A DNA stretch of 62,879 bases, counting the filler, from Stramenopiles sp. TOSAG23-3 (taxonomy: Eukaryota): NCBI GenBank assembly GCA_900128585.1. It is 5 parts of 5 records of this genome, joined end to end, with 100 filler letters (N's around TTAATTAATTAA, not from the genome) between each part and the next. Parts side by side here need not be neighbours in the genome. Positions count along the whole stretch, not along the records: positions 1 to 28,174 come from LT642251.1; 4 more parts are not named here. The stretch is one strand, 5' to 3'. This document shows positions 1-62,879 of the stretch, piece after piece; the stretch's first letter is position 1, and each line of letters starts with the position of its first letter. The position numbers and the translations under genes were made by a program. The notes beneath the pieces are model-generated. The model made no database searches, was not told where the DNA came from, and saw only the letters and a program-made list of their open reading frames with translations.

Positions 1-2
1 AA

Positions 3-215
3 GGGGTGGATGCTCTTGGAATGCAGGTTTCGAGAAGCGATGCACCGTTCGCGAAAATAATGAATGACTCTGACAGTTTGCAATTTTTTTTGTCGTGTAA
101 ATCGATCCCGATCCCGGGAGAAGGTGCAAGAAGTCGACGCACTCGCGACCGGCCGCCCAAAGGGAAATTGCTGACGGGCGTGCCCCCTATACGTGTTCCG
201 AAGCATAAGGCGTAA
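3..215 (+). CDS. 3' end of a gene running in from the left window edge (unknown protein)
   Basis: Frame open from the window edge to TAA at 213-215, coding-like GC, converging on the LRR gene as other gene pairs do; no recognisable motif. Confidence 0.4.
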   Translation, partial: GVDALGMQVSRSDAPFAKIMNDSDSLQFFLSCKSIPIPGEGARSRRTRDRPPKGKLLTGVPPIRVPKHKA

Positions 216-313
216 AAATGTTCTGCGATGCCCTATTTAAAAGGAAAAAAATTATGATGTATTTTCTAACTGCGCTGCGTGGGAAACACCCTCGGTCCCC
301 TTTCCCCAGGATT

Positions 314-3300
314 TTAGTCAATCTCTTCTTCATCATCAGTCTCATCGTCTCCGTCCACGTCAGACTCACTTGAGCTTTCGTCAAACTCTTCCCCCGCTGC
401 TTCCGCGAGGGCTCGTCTCTCTGCTTTCGCTTTCTTCCTTGCGAGCTTAGCCCTCCTGGCCTCTTCTTTAATCTCTTTCTCCAAGGGGTCTATGTATTTG
501 TCCCATACGAATTTGGTCTCAAGAGGATCTACCTTCTTCTTAAAACCAAAGATGTCGCGTGGTGTTTCACCACTGGAGGAATCGGAATCGGTGTCATCTC
601 CTCCACCGTCGCCGATGAGGGCAATCAGATCCGCTTGATCCTGCAGCCATTTCTTGTATTTTCGTCCATTTCTTCCATCCCACGGGCGACGAAGTTTCTT
701 CTCTCGAGCATATACCCTGCCATCGTCAATGGCTTTTTCGTGGGCCAAGCGAGCATACTTTTCTAGCAGCTCGGCCAAAAGCTCTTCTTCTATTTCCTCC
801 TTCTTGCGTTTGCTCAACAGTACCACTTCCACCAAATTGTCTTTGTACTTTTCTAGCGTTGTGTTCAGCTGGTTCATCCCCATATTGGCATCTTCGACCA
901 GCTTATCCCGCTCCATCGGAGAGTTGAAACGGTGTGTTTCGTAAGCCCCTGGGTTCGCGTCGTATGCATCGCTCCGTTCCATGACGTACTTGTACTCTTT
1001 CTTTGCCTCTTTGACTTCTTTCGCGGCTGCTCTGATGGCCTTCTTGACGGTGTACACCCTCTTTTTGCCATACTTTTTTCGCCGTTTGTACTCCGCTTTG
1101 GCCATCTTTTTCCCTTGGATAAGGGTGAACCATTCTTCCACGTCATCCCTGGCCTTTTGTGTGTCGAGGTTTACGCGTCTTTCTTCCATGAACTTGCGGT
1201 CAACTTCTTCGTGTGTGTATATGGTTTGAAGGAGAACCAACGCGTCATTCTTCTGCAGAAGCACGTCCTCTTCCTCCTCATCCGGTACGATTGCGGCATC
1301 GTCGTCCCCTGGGGCAGCATCCTCGTCTTTTTTCTCCTCTCCTTCGGCGTTGTCGGCTAGCCCCTCGGCCTTTTCATTTTGCATCTTGATTGCGTGCCTC
1401 CGCTTCCTTTCTATTTCACGGATCTTCTCGAGTCTTTCTTTCGCCCGAACTTTTGCCCTGGCCTTTCCTTCAGCGTCTAGTTGGAATTTAACGTTTGACT
1501 CGACTTTGGCTACTGGGCCGTACGGCCCTTCGAACATTTCACAGGCCTCAATCAACTGAAACTCTGAATTTGGAAACTGTGGGACGTATTCAAACCGAAA
1601 GGTAGGTTTTAACAATTGCTTGTGCTCCAGCCTTGCGTTTTCGCGTGCTATTCTATCGTTGCCCCTGTCAATGATTGATTTAAACATTTCCTCCTCTTCC
1701 CCGATGTCAGTGTCCTTGGGGGGCTCCAGCCCGTCGGTTTCCCATGTCCACTTGTCTTTTCGGAAGATTGCGGGGGTTACCAACGAGAACACAGGCTCCA
1801 CCAGCCTAGCGCCTTGCGCCAACTCTCCCCAGGCCCTCGCCATATCGTCTCGAAAAATGTCGTCCGTGAGCAAAGAAACTTGCCCGTCCCCTTCTTTCAC
1901 TGCCCACTCCACCCAAATTAGGAAGCAGTTCAGCAATTCTTTGTGAAATTCGTATTTTCGCAATTCCTTCTTCTCTTCGATCCATTTGATAATTTCTGGG
2001 CAAGTCCTGTCAAAGTTGTAAAATTTCCCGTTGATGTAATTGTCCACCATTGTATCCACGTGCAACAAATCTTCTTCTTCCATGTAGCCACAAGTAGTGA
2101 GCGCTGATTGGTACTTGCTTTTGATCAAGACTTGAATTGCGGTGGGTGTCAGGTTCTTGTGGGAAAATCGCAACTGGTGAACATTCAGTTGATCTCGGAT
2201 CTCATCCATGCGGCGCATGCGATCCTCCAAGTAGTGCCGGATTCTCGAGCTCCCCTCTAAGGAAAGTTCAGTTGGCGGAGAACGCATAGGGTTGTGCTCT
2301 ATCCTGATGTCTTTCAATGTCGTCAGAAACCGAAACGTGTGAGGAAGCTCAATTAGTTGGTTTCCGTACAACCAAAGTTTTTCCAGGGTGGAAGTCAAGG
2401 CCCCCATACCGAAGCTTAATTTCATTACCTTGACCCGATTGTGGGACAGGGACAATTCTCTCAATTTCGGGAGATTGTCTATCCCCTCTGGAAACACGGA
2501 CAGCATGTTTTGGTTCAAATTTAAGATTTCCAAACGCTTTAATTGCTCAATACCCGGAGGAAATGTTTTCAGCCTGTTCTTTGTGAAATTAAGGATTCTG
2601 AGTTTCGGCAGCTCAACAATTCCTGGCGGAATTTTCGTCAAGAAATTTACGTCCAAGTGCAATTCCTGCAACGCCTTAAGTCTGTGCAATTTTACTGGCA
2701 ACTCTTTCACCCGATTTCCGGTGAGTCGCAAGATCTTCAGCTTGTTTAGAAAACACAGGCGTCCTGAAATCTGCGATATCTTGTTTCGTTCAAAGTTTAA
2801 AGAAGTGATACTTTTCAAACTCGATATTGCATCTGGGATTGCCAAAAGCTGGTTGTTGTACATATTCAAATCTGTCAGATTCACCAGTTTTCTGCATAGC
2901 GTTACCGGAATAGCAGTGAGCAAATTGCACATCAACCCTAAATTGGTTAAATTCTGCATTTCGTATATCTCTGCGGGTACAGCCTGAAGCTGCAGCCACT
3001 GCAGCCGCAGCTCGTTGCTCCTGGCCGCGGATTTAAAAGCATTCTCTAATGTTGTCTCGTACCGTGGCTGGGGTATAACAACCTCGCTCAGGATCCCCAA
3101 ACTGACTGTATCGACCTCCGGCGGCCGCCCGCCTCGTCGATGCCTTGCCCATCGTTCTCGGCAGTCTCTTAGTATGGCCGGTATGCCCTCTTGGACGGTC
3201 TTTTTCGGGGGAACTCCCCATGGGTTGTCCCCAGCGTACAGTTGTGTCAGTTTCGTTAATCGGTAATATTGCGCTGGGATTTCTTTTATAAAGTTGTTAG

Positions 3301-6300
3301 AGACCCACAGCCTGGCTAATTTAGGAAGATCGGCAATTTCTGGGGGAAGCGCGTCGAGCTTGTTATAATTCACTGCCAACCGTTCGAGGCTGGTAAGGTG
3401 CACGATTTCCGGAGGGATTGCTGCCAAACGGTTGTTCACCACTGACAAAGTCCGCAGTCTGTACATGCCTTTGATTTCCTTCGGTAACGATGTTAGTTTA
3501 TTATGGTCTAAAACCAGTTCCAACAGAAAGATTAATTTTCCAATGCTTTTTGGGATGTGATGCAAAATGTTGAAAGATAGATTCAACCGTTTCAAGTTTT
3601 GAACGCGCCCAAAGTCGTCCAATTCGTATGGCATTTCCAAAAGCTTTTCGTGCGTAAGGTTGTGGATAAAAAACGGAAAGCCCTCGATTGGGTCGAAGCG
3701 GATGTCGTATATACCACGCCCTTCCTCTCCGAGTTTGTCTCTCTTTTGCAAATTGGTGAGACCATCGAATGCCGACTCCAAAGTTTCGTGCTTCACTTTT
3801 CCCGTTGACTTCAGGGCTTCCAGGTCGACTTTGGCATTATGGTCAACCTCTTCCACTTTTTCCAACGGTTTGGGGGGAAATCGGCTGCATTGTCCCGTCA
3901 CTGGGTTTCTCCACAACACCCCTAAGTCTCCCATGTTTTCCCGTTGCCAATCTTCCGGCTTGTCGATGCGTTTTTTCGGCGGGTTCAGCGGGGTTATCAA
4001 CGCAAGGGTGCCTATTCGATTTCGTGAAAAACAAAGGTCGCTTAACTTGTTCAGTTTCTGAAAATCCCCAGGCAGCGTCGTTAAATTGTTGTCTTCCATC
4101 CGCATTACTCTTAGCTTGTACAGATGCCCAATACGCTTCGGGAGCAACGAGATGCCGTTTCCGGCACATTTAAGCGCAGTAAGATTTGTCAACTTGGTAA
4201 AAGATTCTGGAAAACGGACGATTCGGTTTTGTGGGCATGAAAACGAAACGAGCTGGTGCATCAGACCAAGCGCTTCTGGTAATTCTCTCAGTCGGTTGTT
4301 GCCAATGTTCAACTCCACGGTAGTATGGAGAGTTGTAAAGTACCACGAAGGAATATTGTCCAATTTGTTGCCTGATAAACGCACTATTTGCAAATGCTGC
4401 ATGGACAAAAATAAAGTGTTGAATGCAATTCGCCGCGGGATGGTTTTCAAACCCTTCCACAGAATTTCGAGCTCCCCGGTGCGGTATGACTCCAGCAATG
4501 CGTGATGGTAAATTTCTTCATCCTTGTACTTGTACGTCATTTTTCGCCGTTCTGATTTCTGACCTTTCGCCCCCGTCACCGTTGCCGGCCGTTTTTTCCT
4601 CTTCTTTTTCTTGTCGGATTGTGCAGACTTGAAGGCGCGCACGACTGGGTTCTCCGTTACCCCTGGCCCTTTCGTGCCCCACGATCGAACGTCTCGTTTT
4701 GACGTGGCCAAATCTGACTTGTCCAACTCCCAGTCCTCGTACATTCGAACATGGTCCTCCTTCACCAAAATGTGCTGCATTTCTATCATCTTTCTAGCTT
4801 GTTGATGCGACCGTGTGACTGCAAATGCTTCGCTGTAAGACAGCGTCTTCTTGGGCCTTGGGAGACTTCCCACCGTGTGTGGCCTTCCATCTGCAAGGAG
4901 AATTTGGCCACGATTCACCCCCCCTTTCACAAGGGTCTTGTCTGTGGACCACGGCCGGGCTGGGGGGTGCGTATACGAGTCTGGGAGTTCGCTGCCCTCG
5001 GGAACCCAGGGGCGCCGCTGTGCGTCCGTTGGGGGGGCAATGGCTTTGGCGGCAGTCCTGGGTTTCGGCACAGTGCTGTTTAAATTGACCTCCCAAGGGT
5101 TCCTGTCCTCGTCCTCTTCGATCTCCCTCTTCTTTTGTGCAATGATGCTTGCCGTAACAGCACGGGGGACGACCTTACCGCCCCTTGGTTTTGGACTCAT
5201 GGGAGACGTGGGCCTCGTCGACTCGCTTGCCGCAGACGCGGCCGTTAGGGGCCTCGTGATATCCTCGTACAAGGACGCCGCGCTCTTCACTGTGTATGGA
5301 TCCCTGGTCACTCGCAAACTCTTGACGTTGCGCAATTTGGCAGCCTTTCGTTTTACATTTTTTCCTATCGCAGTCATTTCCTTTGCCAACTGTTTCTGTG
5401 CCTCTGTTAAATTGTATGGCCGCTTACCAAAGGCACCTTTGCGTTGGCTGCTCTGGGAAGCTCGAAGGTCAACGCTTTTTGTTTTTCGCGCAGGCGGTGG
5501 CAGCGTTGGCGGCGGGGGCTTGTTCCTATTTGTAATAACTATCTTGAGGCTCGCGGATTTTGCTCGCTTCAACTGCTTTTTTATCGTCCTCCGGGTAGGC
5601 TGACCAGAAACTACAGCCATGGAAGCGGAGCCGGCCCGGGCTGCCTTTGGTGGCCGCTTTTTACTGGTCCGTGGCCTCACGTACGCTTCTGCAGGAACTT
5701 CTTTCTCTGGCATTTTGTAGTCGATGACCCGAGACGGTTTTGCCCGCACCATGGCAGTTACGGGTCTTACTCGGACCGGAGAAGCCGCGACTTGCCCGCC
5801 TGGGCGCTGCGATTCATCGTGGTGGCGGTACTGGCTTTGGCTAGGAAGGGGAACGGGCACCCCAGTCGCTGGACGGGCTTTTCGTTTGGGGGAGGACCGA
5901 TTCCCCCCCATCGCGGTGTTAATTTCATCCCCATCCCGGTGTACTGCCGTTTGTGGTCTTCGGTTTTTTTTTTTTAACCGAATGCCCTCCCGGGGCACGA
6001 CCTCGTTTCTACTAATTGCTGTGGACGGCCTAGTTCGAACGGAACTCTCGTTTGTTGGAGGGCGCAGCCCGAACTCGTTGGCTTCTGCAGTAGAGGGTCG
6101 GCGGAAGGTCTCACTCGTCCCCGGCCGGTAGTAATATTCTTCGTCGTCCTTCTCCTCCTCTCTATCAGCCCCATGGGCAAATTCATCATTTACAAAGGGT
6201 CTCTCGTGAGCTGTTGAAGGCCTTGAAAAGTTAAAATCGGATTCCGCCGTCATAGGACGTTTGCCGAAGTTGTCGTCAGAGTCTGCCGTATTTGGTCTCC

Positions 6301-6868
6301 CGGGGAAGAATCCCATGCTGCCGCTCGTGCCGGGCCTCGATTCGTCGTGATATTCTCTGCCGTCGTGCCCACTTGTACTTGGGCGAGACCCGGCTGTTTT
6401 GTCGTACTGAAACACATTCCCGTCCTCGAACCTGAAGTCGGAGTCTACGGTAAAGTCCGAGCCCGCCGTTAGGGGCCGTTGAAACCCTCCGCCCATGCTC
6501 CCGCTGGTTCCAGGTCTTGATTCGGACAGCCCCATACTTCCGCTTGTCCCTGGCCGCGACTCGGACATGCCCATACTCCCGCTCGTCCCTGGCCGCGACT
6601 CAAACAACCCCATACTCCCACTCGTCCCTGGCCGCGACTCGGACATTCCCATGCTTCCACCTGTTCCCGGCCGACCATCAAACGCACCAATACTCCCACT
6701 TGTCCCTGGTCTGGAGGACGAATCATCCCAAATTCCTGGCATGCCTCCAATGGATTCTGACGTCGGGGGCCTCCTGTTTACCCCATAGTTTTCATTTTCG
6801 TCCTGGGACGCTCGTTCTCTTCGACTTTCATCCACACTCCGCGGAGTCCCTGGCAAAGTTGGGAACAT
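314..6868 (-). CDS. Large leucine-rich repeat protein (2184 aa): disordered RPxT-rich N-terminus, LRR arrays, two WW-like inserts, coiled-coil/acidic C-terminus
   Basis: Uninterrupted ORF with many LxxLxLxxNxLxxLP repeats (LQIVRLSGNKLDNIP, LKRLNLSFNILHHIP, LEKLWLYGNQLIELP). Confidence 0.93.
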   Translation of the reverse strand: MFPTLPGTPRSVDESRRERASQDENENYGVNRRPPTSESIGGMPGIWDDSSSRPGTSGSIGAFDGRPGTGGSMGMSESRPGTSGSMGLFESRPGTSGSMGMSESRPGTSGSMGLSESRPGTSGSMGGGFQRPLTAGSDFTVDSDFRFEDGNVFQYDKTAGSRPSTSGHDGREYHDESRPGTSGSMGFFPGRPNTADSDDNFGKRPMTAESDFNFSRPSTAHERPFVNDEFAHGADREEEKDDEEYYYRPGTSETFRRPSTAEANEFGLRPPTNESSVRTRPSTAISRNEVVPREGIRLKKKNRRPQTAVHRDGDEINTAMGGNRSSPKRKARPATGVPVPLPSQSQYRHHDESQRPGGQVAASPVRVRPVTAMVRAKPSRVIDYKMPEKEVPAEAYVRPRTSKKRPPKAARAGSASMAVVSGQPTRRTIKKQLKRAKSASLKIVITNRNKPPPPTLPPPARKTKSVDLRASQSSQRKGAFGKRPYNLTEAQKQLAKEMTAIGKNVKRKAAKLRNVKSLRVTRDPYTVKSAASLYEDITRPLTAASAASESTRPTSPMSPKPRGGKVVPRAVTASIIAQKKREIEEDEDRNPWEVNLNSTVPKPRTAAKAIAPPTDAQRRPWVPEGSELPDSYTHPPARPWSTDKTLVKGGVNRGQILLADGRPHTVGSLPRPKKTLSYSEAFAVTRSHQQARKMIEMQHILVKEDHVRMYEDWELDKSDLATSKRDVRSWGTKGPGVTENPVVRAFKSAQSDKKKKRKKRPATVTGAKGQKSERRKMTYKYKDEEIYHHALLESYRTGELEILWKGLKTIPRRIAFNTLFLSMQHLQIVRLSGNKLDNIPSWYFTTLHTTVELNIGNNRLRELPEALGLMHQLVSFSCPQNRIVRFPESFTKLTNLTALKCAGNGISLLPKRIGHLYKLRVMRMEDNNLTTLPGDFQKLNKLSDLCFSRNRIGTLALITPLNPPKKRIDKPEDWQRENMGDLGVLWRNPVTGQCSRFPPKPLEKVEEVDHNAKVDLEALKSTGKVKHETLESAFDGLTNLQKRDKLGEEGRGIYDIRFDPIEGFPFFIHNLTHEKLLEMPYELDDFGRVQNLKRLNLSFNILHHIPKSIGKLIFLLELVLDHNKLTSLPKEIKGMYRLRTLSVVNNRLAAIPPEIVHLTSLERLAVNYNKLDALPPEIADLPKLARLWVSNNFIKEIPAQYYRLTKLTQLYAGDNPWGVPPKKTVQEGIPAILRDCRERWARHRRGGRPPEVDTVSLGILSEVVIPQPRYETTLENAFKSAARSNELRLQWLQLQAVPAEIYEMQNLTNLGLMCNLLTAIPVTLCRKLVNLTDLNMYNNQLLAIPDAISSLKSITSLNFERNKISQISGRLCFLNKLKILRLTGNRVKELPVKLHRLKALQELHLDVNFLTKIPPGIVELPKLRILNFTKNRLKTFPPGIEQLKRLEILNLNQNMLSVFPEGIDNLPKLRELSLSHNRVKVMKLSFGMGALTSTLEKLWLYGNQLIELPHTFRFLTTLKDIRIEHNPMRSPPTELSLEGSSRIRHYLEDRMRRMDEIRDQLNVHQLRFSHKNLTPTAIQVLIKSKYQSALTTCGYMEEEDLLHVDTMVDNYINGKFYNFDRTCPEIIKWIEEKKELRKYEFHKELLNCFLIWVEWAVKEGDGQVSLLTDDIFRDDMARAWGELAQGARLVEPVFSLVTPAIFRKDKWTWETDGLEPPKDTDIGEEEEMFKSIIDRGNDRIARENARLEHKQLLKPTFRFEYVPQFPNSEFQLIEACEMFEGPYGPVAKVESNVKFQLDAEGKARAKVRAKERLEKIREIERKRRHAIKMQNEKAEGLADNAEGEEKKDEDAAPGDDDAAIVPDEEEEDVLLQKNDALVLLQTIYTHEEVDRKFMEERRVNLDTQKARDDVEEWFTLIQGKKMAKAEYKRRKKYGKKRVYTVKKAIRAAAKEVKEAKKEYKYVMERSDAYDANPGAYETHRFNSPMERDKLVEDANMGMNQLNTTLEKYKDNLVEVVLLSKRKKEEIEEELLAELLEKYARLAHEKAIDDGRVYAREKKLRRPWDGRNGRKYKKWLQDQADLIALIGDGGGDDTDSDSSSGETPRDIFGFKKKVDPLETKFVWDKYIDPLEKEIKEEARRAKLARKKAKAERRALAEAAGEEFDESSSESDVDGDDETDDEEEID
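6495..6720 (-). repeat. Coding 39-bp tandem repeat (~6 units, GMSESRPGTSGSM)
   Basis: Repeated cccatactccc..tcgtccctggccgcgactc units on the + strand; 13-aa period in the translation. Confidence 0.9.
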
Positions 6869-7399
6869 GTTTCAAAAAACACCTTGCTTTACTCGTTCAC
6901 GATGCAAAGCTGCCTGGTGACAACGATTTAGACTTCCTATTGTTGAATCCATATCGAACAACAGTTCAAGTCCCTAACCCTTTTCTTTCAGAAAGTAAAG
7001 CCTTTCATGAAATGTGGTAGCAAGACTAGAAATGGCAGTTACCAAAAAAATAGTTCTTCTTCTGTATCTCTTCTTCTATCTTCTCCAGCTTCCCCTTTGC
7101 AAGTCGATCGAGTTGCTGTTATCTATAAGTAAAATTGGACTCGATTGTCTTCCTATTATATACTGTATAATATTATTATTAAATACATACAGGATACAGG
7201 CAGTCGAACCTCTAACAAACTACGAGGAATATAAAAACCATTACGTTGGATTATAATGTACATTATTAAGAAATTGAAATTGAAATTGAGATATTTTATT
7301 ATTAATTTATATAAAGTAGGTGTAATAGTCTCTACGACGACTCGTCCTCGTAGTCATCTACTGTAGCTTTTAAAACCAATCTATTATTTATTTATTAAA

Positions 7400-7560
7400 A
7401 AGGAAAAGAAAGAAAGAAAGAAAGAAAGAAAGAAACAAACAAACAAAGAAACAAAGAAACAAACAAACAAAGAAACAAACAAACAAACAAACAAACAAAC
7501 AAACAAACAAACAAACAAAGAAAGAAAGAAAGAAAGAAAATGAAGAAAGAAAATGAAGAA
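7400..7560. repeat. (AAAG)n/(AAAC)n microsatellite in a divergent intergenic spacer
   Basis: Directly visible. Confidence 0.95.
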
Positions 7561-8056
7561 AGCAAATTCAAATTTGTTGTTCTTCTTGTTCTGGTTTCTT
7601 GTTTCCTTCTCCTTCCTTCCCATAAAATAAATAATAATACTTCGTATTTGATCGATCGTCCGTCACATAACCGAAATTTCTTCCAATTGTTGTGGCTGCT
7701 GCTGAAACAACAAACAAGAAGAAAGAACAAAAACTTCAATTTTTAAAAACAAAAAATTGACTGTTAATTAAGGTAATTAAAACAAATAATTGTTTTTTAT
7801 TATATAAAAAAATAATTACCTTACTCTCTTTTACTGGTGGTGGATGTGATGGTATTATTTATTATTTTTAGTTATTAGTCTGCGCGGAGAAAACAACAAG
7901 AAGAAAATAGAAATGAATTATACAAGAATTGGAAATTGTAAACGGAACGAGAATGATTTTCAAGAGTTCTAAACATTGATTTTGACGTTGAGGGTAATAA
8001 ACCGTTTATCGTTGCTCCGTTTGGCGACTTGTTCTATTACGCGGCACACAATCAGA

Positions 8057-9616
8057 ATGAGTAAGAAAGAAGACGTTGACTACGAAGCCCGTGCAAAGCG
8101 GATGGTGGACCGTATTGGTGGGGAGAGAGCTTCGGAAAAAATACGGGAAGACGTTGCCGCGTCGAGAAGAAACAAGGATTTAGGGAGCGACTCAACGAGT
8201 TTGTCAAACCGTGCATCCCATCGCATGGAGAATATAAAGGGGCACCTGCAGTATGTCGAGAAGAGGACAATTCCCGTTGCTGCGACGTGCGATGTCCTAG
8301 TGGTGGGCGGAGGGCCTGCGGGGCTCTCTGCTGCAGTGGGTGCTGCCCGCGCGGGAGTGGACACGATGATCGTGGAACGCTACGGTTGTTTCGGGGGAAC
8401 CATCACCACGGTGGGGATGGAAACACTGGGGTGGTACCGCTACGAAGGCACGGTCGAGGGCAATGGAATCGGGATGGAAATGGAACGACGGGCGGCGGCG
8501 CTGGACAAGGACGCAACGGAGAAGTTCGCGTTCAACGAGAGCGAGTGTTTGGACGCGGACTACTTCAAGCTGGTGGCGGACCACTTGGTGCGGGACAACA
8601 AAATCCGGCCACTGCTCCACACATACGTTGTTGAAAGCATTGTTGAAGATGGTAAAATTGTGGGGGTTGTCACTGAGAGCAAATCGGGCCGCCAGGTGAT
8701 CCAGGCAAAGTGTGTAATCGATTGCACCGGGGACGCCGACGTTGCGTGGCGTGCGGGCGCGGAATGTAGAATGAACGCCGTGAAAGACCGCATGGGTGTG
8801 ACGACTATATTTAGCGCGGCAGGCGTGGACAAGGAGCGATTTATGAAGCACATCGAGAAAAAGCCGGCGACGTACGCGGACTGGTCCCGAACGTGGGACC
8901 AGAAAACGACGGGGAAAGAGGACGCCCTAAAGTCTCCGTACATGGAAGAAGAGTTCGACAAGGCGCGGGAGCTGGGGGTTATCCCGCAGAACACGGAAAG
9001 CGAGAAAGTGAGCATCGCAGGGAGCTGGTCTTCCATTTCCAACGCGGGGGAGGCGAGGAATTTAAACTTGGTTCATATGTCGGGGGTCGACGTAACATCG
9101 GCTGAGGAGTTGACGGAAGCGGAAATGGAGGGAAGGAAACAAGCTATGCACGCCCTCAAGGCCTTGAAGACCGTGGTGCCGGGGTTTGAGAACTCCAAGC
9201 TGAGAAACTTCTCCATGACGCTTGGGGTCCGAGACTCGCGTAAAATTATCGGGCGGTACAATCTAACGGAAGAGGACGTAAAAAATGAAGCTCGCTTCCA
9301 TGATTCGATAGGCATTTTCCCAGAGTTCATCGACGGGTACTCGATTCTTATCCTTCCCACCACGGGGCGGTACTTTCAAGTGCCGTACGGCTGCCTGGTC
9401 CCCGAAAAGATTGACAACTTGCTGGTTGGTGGGCGCTGCTGTGCGGGCGACAACGCGAGCCATGCAGCGATGCGCAACATGATGGCGTGCACGGTTAGCG
9501 GCCAGGGTTGCGGTGTTGCTGCCGCGGTGACTGTGAAAACGGGAAAGACCACGCAGACGGTGGATGTCAAGGCCATCCAAGGCGAGCTGAAACGGCAAGG
9601 CGTTAGAATCGATTAA
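8057..9616 (+). CDS. FAD-dependent oxidoreductase (FAD_oxidored/PF12831-like, bacterial-type) with an N-terminal PTS2-like motif
   Basis: DVLVVGGGPAG dinucleotide-binding motif, IDCTGDAD, GVRDSRKI, VPYGCLVP..NLLVGGRC; first ATG at 8057 (the track starts at an upstream TTG, 7976). Confidence 0.88.
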   Translation: MSKKEDVDYEARAKRMVDRIGGERASEKIREDVAASRRNKDLGSDSTSLSNRASHRMENIKGHLQYVEKRTIPVAATCDVLVVGGGPAGLSAAVGAARAGVDTMIVERYGCFGGTITTVGMETLGWYRYEGTVEGNGIGMEMERRAAALDKDATEKFAFNESECLDADYFKLVADHLVRDNKIRPLLHTYVVESIVEDGKIVGVVTESKSGRQVIQAKCVIDCTGDADVAWRAGAECRMNAVKDRMGVTTIFSAAGVDKERFMKHIEKKPATYADWSRTWDQKTTGKEDALKSPYMEEEFDKARELGVIPQNTESEKVSIAGSWSSISNAGEARNLNLVHMSGVDVTSAEELTEAEMEGRKQAMHALKALKTVVPGFENSKLRNFSMTLGVRDSRKIIGRYNLTEEDVKNEARFHDSIGIFPEFIDGYSILILPTTGRYFQVPYGCLVPEKIDNLLVGGRCCAGDNASHAAMRNMMACTVSGQGCGVAAAVTVKTGKTTQTVDVKAIQGELKRQGVRID

Positions 9617-10026
9617 AGCTGCGAAATGTGATAAACTTTGAAGCTTAAAAAAACTAAATTTAATATAATATTTGCTCCAATGCCCTTCAATTGCTTTTTG
9701 GCCTGTCCTGCTCAAGTTAGTTTTCGTAGTTTATGAAACTAATCCGTTCACCAATTTTCTTGTTTTTATAAAAAAAACTGATTATATAGTATGTTTTAAG
9801 ACTCTCAAGATTATCTCAATTGTAAGATCAATTCGTGACTATGACTAGTTTTTATATATTTAATCCTCCTTCGTACGAACGGTGCTATCCCTTACTTTAT
9901 TCTTACTTATAGCAACGTTCGTAACGAAAAAGAACATTAAACGCACACTGTGTGCCCAAGCCCAAATATCACAAGCAAAACATACTATATATTTTGTTTT
10001 TCACAAGCAATGCTCCCTCTCTCTCT

Positions 10027-11847
10027 CTATGCTTCAGAAGAAATGTCGTTGATGAGAGGGCCGCGCATTTCCGCGTACCGACTTCGGGAGGAGCACCAGC
10101 CCTTCACGTTGTCTATCCCAGTCGCTAAATCCGAACGAATGACAAAGCAGATAAATCCAACGTAAACGATTCCCACAAGGACGCAGAACGCGATAAACAG
10201 GGGCGTTTGGGGCGTGGGGGAGTCCGGTGCCGCGACGAACGTGGTGACCAAGTAGAAATTAATAATAATCACCAGGGCAGCAAGGAACCATCCAATACTC
10301 TTCAAGAACCTGTTGTTTGCGAATTTGCCCATAATTTTGGGGTCGCTCGTAAAGTGCAATACAGGGAGCAATGCAAAGGGAAGCTGAATACTTTGCAAAA
10401 CGTTCAACCACTCGTTCAAAATGTCCGTGGCAGTCGGGCTGGCGCTGCTGGCTATCCCGACCGCTATCGCCGGCCCCAAAGCTATGAACCGAGTTATCAT
10501 GACACGCACCCATGGCGATACTTTCCACTGGAGGAAGCCTTCCATGACAAACTGGCCCGCGAACGTCCCGGTCATGGTGCTGCTCTGCCCGGCAGCAAGC
10601 AGGCCAATTGCCCAGATAACCTTGGCGCTGTTGCCAAGAAGGTTGCTCAGGGCCGTGCCTGCATTTTGCAAACCAATTGAACAGCACGTTCCGGGCTGGT
10701 TCAAATGAGTCGTGCACGTCAGCGGTTTGCCAGTGTGAATGTTGATGTGGCAGGCATCGTCCCCCGGGGCGCTGGTGCCTGCGTCGGTTGGGTAGCACGC
10801 AAGGTTCACGTTGCTCTGGTTGATCCCGCCAGACACACCCGTGACCGAGTCCCAGCCTGGTGTTGCGCACTCCTTCCCGTTGAAAAACCCCTTCGCGAAC
10901 ACAGCCACGACGGCCGCGTTGATCAGAAACGACACGAACAGCGCGATCCCACTCTCGATCGTAAAGTACTTGTTGGCCAGCTCGATTTGACGCTCGCTTT
11001 TCCTGTCGATTTGCCGGCTCGTGACCAGGGCGCTGTGAAGGTAAATGTTGTGCGGCATGATGACGGCGCCTAGGATTCCCACGGCCTGCACCAGTGCGTA
11101 GTCGTTGACGGTCGGGACCGCGGTTCCGAACAGGATCCCGCCGCCGTCCACGACTTCCAACCCGCCGAGCCAGTCGGGGCCCACGGCGGCAAAGTTCAGG
11201 AAGAAGCAGACCAGCATGATAAAGATCAGGCTGGCGAAGAAGGCCTCCAACGCCCTGGTCCCTAGAACGTGCAAAAGCAAGAAGGTGAACGTATCCAGGC
11301 CCGTGACGATGCATCCAACCCAAATTTTCCACCCAAACAAGAGCTTCATGGCAATCGCGCTCCCCACAACCTCTTGGATATCGCTCCCAATAATGGCCAT
11401 CTCTGTCATGACCCACAAGACGAGGGAGGTTGGCCTCGAATACTCCTCCCGGCAGACTTCTGCCAAATGTTTCCCCGTCACAACGCCGAGGCGAAGCGCG
11501 AGAACTTGGAGCAAAAACCCGGAGACGGTTGCCCAGAACAGCATCCAAAGTAGCTGGTTGCCAGCATACGCCCCCGACTGCAAGTCCGCCTCCAAGTTTC
11601 CTGGGTCCAGGTACGCAATCGACATTAGCCACCCAGGGCCCGTGTACGCCCACAAGAGCTTGAAATCGAAGCATTTCGTCCCCGGCGCCTCTTCCATCGG
11701 GACTTCCACCGGGTTTATCGATGCCTCCTTTATTTCACCCTTGCCCACCAGCGCAGTACTCTCCTGCATTTCGAACGAGGTGCTTCGAGCGGGCTCGAGC
11801 GGCTGCTGTTCGGCAGAGTCTTTGACTGGAGAATAACTGTTGTCCAT
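10027..11847 (-). CDS. NRAMP: NRAMP (SLC11) divalent metal (Mn/Fe) transporter
   Basis: AYLDPGN, GAVIMPHNIYLHS, GQSSTMTGTFAGQFVMEGF signatures; likely ATG at 11847. Confidence 0.96.
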   Translation of the reverse strand: MDNSYSPVKDSAEQQPLEPARSTSFEMQESTALVGKGEIKEASINPVEVPMEEAPGTKCFDFKLLWAYTGPGWLMSIAYLDPGNLEADLQSGAYAGNQLLWMLFWATVSGFLLQVLALRLGVVTGKHLAEVCREEYSRPTSLVLWVMTEMAIIGSDIQEVVGSAIAMKLLFGWKIWVGCIVTGLDTFTFLLLHVLGTRALEAFFASLIFIMLVCFFLNFAAVGPDWLGGLEVVDGGGILFGTAVPTVNDYALVQAVGILGAVIMPHNIYLHSALVTSRQIDRKSERQIELANKYFTIESGIALFVSFLINAAVVAVFAKGFFNGKECATPGWDSVTGVSGGINQSNVNLACYPTDAGTSAPGDDACHINIHTGKPLTCTTHLNQPGTCCSIGLQNAGTALSNLLGNSAKVIWAIGLLAAGQSSTMTGTFAGQFVMEGFLQWKVSPWVRVMITRFIALGPAIAVGIASSASPTATDILNEWLNVLQSIQLPFALLPVLHFTSDPKIMGKFANNRFLKSIGWFLAALVIIINFYLVTTFVAAPDSPTPQTPLFIAFCVLVGIVYVGFICFVIRSDLATGIDNVKGWCSSRSRYAEMRGPLINDISSEA

Positions 11848-12324
11848 GTATATGCACGGAGGGAGAGAGGGGGGGGGAGAGGAGAGACTATGTAGATGAA
11901 AAGAAAGCAAGAAAACTACCGGGCAAACGCGTTCACTTTCTTCTATTCTGTAATATTTTTCCTTCCTTTCCTTTCAACCATGAAGAAGAACAAAACAGGA
12001 AAGAAGAAGAAGAAGAAAAAAAAAGAGAGAGAAAGAAGGAAAAAGAAAAAAAAATGTGGCTGTTGTTGTTGTGTGTTGTTTGTGTGTTAATTTTTGCTCT
12101 ATGTGTTGTGGTGAGTGTGATGTACAATGTGATAATAGGGTATAATTTAGTATAAATAAAAAAATCTACCCCTTTTATTTGTATAGCAGTATAGCAGTAT
12201 ACTTGTATTCTTTTTTTATATCATCATATAAAAGAAGAAGAAAGAAGAGTCAACCTGAAAATCATATATACATATACACAGTGAAGAAAACCAGATGGAG
12301 AGAGGAGGTTTCAATTTATTTATA

Positions 12325-12430
12325 TTTTCCTTCTTCTTTCTTCTTTCTTCTTTCTTCTTTCTTCTTTCTTCTTTCTTCTTCTTTCTTTTTCTTTCTTCTT
12401 CTTTCTTCTTTCTTCTTGTTTTTGTTCTTC
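12325..12430. repeat. (TTC)/(TTTC) polypyrimidine microsatellite
   Basis: Directly visible. Confidence 0.9.
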
Positions 12431-12930
12431 GAAGGATCGATTTGCCCAATAAAAAATATTATTATTATAAAAAATAAAATTCTATTATAATATTGGTAGT
12501 AATACAGTATCTATTATTTTTTATGGGACAGACAGAAAGACAGACACAGACACAGCATGTTTTACCTTGTTGGTAAAAAATAAAAAAAAAAGAACAAATT
12601 CTTCTTCTTCTTTTTTCTTCATCATCAACAACCCCCGCCGCCCCCTATACTCCTCGTACCTTGGTACGCCAAAGTTTTTTTTTCATTTATTATTATTATA
12701 CCGGTATTTTGATTACGTATTTTTTATATTATTAATCTTTCTCTTGTCGTCGTAGAAGTTGTAAATGATATTAACTAAAAGACATTCCGATTGTAATCAC
12801 ACACTTCTTTACCAGTATTGGCAACGTTCTTAGTTTCTAGCCATAGTTTCTGACAGTGGTGTTTGGCCATAGAAGAAGCCGCTCTGCCTTAGCGGGTAGT
12901 CGTCATCGTAGTAGTAGTAGTAAAAATAGA

Positions 12931-14024
12931 ATGAGTGCCAACCCTGGTGTTGGTGGCAGTGTGGAGGAGGGTACTCGTTCGCCCCCCCCCCCGCATCGAA
13001 GCTGGCTAGTGCTCGTAATTCTTTTTTTACCTGGCTCTCAAATTACTTGAATGAATTTTCGTGTGGGATCTGTCACAAAAATCGTCCAGATGTGAAAAGG
13101 GAAGTCTCTAAAATCAGGGACGAAGCCTACCAAAACAGGGTAGTGATTTACACACAAGCGGGCTGCCCCTACTGCAAGAAAGGCGTTGCGTTTGTAAAGA
13201 AATGCGCAGGCGATGACACGACCATGGTCATCCGCGATGGCACTGTCATGAAAACGAGGCTAGCCCTGCAGGAAGCGACGAACCAGCCATCAGTTACGTT
13301 CCCTATCATTGTCATCGGCGGGGTGTACCACGGCGGCGCGGACGACGTCCTTGCCCTTGGAGAAGCAGAGGTTCGTAGCGTAATAGCGTCTGCAGCGGAC
13401 GGGGACGAGAGCAAGACGGTGACCCCACTCCTTCAATCGTCCCCAATGGCTTGGGCGGGGCACGTCCAGAAGAAACGGCGCCTTGACTTGCTTCGGCCGC
13501 CTACGGGCCCTAGGGGGGTGCTGTTCGGGTGGAAACAGGGCTTTCACATAAAAGTATGGGCAAACGTAATTCGGCTGCTCTCGTTTTTTCATGTCTTGCT
13601 TTTGGCGAGTTGCCTCGTGCTTCGGGCCTACCACATGCCAGGAGTGGCGACAGCCATCCTTTGGTTCCTTTTGGTGGACATTTCTTTCTTTGTTCTACAC
13701 GGCGCCCACCCGATCGCACCCCTGGCCACACTAACGACCGCTATCCTGTGGAAGCGCAAGGGCCCCGCCGTGGAAATTTTCCCGTACAAGGTTGTGTTCT
13801 TCGTGTATATCCTAGGCCTGGTGCGAGAACTAATGGTGGTCGACGGAACAAAGGAGTCCCAAAACGTGATTGTGCTTTCCATGCTGACAAACAGCTCTTT
13901 CCTTGCCGTTCTGCGCTTCTGACCGGGGGCGATAACTGCCCGCACTGCTCAAGCGTGCTTGTGGTTTTTCCACCACACCTGTATAAAAAGGAGGCCTCAG
14001 GAAAGCCTCGAATCCAAGGCGTAA
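12931..14024 (+). CDS. Predicted selenoprotein: glutaredoxin (CPYC) fused to a multi-pass membrane domain (MSP/DUF4395-like), Sec at TGA 13920-13922; frameshift in poly-C 12982-12992
   Basis: Grx motifs YTQAGCPYC, VTFPIIVIGG, HGGADD; several hydrophobic helices; frame stays open 33 codons past the TGA to TAA 14022-14024; SECIS downstream; ATG 12931 joins the frame if the 11-C run is 12 or 9 long. Confidence 0.8.
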
Positions 14025-14075
14025 GCACTGAACAGGGTAAATTATCACACTACACGTACGAGTGTAAATGTGGTC

Positions 14076-14140
14076 AGTCATTCGGAAAATGACGTTCTGA
14101 GAGGAAACCTAAGCGCTTCTCATCGAACCGAACGATGGCT
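14076..14140 (+). promoter_or_regulatory. Eukaryotic SECIS element in the 3' UTR
   Basis: Helix I AGTCATTCG/CGATGGCT; core ATGAC (14089) opposite CGAA (14129); helix II GTTC-TGAGAGG/CTTCTCA-tc-GAAC (11 bp); apical loop starting AAA (14105). Folded by hand. Confidence 0.82.
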
Positions 14141-14249
14141 ACTGCATTCTACCCTTGCTTGTAAAGAGATAATAGACGTGTGCGTAAGATAACATTAACG
14201 ATACCTACGTACTTCGTAATCTTTACGATAAGAATTTAAAGAAATTTTA

Positions 14250-14390
14250 ATTAAGTACATTACTTAAAATAGGTCAACAGCCAATTGTTTGTTTTTAAGA
14301 ATTAAAGAAATAACATATCATATATGTTATGATAAAACAAGAAAATTGGCTGTTATTTAAGTAACTAAGATCAATGTACTTCTTAGCGAC
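14250..14390. repeat. Two inverted copies of the dispersed intergenic repeat (core CAAGAAAATTGGCTGTTATTTAAGTAA)
   Basis: Forward copy at ~14338 and reverse-complement copy (aacagccaattgtttgtttttaagaatt) at ~14276; both match 29936-30280 and 47527. Confidence 0.75.
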
Positions 14391-14406
14391 TGCGCTACGC
14401 GCTCGT

Positions 14407-16605
14407 TCACTCCCCCCATGGGTTGGGGAACTCTTCCACAACCCTGCTAGTCTTCGGCACCATTGCCAACGCTTTGTGCAGGGCTTGGACTTCTTGAAGC
14501 AGTTTGAAGCCTGACAGATTGCTCATCGCAACGGCGATGGACTGCCGAGTCCCGGCAGAGAGCACGTCCGGGATTTTCCTTGAGGTGTAAACCGACGTCC
14601 CCAACGCTTGCAGAGCGTTACGCAGCGTCGACACGTTCACGCCGCTCCCGTCCTTGCCTTGGTCGTTCACTTCCAGCCCAATGAGCAGGGTGGAGAACAG
14701 TATAAGTTTTGAGAGAACGGCCGCCCTGCCGTCCTTCTCTGCGGACGCCTCTTTCGAGGCTTCGGTGGGGAAAGCGTACTCGACCATGGCAACGTTCAGC
14801 ATCAATTTTCCCACCGCCTCCCGCAGCTTCCGGTCGACCCGGCACGAAGGGAAGTTGGACGTGCAAAGGTTCAGAAGGAACAAATTGTTTTGCGCGCAGA
14901 GCGCCCACGCATTGCGGTACTTGAACAAATTCACTGCACAGCGCAGTGACAGCGTGCAGTTGCGGTCCGCTACCTTGTCTAACGCCGCGGAGGCAGAGCT
15001 GCCGGTTTCGGGCGCGGCTGCCTTGGCGGTAGCGTGCTCAAAGACGAGCTGGAGCAGCTTACCCCCCCGCCCAAAGGAGGGGCTTCCCAACAGCAACCGT
15101 TCGGCCGTGGGGTGCAAAAATACAATGCGCACCAGGTCAAGGGCCGGGTAGCACATGTGGGAGGGCCATTGCAAGAGCCTTTCAAGAACCGTCACGTGCT
15201 TGCGTGTCACCGAGTTAGAGTGCCACCGGTTCGACGCCTTCAAAATCCCTACTAAATCGTGCACGCTTTCCGTCTCCAACGGGAGCAGGGCGTGCGCCAG
15301 CCCGCCGTCCGATTTCAGCAGCAAGTTGTTCATCTCGAGGATCTTCGCCTCTATTTGCTTCAAGTTTTTCGTTGAAATAAACAGGGACGGGGTGGTTCCA
15401 ATGCAGGGCAGGACGCTTTCGTCGATGCCCAGGGTGCTCAGCCCGCGCCGGTTGCTCGTCGATTTGCCTGCTTTCCCGGTCTGCCTCCCACCGCTCCCCG
15501 CGCCCCCGTTGGCACGTGCCACGTGTTTGAGGATCGCGTTGCGCAGGGCATCGACGTTCGCCCCTAGAATGCTTTCGACGACACGGCCGCCTTTGATAAT
15601 GTGGAACGTCGGCAACGAGCGAATGCTGCTCACGCGGGCGATGTCCTTCGCCTCGTCGGTATTTACATTGCAAAAGTACGCCCGGCCTGCAAACGAAGAG
15701 GCCATCTGGGCGAAGATGGGCTTCATTCGGTTGCACGGGCCACACCAGTCTGCGTAGAAATCGATGACCACGGGCACCTTCCCATTCGCCGCTGTTTCCA
15801 GAAGCTGGTGGTACTCGTCCATTGTTCGGAGTGGGTGGACCCCCGTTGGGATGTTGCTAGTTGGAGAATTGCTCGTTGCAGGAGTTGACGACTTCGTCGG
15901 AGTGGCCGGGTCTCGTTTCCTGGAATCAGAGTTCACGGTCCCCCTCCACCGCTGTGCCGGACTTTCCTGCGCGGTCGAATCCGTCGGACGCGTTCGGAGA
16001 CTCCCAAAGGCGACGGGGGTTTTTGGATCCGGCCACAGCGGTATGCTGCCGCCAAGCGCCTCAACTTTCTTCGCCGGGGTGTTATGGGCCTCTGGGACGA
16101 CGTCTTCCGGTGTCTCCGACCCACCATTCACCACCGCGGCGTCGGGGGCGCTGCCCTCTTGCGGCGCAGGGGCACCCGTGCCCTTGAAAACGTCGTACGC
16201 TTCCTTACTGGCGTCAAAAACTGCCGTGTACGTTTCCATTTGGCACTTGTCCCCGCAGCAAAGGACGCAGGACGCCAGGAAGGCCCCCTCTTGTCCCTCC
16301 ACCGCCTTGACCTTTCGAAGGTTGGTCAAGTGCCATTTTTCCGAGTTGTTCCCGTTCAAAATTCTATGGTGCTTTACCACCGCGCAGAGCATCGCACGGT
16401 GTTCAGTGTCGACTTCGCATTCAATGAGCTCGTCCAACGCTTCGCCGTCCGCACTGCTCGTTGCAGCCGACGCCTGCGTTTCGACCAAACGGGACGTTGG
16501 TTCTTCAGCCTTTTTGTTCGAACCGTTCAGCAGTGAATTATACACAAAGTAAACGGAAACAAACAGAGCAATCACACTCCACGCAACTTGTGCATACCAC
16601 TCCAT
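14407..16605 (-). CDS. N-terminally membrane-anchored thioredoxin + PUL-like domain protein
   Basis: N-terminal hydrophobic helix; VIDFYADWCGPC thioredoxin site; C-terminal helical region with LLQWPSHMCYPALDLVRI resembling the PUL domain of Doa1/PLAA. Confidence 0.82.
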   Translation of the reverse strand: MEWYAQVAWSVIALFVSVYFVYNSLLNGSNKKAEEPTSRLVETQASAATSSADGEALDELIECEVDTEHRAMLCAVVKHHRILNGNNSEKWHLTNLRKVKAVEGQEGAFLASCVLCCGDKCQMETYTAVFDASKEAYDVFKGTGAPAPQEGSAPDAAVVNGGSETPEDVVPEAHNTPAKKVEALGGSIPLWPDPKTPVAFGSLRTRPTDSTAQESPAQRWRGTVNSDSRKRDPATPTKSSTPATSNSPTSNIPTGVHPLRTMDEYHQLLETAANGKVPVVIDFYADWCGPCNRMKPIFAQMASSFAGRAYFCNVNTDEAKDIARVSSIRSLPTFHIIKGGRVVESILGANVDALRNAILKHVARANGGAGSGGRQTGKAGKSTSNRRGLSTLGIDESVLPCIGTTPSLFISTKNLKQIEAKILEMNNLLLKSDGGLAHALLPLETESVHDLVGILKASNRWHSNSVTRKHVTVLERLLQWPSHMCYPALDLVRIVFLHPTAERLLLGSPSFGRGGKLLQLVFEHATAKAAAPETGSSASAALDKVADRNCTLSLRCAVNLFKYRNAWALCAQNNLFLLNLCTSNFPSCRVDRKLREAVGKLMLNVAMVEYAFPTEASKEASAEKDGRAAVLSKLILFSTLLIGLEVNDQGKDGSGVNVSTLRNALQALGTSVYTSRKIPDVLSAGTRQSIAVAMSNLSGFKLLQEVQALHKALAMVPKTSRVVEEFPNPWGE

Positions 16606-17124
16606 CCCGTTTCTTACCGTCGGTTGGTGGTTGGGTTGGGCTGGCCCGTCCGTCAGTCTACTTTAAAAAATCTCTTTCCGGTATATATTTAAGAACAAAG
16701 CAATAAGCAAATCACTAATATACAATTAAATGATGTGCACATATACAACACCAAAACATAATGGCGTGACCTCACCCAATCACTTCGCCTGATCACTCTC
16801 TCTATCAAACCTTCAATATATATATTATAATAATAATATTTTTAGTAAGTAATAGACGAAAAAAAGTAGTTATACGCTTTGGTATTAATATAATACAGGT
16901 ATAAAAATGAGTAGAGAGTCGAGAGTCACCAAATAAAAAAACGAAGAAGAAACAAAAAAAATAATAATAATATAATTATTCAAATATTCAAAAAAAGAGG
17001 ATTCAAAGTTATTGTATTAAATACCTTATTATAATAATAATACTTAAATATATAAATATTATGATGAGTTTTGAGTTTTTTTTTATAAAATATAAAATAT
17101 TAACTTTTTTTTTGTGAGAAAGAA

Positions 17125-17295
17125 ATAGAAAGAAGAAGAAGAAAGAAGAAGAAAGAAGAAGAAGAGAAGAAAGAAGAAGAAGAGAAGAAAGAAGAAGAAG
17201 AAAGAAAAAGAAGAAAGAAGAAGAAGAAAGAAGAAGAAGAGAAGAAGAAAGAAGAGAAGAAGTGGAAGAAGTGGAAGAAGTGGACGCGGAAGGAA
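17125..17295. repeat. (GAA)n-type polypurine microsatellite
   Basis: Directly visible. Confidence 0.95.
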
Positions 17296-17523
17296 GATTT
17301 TTTTATAAAAAAAAATAAAATTAAAAAAAAAATATTTTTTTAAAAATAATAATAAAAAAATACAACAAATTCTATATTTTCTATATATGAATATGCATTT
17401 TTTAAAAGGAATCTTTTCTTCTTTGTTTTACATTTTTTGTCTTCGTCTTGATGTTTGTTTACACGTTGGGTTAATATATGAAATAGTTTTTTGTTTTGTT
17501 TTTGTGTTACCACCACACCAACT

Positions 17524-18810
17524 ATGTCGGAACGAGCGTCCCCTGCATCGTCTACGCAGAGAAAGGCGTTGGAGGCGTTCTTACAGAATGAAGAGTCCAA
17601 GCAAGACCCAGACGATATTTTTGATTTGGAAGAAAAACTTGGGGAGGGATCGTACGGAAACGTATTCAAAGGTTCTCACAAGAAATCAAAGGCCCCAGTG
17701 GCCGTCAAAATCATCGCGGTCCAGCAAGGGGGGTGGGAGGAGTTGAAGAAGGAGATTCAAATATTGAGGGACTGCAGGAGCGACTACATTGTTCAGTATT
17801 ACGGGAGCTACATGGCAAACACGGACGACATGTGGATAGTAATGGAGTACTGCACCGCGGGGTCGATCGCGGACCTGATGGAGAGCACCTGCCGGACCCT
17901 TTCCGAGGAACAAATTCAGCACATCACTGCGTCCGTCCTGCTGGGCCTGGAATACCTGCACGGAAAGAAGCTGATCCACCGCGACATCAAAGCGGGGAAC
18001 ATTTTGCTGACGGGGGCGGGCCAGGCGAAGCTCGCGGACTTTGGTGTGTCTGCCCAAATGAACAGCACGATATCGAAGCGCCAGACTGTCATTGGCACCC
18101 CGTTTTGGATGGCGCCAGAAGTAATCCAAGAAGTCAAGTACGACGGCAAGGCCGACATATGGTCCTTGGGGATCACGATGATCGAGATGGCAGAGGGGAA
18201 CCCGCCGTTGTCGGACATCCACCCGATGCGCGCAATCTTCATGATTCCAGCCAACTCATCCCCAACCCTGTCCAACAAGGACGAATGGCACGTCCTGACG
18301 AACGATTTCATTTCCCAGTGCTTGCGAAAGGACCTGAACCAGCGCCCAGCCCCAAAAATTCTGCAAGGCCACCCGTTCGTGAACCAAGTAGTCGCCCAGT
18401 TGAAGCGAAGCGAAGGCCGCTCCCCCGTCCTCGAGGAGCTCGTAACGCTTTCGCTCGATGCGATCAATAGGAATCGGCAAAGCGGCACCGTGTCAATGAA
18501 GCGCGGTGGTGCCACCATGGTAGACGATGAGGAAATATTGATGGAAGACGAGGAGAACGGGTTGGGGGCTGGGGTGAACTCTGGGACAATGATAGAGTAC
18601 AATTCTGGGACCATGGTCGAACTCAACGACACGGGCACCATGGTCCAGACGTTTGCGAGCCAGGAGCAAAGCGAGGCACGGGCGAAAGTAAAGGAATTGA
18701 AGGCGGAGCTCAAGGACGAGGAGAGGGATTTTCTTACCATCAAGGAAGCGTACGAGGAACGTGTGGAGGAGCTGAACGGTCAAATTGCAGCGTTGGAGAA
18801 GACCTTGTAG
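17524..18810 (+). CDS. STE20-family Ser/Thr kinase, MST/Hippo/Krs-like, with a C-terminal coiled coil
   Basis: GEGSYG, VAVK, HRDIKAGN, DFG, STE20 signature GTPFWMAPE, HPMRAIFMIP; ATG at 17524. Confidence 0.93.
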   Translation: MSERASPASSTQRKALEAFLQNEESKQDPDDIFDLEEKLGEGSYGNVFKGSHKKSKAPVAVKIIAVQQGGWEELKKEIQILRDCRSDYIVQYYGSYMANTDDMWIVMEYCTAGSIADLMESTCRTLSEEQIQHITASVLLGLEYLHGKKLIHRDIKAGNILLTGAGQAKLADFGVSAQMNSTISKRQTVIGTPFWMAPEVIQEVKYDGKADIWSLGITMIEMAEGNPPLSDIHPMRAIFMIPANSSPTLSNKDEWHVLTNDFISQCLRKDLNQRPAPKILQGHPFVNQVVAQLKRSEGRSPVLEELVTLSLDAINRNRQSGTVSMKRGGATMVDDEEILMEDEENGLGAGVNSGTMIEYNSGTMVELNDTGTMVQTFASQEQSEARAKVKELKAELKDEERDFLTIKEAYEERVEELNGQIAALEKTL

Positions 18811-19097
18811 GTTCTGTGCATAGAGTCACCCCCGCGCATACGTTGCTTGAATTGTAAATTAAAGAATGCGCGTACAAACGATATCGCAATTCTTACGTAT
18901 GGTTAAATAAAGAGACGAATTACTTCACACCAATATAAGGCTTAATCACACAATTTCTTCCCGAGTCGTGCGAACAAACACACCCAACCCTAATTATGAT
19001 AGATATCATGTGCCAGAACGTCTTATCTTCAGGAACGAACAAACGCCACCTCGAAAACGTGAGCCCAAGGCCTTGTCCCGACTACTACCCTGCAAAA

Positions 19098-19973
19098 CTA
19101 TTGACCTTTCGCCTTCTGCTTCCTCGCCAATTTGGCGCTCTTTCCCATCGTTTGGAATACGTAGTCCCATAACCAGAACATTTCCCCAAAGTTTTTTGCA
19201 TTTTTGCCAAAATTGGTGAATCGATGGTGAGCGTCATGGTGACTATTTTTACTACGGAGTGGCAGAAACTTCAAAGTCAACAAATCAAACCACCAGGCGT
19301 CGATCCCTGAATGGTTGAATACGTTGTTTGCCAAGTGAAAGCTGACGTAGACATAGTAAGACATGGGGTGGGGGCGGACAATCAGCGCGCAAACAATTAT
19401 TGGTATGCCGGCTTGAATCAGTGCGTCATTGCTATCAATGTAAATTGTCCCGACCGGGCTTGGCGTACTCAGGCGGTGATGGACGCTGTGGAAGTTTTCC
19501 CACAAATACGGGATTTCATGCTGGATGCGATGCCCCCAGTACAGGAAGAAGTCCGCTACAAGTGCCAAGAGGACAACATCAATGCTGAGCTGCTTCCACT
19601 CGGGAAACATCTCGGCATGCTTTGGGATTACCATTGGAAACACCAGCCCATTGAAGATACATCCCACTAAGTTCAATGGGCCTGCCACCTGCCAAAGCCC
19701 ACTGGTGAACTGCTCTTTGACCGACATGCCTTTGGTGTTATAAATGTTCTGAATCTGATCGAGTCTGTTTTCCTTAGAACGGTACACTAACAAATAATGA
19801 TGGCACCAGTCCTGTCGAATTACCCATTCCAAAATTGCAACCGTGACCAGGTAAGTAACAAGTATGATCATAGACGGCCCAATACCCCAGAGAAGAAAGG
19901 GATTCTCCATCCACTGTTCAAGGGTTTGCTCCCACTGAACTCCAGTAGAGTTCCCACTTGCTTGCGTCATCAA
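19098..19973 (-). CDS. Fatty acid hydroxylase/sterol desaturase superfamily protein
   Basis: His boxes HRIQH, HSVHH, HHDAHH, NFG..FWLWD; TM segments. Confidence 0.9.
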   Translation of the reverse strand: MMTQASGNSTGVQWEQTLEQWMENPFLLWGIGPSMIILVTYLVTVAILEWVIRQDWCHHYLLVYRSKENRLDQIQNIYNTKGMSVKEQFTSGLWQVAGPLNLVGCIFNGLVFPMVIPKHAEMFPEWKQLSIDVVLLALVADFFLYWGHRIQHEIPYLWENFHSVHHRLSTPSPVGTIYIDSNDALIQAGIPIIVCALIVRPHPMSYYVYVSFHLANNVFNHSGIDAWWFDLLTLKFLPLRSKNSHHDAHHRFTNFGKNAKNFGEMFWLWDYVFQTMGKSAKLARKQKAKGQ

Positions 19974-20452
19974 AATATATTAATATGAAACGAAGTAGTA
20001 ATTAACGCGGTGTTAATCGTATACAAAATACAAGCAACAGCAGTTTTTGCAATTTTTTATCCCGTTTCGTTTTCAATCTTTCTTTCTGTATTTTGTATAA
20101 TATTGTATCTTTATATAGTAATAATCTTCTTTTTCTTTTACTTCTTCTTCTTCTAAAAAATAAACAAAAAAAAAGATTAATAATTATCATCATCAACGCA
20201 ACAACAACAACAACATAATTATTTTTGGATTTGCACTTTGGTACTACGAACAACTGTCTCTATGTAATTCTGAAATTGGTGCACCAAGAATTTTATTTAC
20301 ACCATATACCATGAGTATTATTATAATATTTTTTATAAAAAATGTTTTTTTTTGTTGTTTTTTTTATTTTTTTTATTTTTTTTATTTTTTTATTTTTGTT
20401 GTTCGTCATCATCATCATCACCACCACGACGTCGTCTATAATAAGGAGGTTG

Positions 20453-20486
<34 letters not shown>

Positions 20487-20668
20487 AAATTATTATTATA
20501 TTCTAATAAATGATAAAGGTTGTATATGTTATCATTCTATAGTTTAAATGTACATAGATTAGGTATGCTGAGATATAAATTTAGTAGATAGATTGTTTTC
20601 GATAGTTACGTGTCTGATCGTTCGTGTTTGTTGTCGTTTGTTTGTTTTTGTTTTTTCGGCAGATAAAA

Positions 20669-21670
20669 ATGGCCGACCCTTTCACTTACAACCCAACTGC
20701 AACTGCGACCGACGGGGTGAGGCAGCGTCGCCCGAAGTCTTCCGTAACACCGGATGCTCCCACGGGGGCGGAGGAAGTCGTAGAGTCAATGGAGACGGAC
20801 AATCATTTTGGAATCAATGCGGCTATTGTCTTCCATTTGGTCGGATCATGGCTTCAATCGATAGCCCATACATTGTTGTTGACGCTGGCGTACTCCCCAT
20901 GGTTAGGGTTAGCGAATTTTGACTCCGCCGATATCTTTTGTGAAATTTTTGGACCTGTTTTGGGGTATTTGCTGACTATGCGGTACGTTGGCGGTTGCTA
21001 CGGGAAAATGAGTGGATCCTGGAATACGTTTTTACGCTCGTTCGTTGTCGTTCTGTTTGCCCAGATCGCCCATTTCACGGTCTTTTGGATGGAGGACGTT
21101 ATATCAGAGACCCAGGCCATCCCTGCCCCGGTCGCAAGCGTGGTGAACAGCAAGTATTTCGTTTCTCTGGTAAGCATGGCCTGCATCAAACTTTTCTACG
21201 AAAACGTTCCCGGCTTCAGGATAGAGAATTCCTGCCTGAACCGGTGCTGCAGCTGCTGCGTCGATACGTGCACGTTTATTTTCTATTGTATGTGGATGTC
21301 CGTCTCTGTTATCACAATTATTGGGTTGTTTCTCGATAGCAGTTTCAGTTTCGATAATCCCGGCACACATTGGCAGTTCAGGTTCGGTGGTGGGGGCGCT
21401 GGCAGTGGTGGAAATTACGACGTGCCAAGCTTTGGCGGGCACGTTAGCAAAAGGACAAAGTCGTTGAGGGCACTGAACCTTGGCACGAGTGCTACGATGC
21501 GTGACATAAAAACGGCGTACCGAACGTTGGCAAAGCAGTACCACCCGGACAAATGCGGAAACGGTGCCGCGTCGATGCCGAAAACGGAGTGCGAGGAAAA
21601 GTTTATACACGTGAAGGAAGGCTACGAGTACCTGACAAAAAAGACACGTCGAAGTGGGCGTCGCTTGTAA
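20669..21670 (+). CDS. Multi-pass membrane protein with a C-terminal DnaJ domain
   Basis: IKTAYRTLAKQYHPDK...KFIHVKEGYEYL; several TM helices upstream; ATG at 20669. Confidence 0.88.
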   Translation: MADPFTYNPTATATDGVRQRRPKSSVTPDAPTGAEEVVESMETDNHFGINAAIVFHLVGSWLQSIAHTLLLTLAYSPWLGLANFDSADIFCEIFGPVLGYLLTMRYVGGCYGKMSGSWNTFLRSFVVVLFAQIAHFTVFWMEDVISETQAIPAPVASVVNSKYFVSLVSMACIKLFYENVPGFRIENSCLNRCCSCCVDTCTFIFYCMWMSVSVITIIGLFLDSSFSFDNPGTHWQFRFGGGGAGSGGNYDVPSFGGHVSKRTKSLRALNLGTSATMRDIKTAYRTLAKQYHPDKCGNGAASMPKTECEEKFIHVKEGYEYLTKKTRRSGRRL

Positions 21671-21944
21671 AGTTCTGACGAAGATTACCGAACTGATTAT
21701 GTACTTTTTTGATATTTAAAATGAGAGAATGAGAGTCTTAAAGAGCATACTATAAAAAAAACAAATTATACAGAGCATACTACATAATTTGTTTTTTTAT
21801 TTCCCAGAAATCGTAAGTGATACAAAATGAGAGTCTTAAACCACGTACTATATTTAATTTTGTTTTTTTATTTCCCTTCTTTTTTATTTCTCTTTTACAC
21901 TAATTGATACCTTCGTAAGTTAAGATACCAATGCCTTACCAGAT

Positions 21945-22397
21945 CTACACCAACCAGGATTGTTCGACACATTCCCGAACCCGCCTTCTGTACTCCCGTT
22001 TGTCGTTTACAAACAATTCGGATGCCTCCGTGTTTGCGGGAGAGTCCGGGTTCGGGTCTGACAAAAGCTGCTGTATCGATTGTAAAATTGACCCCAGGGT
22101 GTAGGACTGCACCCAGTTTTTCTGCAAAATATCAAGGCAAATTTTCCCGTCTCTATAGACGTTTGGGTGGAAACAGCTCGTCTGAAAAATAATTAAGGGT
22201 GGTTCCTGAGGGTACGCAGTTGGCAGGACAATGCTAAGCACAAATATTCCACCCTCGAACAAGGTGTCCTCTACTCCTTCAATAGTCGCTGTAAAATGCT
22301 GCAAGTCCGTGCCCCAGGCAACGTCTATTCCAGTCAAAGGCGTTTTGGCCAACAACCGCATGTCCTTCGTGACACGCTTACTAAACTGCGTCGACAT
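21945..22397 (-). CDS. UBC2: Ubiquitin-conjugating enzyme E2, Rad6/UBC2-like
   Basis: FHPNVYRDGKICLDILQ active site, PNPDSPAN, C-terminal VEQSW typical of Rad6. Confidence 0.88.
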   Translation of the reverse strand: MSTQFSKRVTKDMRLLAKTPLTGIDVAWGTDLQHFTATIEGVEDTLFEGGIFVLSIVLPTAYPQEPPLIIFQTSCFHPNVYRDGKICLDILQKNWVQSYTLGSILQSIQQLLSDPNPDSPANTEASELFVNDKREYRRRVRECVEQSWLV

Positions 22398-22739
22398 GGT
22401 AACTACACACGGACGAGACTACCAAACGGTTCCCTTTGTAAAATAAATAAAAAGGACAGGACAGTCTTCAAAATGTAAACGATTAAATTTTTCATTCCAT
22501 GCAATATTTGTTTTAAATGAATATGATATAGAATATATATAAACAAATCGGAATGAAGAAATTCAAATTTTAAAGTGTATTATGTAAAAAGAAATAATTA
22601 TTTTTTATAGTAATAATAAATAATTTTTAATAATAATTATTTATTACCAGTGTACGAAGTCGTTCTAAGTAGTAGTAGGTCTAGTCGTCTAAAAAAAAAA
22701 ATAATAATAATAATATACTAAAAAAAAATAAACGAACAG

Positions 22740-22788
22740 CCTCCTCCTCCTCCTGCCTCCTCTTCTTCTTTCTTTCTTTCTTTCTTTG

Positions 22789-22858
<70 letters not shown>

Positions 22859-22860
22859 TT
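22740..22860. repeat. (CTTT)n microsatellite
   Basis: Directly visible. Confidence 0.95.
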
Positions 22861-23347
22861 AGATAACAATAGTCTCTAATAAAAAAGGAAAAAAACGAAG
22901 GAGGAAAGACGGAGAAATTATACTTTTATTACTATATTAGTATACATTATTATATAGGTATTTAATATAAATATTTATAAATATAAAAACCGACGACCAT
23001 ATAGAAGCCCCCCCCATCAGCAAGGAACAAACAAGAGAGAGAAAGCAGCAGCAGTTGTATTAATACAATTAGAAATAATTATTAAATAATTCTTTCTTCC
23101 TTCTTCTTCCCAAAATATATTTTGATAATAATAAATAAATAAAAAAAGGCCTCCCTCCTTCAGTTTTGTTGTTTGCTGTTGAAGAACGACGTTCGAACTT
23201 AATACATATTCTCGTCGTTCGTAGTCAGAAAAAGCATGCGCCCGATACTCAATTCAGTTTCTCTAGCAAGTGTCGGTGCAAGAAAGATTTATTTGTTTCT
23301 TGTGATCCGGACCACAGTGAAGTGAGCCTGAAAAACTCGTCTACAGT

Positions 23348-24301
23348 ATGGCGGCGAAGAGAACGGTATTGCGGCAGGTTGTGGAGCTACCAGTAACGGC
23401 AAACTGCTGTTGGGAAAAGGAAATGGGTGGGGATGAATTTTGCAAGACTTACCGTGTTCGGTACAATAAAACCCACGAAATGGGCATAATTAAATCTATT
23501 AACATAGGCCTTGTTTCCAAAGCGTCCCAGAAAGATATTGACTCTGTGTGGAAACAGTTTTTGGCCGACTTGGCGATACTTCGTGGGCTTGCAGACAGCC
23601 CGTACGTAGGAAAGCCTGGCAGCCTATCCACAACGTACGACCGAGAAGTGCTGCACGTTCAAATTCCCATGCAGCCCAAAAATTTGTGCTCGTTTGTAAA
23701 TAGCGAAGAAAGGCAGGTCTTAGAAGCAACGCAGTTCGGGCGGTTTGATTTTTTGATGCGAAAGTATATTTATCAAATAGCCAAAGGTTTGCAGCACTTG
23801 CATGACAACCGCATTTGTCACCAGCGGATATGCCTAGAAAATATTCTCGTGGTGAATGATGACGAAGACATAGTGCTGTCCGATGCCTATTTTAAGCGCT
23901 CTTTTAAATTTGGTTATTTGTCCGACTCGTTGTGCTGGCCCCCAGAAATGTTCCACCCAAACGGAAAACACAATTTCAGCACCGACATGTACATGGTTGG
24001 AGTACTCCTGCTGGAGTTGCTCGTGGGAGAAAGGGTGAAGGCGCGGACGAGAGGGCCGTTAAGCCTGCAGCCGAAATTACTAGAAAAGTATAATCAGAAA
24101 ATGCATTTACAGTCCCCTAAGCAGTTCAAAGAAATTGTTGACCACCTGATTGCAGAAAAACCGGATCAAAGGTGGTCGGCCAAGCAGTTGGCCGATCATT
24201 TAGAGGAAGGGGTGCTAGCCGAGCAGGGGAAATATAGAGGTGGGTTGTCTGCAATAAAGAAGAAAACGGCAAATATGGCCGACGAAGGTAAGGGGGAATG
24301 A
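23348..24301 (+). CDS. Protein kinase-like protein, probable pseudokinase
   Basis: QIAKGLQHLHDNRICHQRICLENIL, WPPEMF, DMYMVGVLLLELLVG, PDQRWSA; HRD replaced by HQR and DFG by DAY. Confidence 0.8.
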   Translation: MAAKRTVLRQVVELPVTANCCWEKEMGGDEFCKTYRVRYNKTHEMGIIKSINIGLVSKASQKDIDSVWKQFLADLAILRGLADSPYVGKPGSLSTTYDREVLHVQIPMQPKNLCSFVNSEERQVLEATQFGRFDFLMRKYIYQIAKGLQHLHDNRICHQRICLENILVVNDDEDIVLSDAYFKRSFKFGYLSDSLCWPPEMFHPNGKHNFSTDMYMVGVLLLELLVGERVKARTRGPLSLQPKLLEKYNQKMHLQSPKQFKEIVDHLIAEKPDQRWSAKQLADHLEEGVLAEQGKYRGGLSAIKKKTANMADEGKGE

Positions 24302-24373
24302 ATGTGTCTTTGAAAAATTTGTTCGTGCCGAGTGATAAGTGTACGTGGAGGGTGTGTGTGTGNNNNNNNNNNN

Positions 24374-24421
<48 letters not shown>

Positions 24422-24901
24422 GGCATTTTATCATTTTTATGCAACATGCTTGTTGCGTGCTTTTATTGCTGAATCCTTCCTGATAATTATTTTGTGTGTG
24501 TTTTGTTGTATCATATATTATAAATAATAAAATAAAGAAGTATAAATACCAAATACCAATTCCCGGGGGTAAGGCACTTTTTTACCGGTACGACGTCGAT
24601 GAAAATTAGTATAAGCTAAAATACGTATTATATATAATAATACAGCGCACAGTGAGGCTAAAAAAGATACTTATTTTATAATAATATTTCCGTTTCTTTC
24701 TTCTTCTTCTTCTTCTATTTTTTCCCCCATTATCATCATCATCATCATCATCGATGTAGCAGTTGTAATACAACAGCATCACACCACTGTTGCCACCACA
24801 AAACCACATTCCTACAACAACTGCTGAAGAAGAAGAAGAACTCTTCTTTGCTTCTTCTTCTCCCAAAATTATTATTATAATCCCCTCTTCTTTTCTTACC
24901 G

Positions 24902-25981
24902 ATGCCCGGCGACCCCCTTTCCCGCGCACGTGCGGTTCAAATTGGCAGGCCTGTTCTGCATCACGCGAAGAAGTTAGATGAAGACTTTTGCCAACGCTTC
25001 TTTCCCTCTCGCGTTCATGGATCCGGGTTGGGGCAATTCGAATTCGATTGCACCTGTTTCAACATGGATCGTCCGGAGACGCCGAAACGTATAATTCAGA
25101 TTAGTGCGTTTGTAACCCCTCGGGAGAACAACAGGTCGAGGACAAAAGGCAACAGCTCTAGAAGAAAACGGCAGGGCAAAGGGTCAACAAAAAGCAAACA
25201 CAAAACGCCCAATGCTTTTGCATCGCCAAAGAGGACTTCGCGAAGAAATCGGTCGCTGTCACCGCACCGAAGAATCCGTTTACTTCGAGAGCAGTTTGGA
25301 AAGCAGGCAGTAGACGTAAACGTGTATGGTATGGAGCAGGGCCAGCATACGTACCTGGGCTACGGCAAAAGTGATTTTTTCAGTTACCACCTTTGCCCTG
25401 TCCGTGTAAATTTGATATCCAAGTACATGGCGAATGAGGTCCATCGAAAACGAAGAAGTCCATTTTTGAACCGTCGTCGATTGGAAAGTGGCTTTCCAGA
25501 GTGGCGAGTGGCAACTAGCGAGTTGAAATACTCCGACTGTGGAATATGCAACGAAAGTATATTTCAGGGGGACGTCGTTGCGGAGCTCGTGGAGTGTGGG
25601 CACATATACCACACCAAATGTTTGAAGCCTTATTTTATCCAAACGAATTACAAAGTGTGCCCGTTGTGCAATTATCACTTGTGTGCAGCAGAATTGAAGT
25701 CCATTCAGAGAAAGAACCAGGCAGGTAAAACCAAATGGTTCCTACAGAAAAACTCCGACGGGTATTACCAGTCCCTTCGCGAAGATGTGCTGACTCCAGT
25801 AAAAGAGCGCTTGAAGAAGAAGGATCGCGCACGGTTTTTAGAGTTATACGGTCACAACGAACCCGGATACCGACAACAATATTCAAGTCAAGTGATCCAC
25901 AGCCCGCTGAAGCATGACGAGTTTATCCATGCGATTGACAAGTCTGTGCACGATGACGTGGCAGACGAGTTTGTAATCTGA
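24902..25981 (+). CDS. RING-H2 zinc finger protein (putative E3 ligase)
   Basis: CGIC-x13-CGHIYHTKC-x11-CPLC. Confidence 0.85.
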   Translation: MPGDPLSRARAVQIGRPVLHHAKKLDEDFCQRFFPSRVHGSGLGQFEFDCTCFNMDRPETPKRIIQISAFVTPRENNRSRTKGNSSRRKRQGKGSTKSKHKTPNAFASPKRTSRRNRSLSPHRRIRLLREQFGKQAVDVNVYGMEQGQHTYLGYGKSDFFSYHLCPVRVNLISKYMANEVHRKRRSPFLNRRRLESGFPEWRVATSELKYSDCGICNESIFQGDVVAELVECGHIYHTKCLKPYFIQTNYKVCPLCNYHLCAAELKSIQRKNQAGKTKWFLQKNSDGYYQSLREDVLTPVKERLKKKDRARFLELYGHNEPGYRQQYSSQVIHSPLKHDEFIHAIDKSVHDDVADEFVI

Positions 25982-26206
25982 GGGTTCGGCGAGAAAGCAA
26001 AATTGAATATCGATAAATATCGCGTCGCGCGTGTATGTGTACATTAAAAAAAAAAAATGCGTGTATGTGTACATTAAAAAAAAAAAATCGTGACAGTTTT
26101 TGTCCCCCTGCTCGGACTATTCTTCTAAGAAGGTCTCCTCGATTTTCAACTCATCATAAATAAGCGCTAGTGTTGTGTTTTTTTAATTTTAACACGATTG
26201 GCACCG

Positions 26207-27374
26207 TTATCGTGTCGGCGGACGACTACGACGAGCGCTATCTCCCCTTGAACCTCTCTTAGAAAGCGATTGGTTTTGCCTGCTTCGACGCCTCCTACTC
26301 CCGTCACTAGTGGATGGGCGCTTCTGTCTGTTTTCTATCTTAAGTGGGGATGTTACCAGCTTTCCCGATGTCCTGCCTGCCGCCATTCCGGTTGGCGCCG
26401 TCTTTGGGCGCTCCACTTGGGCGACATAATTTAAGGCCCCTGTCCCGCTCTGCAAAGACGAATTGGACGAAGGTCTTCTGTGCCCGTGGGACGTGCGAGG
26501 GCGCCTGCTTCCCTTTGATTTCATTTTTAAAGCACGCTTCGCCAACCGTTTTTGCCTCTGTTGCTCTTCTACGGCCAGCTTTTCCTCTTTCGCGGCGCGT
26601 TTTCTAGCCATAATCCTTAGTTTTAGCATTCTATTTCCGTCCGCTAGTAGGTCGGTCTTTCGAATATACAAAGAGCCGTTTCTGTAATAATGCGAAATGT
26701 GTTTCTGCATGTCCCCACTCAACATTTCTTTTGCCCCCAAGGGTTTCCCCCCTCCCACCCAGTTGTTGTTCCCGATCGGAGCCCCGATGGGGATGTCCTC
26801 AAATCGTTTCACTAGCACCGCCGTGTTCGGAGCAAATGCGTAGCGGCTTGGTTTGTAATTCTGCTTTATCATTTTAATTCTGCTTTATCATTTTCTTAAT
26901 TACAGCAGAGGGAACCTTGATCCTTGCAACATGCGGTGGGATCAGCCGTGTCCCACCGTTGCCTTCCACCGGTCTGTCTTTTCTTTCCCAAAACGGCGAT
27001 CCTTTTGATGCCACCGTCTGCTTCTTCAACTGTGATTTGACCATTTCTGTCTCATCGATTAGCTGCACTTCTCTCGCGAGGCCTGGCATTGTCACCAAGT
27101 ATTTGTTTTCGCGCATCTGTGTGTTTCTCGTGTCTATTCTTCGTATTGGCGGCCCTTGGAAAGTCTTGAACGTGTTGATGATTGCGTCCGAGTCATTCCG
27201 GATTGCGGACGGGTGGAGGGCAAATGGGCTCGGTGGTTCCTGAGACCCGAACGCTTTCTTTTTCTGCCGGTCCGCATACGTCGACTGCTCGACACCCCCC
27301 GACCGTTTGAGCCTGCCCGTTTTTGCCTTTTCTCTCCTCTTCAAGGCTATCTTCCTAGCTCGCTTGGATGCCAT
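26207..27374 (-). pseudogene. Single basic unknown protein split into two ORFs by a 19-bp tandem duplication (real lesion or assembly error)
   Basis: ORF 26874..27401 ends MIKQN* and ORF 26207..26872 begins MIKQNY; taattctgctttatcattt is present twice, at 26856-26874 and 26875-26893. Confidence 0.7.
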
Positions 27375-27510
27375 CCTTGACACAATTGGTCCCCCGTTCA
27401 AACTATTGGGAATTAATTACTGTAGCAGCGGAAAGAACCCTTCATAACAATGTAATATTTCTTCTACATGTACGTGCATACACACAAATATATTTTTAAT
27501 TCGTCTCGAT

Positions 27511-27585
27511 ACAAGAAAATTGGCTGCTATTCAAGTAATTAAAATTTATGTAATGCGAACTGAACTCTACTGGTGTGATTTTAGT
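27511..27585 (+). repeat. Copy of the dispersed intergenic repeat
   Basis: acaagaaaattggctgctattcaagtaattaaaatttatgtaatgcgaactgaactctactggtgtgattttagt matches 29936-30135. Confidence 0.85.
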
Positions 27586-28174
27586 AAGTAAGGTAGAAGA
27601 AGGGAATGATGATGAGCTATTTATTTGGGGAAAAAAAAAATAACACATTTCAGTGAATTAATAATTAATAATATTGTTGACAAACGAATAATAATAATAT
27701 TAATATATAGCCTGCGCCTGTGAAAAAATCTGTATTTAATGCTTCGTAAGTCAATGCTATTATAATATAATAATAAACAACAAACAAACAATCTTCTTCT
27801 TTTCTTCTTTTTTTTCTTCTTCTTCTCTTCTTCTTTCTTTCTTCTTCTTCTTTTCTTCTTTTTTTTCTTCTTCTTCTCTTCTTCTTCTTCTTTCTTCTTT
27901 TTTTCCCATCATCTCCATACATCATCCATCATCAACAAAAGAAAAAAGAAGAATTCATCATCACTTTCTTTTCTTCTTTCCAATAAGTAAATAAAAACGT
28001 TAAGAAATGAAATAAACCATTTTATAGAAAAAACAAAACTAAAATTTAAAACCAACATATAATTACTTCCCAACCTACAACAGTTCAAAATCAACAGGAG
28101 AATTATGGCAAGTTTATTAGTTGAGAGTGATGAGAAAAGGAGGAAGACAGGTGAGGAGGAGGATGGCATCAGCC

Positions 28175-28274
28175 NNNNNNNNNNNNNNNNNNNNNNNNNN
28201 NNNNNNNNNNNNNNNNNNTTAATTAATTAANNNNNNNNNNNNNNNNNNNNNNNNNNNNNNNNNNNNNNNNNNNN
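28175..28274. other. Artificial contig linker N44-TTAATTAATTAA-N44
   Basis: 100-nt spacer with a six-frame stop 12-mer; identical spacers at 56260, 58468 and 60674. Confidence 0.95.
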
Positions 28275-28750
28275 AGCTGTCACAGGGTCAGTAAGAATTT
28301 GTTCGTTTTTTCTGAAACTACCACAGAGCATTGAATATCTGAAGTAGAACCAATAATTATTAATTAAAACAAGAAGGAAAATTGAGTATTTAATTTTAGT
28401 AATACCTACCACAGCATTAAATAATATTATTAACAGAAAAACGAACGACAACCACGTGAAAAAAAAAAAAAGAATGGACGACTGCTGAATTTTAATCCCA
28501 ATGCTGTGTCATAGTAGTGTTGCTGACGACAACAACCGACCCGCCGCCGACCTTGACTGACTAATTTCTTTCCTAATTACTCTTTCCTTTGACAGACTTG
28601 GCTTGGCCTATCATTACGTTCCATGACGATTGCTGCCACGGCAGAAAATAAAACTACTAACCAATAAACCCCGAACATGCACTTCCCCTATAAACCATTC
28701 CCAGTCTTTGCACGCAATTTGTACATGATCGCCCCCCTCCTTAGTACAGC

Positions 28751-29896
28751 ATGGAATTTACTTACCAGGTAGACAAGGACGTCCACGGCACCGACGAGCA
28801 GGCCATAATGGCCGGGCGGTACCACGAGAGGGCAGAACAGTTTGCCAGAAGAAGGCACAAACAACGCCAGGGAAAAGTGCAAGAAGTGGTATGGGAGGAG
28901 AAAAAATCTAGGGACAACTATCACATGAGAATACTGAAGCAGCAGGAGGCGAGAGACATGCAGAACTACGAGTCCTTGTACACCAAGGAACTGCTCACGC
29001 GCCGTCGCCTGGCCCGCATCGAAGAACAGAGGAAGCACAAAATATTCTTGAAAAAGAAGCACGCGAAGGAGATCCGGGACAAGGTGCGCAACCGGCGGAT
29101 CGAAGAGGCCGAGTACGAAGCCCAGCGTATAAGGAAAAAGCTCGACGACGAATGGAAGCTTGTGAACAATACCCTTCGTAATCCGAATAGACAGCTCGAC
29201 GACGACAGCACCGTTCTGAGCACTGCTCCGTCGGAGGAACGGGTGGCGAGGCGCGCCAAAAGGAATAGCCAAGAGCACGAGTACACCCAAAGGTTTCGCT
29301 CAGACATACACAAAGCTATTCGAAAAGAGCACCACGACCGAGAGAAGGATAGAACAAAGTACGCGGGGCAGATGATACAAGACCATTCGGCCGCGACTTG
29401 CTTTGGGCACACGTCGGTTGCAAAAGGTCTGGGCACCGAGTTACTGGCCCGAGTGAACCAAGTTGGCACGTTCAAGGTCCCAACCAACCTTGACGATGCA
29501 GACGCCCTTCCCACGGAGCTCATCGACAACTTGAAAATAAAAAACGTAGCGCACCGCCGAAAAATAAGGGACCACCATTACCACGGCAAGGCGTGGAATG
29601 ACCACGTCACAAGTCTAGGCACCACCCCGTCAGAAAAATTGCTCCAGAAGAAGTACGAGTACGAAGAAAGGCGCCAGTGGCTCCGAATGCACATGCTGAA
29701 AGAGAAATCCGCCAGGAAGAAGGCGCCCCCGAAGAAGAACGTGTATATCCCAAAGTCGATGGCATCTCAGCATGCGATTCAACTTGGGATGCCCCACAAC
29801 AAGAGACAGGAGTACGACGAGAGGCGGGCGTTTCTCAGGAGTCACCTCACGGCAGAGGAAAAGTTTAAGCTGGCGAAACAGAGAGGTGACGCATGA
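28751..29896 (+). CDS. Unknown basic coiled-coil protein (381 aa)
   Basis: Long ATG-initiated ORF with coding-like GC; charged helical composition; short internal repeat EYEERRQWLRMH / EYDERRAFLRSH. Confidence 0.8.
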   Translation: MEFTYQVDKDVHGTDEQAIMAGRYHERAEQFARRRHKQRQGKVQEVVWEEKKSRDNYHMRILKQQEARDMQNYESLYTKELLTRRRLARIEEQRKHKIFLKKKHAKEIRDKVRNRRIEEAEYEAQRIRKKLDDEWKLVNNTLRNPNRQLDDDSTVLSTAPSEERVARRAKRNSQEHEYTQRFRSDIHKAIRKEHHDREKDRTKYAGQMIQDHSAATCFGHTSVAKGLGTELLARVNQVGTFKVPTNLDDADALPTELIDNLKIKNVAHRRKIRDHHYHGKAWNDHVTSLGTTPSEKLLQKKYEYEERRQWLRMHMLKEKSARKKAPPKKNVYIPKSMASQHAIQLGMPHNKRQEYDERRAFLRSHLTAEEKFKLAKQRGDA

Positions 29897-29935
29897 TTGA
29901 TGAGCCAGAAAGAAGAAATCACGAAATATATAACT

Positions 29936-30480
29936 CAAGAAAATTCGCTGTTATTTAAGTAACATAATTAAAATTAATGTACTGCGAACTGAACTCTAAA
30001 TTTAGACATTCAAGGTTATGTTTAAGAATTCTTAAAAACAAAAAATTGTCTTGTACAGCGAACTGAACTCTACTGGTGTGATTTTAGTGATCAATTAAAT
30101 ACTGCGAACTGCGAACTGAACTCTACTGGTGTGATAGAATTCTTAAAAACAAAAAAATTGGCTGTTATAACAGCAATAGAAGACTAATTGAACAAGAAAA
30201 TTGGCTTTAATTTACAGGTAATTAAAATTAATGTACACTGCGAACTGAACCCTAGATTTAGACATTCAAGGTTTACATTCCTTCACAATAATTTTGTTTT
30301 CATATTTATTAGTAGATTCATTTTCGCGGTATACGGGGAAGCCGCGAAAATGAATCTGCTCCTTTTGCCCATTAAAGGTTCACGTTCCTTCATTACGACG
30401 AACTTATCTCTACTCTTGTGGATTTACTAATCAATATACCCTCTTGTCACTTAGTCTTGACTATCATGCTCAGATGTACA
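29936..30480 (+). repeat. Cluster of modular dispersed-repeat units (GCGAACTGAACTCTA-type x4, CAAGAAAATTGGCT-type x3) plus a hairpin
   Basis: Reiterated modules visible; 30405-30479 matches 47586-47680. Confidence 0.85.
30311..30360. repeat. Inverted repeat/hairpin (16-bp perfect stem, 20 bp with G-T pairs, 10-nt loop)
   Basis: AGATTCATTTTCGCGG ... CCGCGAAAATGAATCT; one arm recurs at ~32229-32246. Confidence 0.9.
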
Positions 30481-30796
30481 CCATACGTGGTCCGAATCGA
30501 TATTTTTAAAAGAAGGGTTAATTATGCAAATAAATTATGTCGCCATTCCATTCTACGTCCTGGTCGCACTTTTTCATCTTCAAAAATAACTTAGTTTACA
30601 GGGTGATTACACCATTTTCTCGAATGGAACCGCACGTTTCGACCAGCTGCCATTTTGCACGCATAGGGTTGTTTGCACTAGTACATTTCCCTCTTCTTGT
30701 TTGCTTTCTGTAAACGGTTTTATCCCATACCGCACCAATGTCCCTCAAAATCACTTGTGCGAAAATGGTCTCCATAAAATATCAATTGTGGTAACA

Positions 30797-41471: not shown

Positions 41472-43553
41472 ATGGACGGTCGTCCTCTCTTGGGCAACGC
41501 CTACTCGCCCTTGGAATTATCTCAAGCTAGCAGCGAGCAGTTTTCTGTCAACACTTCCGGTGAGAGAATGTCGGTGGGCGCTGGTAAATTGAGAAGTTTC
41601 GATAGCCAGGAAGAATTTTCATCGGAGCACAGCAGTGGAGGAGCTTCGGAGACTGTTCGACGAACGTTTATCCCAGACTTTTCCGTCCGAGATTTTCTTT
41701 ACCAGTCCCTTTCGCACTTGCTGTACCCATTCTCGTTACTATGGCTGATACCTACTCGCAAATGGCGGTCGCTACAACTGCAAGCATTTGTTCCGGGAAA
41801 CGACAAAATTCTTTTCATCGTTTATCAAATTCGTACGATCGCGAGGTGGACTTTGATAGTTTTGTATACAAGTTTGATATCCGATTGCAAGTTGAGAAAG
41901 AATTGTGTGGAGTATCACGTTTGGTTTTCCGTGCCGTTAATCTTTTATTTGTCTGATGTCGTTTCTATCGCGACGAAATATGCTATGATGTCGCCGCAAA
42001 ACTATCAAAACGTTTTGGACGGAAAGTTCACTTCGAAGGAAATGTCACAGTTTGAACTGTCAAAATGGCTCTTTCCCACCATGAGTGTGCTGATCCGGGA
42101 AATCAATACCATGGCAATCATTGCTGGCGTGCCCATCACAGCGGAGCGCTTCAAGTTCGATTACTCATCGTCTTACTGTTCAAAAGGGGATGATGTTCGC
42201 GCCAGATCTCGCTGGAAAGATTTACGGAGGGTCGTGTATGGCCACACGGAAACGGATGGTTCGTCACGGGTTGAGAATGCAAGGGCTCGTTGGAAAAATA
42301 TCAAAGCTAAATATACGAATTCGGGCAACAGGCGGAAGGACACGAACGATGCCTCCGTATTCCATAGATGGTTGAAAATAGTTTCTATTATCGTTCCCGT
42401 CGTGCCCGCTCTGCCTTACAGCAACTTGGCCGTTCTGAATACATCGAAGCGTGCCATGGAAACTGTCGCCCCCGAATTGCAGATGGACGACAAACGATTG
42501 CCAGGGGCGCTGTTGTTGGCGTCCGTGGAACACCGCAGCCGCCCCAACAATTTTAGGTTATGTTGGAAGTGGGGGCGTGCGATTACCCCCCAGTCATGGT
42601 TTGGGTGGATTGTTTGTGTAGTCGACCTGTTCGATTGGACCGTGCTTTCTCATGTTGTTAGACTCAAATTTTCAAAAGGCGAACCATATATTCCCCTTCC
42701 CACAGTACACTCCATTAACGACGTCATGTTCAAAGCATACGGATCATTGTACCCCAGCGAATGGATCTTTTTCATTGTGAGCGTGTACCTTCGTGCAATA
42801 TATCTGCGTCTGTTCGTTAAAAACACAACGACAGTTATTTGCATGTATGCAAGGAGGGCACAGGCGATGGACCTATTGGACAAACTTGTGAAACCGCGGT
42901 CCAGGTCTTTTCTTCCAAAGGGTGAACGTGTTATGAATGAAATCTTAACTGTGCCCCCTCTGTTGCAATTGAACAGCATAGAAGACGTTGTCGCGTTTAG
43001 TCGTTTGAGATCGTTGCTGCGGAAACTGGGGCGGCAGTACAAGACCAGATCTGCATTATTCTTTGCCCAGCAGCTTGTTGTTGTAACAATAATGGTTTTT
43101 GTTTTTAAGTCAGTGCAAAAGGAAAAAATGGAATATAGTAAAGGCGCGTACGAAGGGCTCCAGATTACAACCTTATGGCTCACGCAAATTGCACTTTTGA
43201 CATTCGCCTTCATAGTCTTTTATGGCGCAATGCTGAACTATTCTTCAAAGTTGGTCGCAAACTACCTGTACGCGAAAGAAAATGATGTGCGGAGTGATAT
43301 CTCTGGAATGATCACAAAAAGCCAAGTGTTAAACCCGGCATTGAACTTGGACATTCTTCGAAAACGGGAACTGGCAGATGTACTCAATCTTGCTGTGAGT
43401 AGAATCCAGAACCAAGAGCCAGTGAAGGTATTAAAATTTATCCCAGCAACCTTTGGGGTTCTCGCCTCAATGGGTCCACTCTTTGTTACCGCCTGGTTTC
43501 TTTTCAATGATCATGTACTGTCCACTCCACCGGAGCTCAAGGCGAACCTCTAA
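41472..43553 (+). CDS. Unknown multi-pass membrane protein (693 aa)
   Basis: Long ORF with ~7-8 hydrophobic segments; family not recognised. Confidence 0.8.
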   Translation: MDGRPLLGNAYSPLELSQASSEQFSVNTSGERMSVGAGKLRSFDSQEEFSSEHSSGGASETVRRTFIPDFSVRDFLYQSLSHLLYPFSLLWLIPTRKWRSLQLQAFVPGNDKILFIVYQIRTIARWTLIVLYTSLISDCKLRKNCVEYHVWFSVPLIFYLSDVVSIATKYAMMSPQNYQNVLDGKFTSKEMSQFELSKWLFPTMSVLIREINTMAIIAGVPITAERFKFDYSSSYCSKGDDVRARSRWKDLRRVVYGHTETDGSSRVENARARWKNIKAKYTNSGNRRKDTNDASVFHRWLKIVSIIVPVVPALPYSNLAVLNTSKRAMETVAPELQMDDKRLPGALLLASVEHRSRPNNFRLCWKWGRAITPQSWFGWIVCVVDLFDWTVLSHVVRLKFSKGEPYIPLPTVHSINDVMFKAYGSLYPSEWIFFIVSVYLRAIYLRLFVKNTTTVICMYARRAQAMDLLDKLVKPRSRSFLPKGERVMNEILTVPPLLQLNSIEDVVAFSRLRSLLRKLGRQYKTRSALFFAQQLVVVTIMVFVFKSVQKEKMEYSKGAYEGLQITTLWLTQIALLTFAFIVFYGAMLNYSSKLVANYLYAKENDVRSDISGMITKSQVLNPALNLDILRKRELADVLNLAVSRIQNQEPVKVLKFIPATFGVLASMGPLFVTAWFLFNDHVLSTPPELKANL

Positions 43554-44180
43554 CAACAACACGATAACACGATGGAATTGAAGTGCTGCTGAAGAAAAAA
43601 ATTAATTTATTTTTTGCCTCTTTACTAGTATTATACCGTATACTCATATATACGATTAATAGTCTGTCTATATGAAGTATTAATAATAATATTAAGAAGT
43701 GTACTTGTTGATGCCATTATTATATCTATAGATATTATTAATAGGTAAATATGTAAATTAAAATAATCAAATCGAATTAATGGTTCTGGTTTGCTGTGTT
43801 CTGTTGTTGTGAGTCTCCTGTCTCCTGTGAAAGAAGAGGAAATAGCCCTTGGTATTTTAATACATAAAAAACAAATAAAAAATAAAATTTAAAAAAGCAA
43901 TAATACCATCCACCACCACGGTGGTTGAGAAACTATTCCTATGGTGGTCTTATTATTACCAGTAGTGAAGAAATAAAATAACCGTAAAAAAAAAAGTCAA
44001 GTTGCATTTTACTTTACTTACTTTGGAGTAAAACTTGTTTATCGTTTACGTTGTATTAGAACAAAGAAAGAATCATTTGATTAGAAATTGTGAAGGAAAA
44101 GTGCGAAGGGACACGGACATACACACACATAGCGCACGCACATAATTTTCTGATTGTATTTATTCTGAACTTACGTAAAC

Positions 44181-44393
44181 ATGCCAGGACCAACGCCAAC
44201 GCCAGAGGTTTCCACTTGGCCTCTATCTAAGGTTGATATTCACAATGCACGGAAAGGGTTGCGGTTTGCAAGATCATTGAAAAGATGGCCGGTTGCTCTA
44301 GGCGCGGTCGGAGCATTTTTGATCTACCCAGCACTCACGGAAGATTTTAAGAAAAACCCGTTTGACCTTTTTGGGCAAGACGAGGAGGAGTAA
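44181..44393 (+). CDS. Small single-TM protein, possibly a cytochrome bc1 small subunit (QCR10-like)
   Basis: 70-aa ATG ORF as a GC island in AT-rich DNA; basic stretch then RWPVALGAVGAFLIYP helix; family call is by size and topology only. Confidence 0.55.
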   Translation: MPGPTPTPEVSTWPLSKVDIHNARKGLRFARSLKRWPVALGAVGAFLIYPALTEDFKKNPFDLFGQDEEE

Positions 44394-44664
44394 ACGTTCG
44401 CCTCGCTCGCGGGGGCCTGGATTTTTTTTCGGAAACAGCCACCGGTTCCCTTTCCCTAGTGTTTCTAATGAATTCTGTAGTTTCCTAGCGCGTTCGTACT
44501 AAATACGAATTTACAAAGGAAGGAGCGGCACAACACTGCTGTACTATACATGCTTTAAAAACAAAATAACTATTTCCTTTTCTAAACTATGTTCTTTATG
44601 ACAATACAATTTTTGTCCCCCCAAATATATTATGTACAAATTACGAATTACAGCCCCCCCCCTA

Positions 44665-45786
44665 TTACTGCTTCGTAATCACGACAAGGTGTGCTAAATC
44701 AGTCGACTGCGCAAGATTGTCCCATTCCGACTTGTCCGTGCTGCCGGCGTTCGGGATCTTCGCAAGGGGACCCTTAAAGTACCACCGCGGCAGCGACATC
44801 TCACTACAGCCGCCGTGCTCCTTCAAGTACACCACGTACACGGCGAAGCCCGGCTCCTTTAGGTCCACCCCACGGGGGAGAAAGCCTATCGGCTTTGAAA
44901 AATCCACCCTCGTGGGACGACTCGTTTCGTTCGTCAAGGGAAGAATGTTTTGTACATACGCGTTAGTCGTCAACGAGTCGGAGCCACAGTGCAGCCCGGT
45001 CCACAGCACCAAGGGAAAATTTTGGTAGGTTTGATCGACAGAGAACGACCGCCCCTTGTGCCGTTTGAACTCATAAAAGGTCAAGATTTCGTTCAACTTG
45101 CGAACGACGAGCAGGTGGCATGCAGTGTTCCGGACATGCTGACTTATGAAAGGTCGAACGTGCCTCCGTGGGTTGTACTTTTTAGTATGGTAAATGGTGG
45201 CGTGCCGCCGCATTGGGGTTTGGCAAGTTCCCCTCTGGATCCCGTTGGACCCGAGAAATTCAACGACGTAGCCGTCAGGGACATACAGGGACTGCGGACA
45301 GAATGATACCGGGTCGTCCCAGTCAATACGACCCTGCTGTGGGTAATGCTCCTCAACCCATTTGTTGCTGGGAGACCGAGTCTGCCACGACCGGAAGTTT
45401 GACGACCCCCCGCTGGTCCCTTTGTTGCAGTAAATGCCTGTCCAGTGCACCCCTGGCTGCAAAACACGCTGCTCACCGTTTAGGTCGTGGCCCTCGAACA
45501 CCACGACGTCGTTTGTGCGCTTCAAATCGAACACCGTGGGCGAGTCCTCCTCGTACGCACTGACGCCCGAGAAAAGTGTGCGGTACAGAATCGTAACGGA
45601 CGCTAAAAAAATTGAAACGGCCACAATTTTCTTGTTAGCGCGGGTGAATTTGACAACCTGATGAAGCGCAGGCTCTACCTTTGTTCGGTACTCGTACTTT
45701 AGTCTCTTGAGCGTCCATTTCCGTTTTTTCAAAATCCAACGTTGGTGGCCCGTGAGATTGTTCCATTTCTTTGCTCTTCCACCCAT
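44665..45786 (-). CDS. Type II membrane protein with divergent beta/gamma-crystallin-like motifs
   Basis: Basic N-terminus, one TM (IVAVSIFLASVTILY), then VVVFEGHDLNGEQRVL, SLYVPDGYVVEF, LTFYEFKRHKGRSFSV. Confidence 0.65.
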   Translation of the reverse strand: MGGRAKKWNNLTGHQRWILKKRKWTLKRLKYEYRTKVEPALHQVVKFTRANKKIVAVSIFLASVTILYRTLFSGVSAYEEDSPTVFDLKRTNDVVVFEGHDLNGEQRVLQPGVHWTGIYCNKGTSGGSSNFRSWQTRSPSNKWVEEHYPQQGRIDWDDPVSFCPQSLYVPDGYVVEFLGSNGIQRGTCQTPMRRHATIYHTKKYNPRRHVRPFISQHVRNTACHLLVVRKLNEILTFYEFKRHKGRSFSVDQTYQNFPLVLWTGLHCGSDSLTTNAYVQNILPLTNETSRPTRVDFSKPIGFLPRGVDLKEPGFAVYVVYLKEHGGCSEMSLPRWYFKGPLAKIPNAGSTDKSEWDNLAQSTDLAHLVVITKQ

Positions 45787-46574
45787 GGCGAAAACCTACA
45801 ACAAAAACTGCCGCGCTACGGTGTACGTGCGCAACAGGGGAGCTTGCTGGCAACAAAAAACCTGTTTATTGAAGCCGGGCCTTACACGGTCGATTCTTGT
45901 CCAATTCAAAGCTTAAAAACGTTTATTTTTAAAAAGTGAAGGAAATCTAATACTCTAAATACGTAAATACCACATATGCTTCTACACCCCTAAACACTTG
46001 AGAAATGGATTTTAAATAATTGTTGTTTTGAAACTTTGAGTACCTCAGTCATACGTATTGTAATGTAATAGTAGTACGACGACTACTATTTTTGATACTA
46101 GTTTTATGTTCTTCCTGCTTACCTCCTTAGCACCTCCTCCTACTACGTCCTCGTATATTAATTCCTCCTCTCATCAGCTGTACATATGTTATTTATATTT
46201 TAGACGACTATTAAAAAATAATGAAAAGAAAGAAGATAAGAAAGAAGGGGAAGATTGAAGATTGATTGATGATTTTGAATTGTTGTCTTTTTTGTTTTTT
46301 GGTATTTACGGTTTAATGTTATACTCTTATTATCTTTTAGACGACGAAGAATAATAATAAGATGAGTGAGTTAACTTATTATTATTATCACACACGAAAA
46401 GACAGACAACTCAAGTAACAATTGAACGTCATCATAGTCTATAAAGTTAATTGATGATGTTTCAGCCGATTAAATGGACGATATATATATACATCCAGCA
46501 CTTTACCCGGTTCGATTCATTGCATAGGAATTTCGTTTAGAACTAACGTGCATTTTTTTCTTCTTTCGACCAGG

Positions 46575-47402
46575 ATGAAGACGACAAGCTTCCTGTTCAT
46601 TATTGCCCTGCTGCTCGGCGCCGTGTCCCTGACTTTAGCAAAACGGAAAAGGTCCTCTTACCCTTCCAGGGGGAACTCGGATACAGTAAGGCATGGGGCT
46701 ACGGACCACTTGGAACTGCTAGAAAGGCAACGAGCTCGAAAGCTCGCGAAGACGCCGGAAGAGAGAGAAAAATATGTGCACCAGTATTTTGGATCACCCC
46801 CCGCCCCTTTCAACAAGAAAGGAGAGTGGGAAGGGACCGTGCATTACGATTGGGGATGGTGTAAGTAAATAAACTTCTGCTCCCCGAACAACTATTCTTA
46901 TACCTAAACATGCGATTGACTCTGACACGACATTTTCCTTCTCATCCTACACTTTTATGCTTCCCTCTTTGCAGACAAGGGGCCATTTTTAGACGGCAGG
47001 TGGCACACCAAAGAGGGGCAGGAGGGCACTTGCCACCACTTTGATGATGAGCGAACGTACACCGGCGGATTCTTTCACCACAAAATGCACGGAACGGGCT
47101 CCATGGTGTATCCGGATGGCCACAAAGTGACTGGGAAGTGGGAGCTGGTGTACTCGTGGCAAGTGTTCACTGGTCATGGCACCGTGGAGTGGACCGACGG
47201 CAGAATCTGGAAAGGCCCCTGGAAAAATGGTCAACCCCATGGGCACGGGGTCCTCACTTATGCGGATGGCGACGTCGTCCACGGTAACTTTGAACATGGG
47301 CACTGCAAAGAGTGCGAAGACGAGCACCGGGCGCACTATGAGCACATAAAGAAGAAAAAATACCACCACATTCACATGAACATGCACGGCGAAAGCCTCT
47401 GA
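46575..47402 (+). CDS. Two-exon secreted MORN-repeat protein with a His-rich tail (exons 46575-46860, 46975-47402)
   Basis: Signal peptide; splicing gives WGW-Y-KGPFLDGRWH...YTGGFFHHKMHGTG..WKGPWKNGQPHGHG MORN repeats in frame. Confidence 0.85.
46861..46974 (+). other. Spliceosomal intron, 114 nt, phase 1
   Basis: GTAAGT donor, CTGAC branch-like motif at 46922, pyrimidine tract and GCAG acceptor; removal joins two same-frame ORFs. Confidence 0.87.
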
Positions 47403-47486
47403 ATCGCACCACTCAAGGTTAATTTGACGTTTAAACCATCCAGGGTTAATTTTTCTTTTGCTTTTTTACTTCTTACACGCGCGTAT

Positions 47487-47690
47487 AATAAAAAAACAAA
47501 TTATATAGTATGCGCGTATAATAAAAACAAGAAAATTGGCTGTTATTTAAGTAATTAAAATTAATGTGCTGCGAAACTGAAATCTATCTTTGCTCTTTTC
47601 GTCTTACTAATCGAGATACCCTTGTCACTTAGTATTGACCATCATTCTCTAAAGATGTTTTTTTCATTCTCAGATGTATGATACTCCATT
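47487..47690 (+). repeat. Copy of the dispersed intergenic repeat
   Basis: acaagaaaattggctgttatttaagtaattaaaattaatgtgctgcgaaactga then ttactaatc..tacccttgtcacttagt matching 30424-30470. Confidence 0.85.
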
Positions 47691-47905
47691 TATGATCTGC
47701 GCGTATTAATAAATAAAAAATTCAATGCCCTACAGTAATTTAAACGACTGTTCCCTTCGGAGAAGTAAAGAGGCAATTCTTACATCTCTCTGTTGATATA
47801 AATACTTTTAATTAAATATCTTCACGAAGTTTAAAAAACGTTTTCACAAAATCTTTTTTCACAAAAATCTTAAAATTTAGGGCATGCCAGATGCCAGACC
47901 TATTT

Positions 47906-50900
47906 TTACTTCTTCTTGAATTTGCGCAATCCTCTGCTTCTTACTTGCCTTCCGTACGGGGTTATGGAGTACCCCCGTCCCGCGTGCTTCGGGTCAATTG
48001 GGTGAAGCCTTGGAGTTCTCCTGACCTTGTCTGCGATCCCCCCCACGCGCCTCTCGCGTTCCCGCACACTCAAATTGGACAGCTCCGAAATAAGGCGCTC
48101 GCTGGTTTCACTAATGTCTTCAATGTGCAGGTTCACGGCGTCAAAGCCCCCGCCAAAATGTAACTTTGGCACGTCGATGCTCGAGTTAGACTTTATGTCG
48201 TGAGAAAATATAGGGTTTTGAAACTCTCCCCCCTCCCACCGCTTCCGTTCCTCGTCCTCAACCATGTCGTTGATCGTTTGAATGATTTTGTTCGCTTCAT
48301 CGTTTTGACGACTCGTGTACTCTTCTACGTCTACTTGAAATTTCCAACGGCTGCTGTCAACGAACCCCTGCTGCAATGTCCCTTGCAAGTCACCGCTCTC
48401 GGACCAGATGTGCACTAGACGATCGTTCCCCGACGATATGATAGACTTTGGATGTGGAACTATTTGCAAATCGATCACACTGTCGTTGTAGTGGGCGTTC
48501 CAAGCGTGCACAACGGCCAACTCCACTTTTGAATTTGACAGCAAGGCCTTTGGGGCGGCCACATCTCCGCTCTGCTTTTTACCGCCAGTCCGGGCCCTGT
48601 GGAACATTTCGTCGAAGGCGTCCAACGCCTTCTTTTCGTTATTTCCCCGGTCGCTGCTAATGCTGTTGGACCGAGACTTGTCGACGCTGTTTGCCCGGGA
48701 CCGTCTGCCCGCCTTTTTTCCACGCACGGAATCATTGATTTCATCCTGGTTGCGAGCATCGAACCGAAGGCTCCGTTTTGGATTCTCGCACTTCTTCGCC
48801 CTTCGCACTGGGTAGATAGAGTGCTCCGATTCCAAGATGCGCAGCACCGGCAGCAAATCCCAAATTTTTAACGTCCCTTCTTCGTCCCCTGTGTACATTT
48901 TTGCCGAAATCACGTACCTTCCATCGGTGCCGTCCTCCGCCACATCATCGCCATCGCTGTCGTTCTGCGTCAAATGGGACAAGCCTTCACTAAACTCTCC
49001 GTACGTGATTTGGCCGCTGTGGTCGTCATCAATTTCGTAAAACAAACGCTCCAGCTGCGCCTTCTGCCCGATGCCAACCCCAAAGTTTAGCATGGCGGAT
49101 TTGAACTCGTCCAGATCGATCTTGCCATCGCCATCGCCACCGATTTGGCGAAAGAGTTCCCGCAAGTGCTTGCTTTTTGACATTACTTTTCTGCGCACGG
49201 ACACTTTCATTTCTTGGTACAGCAGGTCTTCTGTGGACAGCTTCTTTACCGGGTCCGACCACTTAACGTCGACCCGAAGTTTGGTGACCCCCTTCGGCAT
49301 GACTTGCGAATCCCGGGATAAGTTCCTCGTCCGAAGCAGGCACCTGCCTTTGTGCGCCCCCGTCGTGCCCCACAAGCATACGATGCCCGCCGAGTCCGCT
49401 GCCGCCACTATTGGGTAGGTTCCAATGAAACAGACGTCCCGAATACCCCCCGTATGGACCCCTTTGCAGGTACCTTCGTTTCGAACGAACTCGTAGTCCC
49501 AGAACTTGATCCCGCCGTCCAAATCTCCGGACGCCATCATCGAAAGGTGGCTGCTGTAGTCCAGGGCAGTAATGTCCGCTCCGTGCGCACCATCAATTCT
49601 ACGCAACATCACCCCCCCGTCTGCCTCATTCTCGTCGTGAATGGATATTGCACGATCCCACGATGCGGTGATGAAGCACTTGTACTTGTGGACGTAGAGG
49701 ACTTTGCTGACCGCGCCCAGGTGCGCCTTTTGCCCGAACTCTTTGTAGGAACAGCTCTTCATGTGCACCCCACTGATGTAGTCGTACACTTTGACGTTTC
49801 CCACAAAGTCCCCGACGATAAACTTTCGTTCCCTGTCGTCAAGGCACAATGTCGTAACGCCTTTATTGCTGACGTTTCTGAACGTTCGGGTGAGCTTTCC
49901 TTTGGCGTCCCACACATGGACGTTCTCGGACGTCGCCGTTATAAAGGACATAAGGGTCTTGTTGTACCGGGCGATCAGGACGGGAGAGTCGCTGCTTAGT
50001 TCTGGGTTTTCAAGCTTTTGGTAGTCGAACACGTGCATTTTTTTCCCACCAGTGACAATTCTCTGTTTTTTCGGAAGGGTCAAAACCGACGAAATCTTTG
50101 CAATGGCTCCCTCGTCTTCCTTTGAAAACGTTTGGACGCACGCAAACGTGCGAATGTCCCAGACCTTCACCACCCCGCTGACGTCGGCGGTAATTATCTG
50201 TGGCGTGTCCGGGATTACTTCGACCCCGCACAGTGGTGCCGTGTGCCCGTGCAAGCGCAAAATCAGCCTCTCGACGTACGGGTTCCAGACGAGCGCATCG
50301 TAATCAAAGCCGCCGGAGATGAGGAAGCGGTAGTCTTCGTTGTAGGCCAGGGAACGGACCCCCTTCTCGTGCCCTTCCAGCGTGCGGCGGTGGCGCCCCG
50401 TGCTGCAGTCCCAAAGCCGTATGGTTTTGTCCATCGAAGCGGACGCCAGCGTCTCCAAATTGTTCAGCGTGCTTAGCCCGAGGACCATGTCCTTGTGCGA
50501 GTCCCTCATCAAACGGCCGTCGCGGCCCGTCCCCCCCATGTGGTACTTTTCCTCCATTTTCTCGCAGTCCCACGCGTAAATCGCCCCGCTGATGCCGGAC
50601 GAGTACAGGGTGTTGGTGGGACTGTCCCAAGCCATGCACATTTGAGAGACGGGGGAGTGGAAGCTTTTGTGCAGCCTGTGCGAGGTGTCATCGTGAAACG
50701 AAATGCTCAGGTCGCTGGAGGTCAGCACGTACTGCTTCAGTTTCTGGACGTGCGTGGCGCATAAAACGTGCCCGTGCGGGGCTTTCAGCTGGTGCATTAA
50801 GCTGCACTCGGAATTGTAGATTTTCAGCACAGGGCTGCTGCCCTCGACGACCCCTATGGTCCCCGACGACCGCTTTGGGTCCTTTGGGAAGAAATACATC

Positions 50901-51412
50901 CGCTCTATGCTCTGCCTGTGCTTTGAGAAATCTTCCCACTGCTTCGATTTGTACTGTGATATCCCGCCGGGGCCGTCGGACTTGTCCGTTAAGCCAGACT
51001 CTACAATGTAGGACGTGAACTCTTCCCACTCCATCGTCCCGTCCCCGTTGATATCGATCTGGGCGAACAGCTCCGCCAGCGCACTTACTTTGGTGGTCTC
51101 GCTCATTTTTGAAATATTTTCTATTACGCGCTTGCTGTCGTCGTCTATGTTTTCGTGTCTCTGCGACTTTTTTAGAAAGCGCAGCATTACGTAGACGAAC
51201 TCGTACAGGGTTAAGCCATTTTCAGCCTTTTGAAACTCGTCCTGCAGCTCCAGAACCTTGTCCATATCCAGAATCATCATGATGTCATTTACTATCCCCT
51301 TCCCCGCATTTTCAGTGGGATCCATCTTGGTCTCACCCTTCCCGTTCAGATTAAACAGCCTCTTGGAGCGGCCATTCGTATGGTCCAGCTCAGTCAAAAA
51401 CGTATCGGACAT
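47906..51412 (-). CDS. EF-hand + WD40 repeat protein (WDR49/EFCAB8-like architecture)
   Basis: EF loops DINGDGTMEWEEF, GGDGDGKIDLDEF, DDDHSGQITYGEF; many GH..WD repeats; start ATG at 51412 or 51325. Confidence 0.9.
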   Translation of the reverse strand: MSDTFLTELDHTNGRSKRLFNLNGKGETKMDPTENAGKGIVNDIMMILDMDKVLELQDEFQKAENGLTLYEFVYVMLRFLKKSQRHENIDDDSKRVIENISKMSETTKVSALAELFAQIDINGDGTMEWEEFTSYIVESGLTDKSDGPGGISQYKSKQWEDFSKHRQSIERMYFFPKDPKRSSGTIGVVEGSSPVLKIYNSECSLMHQLKAPHGHVLCATHVQKLKQYVLTSSDLSISFHDDTSHRLHKSFHSPVSQMCMAWDSPTNTLYSSGISGAIYAWDCEKMEEKYHMGGTGRDGRLMRDSHKDMVLGLSTLNNLETLASASMDKTIRLWDCSTGRHRRTLEGHEKGVRSLAYNEDYRFLISGGFDYDALVWNPYVERLILRLHGHTAPLCGVEVIPDTPQIITADVSGVVKVWDIRTFACVQTFSKEDEGAIAKISSVLTLPKKQRIVTGGKKMHVFDYQKLENPELSSDSPVLIARYNKTLMSFITATSENVHVWDAKGKLTRTFRNVSNKGVTTLCLDDRERKFIVGDFVGNVKVYDYISGVHMKSCSYKEFGQKAHLGAVSKVLYVHKYKCFITASWDRAISIHDENEADGGVMLRRIDGAHGADITALDYSSHLSMMASGDLDGGIKFWDYEFVRNEGTCKGVHTGGIRDVCFIGTYPIVAAADSAGIVCLWGTTGAHKGRCLLRTRNLSRDSQVMPKGVTKLRVDVKWSDPVKKLSTEDLLYQEMKVSVRRKVMSKSKHLRELFRQIGGDGDGKIDLDEFKSAMLNFGVGIGQKAQLERLFYEIDDDHSGQITYGEFSEGLSHLTQNDSDGDDVAEDGTDGRYVISAKMYTGDEEGTLKIWDLLPVLRILESEHSIYPVRRAKKCENPKRSLRFDARNQDEINDSVRGKKAGRRSRANSVDKSRSNSISSDRGNNEKKALDAFDEMFHRARTGGKKQSGDVAAPKALLSNSKVELAVVHAWNAHYNDSVIDLQIVPHPKSIISSGNDRLVHIWSESGDLQGTLQQGFVDSSRWKFQVDVEEYTSRQNDEANKIIQTINDMVEDEERKRWEGGEFQNPIFSHDIKSNSSIDVPKLHFGGGFDAVNLHIEDISETSERLISELSNLSVRERERRVGGIADKVRRTPRLHPIDPKHAGRGYSITPYGRQVRSRGLRKFKKK

Positions 51413-52087
51413 TTCGACCAAGTCAAACACGGGGCAAAAATAAACCTAAAAGGAACAACAACAACAAACCTCCGAAGAATTTGGGACACCGTTCAAGCAG
51501 AGCAAGAAAAGGAAGGAAGGTACGCCGTAGCACTACGAGGGTGTGAGGAGCACTAGAAGGGTGTTAGGGAATGAAACAAACAACAGGCAAACCACTCCCG
51601 GCACAACAATACAAACCGTTTACGTAGTAGAATCACGCTTGTGATCGTAACAAAGTTTTATTGTGATAATTAACTCGTAGATCAAAAAGATTACACAATC
51701 CTTCTCAGTGATCGCATGAGAATAAACAAATGACCCGACCCTTCTTATTTCTGTTTCAAAAAAACAAAAAAAGAAGAAGGAAATTACTAAAATAAAAAAT
51801 AAATAATGCACACTCCCTCTATTATTAATTTATTAAATTAAAATAATAAATATTCCTTTACTAATTCGATGTTATTTCAATTATTCGAGAAAAAATAACT
51901 GCCGGCCGCCGCCTCCAATTCAATTATAGTCGTCTATACTATACACTACAACAATTCGTATATATAAATACCGATGTATATAGGAATAGTGCTATTTATA
52001 ATAAACGAGTGATAACCTGCCTAATATAATACGGTAGACTAAAAACTTAATATAAGTACAATAATACTGAAGCTATACAAATGACTG

Positions 52088-52280
52088 TTCTTCTCTTCTT
52101 CTTCTTCTTCTTCTTTCTTCTTCTTCTTCTTCTTTTGTTCTTTCTTCTTCTTCTTTTGTTCTTTCTTCTTCTTCTTCTTTCTTTTTCTTCTTCTTCTTCT
52201 TCTTCTTCTTCTTCTTCTTTCTTCTTCTTCTTCTTCTTCTTCTTCTTCTTCTTCTTCCTTCTTCTTCTTCTTCTTCTTTT
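52088..52280. repeat. (TTC)n microsatellite
   Basis: Directly visible. Confidence 0.95.
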
Positions 52281-52612
52281 CATCATCCAACATCCAACAC
52301 AAACAACACAACCAATCGCATTTGGTGTGATTTTATATTGTCATTTTAAATTATATTTTTACTTACGCGGTACTTACTCTAACTAATAATTATTCGCGAA
52401 GACCATCGTTTACTACGGCGGTTTATAATTTATCCAAATTAGCAATCCACTATTATATAATAGAAAGAAATTAAACGAAACAATAGAGGAATTGGAATTG
52501 ATAGCCCAACGCAACGTTTACGTTTCCTCTGAACGTTCAGTGTACCCCCCGCTCGCTCATTGGCTGGCCTGTGCGTGCCTGCTGTTCCCCTCCCTTAGTC
52601 TTTCCTAGCTAG

Positions 52613-55069
52613 ATGTCGAACGGGACGGACCTTCGAGCGGTCCATGTGCTCGTGTGCGGGGACGATGCTGTCGGAAAAACTTCAATTATTGACACGTTGT
52701 TTTCGGGTTGCTTTAGCAAAGACGTAGAAGAAGTCAAAGGCCGACTGAATGCGAACGGGTCGTGGGGCGAGGTGGTCATCCCCGGACAAATAAACAGTCA
52801 GACGGACGTGCAGGTGAACTTGGTGGTAGTTGACACCTCGGCGCGGACGGCGAACAAACGCATGGAAGTGCTTACAAAGATGAAGGAGGCCGACGTCGTC
52901 GTATTAGTGTACGCGGTCGACAACGAGGACACCTTCAACCAGCTAGAAGACCACTGGCTGCAGCCCATTCAGCGGGTCTGCCAGCAGCACTATGACAACA
53001 AAGTGCGGTTTTCTCCCTCGGTGCCGATAGTGTTGGTCGGGAACAAGATTGACAAGCGGGCCGGCGACAACACCGTCGACCGCAGCGGCGCGCTGCAGAA
53101 CAAGGTTATGCCAATCTTGGAAAAGTATCCAGAGGTCGAGGCGTGCTTGGAGTGCTCTGCTGCTGCGTTGTTGAACATTCGTCAAGTTTTTTATTTTGCC
53201 CAGAAGGCAGTGATTTACCCCCTGAAGCCACTGTACAACATGAAAGAAGCGTGCCTGCAGGACGATTTTCGCGTCGCCTTGAAGCGCGTGTTTCGTATTT
53301 TTGATTGCGACAAGGATGGATTTTTGAGCGACGAGGAGCTGAACCTGTTCCAAGTGCAATGCTTCGCCGCGCAGATGGAGCCGTCAGACATCGCTGCTGT
53401 GAAAAAAGCACTGCAATCGGAGGCGTCCGAGGGGATGGCAATAGTGAACGACAAGATTACCCTGGAGGGTTTTATTCAGCTGAACACCATGTTCATTCTG
53501 CGCAATCGGCCCGAATCGTCGTGGATGCTCTTGCGGCATTTTGGCTACGAAAGGGACGGCGACATAGGGTTGCACATGATTTTAGAGGACGCGGAAGATT
53601 CGGAGGCCCTGGCCGCCGGCCCCAGCAGTTTTTGGACGTCTTCCTTGTCGACGGACCCAAGGGCGGGGTCTCCCGCGCTCGACAACTCCCAGTGTTTACC
53701 CCCCCTTCGAAAAGACGCGGACCAGAACACGGAGTTGATCAGCGACGCGCTTGCATTTTTAGAGTCCCTCTTCAAGCAGTACAAGGAGGACGCCGACAAC
53801 GATGCGGGTGAGCTGCTCCGAGAAAGTCGACTAGAGGAAATTTTCGAAGTCACCCCGGAAAACCCGTGGAGGACCGACCCGCGGTACAATTTTCCGAACG
53901 GCGTCGAGTACCTGATGGTCCCTGTGCAGTCAAACGCCGCGGCCGAACCGGCCAGCAGCAGCGCCGCTGCCAGGCCGTCGGAAGATTTAGAGTTGGCCCT
54001 GCCCCGGTCCTCTTGGCTTTCGATGTGGTCCATGATGGCCGCCATAGACGCAAGGGCGACCATGCGCTACATGTGGTACTTGGGGTTCCCCGGCAACGCC
54101 CTGGAGCGCGGGTCCATTGCCAAGCAGATCCACCTCAAGTGGCCCGCGAACAAGCTGCACTTGGGCCAAGCCATACGCGTCACCGCCAAGAGGTCGGGGG
54201 TCAAGACGGCGAAAACGCTGGACCGAAAGATGATACGGTGCTTCCTGTTCGGCGATTCACCCCATGGGCGCAGCATGGTTCTGGGCAGCCTTGCGGGACG
54301 GGACGGAACGGACGCGTACGGCGCGGCAAACGACGGGAGCGACTTTCGCATCGAACTCGGCGGGGATGGCAGTGCACGGGCCGGTGGCGGGCGAAACGGG
54401 GACATGGATCTGGACGGTATGATGGACGAGGAAGACGATTACGCTTACAGCCGTTCCACGTCCGACCACAGCTCTCTTCGAGAGCAGTCCGCAGTGAGGT
54501 GGTATTCGCCAGAGGGTGGCGACGAGGTTGCGCTTATGGTAACGGACATGGGGCGGAACATCCCTGTTCCAGCAGACCGGCTGGATGCGTGTGACGTCGT
54601 CTGCATGGTGTTCGACACCGCGGAACCGAAATCTTTGAGCTACTTGAGAGACCTGCAGGCTCGGATACCCGACCACATCCCGTGCGTGTACGTTGGTATG
54701 CAGGACGAGACGAGCGGTGGCGATGACGTCATGGATGGCGTCGCGCAGTTGTGCAACTCTTACAAGTTGGACGCGCCCTTTGTGGTGAGCAGGAAAGCCA
54801 ACGACCCAGCGCTGGAAACGCTCTTCGAAGATATAGTTATGAGCGCTTTAAACCCAGACATTGAAGGCAAGCGGCCGATTTCGCAGGAAAAGCAGAGGCA
54901 GCTGGCGCAGCGAAGAATGATAATGAAGTACTCGCTGTTGGGCATTGGGATCAGTGTTGTGGTTGGCCTTGGGTATTTGTTTTTACGAAAAAAAAACGAC
55001 AGCGCTTCATCTGTGACAGGCAAGGAAGGCGCCAAAGACGCCGTGGGGGAAAAAGCGGGGAGGAAGTAG
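52613..55069 (+). CDS. MIRO: Mitochondrial Rho GTPase (Miro/Gem1)
   Basis: GDDAVGKTS, DTS, GNKID, ECSA, FYFAQKAVIYP, EF-hand DCDKDGFLSDEELNLFQVQCF, WMLLRHFGY, degenerate second GTPase domain, C-terminal tail anchor. Confidence 0.95.
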   Translation: MSNGTDLRAVHVLVCGDDAVGKTSIIDTLFSGCFSKDVEEVKGRLNANGSWGEVVIPGQINSQTDVQVNLVVVDTSARTANKRMEVLTKMKEADVVVLVYAVDNEDTFNQLEDHWLQPIQRVCQQHYDNKVRFSPSVPIVLVGNKIDKRAGDNTVDRSGALQNKVMPILEKYPEVEACLECSAAALLNIRQVFYFAQKAVIYPLKPLYNMKEACLQDDFRVALKRVFRIFDCDKDGFLSDEELNLFQVQCFAAQMEPSDIAAVKKALQSEASEGMAIVNDKITLEGFIQLNTMFILRNRPESSWMLLRHFGYERDGDIGLHMILEDAEDSEALAAGPSSFWTSSLSTDPRAGSPALDNSQCLPPLRKDADQNTELISDALAFLESLFKQYKEDADNDAGELLRESRLEEIFEVTPENPWRTDPRYNFPNGVEYLMVPVQSNAAAEPASSSAAARPSEDLELALPRSSWLSMWSMMAAIDARATMRYMWYLGFPGNALERGSIAKQIHLKWPANKLHLGQAIRVTAKRSGVKTAKTLDRKMIRCFLFGDSPHGRSMVLGSLAGRDGTDAYGAANDGSDFRIELGGDGSARAGGGRNGDMDLDGMMDEEDDYAYSRSTSDHSSLREQSAVRWYSPEGGDEVALMVTDMGRNIPVPADRLDACDVVCMVFDTAEPKSLSYLRDLQARIPDHIPCVYVGMQDETSGGDDVMDGVAQLCNSYKLDAPFVVSRKANDPALETLFEDIVMSALNPDIEGKRPISQEKQRQLAQRRMIMKYSLLGIGISVVVGLGYLFLRKKNDSASSVTGKEGAKDAVGEKAGRK

Positions 55070-55165
55070 GGGAGAGACGTGCTAAATTAATTAACTTGAC
55101 ACGCGAATATACAATCGTTTATGATAGTGAAAACATAATCATCTTCCACACACATTTTGTGTTTT

Positions 55166-56155
55166 TTATTTCTTGCCCGCAACCGAATTTCCTTCTGTCA
55201 ATATCTTTTGAATGTGCTCAAATACAAAATCCTTGGCTTCAGAGTGCAAGGGCGTTAGTTTTGGGGACTCAAGCCCGTACTGGTCCAACAGGTGAAGGCT
55301 CCCGGCCTTTGCTTCTGGGTTTGTCATACCTCGTACCATGTATTCAGCGCAATCGGCCCGAGACCGTCCCATCCACTGGAGGCCTCGTATCATAAATCGA
55401 AGAAGGCCAGGCATCTCGGTGCCCCAGTTTGTGTTTACAAAGCCTGGAGAAGCGTGAAAGTAGTTGATCCCAGGGTTTGCTTCGCTAAGCTTATCAAAGA
55501 CAATGTCGTTATAGAACCCTCCCGCATCGGCTGCATTCTTAATGCTGTACTGCCCCTGAGAAAGTTCCGGATCAGTCTTGTACGATGAGTACGGAGAATG
55601 AACTCCTGCACTAAGAACACTTAAGACGCGCGGGTCGTTTGACTGCGCCATAGCCGGCACGAGCAAACCTGCAAACGCGGCCCTAGAATACACGTGCAAG
55701 GCTAGCTTTTGGTCCAGGCCTTCCTCTTTCGAAGGAGTAAAGCCTTGGATTGTCGCCATGCCTTGTGTCATCACCAGGTAATCGACAGGATTTTGTTTTA
55801 TTTCGTCCACAGCACGGTTTACTTCAGAAAGCAGAAAGCAATTGCACTTTACAAAGTTGATATTTTGGCCTTCGTTAGCCTTAGCCATTGAATTTAAATG
55901 TTTCAATACTTCCTCAGACCGTTTCGATTCTCTTCCAACAACAGTTACGTCCATCTTTGCCTGCACGAGTCTTTCGGCGATCCCACGTCCTATCCCACTG
56001 GTCGCACCTACCACGACGGCGCGCTTTCCTGCCAGGTTCAGCATCGCGTTTTGTTCGCGGGCGCCGTTCAGTTGGCTCATGTATTGCTTGCTGTCGTTCG
56101 TGTATTTGGCGATAAAAGCAATCGATACTGCGGCGAGGGCAAATCTATATTTCAT
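55166..56155 (-). CDS. Short-chain dehydrogenase/reductase (atypical)
   Basis: VVGATSGIGRGIA Rossmann motif, HASPGFVNT; no clear YxxxK; likely ATG at 56155. Confidence 0.87.
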   Translation of the reverse strand: MKYRFALAAVSIAFIAKYTNDSKQYMSQLNGAREQNAMLNLAGKRAVVVGATSGIGRGIAERLVQAKMDVTVVGRESKRSEEVLKHLNSMAKANEGQNINFVKCNCFLLSEVNRAVDEIKQNPVDYLVMTQGMATIQGFTPSKEEGLDQKLALHVYSRAAFAGLLVPAMAQSNDPRVLSVLSAGVHSPYSSYKTDPELSQGQYSIKNAADAGGFYNDIVFDKLSEANPGINYFHASPGFVNTNWGTEMPGLLRFMIRGLQWMGRSRADCAEYMVRGMTNPEAKAGSLHLLDQYGLESPKLTPLHSEAKDFVFEHIQKILTEGNSVAGKK

Positions 56156-56259
56156 TACTTGGCGCGGACAATTAAACCTTGCAAATAAGGATTCTTGTTT
56201 CTGAAATGAAGCTATTATTTTACAACGCACTTTTTTTCTGTTGGAAGCGAAGTACAAAG

Positions 56260-56359
56260 NNNNNNNNNNNNNNNNNNNNNNNNNNNNNNNNNNNNNNNNN
56301 NNNTTAATTAATTAANNNNNNNNNNNNNNNNNNNNNNNNNNNNNNNNNNNNNNNNNNNN
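56260..56359. other. Artificial contig linker
   Basis: N44-TTAATTAATTAA-N44. Confidence 0.95.
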
Positions 56360-56360
56360 A

Positions 56361-58467
56361 GGCGCAATACAGTCTCGTATGGCAAAACTTGCGGAGGACA
56401 AAGAGATCACGATGAAACGAATGAAACTAGAACACGAAAGTGCATTACAGAAGAAACATAATATTAGTGCCATAGATATGGAGGAAAAAATAGCCGATTT
56501 TGAGAAAAAATTCGCTTTGCAAAAGGGTGCATACGAAGAAAATCACAGAAAAAAGATTGGGTTACTGAAAGTCCACCATGATGCTGTCCTGGATGAGAAA
56601 CACACACTAATTGAATCACTAAAAGCAAAAATCCAACACATCGGGGAGGAAGTGAATACTGAACAAGAGAGCGATGTGGCGGAAAAATTGTTGAACAAAA
56701 TAAAACTATTGAAACAAGACCATGCGTCCGCACTTTCAGAAAAGCATGCCGAAATTTTGCATTTGAAATCACAAGCAAAAACAGAAAAGGGAGAGAGGGA
56801 GTTGTACTACAAAGAATTGCTAAACGAGCAAAGGTGCAACTATGAATCAAACCTTGCAAGGAAACTTGAAGCACTGGCAGAAAATCATGGCACGAGTATC
56901 GATTCCAAACTTAAAATAATTAACGAGTTGCAGGCAAAGGCACATGTAGACGCTAAGGAGTGGGAGAAATTCCGCGAACAAACATTAAATGACGACAAGG
57001 GGGCACAACTAACACAATTATCTTCTCAAACGAGACAGCTGGAAGATGAACATGCCAGGGTGCTCAAAAAGAAGGAAATGGCGTGGAAAAAACGCCTCGA
57101 AGATACTCTGAACGAGCGGAAGAAGGCACACCAGGATCATGTTGAAAGTGAAATAAAACAGTTGGAGGAGAAGCACTGCGCTATGATGACACAAAAAGAC
57201 TTGGAGTGGCAGAAACGATACAATGGAGCTATTGGCAATCTGGAAACAACTCACAAAAACAATCTGGCAAAATGCGCGAAACAGTTCAATGAACAGTTAG
57301 ATAGCGCACTCAAAAAGAAAGATATAGAATGGGAGAAACACCAAAAAAGCGTGTTGGATGATTGTAAGAAGGGCCACGACGACGCGCTCAAAAGGCACAC
57401 GAAGATACTGAAGGAACAACACAACAGTGCACTTGAGAAAAATGGCAAAGAACGGGAGAAACGGCACAAAGGTGCCATGGGTGACCACAAGAAGGAGCAC
57501 GAGGATGCTCTAGCTAGGCAAATGGAAAAGGTACGGGAAGAACACGAACTTGTACTTGCAACACAGGCCAAAGAATGGCAAAAGCGCCACGAAGGCGCTT
57601 TGAATGATCAAAAAAAGGAACAAGAGGATGCTTTTGAAAAGGAAGTCAAACGATTAAAACAAAAACACGAAGCGACATTAAGGGGGAAAGAAGAAGCTCT
57701 CGCAAGAGTTGAACTGCTCGCCCAAGAGAAAATGGGCCTCAATGCTAGTGCGCAAGTTGCTATAAAGGAGGCCAAGAACGAACATGAAGTTGCTTTGAAT
57801 GAACAAGCTGAAGCGCACGAAAAATTATTAGAACAAAAAAATGTAGAACTCGATCGTATTAAAACCAAAGCCCAAATGGATGCTGAGGAACTGAAAGAAA
57901 AACACCGGCGCGTGTTGTTGGAACAGAACAATTTATTTGAATCAAAACTTACCAATCATATTCAAAAACTGAAAGAAGAACACAAATATAGACTGGACGA
58001 AAAACATGAGGAGATTGAGACCATAAGAGCACACGCTCGGGATACAGAGACATGCAACCAAGCGTTGATAGACAAAATTGCAGAGCTGGAAGAGGGGCAT
58101 GCAGCTGTAATCGCCGAAGAACGCGCGAAGATCGCTGGTCTAAACAGCAATGCGGAGAGAAAAGCGCGCGAGGAAAGTTTAAGAGACCAGCAGGAAACCA
58201 TACTATCAGAAGTCGAAGCACGACACAAAAGTTTGGTCACTAGTATGCAAACTCAAATCTTTGCTGCAACTGAAAATGAAAGACGATTGCAGGAAGAACA
58301 CAGACAATTGAAAGAAACCCACAAATCCGTGATTGAGGAAAAGCACAGAGAAATGCTTAATGCAGAATACCATGATATATCGGCGAATGCCCTGTTTAAG
58401 TGTAAAACGAAGAATATATTCTTCCACAAATGGCACGTCAATGTGTTGCGCAAGGTCGTGCAGCGAT
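56361..58467 (+). CDS. Fragment of a long coiled-coil protein with His-punctuated ~41-aa repeats (truncated by gaps at both ends)
   Basis: Frame open across the whole contig; E/K/L/H-rich helical sequence. Confidence 0.8.
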
Positions 58468-58567
58468 NNNNNNNNNNNNNNNNNNNNNNNNNNNNNNNNN
58501 NNNNNNNNNNNTTAATTAATTAANNNNNNNNNNNNNNNNNNNNNNNNNNNNNNNNNNNNNNNNNNNN
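58468..58567. other. Artificial contig linker
   Basis: N44-TTAATTAATTAA-N44. Confidence 0.95.
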
Positions 58568-58832
58568 ATTGCGGGATTCTCATGACCTTTGAAGCGTTTC
58601 CAGATAGTTCTTGACAAGGGTGAACGGTGCCTATCCCGGCCTCTGGATGTAAGAGTATATTTTATTGATTTTTTATGATGCATGAATAGCTTTCTGATTT
58701 CAATTTTTGTTTCATTCATTCATACGATCGTTTTCGTTTTTTGTTATATATAATTGTGTGAGAGGAGATTCGGTTTGTTGTTTAGGGAAATTAATTTGAG
58801 ATACATTTTGGTATACTCAGTGTACGTTTGCA

Positions 58833-60074
58833 ATGATCAAAGGATTGTGGCATGGAGTTCGTTTATCTTTGTGTTTTTTGTGTATAGCCCTATGTTGCCT
58901 TGCAGATTCCGATGCAGACCATGGATGGGCAGACGGAAGCTCCAAGCGTACACCAGAGGATAAACGTCTTTTGTGCGGGCAATACCATGAACACGAGTGC
59001 AAGGAAAATGATTTTGTGTGTTTAAAATCGCATTTTGAATTGCCCGACGCATCAGAACTAGTGAGCGTAAATTTTCGAAACGATCCGCTGCCACCAGCTA
59101 CTGAATTTGCAAAAGCAATGAAGACTCTCTACTTCTTTCAATGCGGGGCAAACCTTGAATTTCCTTCTGAAAAGAGGGCACTTTGCGGGTCTGCTACAAA
59201 GTATTATGCAGCAGTGACCGATCGGCTCGGTCGGCCTTTGGGTTGTATGAAAGAAGGCGTGAAGGTGTACACAAGGCTTTCGAATGCAAGCAAGTTTTCC
59301 TTGGACGCCTTCGTCAAGGAAACCGATTCCACGTGCAAACTGGTCCGGCAACATAAATCGGCTGTGGAGGATGGTAGAGTTGCTGCTGGAGACCTCGACA
59401 ATGAAATGCCGAAAATTTGCAAGTGTGTTGGGGGGACTTACGTAGCGTTGGTTGGATATTGCGAGCCAAGCAGCGCTGCCCTTCGGTTCCATCTATTTTT
59501 TATATTTTTAGTGTGGGGAATAGCCTTACCGATCTCTTACCGAGTTTCAAAATCAAAGGAGGTTGTTAGAAAGTGGATCAACGTGGCTGCGTTCGTATGC
59601 ATCATGTGCGTAGCAATCACTGGTGCGGTGGCACCAGAAGTTGGCCCCGGGGGGGAGAGTACAATGGCAACAATTGTATGCCTGACCAGTGCGGCGGCAA
59701 TACTGTATACAGAAGCAAAGTGCTCCCAGCAGTTGGCAAAATGCGTGCATGGACGAATCAAATGCTTTATCCAGACTTTAAAACCAGCGATTTTGTTCTT
59801 CCTCTCTCAAGTTTGGCTTGCCACTGTTGTTTTAAAATCGATGAAAATTTGCTACCCCGAACGAGTGATCACGATAGAGCCTGGCAACGACTGCCCTCCC
59901 CACTTTGGTGTAGGGTTTATCTTGGGTGCGTATGGAATCGGTCACCTGCTTTTAGCGCTGCAAGTAATCCAGTTGAAACATGAAGTCGTGATTTATGAAT
60001 ACTGCGCGCTAATGCTTGCGGGCGTAACGTTCTTTGCTTTGTTTGCATTTGGCACAGGTCTTCATTTTGATTAA
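58833..60074 (+). CDS. Signal-peptide, Cys-rich ectodomain, multi-pass membrane protein; TM part weakly resembles YTP1/DUF2427
   Basis: Signal peptide, Cys-rich luminal region, FHLFFIFLVWGIALPIS and DCPPHFGVGFILGAYG segments; family call tentative. Confidence 0.7.
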   Translation: MIKGLWHGVRLSLCFLCIALCCLADSDADHGWADGSSKRTPEDKRLLCGQYHEHECKENDFVCLKSHFELPDASELVSVNFRNDPLPPATEFAKAMKTLYFFQCGANLEFPSEKRALCGSATKYYAAVTDRLGRPLGCMKEGVKVYTRLSNASKFSLDAFVKETDSTCKLVRQHKSAVEDGRVAAGDLDNEMPKICKCVGGTYVALVGYCEPSSAALRFHLFFIFLVWGIALPISYRVSKSKEVVRKWINVAAFVCIMCVAITGAVAPEVGPGGESTMATIVCLTSAAAILYTEAKCSQQLAKCVHGRIKCFIQTLKPAILFFLSQVWLATVVLKSMKICYPERVITIEPGNDCPPHFGVGFILGAYGIGHLLLALQVIQLKHEVVIYEYCALMLAGVTFFALFAFGTGLHFD

Positions 60075-60401
60075 AATTGTGGCTTTATATTAGCTCTAAA
60101 AGTATTCAATTGCGTTAAATGCGCACGATTGTATATTGTGTCATGTGAAGCACGTACTAATGTTACAATAGCATTTTTATGATGTATGGGATAATACTTT
60201 TTTCTTTTTTTGAATTAAAATATAGTCTAGGAGAAGTGCGGGCAAGAACTGTATATATTTCATTTTGTAACCATAAGTACGGTAACAAAATATTCAATTT
60301 TTTTACTTCCTCTTCTTTTTTAGTTCATTATAGCTATATAGTAGTTGTTGTTTACTTTTTTTTACCTCTGTGGCGATTCTTCTTTGTTCTTTCTTAGTTC
60401 T

Positions 60402-60597
60402 TTCTTAGTTAGTCGTCTTGTTGTGATGTTAACTAACATATATTTCAAATTTTAAAAAAATAAAAACTCATTCATTCACAATTCACAGCACAGAAGAAAT
60501 TTCTTAGTCCTAGTTAGTCGTCTTGTTGTGATGTTAACTAACATATATTTCAAATTTAAAAAAAATAAAAACTCATTCATTCACAATTCACAGCACA

Positions 60598-60604
<7 letters not shown>
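60402..60604. repeat. ~100-bp near-identical tandem duplication, followed by (AAAG)n
   Basis: tagttagtcgtcttgttgtgatgttaactaac...cacagcacagaagaaa is present twice. Confidence 0.9.
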
Positions 60605-60673
<69 letters not shown>

Positions 60674-60773
60674 NNNNNNNNNNNNNNNNNNNNNNNNNNN
60701 NNNNNNNNNNNNNNNNNTTAATTAATTAANNNNNNNNNNNNNNNNNNNNNNNNNNNNNNNNNNNNNNNNNNNN
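60674..60773. other. Artificial contig linker
   Basis: N44-TTAATTAATTAA-N44. Confidence 0.95.
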
Positions 60774-61152
60774 GGCACGTGTCCAAAAGTGAGGGAGATA
60801 AAAATAATATATAAGGAGGAAACTAAAAAAAAACCCTAATTTAAAACCGGCCCCAAAAAGCGGGCCATATGTAAATAGCTCAAAAAAAAATAATAATAAA
60901 ATATTTTAAAAAAAAATAAGTTAAAATATATTAAGGAACGAAATACTTATTGATCAACTATTCAATACAATATCATGGGGAACAATATGGAACTAGAAAA
61001 ACACAAATAGTATATGTCCCTTAACAATATTGTTCTAATAAATTTGGGACAAATAATATTATTCTTCCCTTTTTTTTATACTCACTCTTCTTACTATACT
61101 TGGTACAATCAGAAGAGTTGTCTGTTTTCATTTTTTCATATCTCTCTCTTCA

Positions 61153-62878
61153 CTATTTACGACTTTTGATTTTGTTTCCAACGGTATCGAAACAAGTAAA
61201 CCCTCGTTGGCAGAATGCTACGATGAAATTGTTGGACTCTACCCAAGGAGCAAACAGCCATTTGCCACACCGTGGAACAAATATGGGAAGCATGATGTAC
61301 GCCAAAGCGCACACATTGAGGAAGGTTGTGACCATGACAACGAACCATTTTCCAACGGCCATTTGGATCAACATGGGTTCAATGATGGGGCCAACAAAGT
61401 ACCAGATCACGAAAAACAGGGCAGCGATCAGAACGCATGAAATCTTCCAGGTTTGAGGGTCACGCCGAACTACCGCAACGTTTTCCCCTTTCGGGGCTTG
61501 ATCCACGTCTGAGTTCTGGAAAAGGTCGGCAAAACTGTCGTAGCTGGCCACTCGGACTTCCGTCAACGACGCATCGGCCAGGAGGGGGCGAAGCCTGTCG
61601 ACCAGGTCGTGCCGTGCAGGGTGGACCGCCCACTCCTGCAGGTGCTCGTTTGTGTCAAACTGGAACATGATCACGTGGGTGAGGGGTTTCCCAAGCCGTG
61701 TCCGCACCGATTCTGGCGTACTGACCAGCAGAGCGCCGCGGTGGCCCAGTACCCTTGTTGCCGCTGTTCTGGAGATCTCGTGCAGCCAGTCCTCGAACTG
61801 AACCTCACAGTCCGGCTTGACGTTGTACCCAATGCTGATGGTCACAGCATTGTCCCCCGTGGGCTCCACCGTTTCCTTGGCCTCTGGGACGCTCAGCAAA
61901 GCTTCAGATTCGTTCGCGACGACGTCGGTGGCGACTGCTCGTTGAATGTCGATCGCAACGTCCTCCGCCGATTGCTCTTTCGACTCGCCCCTGCTGTACC
62001 CCTCCTCGATGTTCTCAATGCGCTCCAAGAGTCTTCGGCGCCCTGCCCCGTTTATGCGCCTTACGTTTTGGAGCTGCAGCTCCAGGGTCTTCAACCGCTT
62101 TTTCTGAGGGTCAGCCACGGTTGACGGCCCCCCAGGCCGGCAACACGCACAGCCTACCTGAAGGGACAGGCACGGTTCCACGGCCGGGCACCGAGTGCCG
62201 AAGAGAAAGCAGTGGAGCAGCCTGTCCAGGAATGGAATGAGGAACCACTTCACTACCATGACGACGCAGGTCAGCGTGATGAAGAGGTTGAGTGGGGGGG
62301 GGGACCCCAGCTTTGTGCAGCATCGGGCCGACCGTGTAGGCCCACGGAAGTACGGTCATTTGAAGGGACAACCATATAACAATAACACTGCGCCATTTTG
62401 GGGGCGGCCCCGATTTCTTTACCACCTTCTTCACTTCTGGCGACATTAACTTTTGACCGGACAAACTCGCCCAGGCGGCGTCGACCATCTTTTGGGGCAA
62501 AAAGGCGACCGTTCCCTCCTGCAAATCTTTGTCGAGCGTTTCCGCAATGTCCATCTCATTCAACTTCTTCACCCAGTGGAGTCTCTCTGGGCTCCGAAGC
62601 CAATCATCCATCAATCGGTGCGTCTTAAAGCGAAACATGATCACGTAGTCCAGGCCGTCCTCGGGCGGGCGCAGTACGATTCGTCCGGCCCACGCACCGT
62701 CCTGCCACTGTTGGGACGCCTGCAGTATGGAGTGGAGCCACTCGTCCAACTTTGGCTTGTGCGCCATTTCTTTCGCCCGCATGTGTAGAAATGCCGTGAC
62801 TTGGTCCTCAGAGGTAACAACGCGCTCCCCAGACTTGGACAGCCCAGACGCAGTTTGGAACCCTGGCGTTATCAAAAG
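61153..62878 (-). CDS. Tandem (ABM-like ferredoxin fold + 2 TM) x2 membrane protein, COG3224-like; 5' partial, frameshift at poly-G 62294-62303
   Basis: Two repeats: DEWLHSI..YVIMFRFKT..WLRSPER..PPPKWR + TMs, and FEDWLHEI..HVIMFQFDT..WAVHPAR..PQTWK + TMs; joined by a 1-nt shift in the homopolymer. Confidence 0.75.
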
Positions 62879-62879
62879 T

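What the first reader, a model, noticed from the sequence alone, without database searches (positions are those of the whole stretch)
12931..14140. Hidden selenoprotein: glutaredoxin fused to a membrane domain, with a UGA-Sec codon and its own SECIS
Seen: the ORF track stops at ...NSSFLAVLRF-TGA (13920), but the frame continues PGAITARTAQACLWFFHHTCIKRRPQESLESKA to TAA 14022. About 170 nt after the TGA lies a hand-foldable SECIS (AUGA/GA core, 11-bp helix II, AAA loop, helix I). Established: SECIS elements recode UGA to Sec in eukaryotes, and DUF4395-type membrane domains carry a conserved Cys after a similar 'L.A.F.F' helix end. Inference: a membrane redox relay combining an N-terminal CGIC, a Grx CPYC and a membrane-proximal Sec in one chain, which standard gene callers would truncate. 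It may be related to the protist membrane selenoprotein (MSP); whether this Grx fusion is already described needs a search.
Basis: partly seen in the sequence, partly recalled or inferred. Interest (0 to 1): 0.9.

Follow-up and report, generated by a model that had tools for sequence, protein, structure and literature searches.

The report
Truncated membrane glutaredoxin selenoprotein gene
This gene of a marine protist most likely encodes a membrane-anchored glutaredoxin whose "stop" codon TGA is read as selenocysteine, and the same hidden reading applies to a whole family of plankton proteins that public databases list as cut short.

Summary
The ORF ends at TGA 13920-13922, the frame stays open to TAA 14022-14024, and a SECIS-like stem-loop (AUGA 14089, apical AAA 14105, GA 14130, 11-bp helix II) lies 65 nt after the TAA.

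The main evidence is comparative:
- All 5 distant full-length homologs with DNA in hand (26-34% identity) carry TGA at the same column.
- After that TGA they continue in frame with a conserved peptide (U-PGS..GA..K..QY). Its codon-position pattern equals that of the upstream coding sequence.
- 91 of 106 database representatives with the membrane domain end exactly before this column. None has Cys there.
- SECIS-like elements lie 29-90 nt after the final stop in 5 of 6 loci.
- RNA-library contigs span the TGA, the TAA and the SECIS.

The protein has a conserved N-terminal Cys, a class-I dithiol Grx (CPYC), four transmembrane helices resembling DUF4395, then Sec at the end of the last helix and a short tail.

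Three points stay open. The window's own tail is poorly conserved. The Sec machinery could not be checked because no genome is held. Whether the family equals the published "MSP" or the algal "Sec-GRX" could not be tested.

Confidence that it is a selenoprotein gene: 0.85.

The parts
12931..12992 (+). Start codon ATG 12931 and the N-terminal coding stretch, up to the poly-C run 12982-12992. The run carries 2 extra C in the window and shifts the frame.
   Evidence: P0006 (329 aa, same species) starts MSANPGVGGSVEEGTRSPPPASKLASARNSFFTWLSNYLNEF. All 4 RNA-library runs lack 2 bases at 12982. The poly-C run was located.
13047..13919 (+). The ORF as gene callers see it (291 codons), ending ...NSSFLAVLRF.
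   Evidence: Database proteins P0002 and P0005-P0012 end at the same residue.
13062..13064 (+). Conserved N-terminal Cys (residue 6 of the ORF, in the motif YLNE[FY]xC).
   Evidence: Cys in 35 of 41 aligned sequences. The second Cys of 'CGIC' is present in only 4 of 42.
13140..13325 (+). Glutaredoxin domain, with active site CPYC at 13164-13175.
   Evidence: Pfam PF00462: E 4.1e-5, 24.1 bits against a cut-off of 22.9. C40 is Cys in 59 of 63 and C43 in 61 of 63. The model matches human Grx2 (2ht9_A) at Z 13.5, rmsd 1.6 over 99 residues.
13560..13919 (+). Membrane domain: helices at residues 172-194, 198-218, (225-233 short), 245-263 and 269-291. It resembles DUF4395.
   Evidence: AlphaFold2 model with pLDDT 87.3 and pTM 0.79. 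Hydropathy. Atlas. hhalign.
13920..13922 (+). In-frame TGA, read as selenocysteine (residue 292 of the ORF numbering).
   Evidence: TGA at the same alignment column in L001-L005 (5 of 5). P0022 has W there, meaning the caller read the TGA as a sense codon. No variant at this codon in the 4 RNA-library runs.
13923..14024 (+). Post-Sec tail of 33 codons (PGAITARTAQACLWFFHHTCIKRRPQESLESKA) and the true stop TAA 14022-14024.
   Evidence: PG, an aromatic residue near +15, a Cys near +20 and a basic end resemble the tails of the homologs. Only 1-3 of 16 residues are identical to them.
14067..14148 (+). SECIS-like element, form 1. AUGA 14089-14092, apical loop AAACCUAAGCG with AAA at 14105-14107, GA 14130-14131.
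   Evidence: Own SECISearch-like scans. Fold. No SNP inside it in the 4 runs; SNPs flank it at 14053 and 14168.
12814..14241 (+). Extent covered by RNA-library contigs, taken as the putative transcript.
   Evidence: table 8: X8 record 25 covers 12838-14198. X3 record 17 covers 12914-14241. X19 records 9 and 10 cover 12814-13339 and 13318-14204. X17 records 1 and 5 cover 12815-13937 and 13939-14143.

Best explanation
The gene at 12931-14024 encodes a selenoprotein of about 363 residues, counted after removing the 2-base poly-C artefact. UGA 13920 is decoded as selenocysteine with the help of the SECIS element at about 14067-14148 in the 3' UTR. The real stop is TAA 14022.

The chain has these parts, in order:
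- a short N-terminal segment with one conserved Cys;
- a class-I dithiol glutaredoxin domain (CPYC);
- a four-helix membrane domain of DUF4395-like fold;
- Sec directly at the end of the last helix (..LAVLRF-U-PG..);
- a short amphipathic, basic tail.

There are four transmembrane helices, and the basic residues sit before helix 1, between helices 2 and 3, and in the tail. So the Grx domain and the Sec should lie on the same, probably cytosolic, membrane face.

Proposed mechanism (inferred, not shown): the selenol at the membrane surface is the reactive centre. It attacks an oxidised or electrophilic membrane-borne or membrane-proximal substrate. The resulting selenenic acid or selenenylsulfide is resolved by a Cys of the same chain (the Grx CPYC or the N-terminal Cys). 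The fused Grx domain is then re-reduced by glutathione. In short, a glutathione-driven, self-recycling membrane oxidoreductase.

Shown in silico: the recoding signature, the domain make-up and the family-wide truncation in databases. Inferred: Sec insertion in vivo, the topology, the electron path and the substrate.
For: 1. TGA at one column. All 5 metagenomic loci whose match reaches the C-terminus (L001-L005; 26-34% identity; of 80 loci kept, the other 75 match the Grx part only) have TGA right after (F/L)RF. All continue in frame as PGS/PTS..GA..K..(Q/E)Y. With the window that makes 6 of 6. TGA ends only 6 of 21 other ORFs of the window.

2. Coding signature after the TGA, in the 5 loci (10 pairs). 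Differences at codon positions 1/2/3 are 0.42/0.24/0.69 in the 16 codons after the TGA. They are 0.39/0.27/0.62 in the 16 codons before it and 0.70/0.72/0.71 after the final stop. Ser is encoded by AGT, AGC and TCC.

3. Family-wide truncation. The exhaustive profile search found 90 clusters at E<=1e-30. Of the 150 best representatives, 106 carry the membrane-domain PYK motif. 91 of those end exactly at ..R(F/L). The other 15 break off or change frame earlier. 0 has Cys or any other residue at the column. P0022 shows W at the column followed by PGSLATGAVLKPIQY. The Triparma laevis model P0034 splices around it.

4. SECIS. The window element passes strict rules (4 hits in 125.8 kb). SECIS-like elements with AAUGA cores lie 65, 87, 76, 90 and 29 nt after the final stop in the window, L001, L002, L003 and L004. 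The background of the looser scan is 0.23 cores per kb per strand. Folds of L001, L002 and L003 have z -3.0, -3.6 and -3.4.

5. RNA-library contigs of 4 runs bridge the TGA, the TAA and the SECIS. Two of the libraries are poly-A selected.

6. Domains. Grx from Pfam and fold. CxxC conserved. The model has pLDDT 87.3. In one search the Sec column falls on the first Cys of the DUF4395 motif FG[IF]C.GC, which was seen in 33 of 33 bacterial sequences extracted.
Against: - The window's own tail shares only 1-3 of 16 residues with the five homologs. An open frame of 33 codons is expected by chance about one time in five (own arithmetic). For this particular species, translation beyond the TGA therefore rests on the retained TGA, the PG, the SECIS and analogy.
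- Rfam covariance models for SECIS hit nothing in the window or in L001-L005. The window element's unconstrained fold is only z -1.65, and L004's is z -0.62. No SECIS candidate was found in L005.
- No Cys-form homolog was seen inside the family. The classic Sec/Cys pairing test is therefore met only at the distant, statistically weak DUF4395 level (hhalign probability 9%).
- The Sec machinery could not be looked for, because no genome is held. The window holds only a tRNA-Glu.
- The RNA-library contigs cannot prove transcription or the strand (notes).
- No experiment supports the mechanism.
Confidence: 0.85

Rival explanations
1. In the window's lineage the TGA is now a plain stop. The ancestor was a selenoprotein, but this species makes the truncated protein ending in ..LRF, and the tail and stem-loop are decaying relics.
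For: The tail shares only 1-3 of 16 residues with the five homologs. Rfam finds no SECIS. The fold z-score is only -1.65. The Sec machinery is unchecked. One of the two population SNPs in the tail is non-synonymous (13938 G>A).
Against: The TGA itself is kept rather than TAA or TAG, and shows no variant in 4 runs. PG follows it as in the homologs. The frame is still open for 33 codons. The stem-loop still meets strict SECIS rules, which only 4 places in 125.8 kb meet. It carries no SNP, while its flanks do. RNA-library contigs run through it.
Confidence: 0.1
2. UGA is read through as a standard amino acid (Trp, Cys or Arg), either by stop-codon readthrough or by a changed genetic code, and not as selenocysteine.
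For: One database protein (P0022) was translated with W at the column. No direct evidence for selenium exists.
Against: TGA ends 6 of 21 other ORFs in the window, and long ORFs contain no in-frame TGA. L003-L005 use TGA as their final stop. SECIS-like elements follow the gene in 5 of 6 loci. The named relatives (Triparma, a pelagophyte, a diatom) belong to groups reported to be rich in selenoproteins (PMC7539508, section 5 read).
Confidence: 0.03
3. The conserved stretch after the TGA is not part of this protein. It would be a separate small ORF or a conserved RNA element of the 3' UTR.
For: None found. It is only formally possible, because no protein data exist.
Against: The stretch is in frame with the upstream ORF in 6 of 6 loci. 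It has no start codon of its own at its beginning (it begins CCN GGN). It shows third-position variation and a switch between serine codon classes, which is typical of translated sequence.
Confidence: 0.02

Closest known systems
MSP, the 'membrane selenoprotein' of Ostreococcus, Chlamydomonas, Volvox and Dictyostelium (Lobanov et al. 2007, PMC2375036; passages and sections 8 and 34 read)
   Same: A predicted membrane selenoprotein of protists. It is reported almost only in the Sec form in algae (PMC7539508, section 5 read), as is the case here.
   Different: The Dictyostelium MSP is reported with two Sec residues; only one Sec column is seen here. MSP was reported from green algae and an amoeba and is blank for Thalassiosira in that paper's Table 2. 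The named members found here are stramenopiles. The passages read mention no Grx domain for MSP. No MSP sequence could be obtained, so homology is untested.
DUF4395 (Pfam PF14340), uncharacterised membrane proteins mostly of bacteria
   Same: A four-helix membrane domain of similar size. Nearest Atlas clusters by features (0.88, 196 of 256 shared) and by structure (TM 0.78 over 141 residues). hhalign aligns 98 columns at E 0.0036 and puts Sec on the first Cys of the conserved C-terminal FG[IF]C.GC motif.
   Different: No Pfam HMM hit even at E<=10. hhalign probability is only 9%. The motif here is F-R-F-U-P-G-S: Sec replaces the first Cys and Ser replaces the second. The Grx fusion and the post-Sec tail were not seen in the bacterial examples.
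Class-I dithiol glutaredoxins (human Grx2 2ht9, Chlamydomonas Grx2 7ncw)
   Same: The fold matches (Z 13.5, rmsd 1.6-2.0 over 99-101 residues). The CPYC / CG[FY]C active site, the TFP motif and the GG.DD motif are conserved.
   Different: Here the Grx is the N-terminal module of a membrane protein, and the selenium is outside the Grx active site.
'Sec-containing GRX' of SAR algae and haptophytes (Jiang et al. 2020, PMC7539508; sections 5, 10 and 11 read)
   Same: The taxonomic range is the same as the named members found here (SAR). A protein with a Grx domain and a Sec could have been filed under GRX.
   Different: That paper describes Cys-form paralogs (a Fragilariopsis pair), and none was seen here. 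It gives no mention of a membrane domain or a C-terminal Sec in the text read. Its supplements and its database could not be seen.
Thioredoxin-glutathione reductase (TGR/TXNRD3) and the tail-anchored selenoproteins SELENOK/SELENOS (recalled knowledge; only the Grx domain of TXNRD3, 3h8q, appears at Z 11.8)
   Same: TGR: a Grx domain and a Sec near the C-terminus in one chain, exchanging electrons. SELENOK/S: membrane proteins with Sec in a short, disordered, cytosolic C-terminal tail.
   Different: No flavoprotein module is present. This is a multi-pass, not a single-pass, membrane domain. No sequence relation was found.

Membership tests
Eukaryotic selenoprotein gene (UGA-Sec plus SECIS) | In-frame UGA conserved at one column among homologs | tested here: met
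   6 of 6 loci with DNA (the window and L001-L005) have TGA at the column. P0022 has W there.
Eukaryotic selenoprotein gene (UGA-Sec plus SECIS) | Protein-coding conservation continues after the UGA | tested here: met
   Met for the five homologs: codon-position differences are 0.42/0.24/0.69 after the TGA, 0.39/0.27/0.62 before it, and 0.70/0.72/0.71 after the final stop. Weak for the window itself, at 1-3 of 16 identities.
Eukaryotic selenoprotein gene (UGA-Sec plus SECIS) | SECIS element in the 3' UTR (AUGA..AA..GA kink-turn stem-loop) | tested here: met
   Own scans find one in the window, L001, L002, L003 and L004, 29-90 nt after the final stop, and none in L005. Rfam models find none. 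SECISearch3 was not available.
Eukaryotic selenoprotein gene (UGA-Sec plus SECIS) | Cys-containing homologs at the Sec column | tested here: inconclusive
   0 of 106 membrane-domain representatives has Cys there. The Sec column aligns to a conserved Cys only in the distant DUF4395 comparison (E 0.0036, probability 9%).
Eukaryotic selenoprotein gene (UGA-Sec plus SECIS) | Sec machinery in the genome (tRNA-Sec, SPS2, SecS, PSTK, eEFSec, SBP2) | not testable with these tools
   No whole genome is held for the window. The window holds only a tRNA-Glu.
Eukaryotic selenoprotein gene (UGA-Sec plus SECIS) | Selenium actually incorporated | not testable with these tools
   This needs 75Se labelling or mass spectrometry.
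Glutaredoxin (PF00462), class-I dithiol | Family HMM above the curated cut-off | tested here: met
   24.1 bits against a cut-off of 22.9, E 4.1e-5. 6 of 8 members of A3 match, best E 9.3e-10.
Glutaredoxin (PF00462), class-I dithiol | CxxC active site and the TFP / GG.DD glutathione-site motifs | tested here: met
   C40 is Cys in 59 of 63 and C43 in 61 of 63. T84, F85, P86, G96, G97, D99 and D100 are invariant in A1.
Glutaredoxin (PF00462), class-I dithiol | Thioredoxin/Grx fold | tested here: met
   Z 13.5, rmsd 1.6, 99 residues aligned to 2ht9_A, using a model of pLDDT 87.3.
DUF4395 (PF14340) | Match to the family HMM | tested here: not met
   No hit at E<=1 or at E<=10 for the 8 members of A3.
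DUF4395 (PF14340) | Profile-profile and structural likeness | tested here: inconclusive
   hhalign gives probability 1.2% with A3 and probability 9.2%, E 0.0036 over 98 columns with A6. Atlas features 0.88 and structure TM 0.78.
DUF4395 (PF14340) | C-terminal FG[IF]C.GC motif | tested here: inconclusive
   The motif is present in 33 of 33 bacterial sequences extracted. Here the sequence is F-R-F-U-P-G-S: Sec stands for the first Cys and Ser for the second.
MSP (membrane selenoprotein) | Sequence homology to the published MSP proteins | not testable with these tools
   No MSP sequence could be fetched. No hit or 76 bears that name. The supplement holding the alignment (Additional data file 2 of PMC2375036) is closed.
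MSP (membrane selenoprotein) | Two Sec residues (reported for Dictyostelium) | tested here: inconclusive
   Only one conserved TGA column is seen in the 6 loci. The number of Sec residues in the algal MSPs is not stated in the text read.

The most novel reading that the evidence does not exclude
This is a selenoprotein family not yet described as such. It is a Sec-only, Grx-fused, DUF4395-like membrane oxidoreductase found in many marine plankton sequence sets (RNA and DNA libraries). Every public protein record seen here is truncated or mis-spliced at the Sec codon. Its Sec marks the first Cys of the DUF4395 C-x-G-C motif as a redox-active centre, which would give that large uncharacterised bacterial family its first functional handle.
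Probability: 0.4. Interest if true: 0.7.

Novelty: new member of a known kind. Interest (0 to 1): 0.6.

Why it matters
Three reasons, if the reading is true.

1. Annotation. At least 91 cluster representatives, including NCBI models from Triparma and a pelagophyte, are annotated as complete 'glutaredoxin' or 'hypothetical' proteins. They would in fact lack their catalytic residue and their tail.

2. Ecology. The window's stretch occurs in 20 public marine runs from 13 studies, 13 of them on record as RNA libraries and two possibly the source sample. This would add a selenium-dependent membrane enzyme to the selenium demand of marine plankton.

3. Biochemistry. Sec sits where DUF4395 proteins carry a conserved Cys, and a glutaredoxin is fused in the same chain. 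Together these make a testable redox hypothesis for a domain of unknown function.

If the family turns out to be the published MSP or 'Sec-GRX', the gain shrinks to a corrected annotation and a domain assignment.

Tried and rejected
- Rfam scans at E<=10 found no SECIS family in window 12500-14500 or in L001-L005.
- Pfam and NCBIfam scans of the family gave only Grx/Trx-type hits and nothing for the membrane domain.
- Solved structures: the membrane domain matches only generic four-helix bundles (Z<=10.6, below the level the tool calls meaningful for helical bundles). Foldseek against PDB gave no match at E<=0.001.
- Atlas search among unnamed clusters: no usable hit.
- No whole genome is held for the window, so the Sec machinery could not be searched.
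So the DNA of the 44% relative (P0003/P0013) and of the other database proteins could not be read.
- The search for related loci in genome contigs: A4 was not conserved enough. A2 gave 23 pattern matches but no relative.
- Names: two cluster look-ups of 20 representatives gave names for only two taxa, and none said 'membrane selenoprotein'. The third protein search added no names.
- Literature: searches for 'membrane selenoprotein', MSP with SECIS, MSP with Dictyostelium and Ostreococcus, DUF4395, novel selenoproteins in diatoms and haptophytes, Tara Oceans selenoproteomes, and Aureococcus with MSP found no description of a Grx-membrane protein with a C-terminal Sec. The Aureococcus selenoproteome paper is not held.
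- L005: no SECIS candidate under either scan. L004's far hit, 1561 nt downstream, was judged to be chance.
- The three other strict SECIS-like hits of the window (31015-, 25018-, 42139-) lie in or antisense to ORFs, and two of them have GUGA cores. They were judged to be chance.
- In one search no RNA-library contig covers 12600-12800, and cover is thin at about 14208-14274.
Full report
OBSERVATION

The ORF 13047..13922 ends ...NSSFLAVLRF-TGA. The same frame runs on for 33 codons (PGAITARTAQACLWFFHHTCIKRRPQESLESKA) to TAA 14022-14024.

The poly-C run 12982-12992 has two bases more than the contigs of all four RNA-library runs laid on it. The database protein P0006 of the same species reads MSANPGVGG...NYLNEFSCGICHK straight through it. 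I take the frameshift to be an assembly artefact or a strain difference.

THE FAMILY AND ITS TGA

A first protein search gave three clusters that all end at ..LAV(L/T)RF. A scan of metagenome contigs with their alignment kept 80 loci. Five of these (L001-L005, 26-34% identity) match to the last residue, and the other 75 match the glutaredoxin part only.

- In all five, the codon after (F/L)RF is TGA, and the frame continues: PGSLITAALLKPVQY, PTSLATGALLKPIQY, PGSAAAGAVVKAVEY, PGSLSAGAIVKVVQY, PGSLTTGFFVKGIQY.
- The final stops are TAA in two of the loci and TGA in three, 25 to 65 codons further on.
- In the window, TGA ends only 6 of 21 other ORFs. Six of six TGA at one column is therefore not a matter of codon usage, and UGA is not a general sense codon here.

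IS THE STRETCH AFTER THE TGA TRANSLATED?

I compared the five loci pairwise (10 pairs) by codon position.

| Region | Position 1 | Position 2 | Position 3 |
|---|---|---|---|
| 16 codons before the TGA | 0.39 | 0.27 | 0.62 |
| 16 codons after the TGA | 0.42 | 0.24 | 0.69 |
| 48 nt after the final stop | 0.70 | 0.72 | 0.71 |

The conserved Ser after the TGA is written AGT, AGC and TCC. Mean amino-acid identity is 0.55 after the TGA and 0.60 before it. This is the signature of translated sequence.

The window's own tail is the weak point. It keeps the PG, an aromatic residue near +15, a Cys near +20 and a basic end, but only 1-3 of 16 residues are identical to the five homologs.

HOW THE DATABASES SEE THE FAMILY

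An exhaustive profile search of 1.84 billion representatives found 90 clusters at E<=1e-30.

- Of the 150 best representatives, 106 carry the membrane-domain PYK motif.
- 91 of these end exactly at ..R(F/L), just before the TGA column.
- The other 15 break off or change frame earlier.
- None has Cys or any other residue at the column.
- One cluster member (P0022) was translated with W at the column and then reads PGSLATGAVLKPIQYGIRLLCC.
- The NCBI model of Triparma laevis (P0034) jumps from ..IVNSG to TGAIVKIVEYSRTICCTKKK, which splices the TGA out.

Named members are Triparma verrucosa and T. laevis, Pelagophyceae sp. CCMP2097 and the diatom Proboscia alata. All are called hypothetical or glutaredoxin-type proteins.

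SECIS

Rfam's models find nothing, so I wrote two SECISearch-like scans.

Strict scan. The rules were: A/G-UGA; 10-13 nt to an unpaired AA; at least 8 pairs in helix II starting at the core; GA on the 3' side; helix I; and energy limits of -12.6 and -3.7 kcal/mol.
- The window has one hit in the 3' region: AUGA 14089, AAA 14105, GA 14130, 11 pairs in helix II, -21.8 kcal/mol.
- The whole window has four hits on both strands. The other three lie in or antisense to ORFs.

Looser scan. This one allows long apical parts and has a background of 0.23 cores per kb per strand. Together with the strict scan it gives SECIS-like elements with an AAUGA core in five loci.

| Locus | Distance of core after the final stop (nt) |
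|---|---|
| Window | 65 |
| L001 | 87 |
| L002 | 76 |
| L003 | 90 |
| L004 | 29 |

- L001 and L002 share the 3' strand GUCGAGAG(C/A)GCUGA.
- L003 is a form-2 element with a long apical mini-stem.
- The free folds of L001, L002 and L003 put the AUGA and the UGA/GA in the internal loop, with z -3.0, -3.6 and -3.4.
- L004 is weaker (z -0.62), and L005 has no candidate. Both of these loci have introns.

EXPRESSION

The stretch occurs in 20 public runs from 13 studies. Thirteen are on record as RNA libraries and two may be the source of this DNA; nearly all are labelled marine or seawater metagenomes. Four RNA-library runs were laid, two of them poly-A selected.

- Single contigs run from 12838 to 14198, from 12914 to 14241 and from 13318 to 14204. 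They cross the TGA, the TAA and the whole SECIS.
- That three runs of three studies stop at about 14200-14240 is only a weak hint of the 3' end.
- There is no variant at the TGA.
- Of six SNPs in the reading frame, five are at third positions (13511, 13685, 13883, 13886, 13946) and one is at a first position (13938, Ala to Thr).
- No SNP lies in the SECIS, while 14053 and 14168 flank it.
- Contigs cannot prove transcription or the strand.

ARCHITECTURE

Glutaredoxin. Pfam sees only Glutaredoxin. The AlphaFold2 model built on 65 sequences is confident (pLDDT 87.3, pTM 0.79). Residues 11-118 match class-I Grx structures (2ht9_A: Z 13.5, rmsd 1.6, 99 residues).

Conserved cysteines:
- C40 and C43 of CPYC are Cys in 59 of 63 and 61 of 63.
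- The first Cys of 'CGIC' is Cys in 35 of 41.
- The second Cys of 'CGIC' is Cys in only 4 of 42, so CGIC is not a conserved CxxC.

Membrane part. It has helices at 172-194, 198-218, 245-263 and 269-291, with a short helix at 225-233. The low-confidence tail helix at 296-313 follows the Sec.

Topology (inference). There are four membrane helices, and the basic residues lie before helix 1 (KKRR), between helices 2 and 3 (KRK) and in the tail (KRR). This suggests that the N-terminus, the Grx domain and the Sec all lie on the cytosolic side.

DUF4395

- The ESM Atlas puts the membrane part next to DUF4395 clusters, both by features (0.88, 196 of 256 shared) and by structure (TM 0.78 over 141 residues).
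- Pfam's own HMM does not hit.
- I collected bacterial DUF4395 genes with the genome search. All 33 sequences extracted carry the motif ..LLFFE.xFG[IF]C.GC...
- hhalign of the 8-sequence family alignment against 15 of them gave probability 1.2%.
- With the 65-sequence alignment it gave E 0.0036 and probability 9.2% over 98 columns. The family's LAVfRF-U-pG was laid on EavFGiC-xGC, so the Sec falls on the first Cys of the motif.

This is suggestive but not proven. I rate membership as inconclusive.

MECHANISM (INFERRED)

A selenol at the membrane face would be the reactive centre. A cysteine of the same chain would resolve the oxidised selenium. The candidates are the Grx CPYC, the conserved N-terminal Cys or a tail Cys. 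The Grx domain would then be recycled by glutathione. The substrate is unknown. Lipid hydroperoxides or other membrane-borne oxidants and electrophiles are the obvious candidates.

Thioredoxin-glutathione reductase, which also couples a Grx domain with a Sec near the C-terminus, is a functional analogy. I recall this from knowledge; it was not tested here.

WHAT IS KNOWN, AND NOVELTY

MSP. Lobanov et al. 2007 (PMC2375036; passages and sections 8 and 34 read) named a predicted 'membrane selenoprotein' MSP. It occurs in Ostreococcus, Chlamydomonas, Volvox and Dictyostelium, with two Sec residues in Dictyostelium. It is not listed for Thalassiosira.

Algal selenoproteomes. Jiang et al. 2020 (PMC7539508; sections 5, 10 and 11 read) say that MSP occurs almost only in the Sec form. 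They also say that 'Sec-containing GRX' occurs only in SAR algae and haptophytes, with Cys-form paralogs in Fragilariopsis.

Either label might cover this family. I could not test it, for three reasons: no MSP sequence could be fetched, no hit bears that name, and the supplements and the authors' database were out of reach.

Eight full-text searches found no description of a Grx-membrane protein with a C-terminal Sec. I therefore file it as a new member of a known kind (eukaryotic selenoproteins). I put the chance at about 0.4 that the family is undescribed, and otherwise expect a catalogued family whose architecture and database truncation had not been spelled out.

LIMITS

- No genome was available for the Sec machinery.
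- No DNA was available for the closest relative.
- The SECIS calls rest on my own scripts.
- The window's tail is divergent.

Noticed in passing
window 12982-12992: A poly-C run of 11 carries 2 bases more than the RNA-library contigs of all 4 runs laid. This breaks the frame between ATG 12931 and the ORF at 13047. It is probably a homopolymer assembly error or a strain difference.
   Followed up: yes
window 14258-14368: A long AT-rich inverted repeat (AACAGCCAATTG...CAATTGGCTGTT) lies between the two convergent genes. A piece of about 35 nt (14333-14368) occurs in many otherwise unrelated RNA-library contigs at high depth, with loose ends on both sides. It may be a dispersed short repeat or a common 3'-end element.
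   Followed up: no
window 14407-16605 (-): The convergent neighbour encodes a 732-aa protein with a thioredoxin domain (WCGPC) and a PUL domain. Its stop is only 383 nt from the TAA of the selenoprotein gene, so the two 3' UTRs share a short spacer.
   Followed up: partly
window 30797-31669 (-): An ORF with two GST_N/Grx-like repeats. A SECIS-like hit of my strict scan (core at 31015, GUGA) lies inside its coding region and was judged to be chance. No in-frame TGA was seen in the ORF.
   Followed up: partly
window 28175-28274, 56260-56359, 58468-58567, 60674-60773, 31837-31983 and others: Runs of N, several of them as pairs of 44 N separated by 12 bases. These are masked or withheld stretches, or assembly gaps.
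   Followed up: no
P0034 (Triparma laevis f. longispina, NCBI model): The gene model jumps from ..FIVNSG to TGAIVKIVEYSRTICCTKKK. This removes the ..FRL-TGA-PGS segment as if it were an intron, apparently to avoid the in-frame TGA.
   Followed up: partly
L003 4272-4395: The SECIS candidate of this homolog is of form 2, with a long apical mini-stem (MFE -42.2 kcal/mol, z -3.4). The window, L001 and L002 have form-1-like elements.
   Followed up: partly
The genome search: G439:C1:1183407-1183802, G501:C9:296432-296758, G430:C1:175086-175436: Some bacterial DUF4395 matches contain in-frame TGA codons (2, 4 and 1 respectively; two of them also have other stops). They could be pseudogenes. In the case with only TGA, a bacterial Sec form is possible.
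   Followed up: no
window, whole: Genes look intron-free and alternate between strands. Coding GC is about 55-62% and intergenic GC about 20-30%, with long purine or pyrimidine tracts. The stretch occurs in public marine runs from 13 studies. The organism was not identified.
   Followed up: partly
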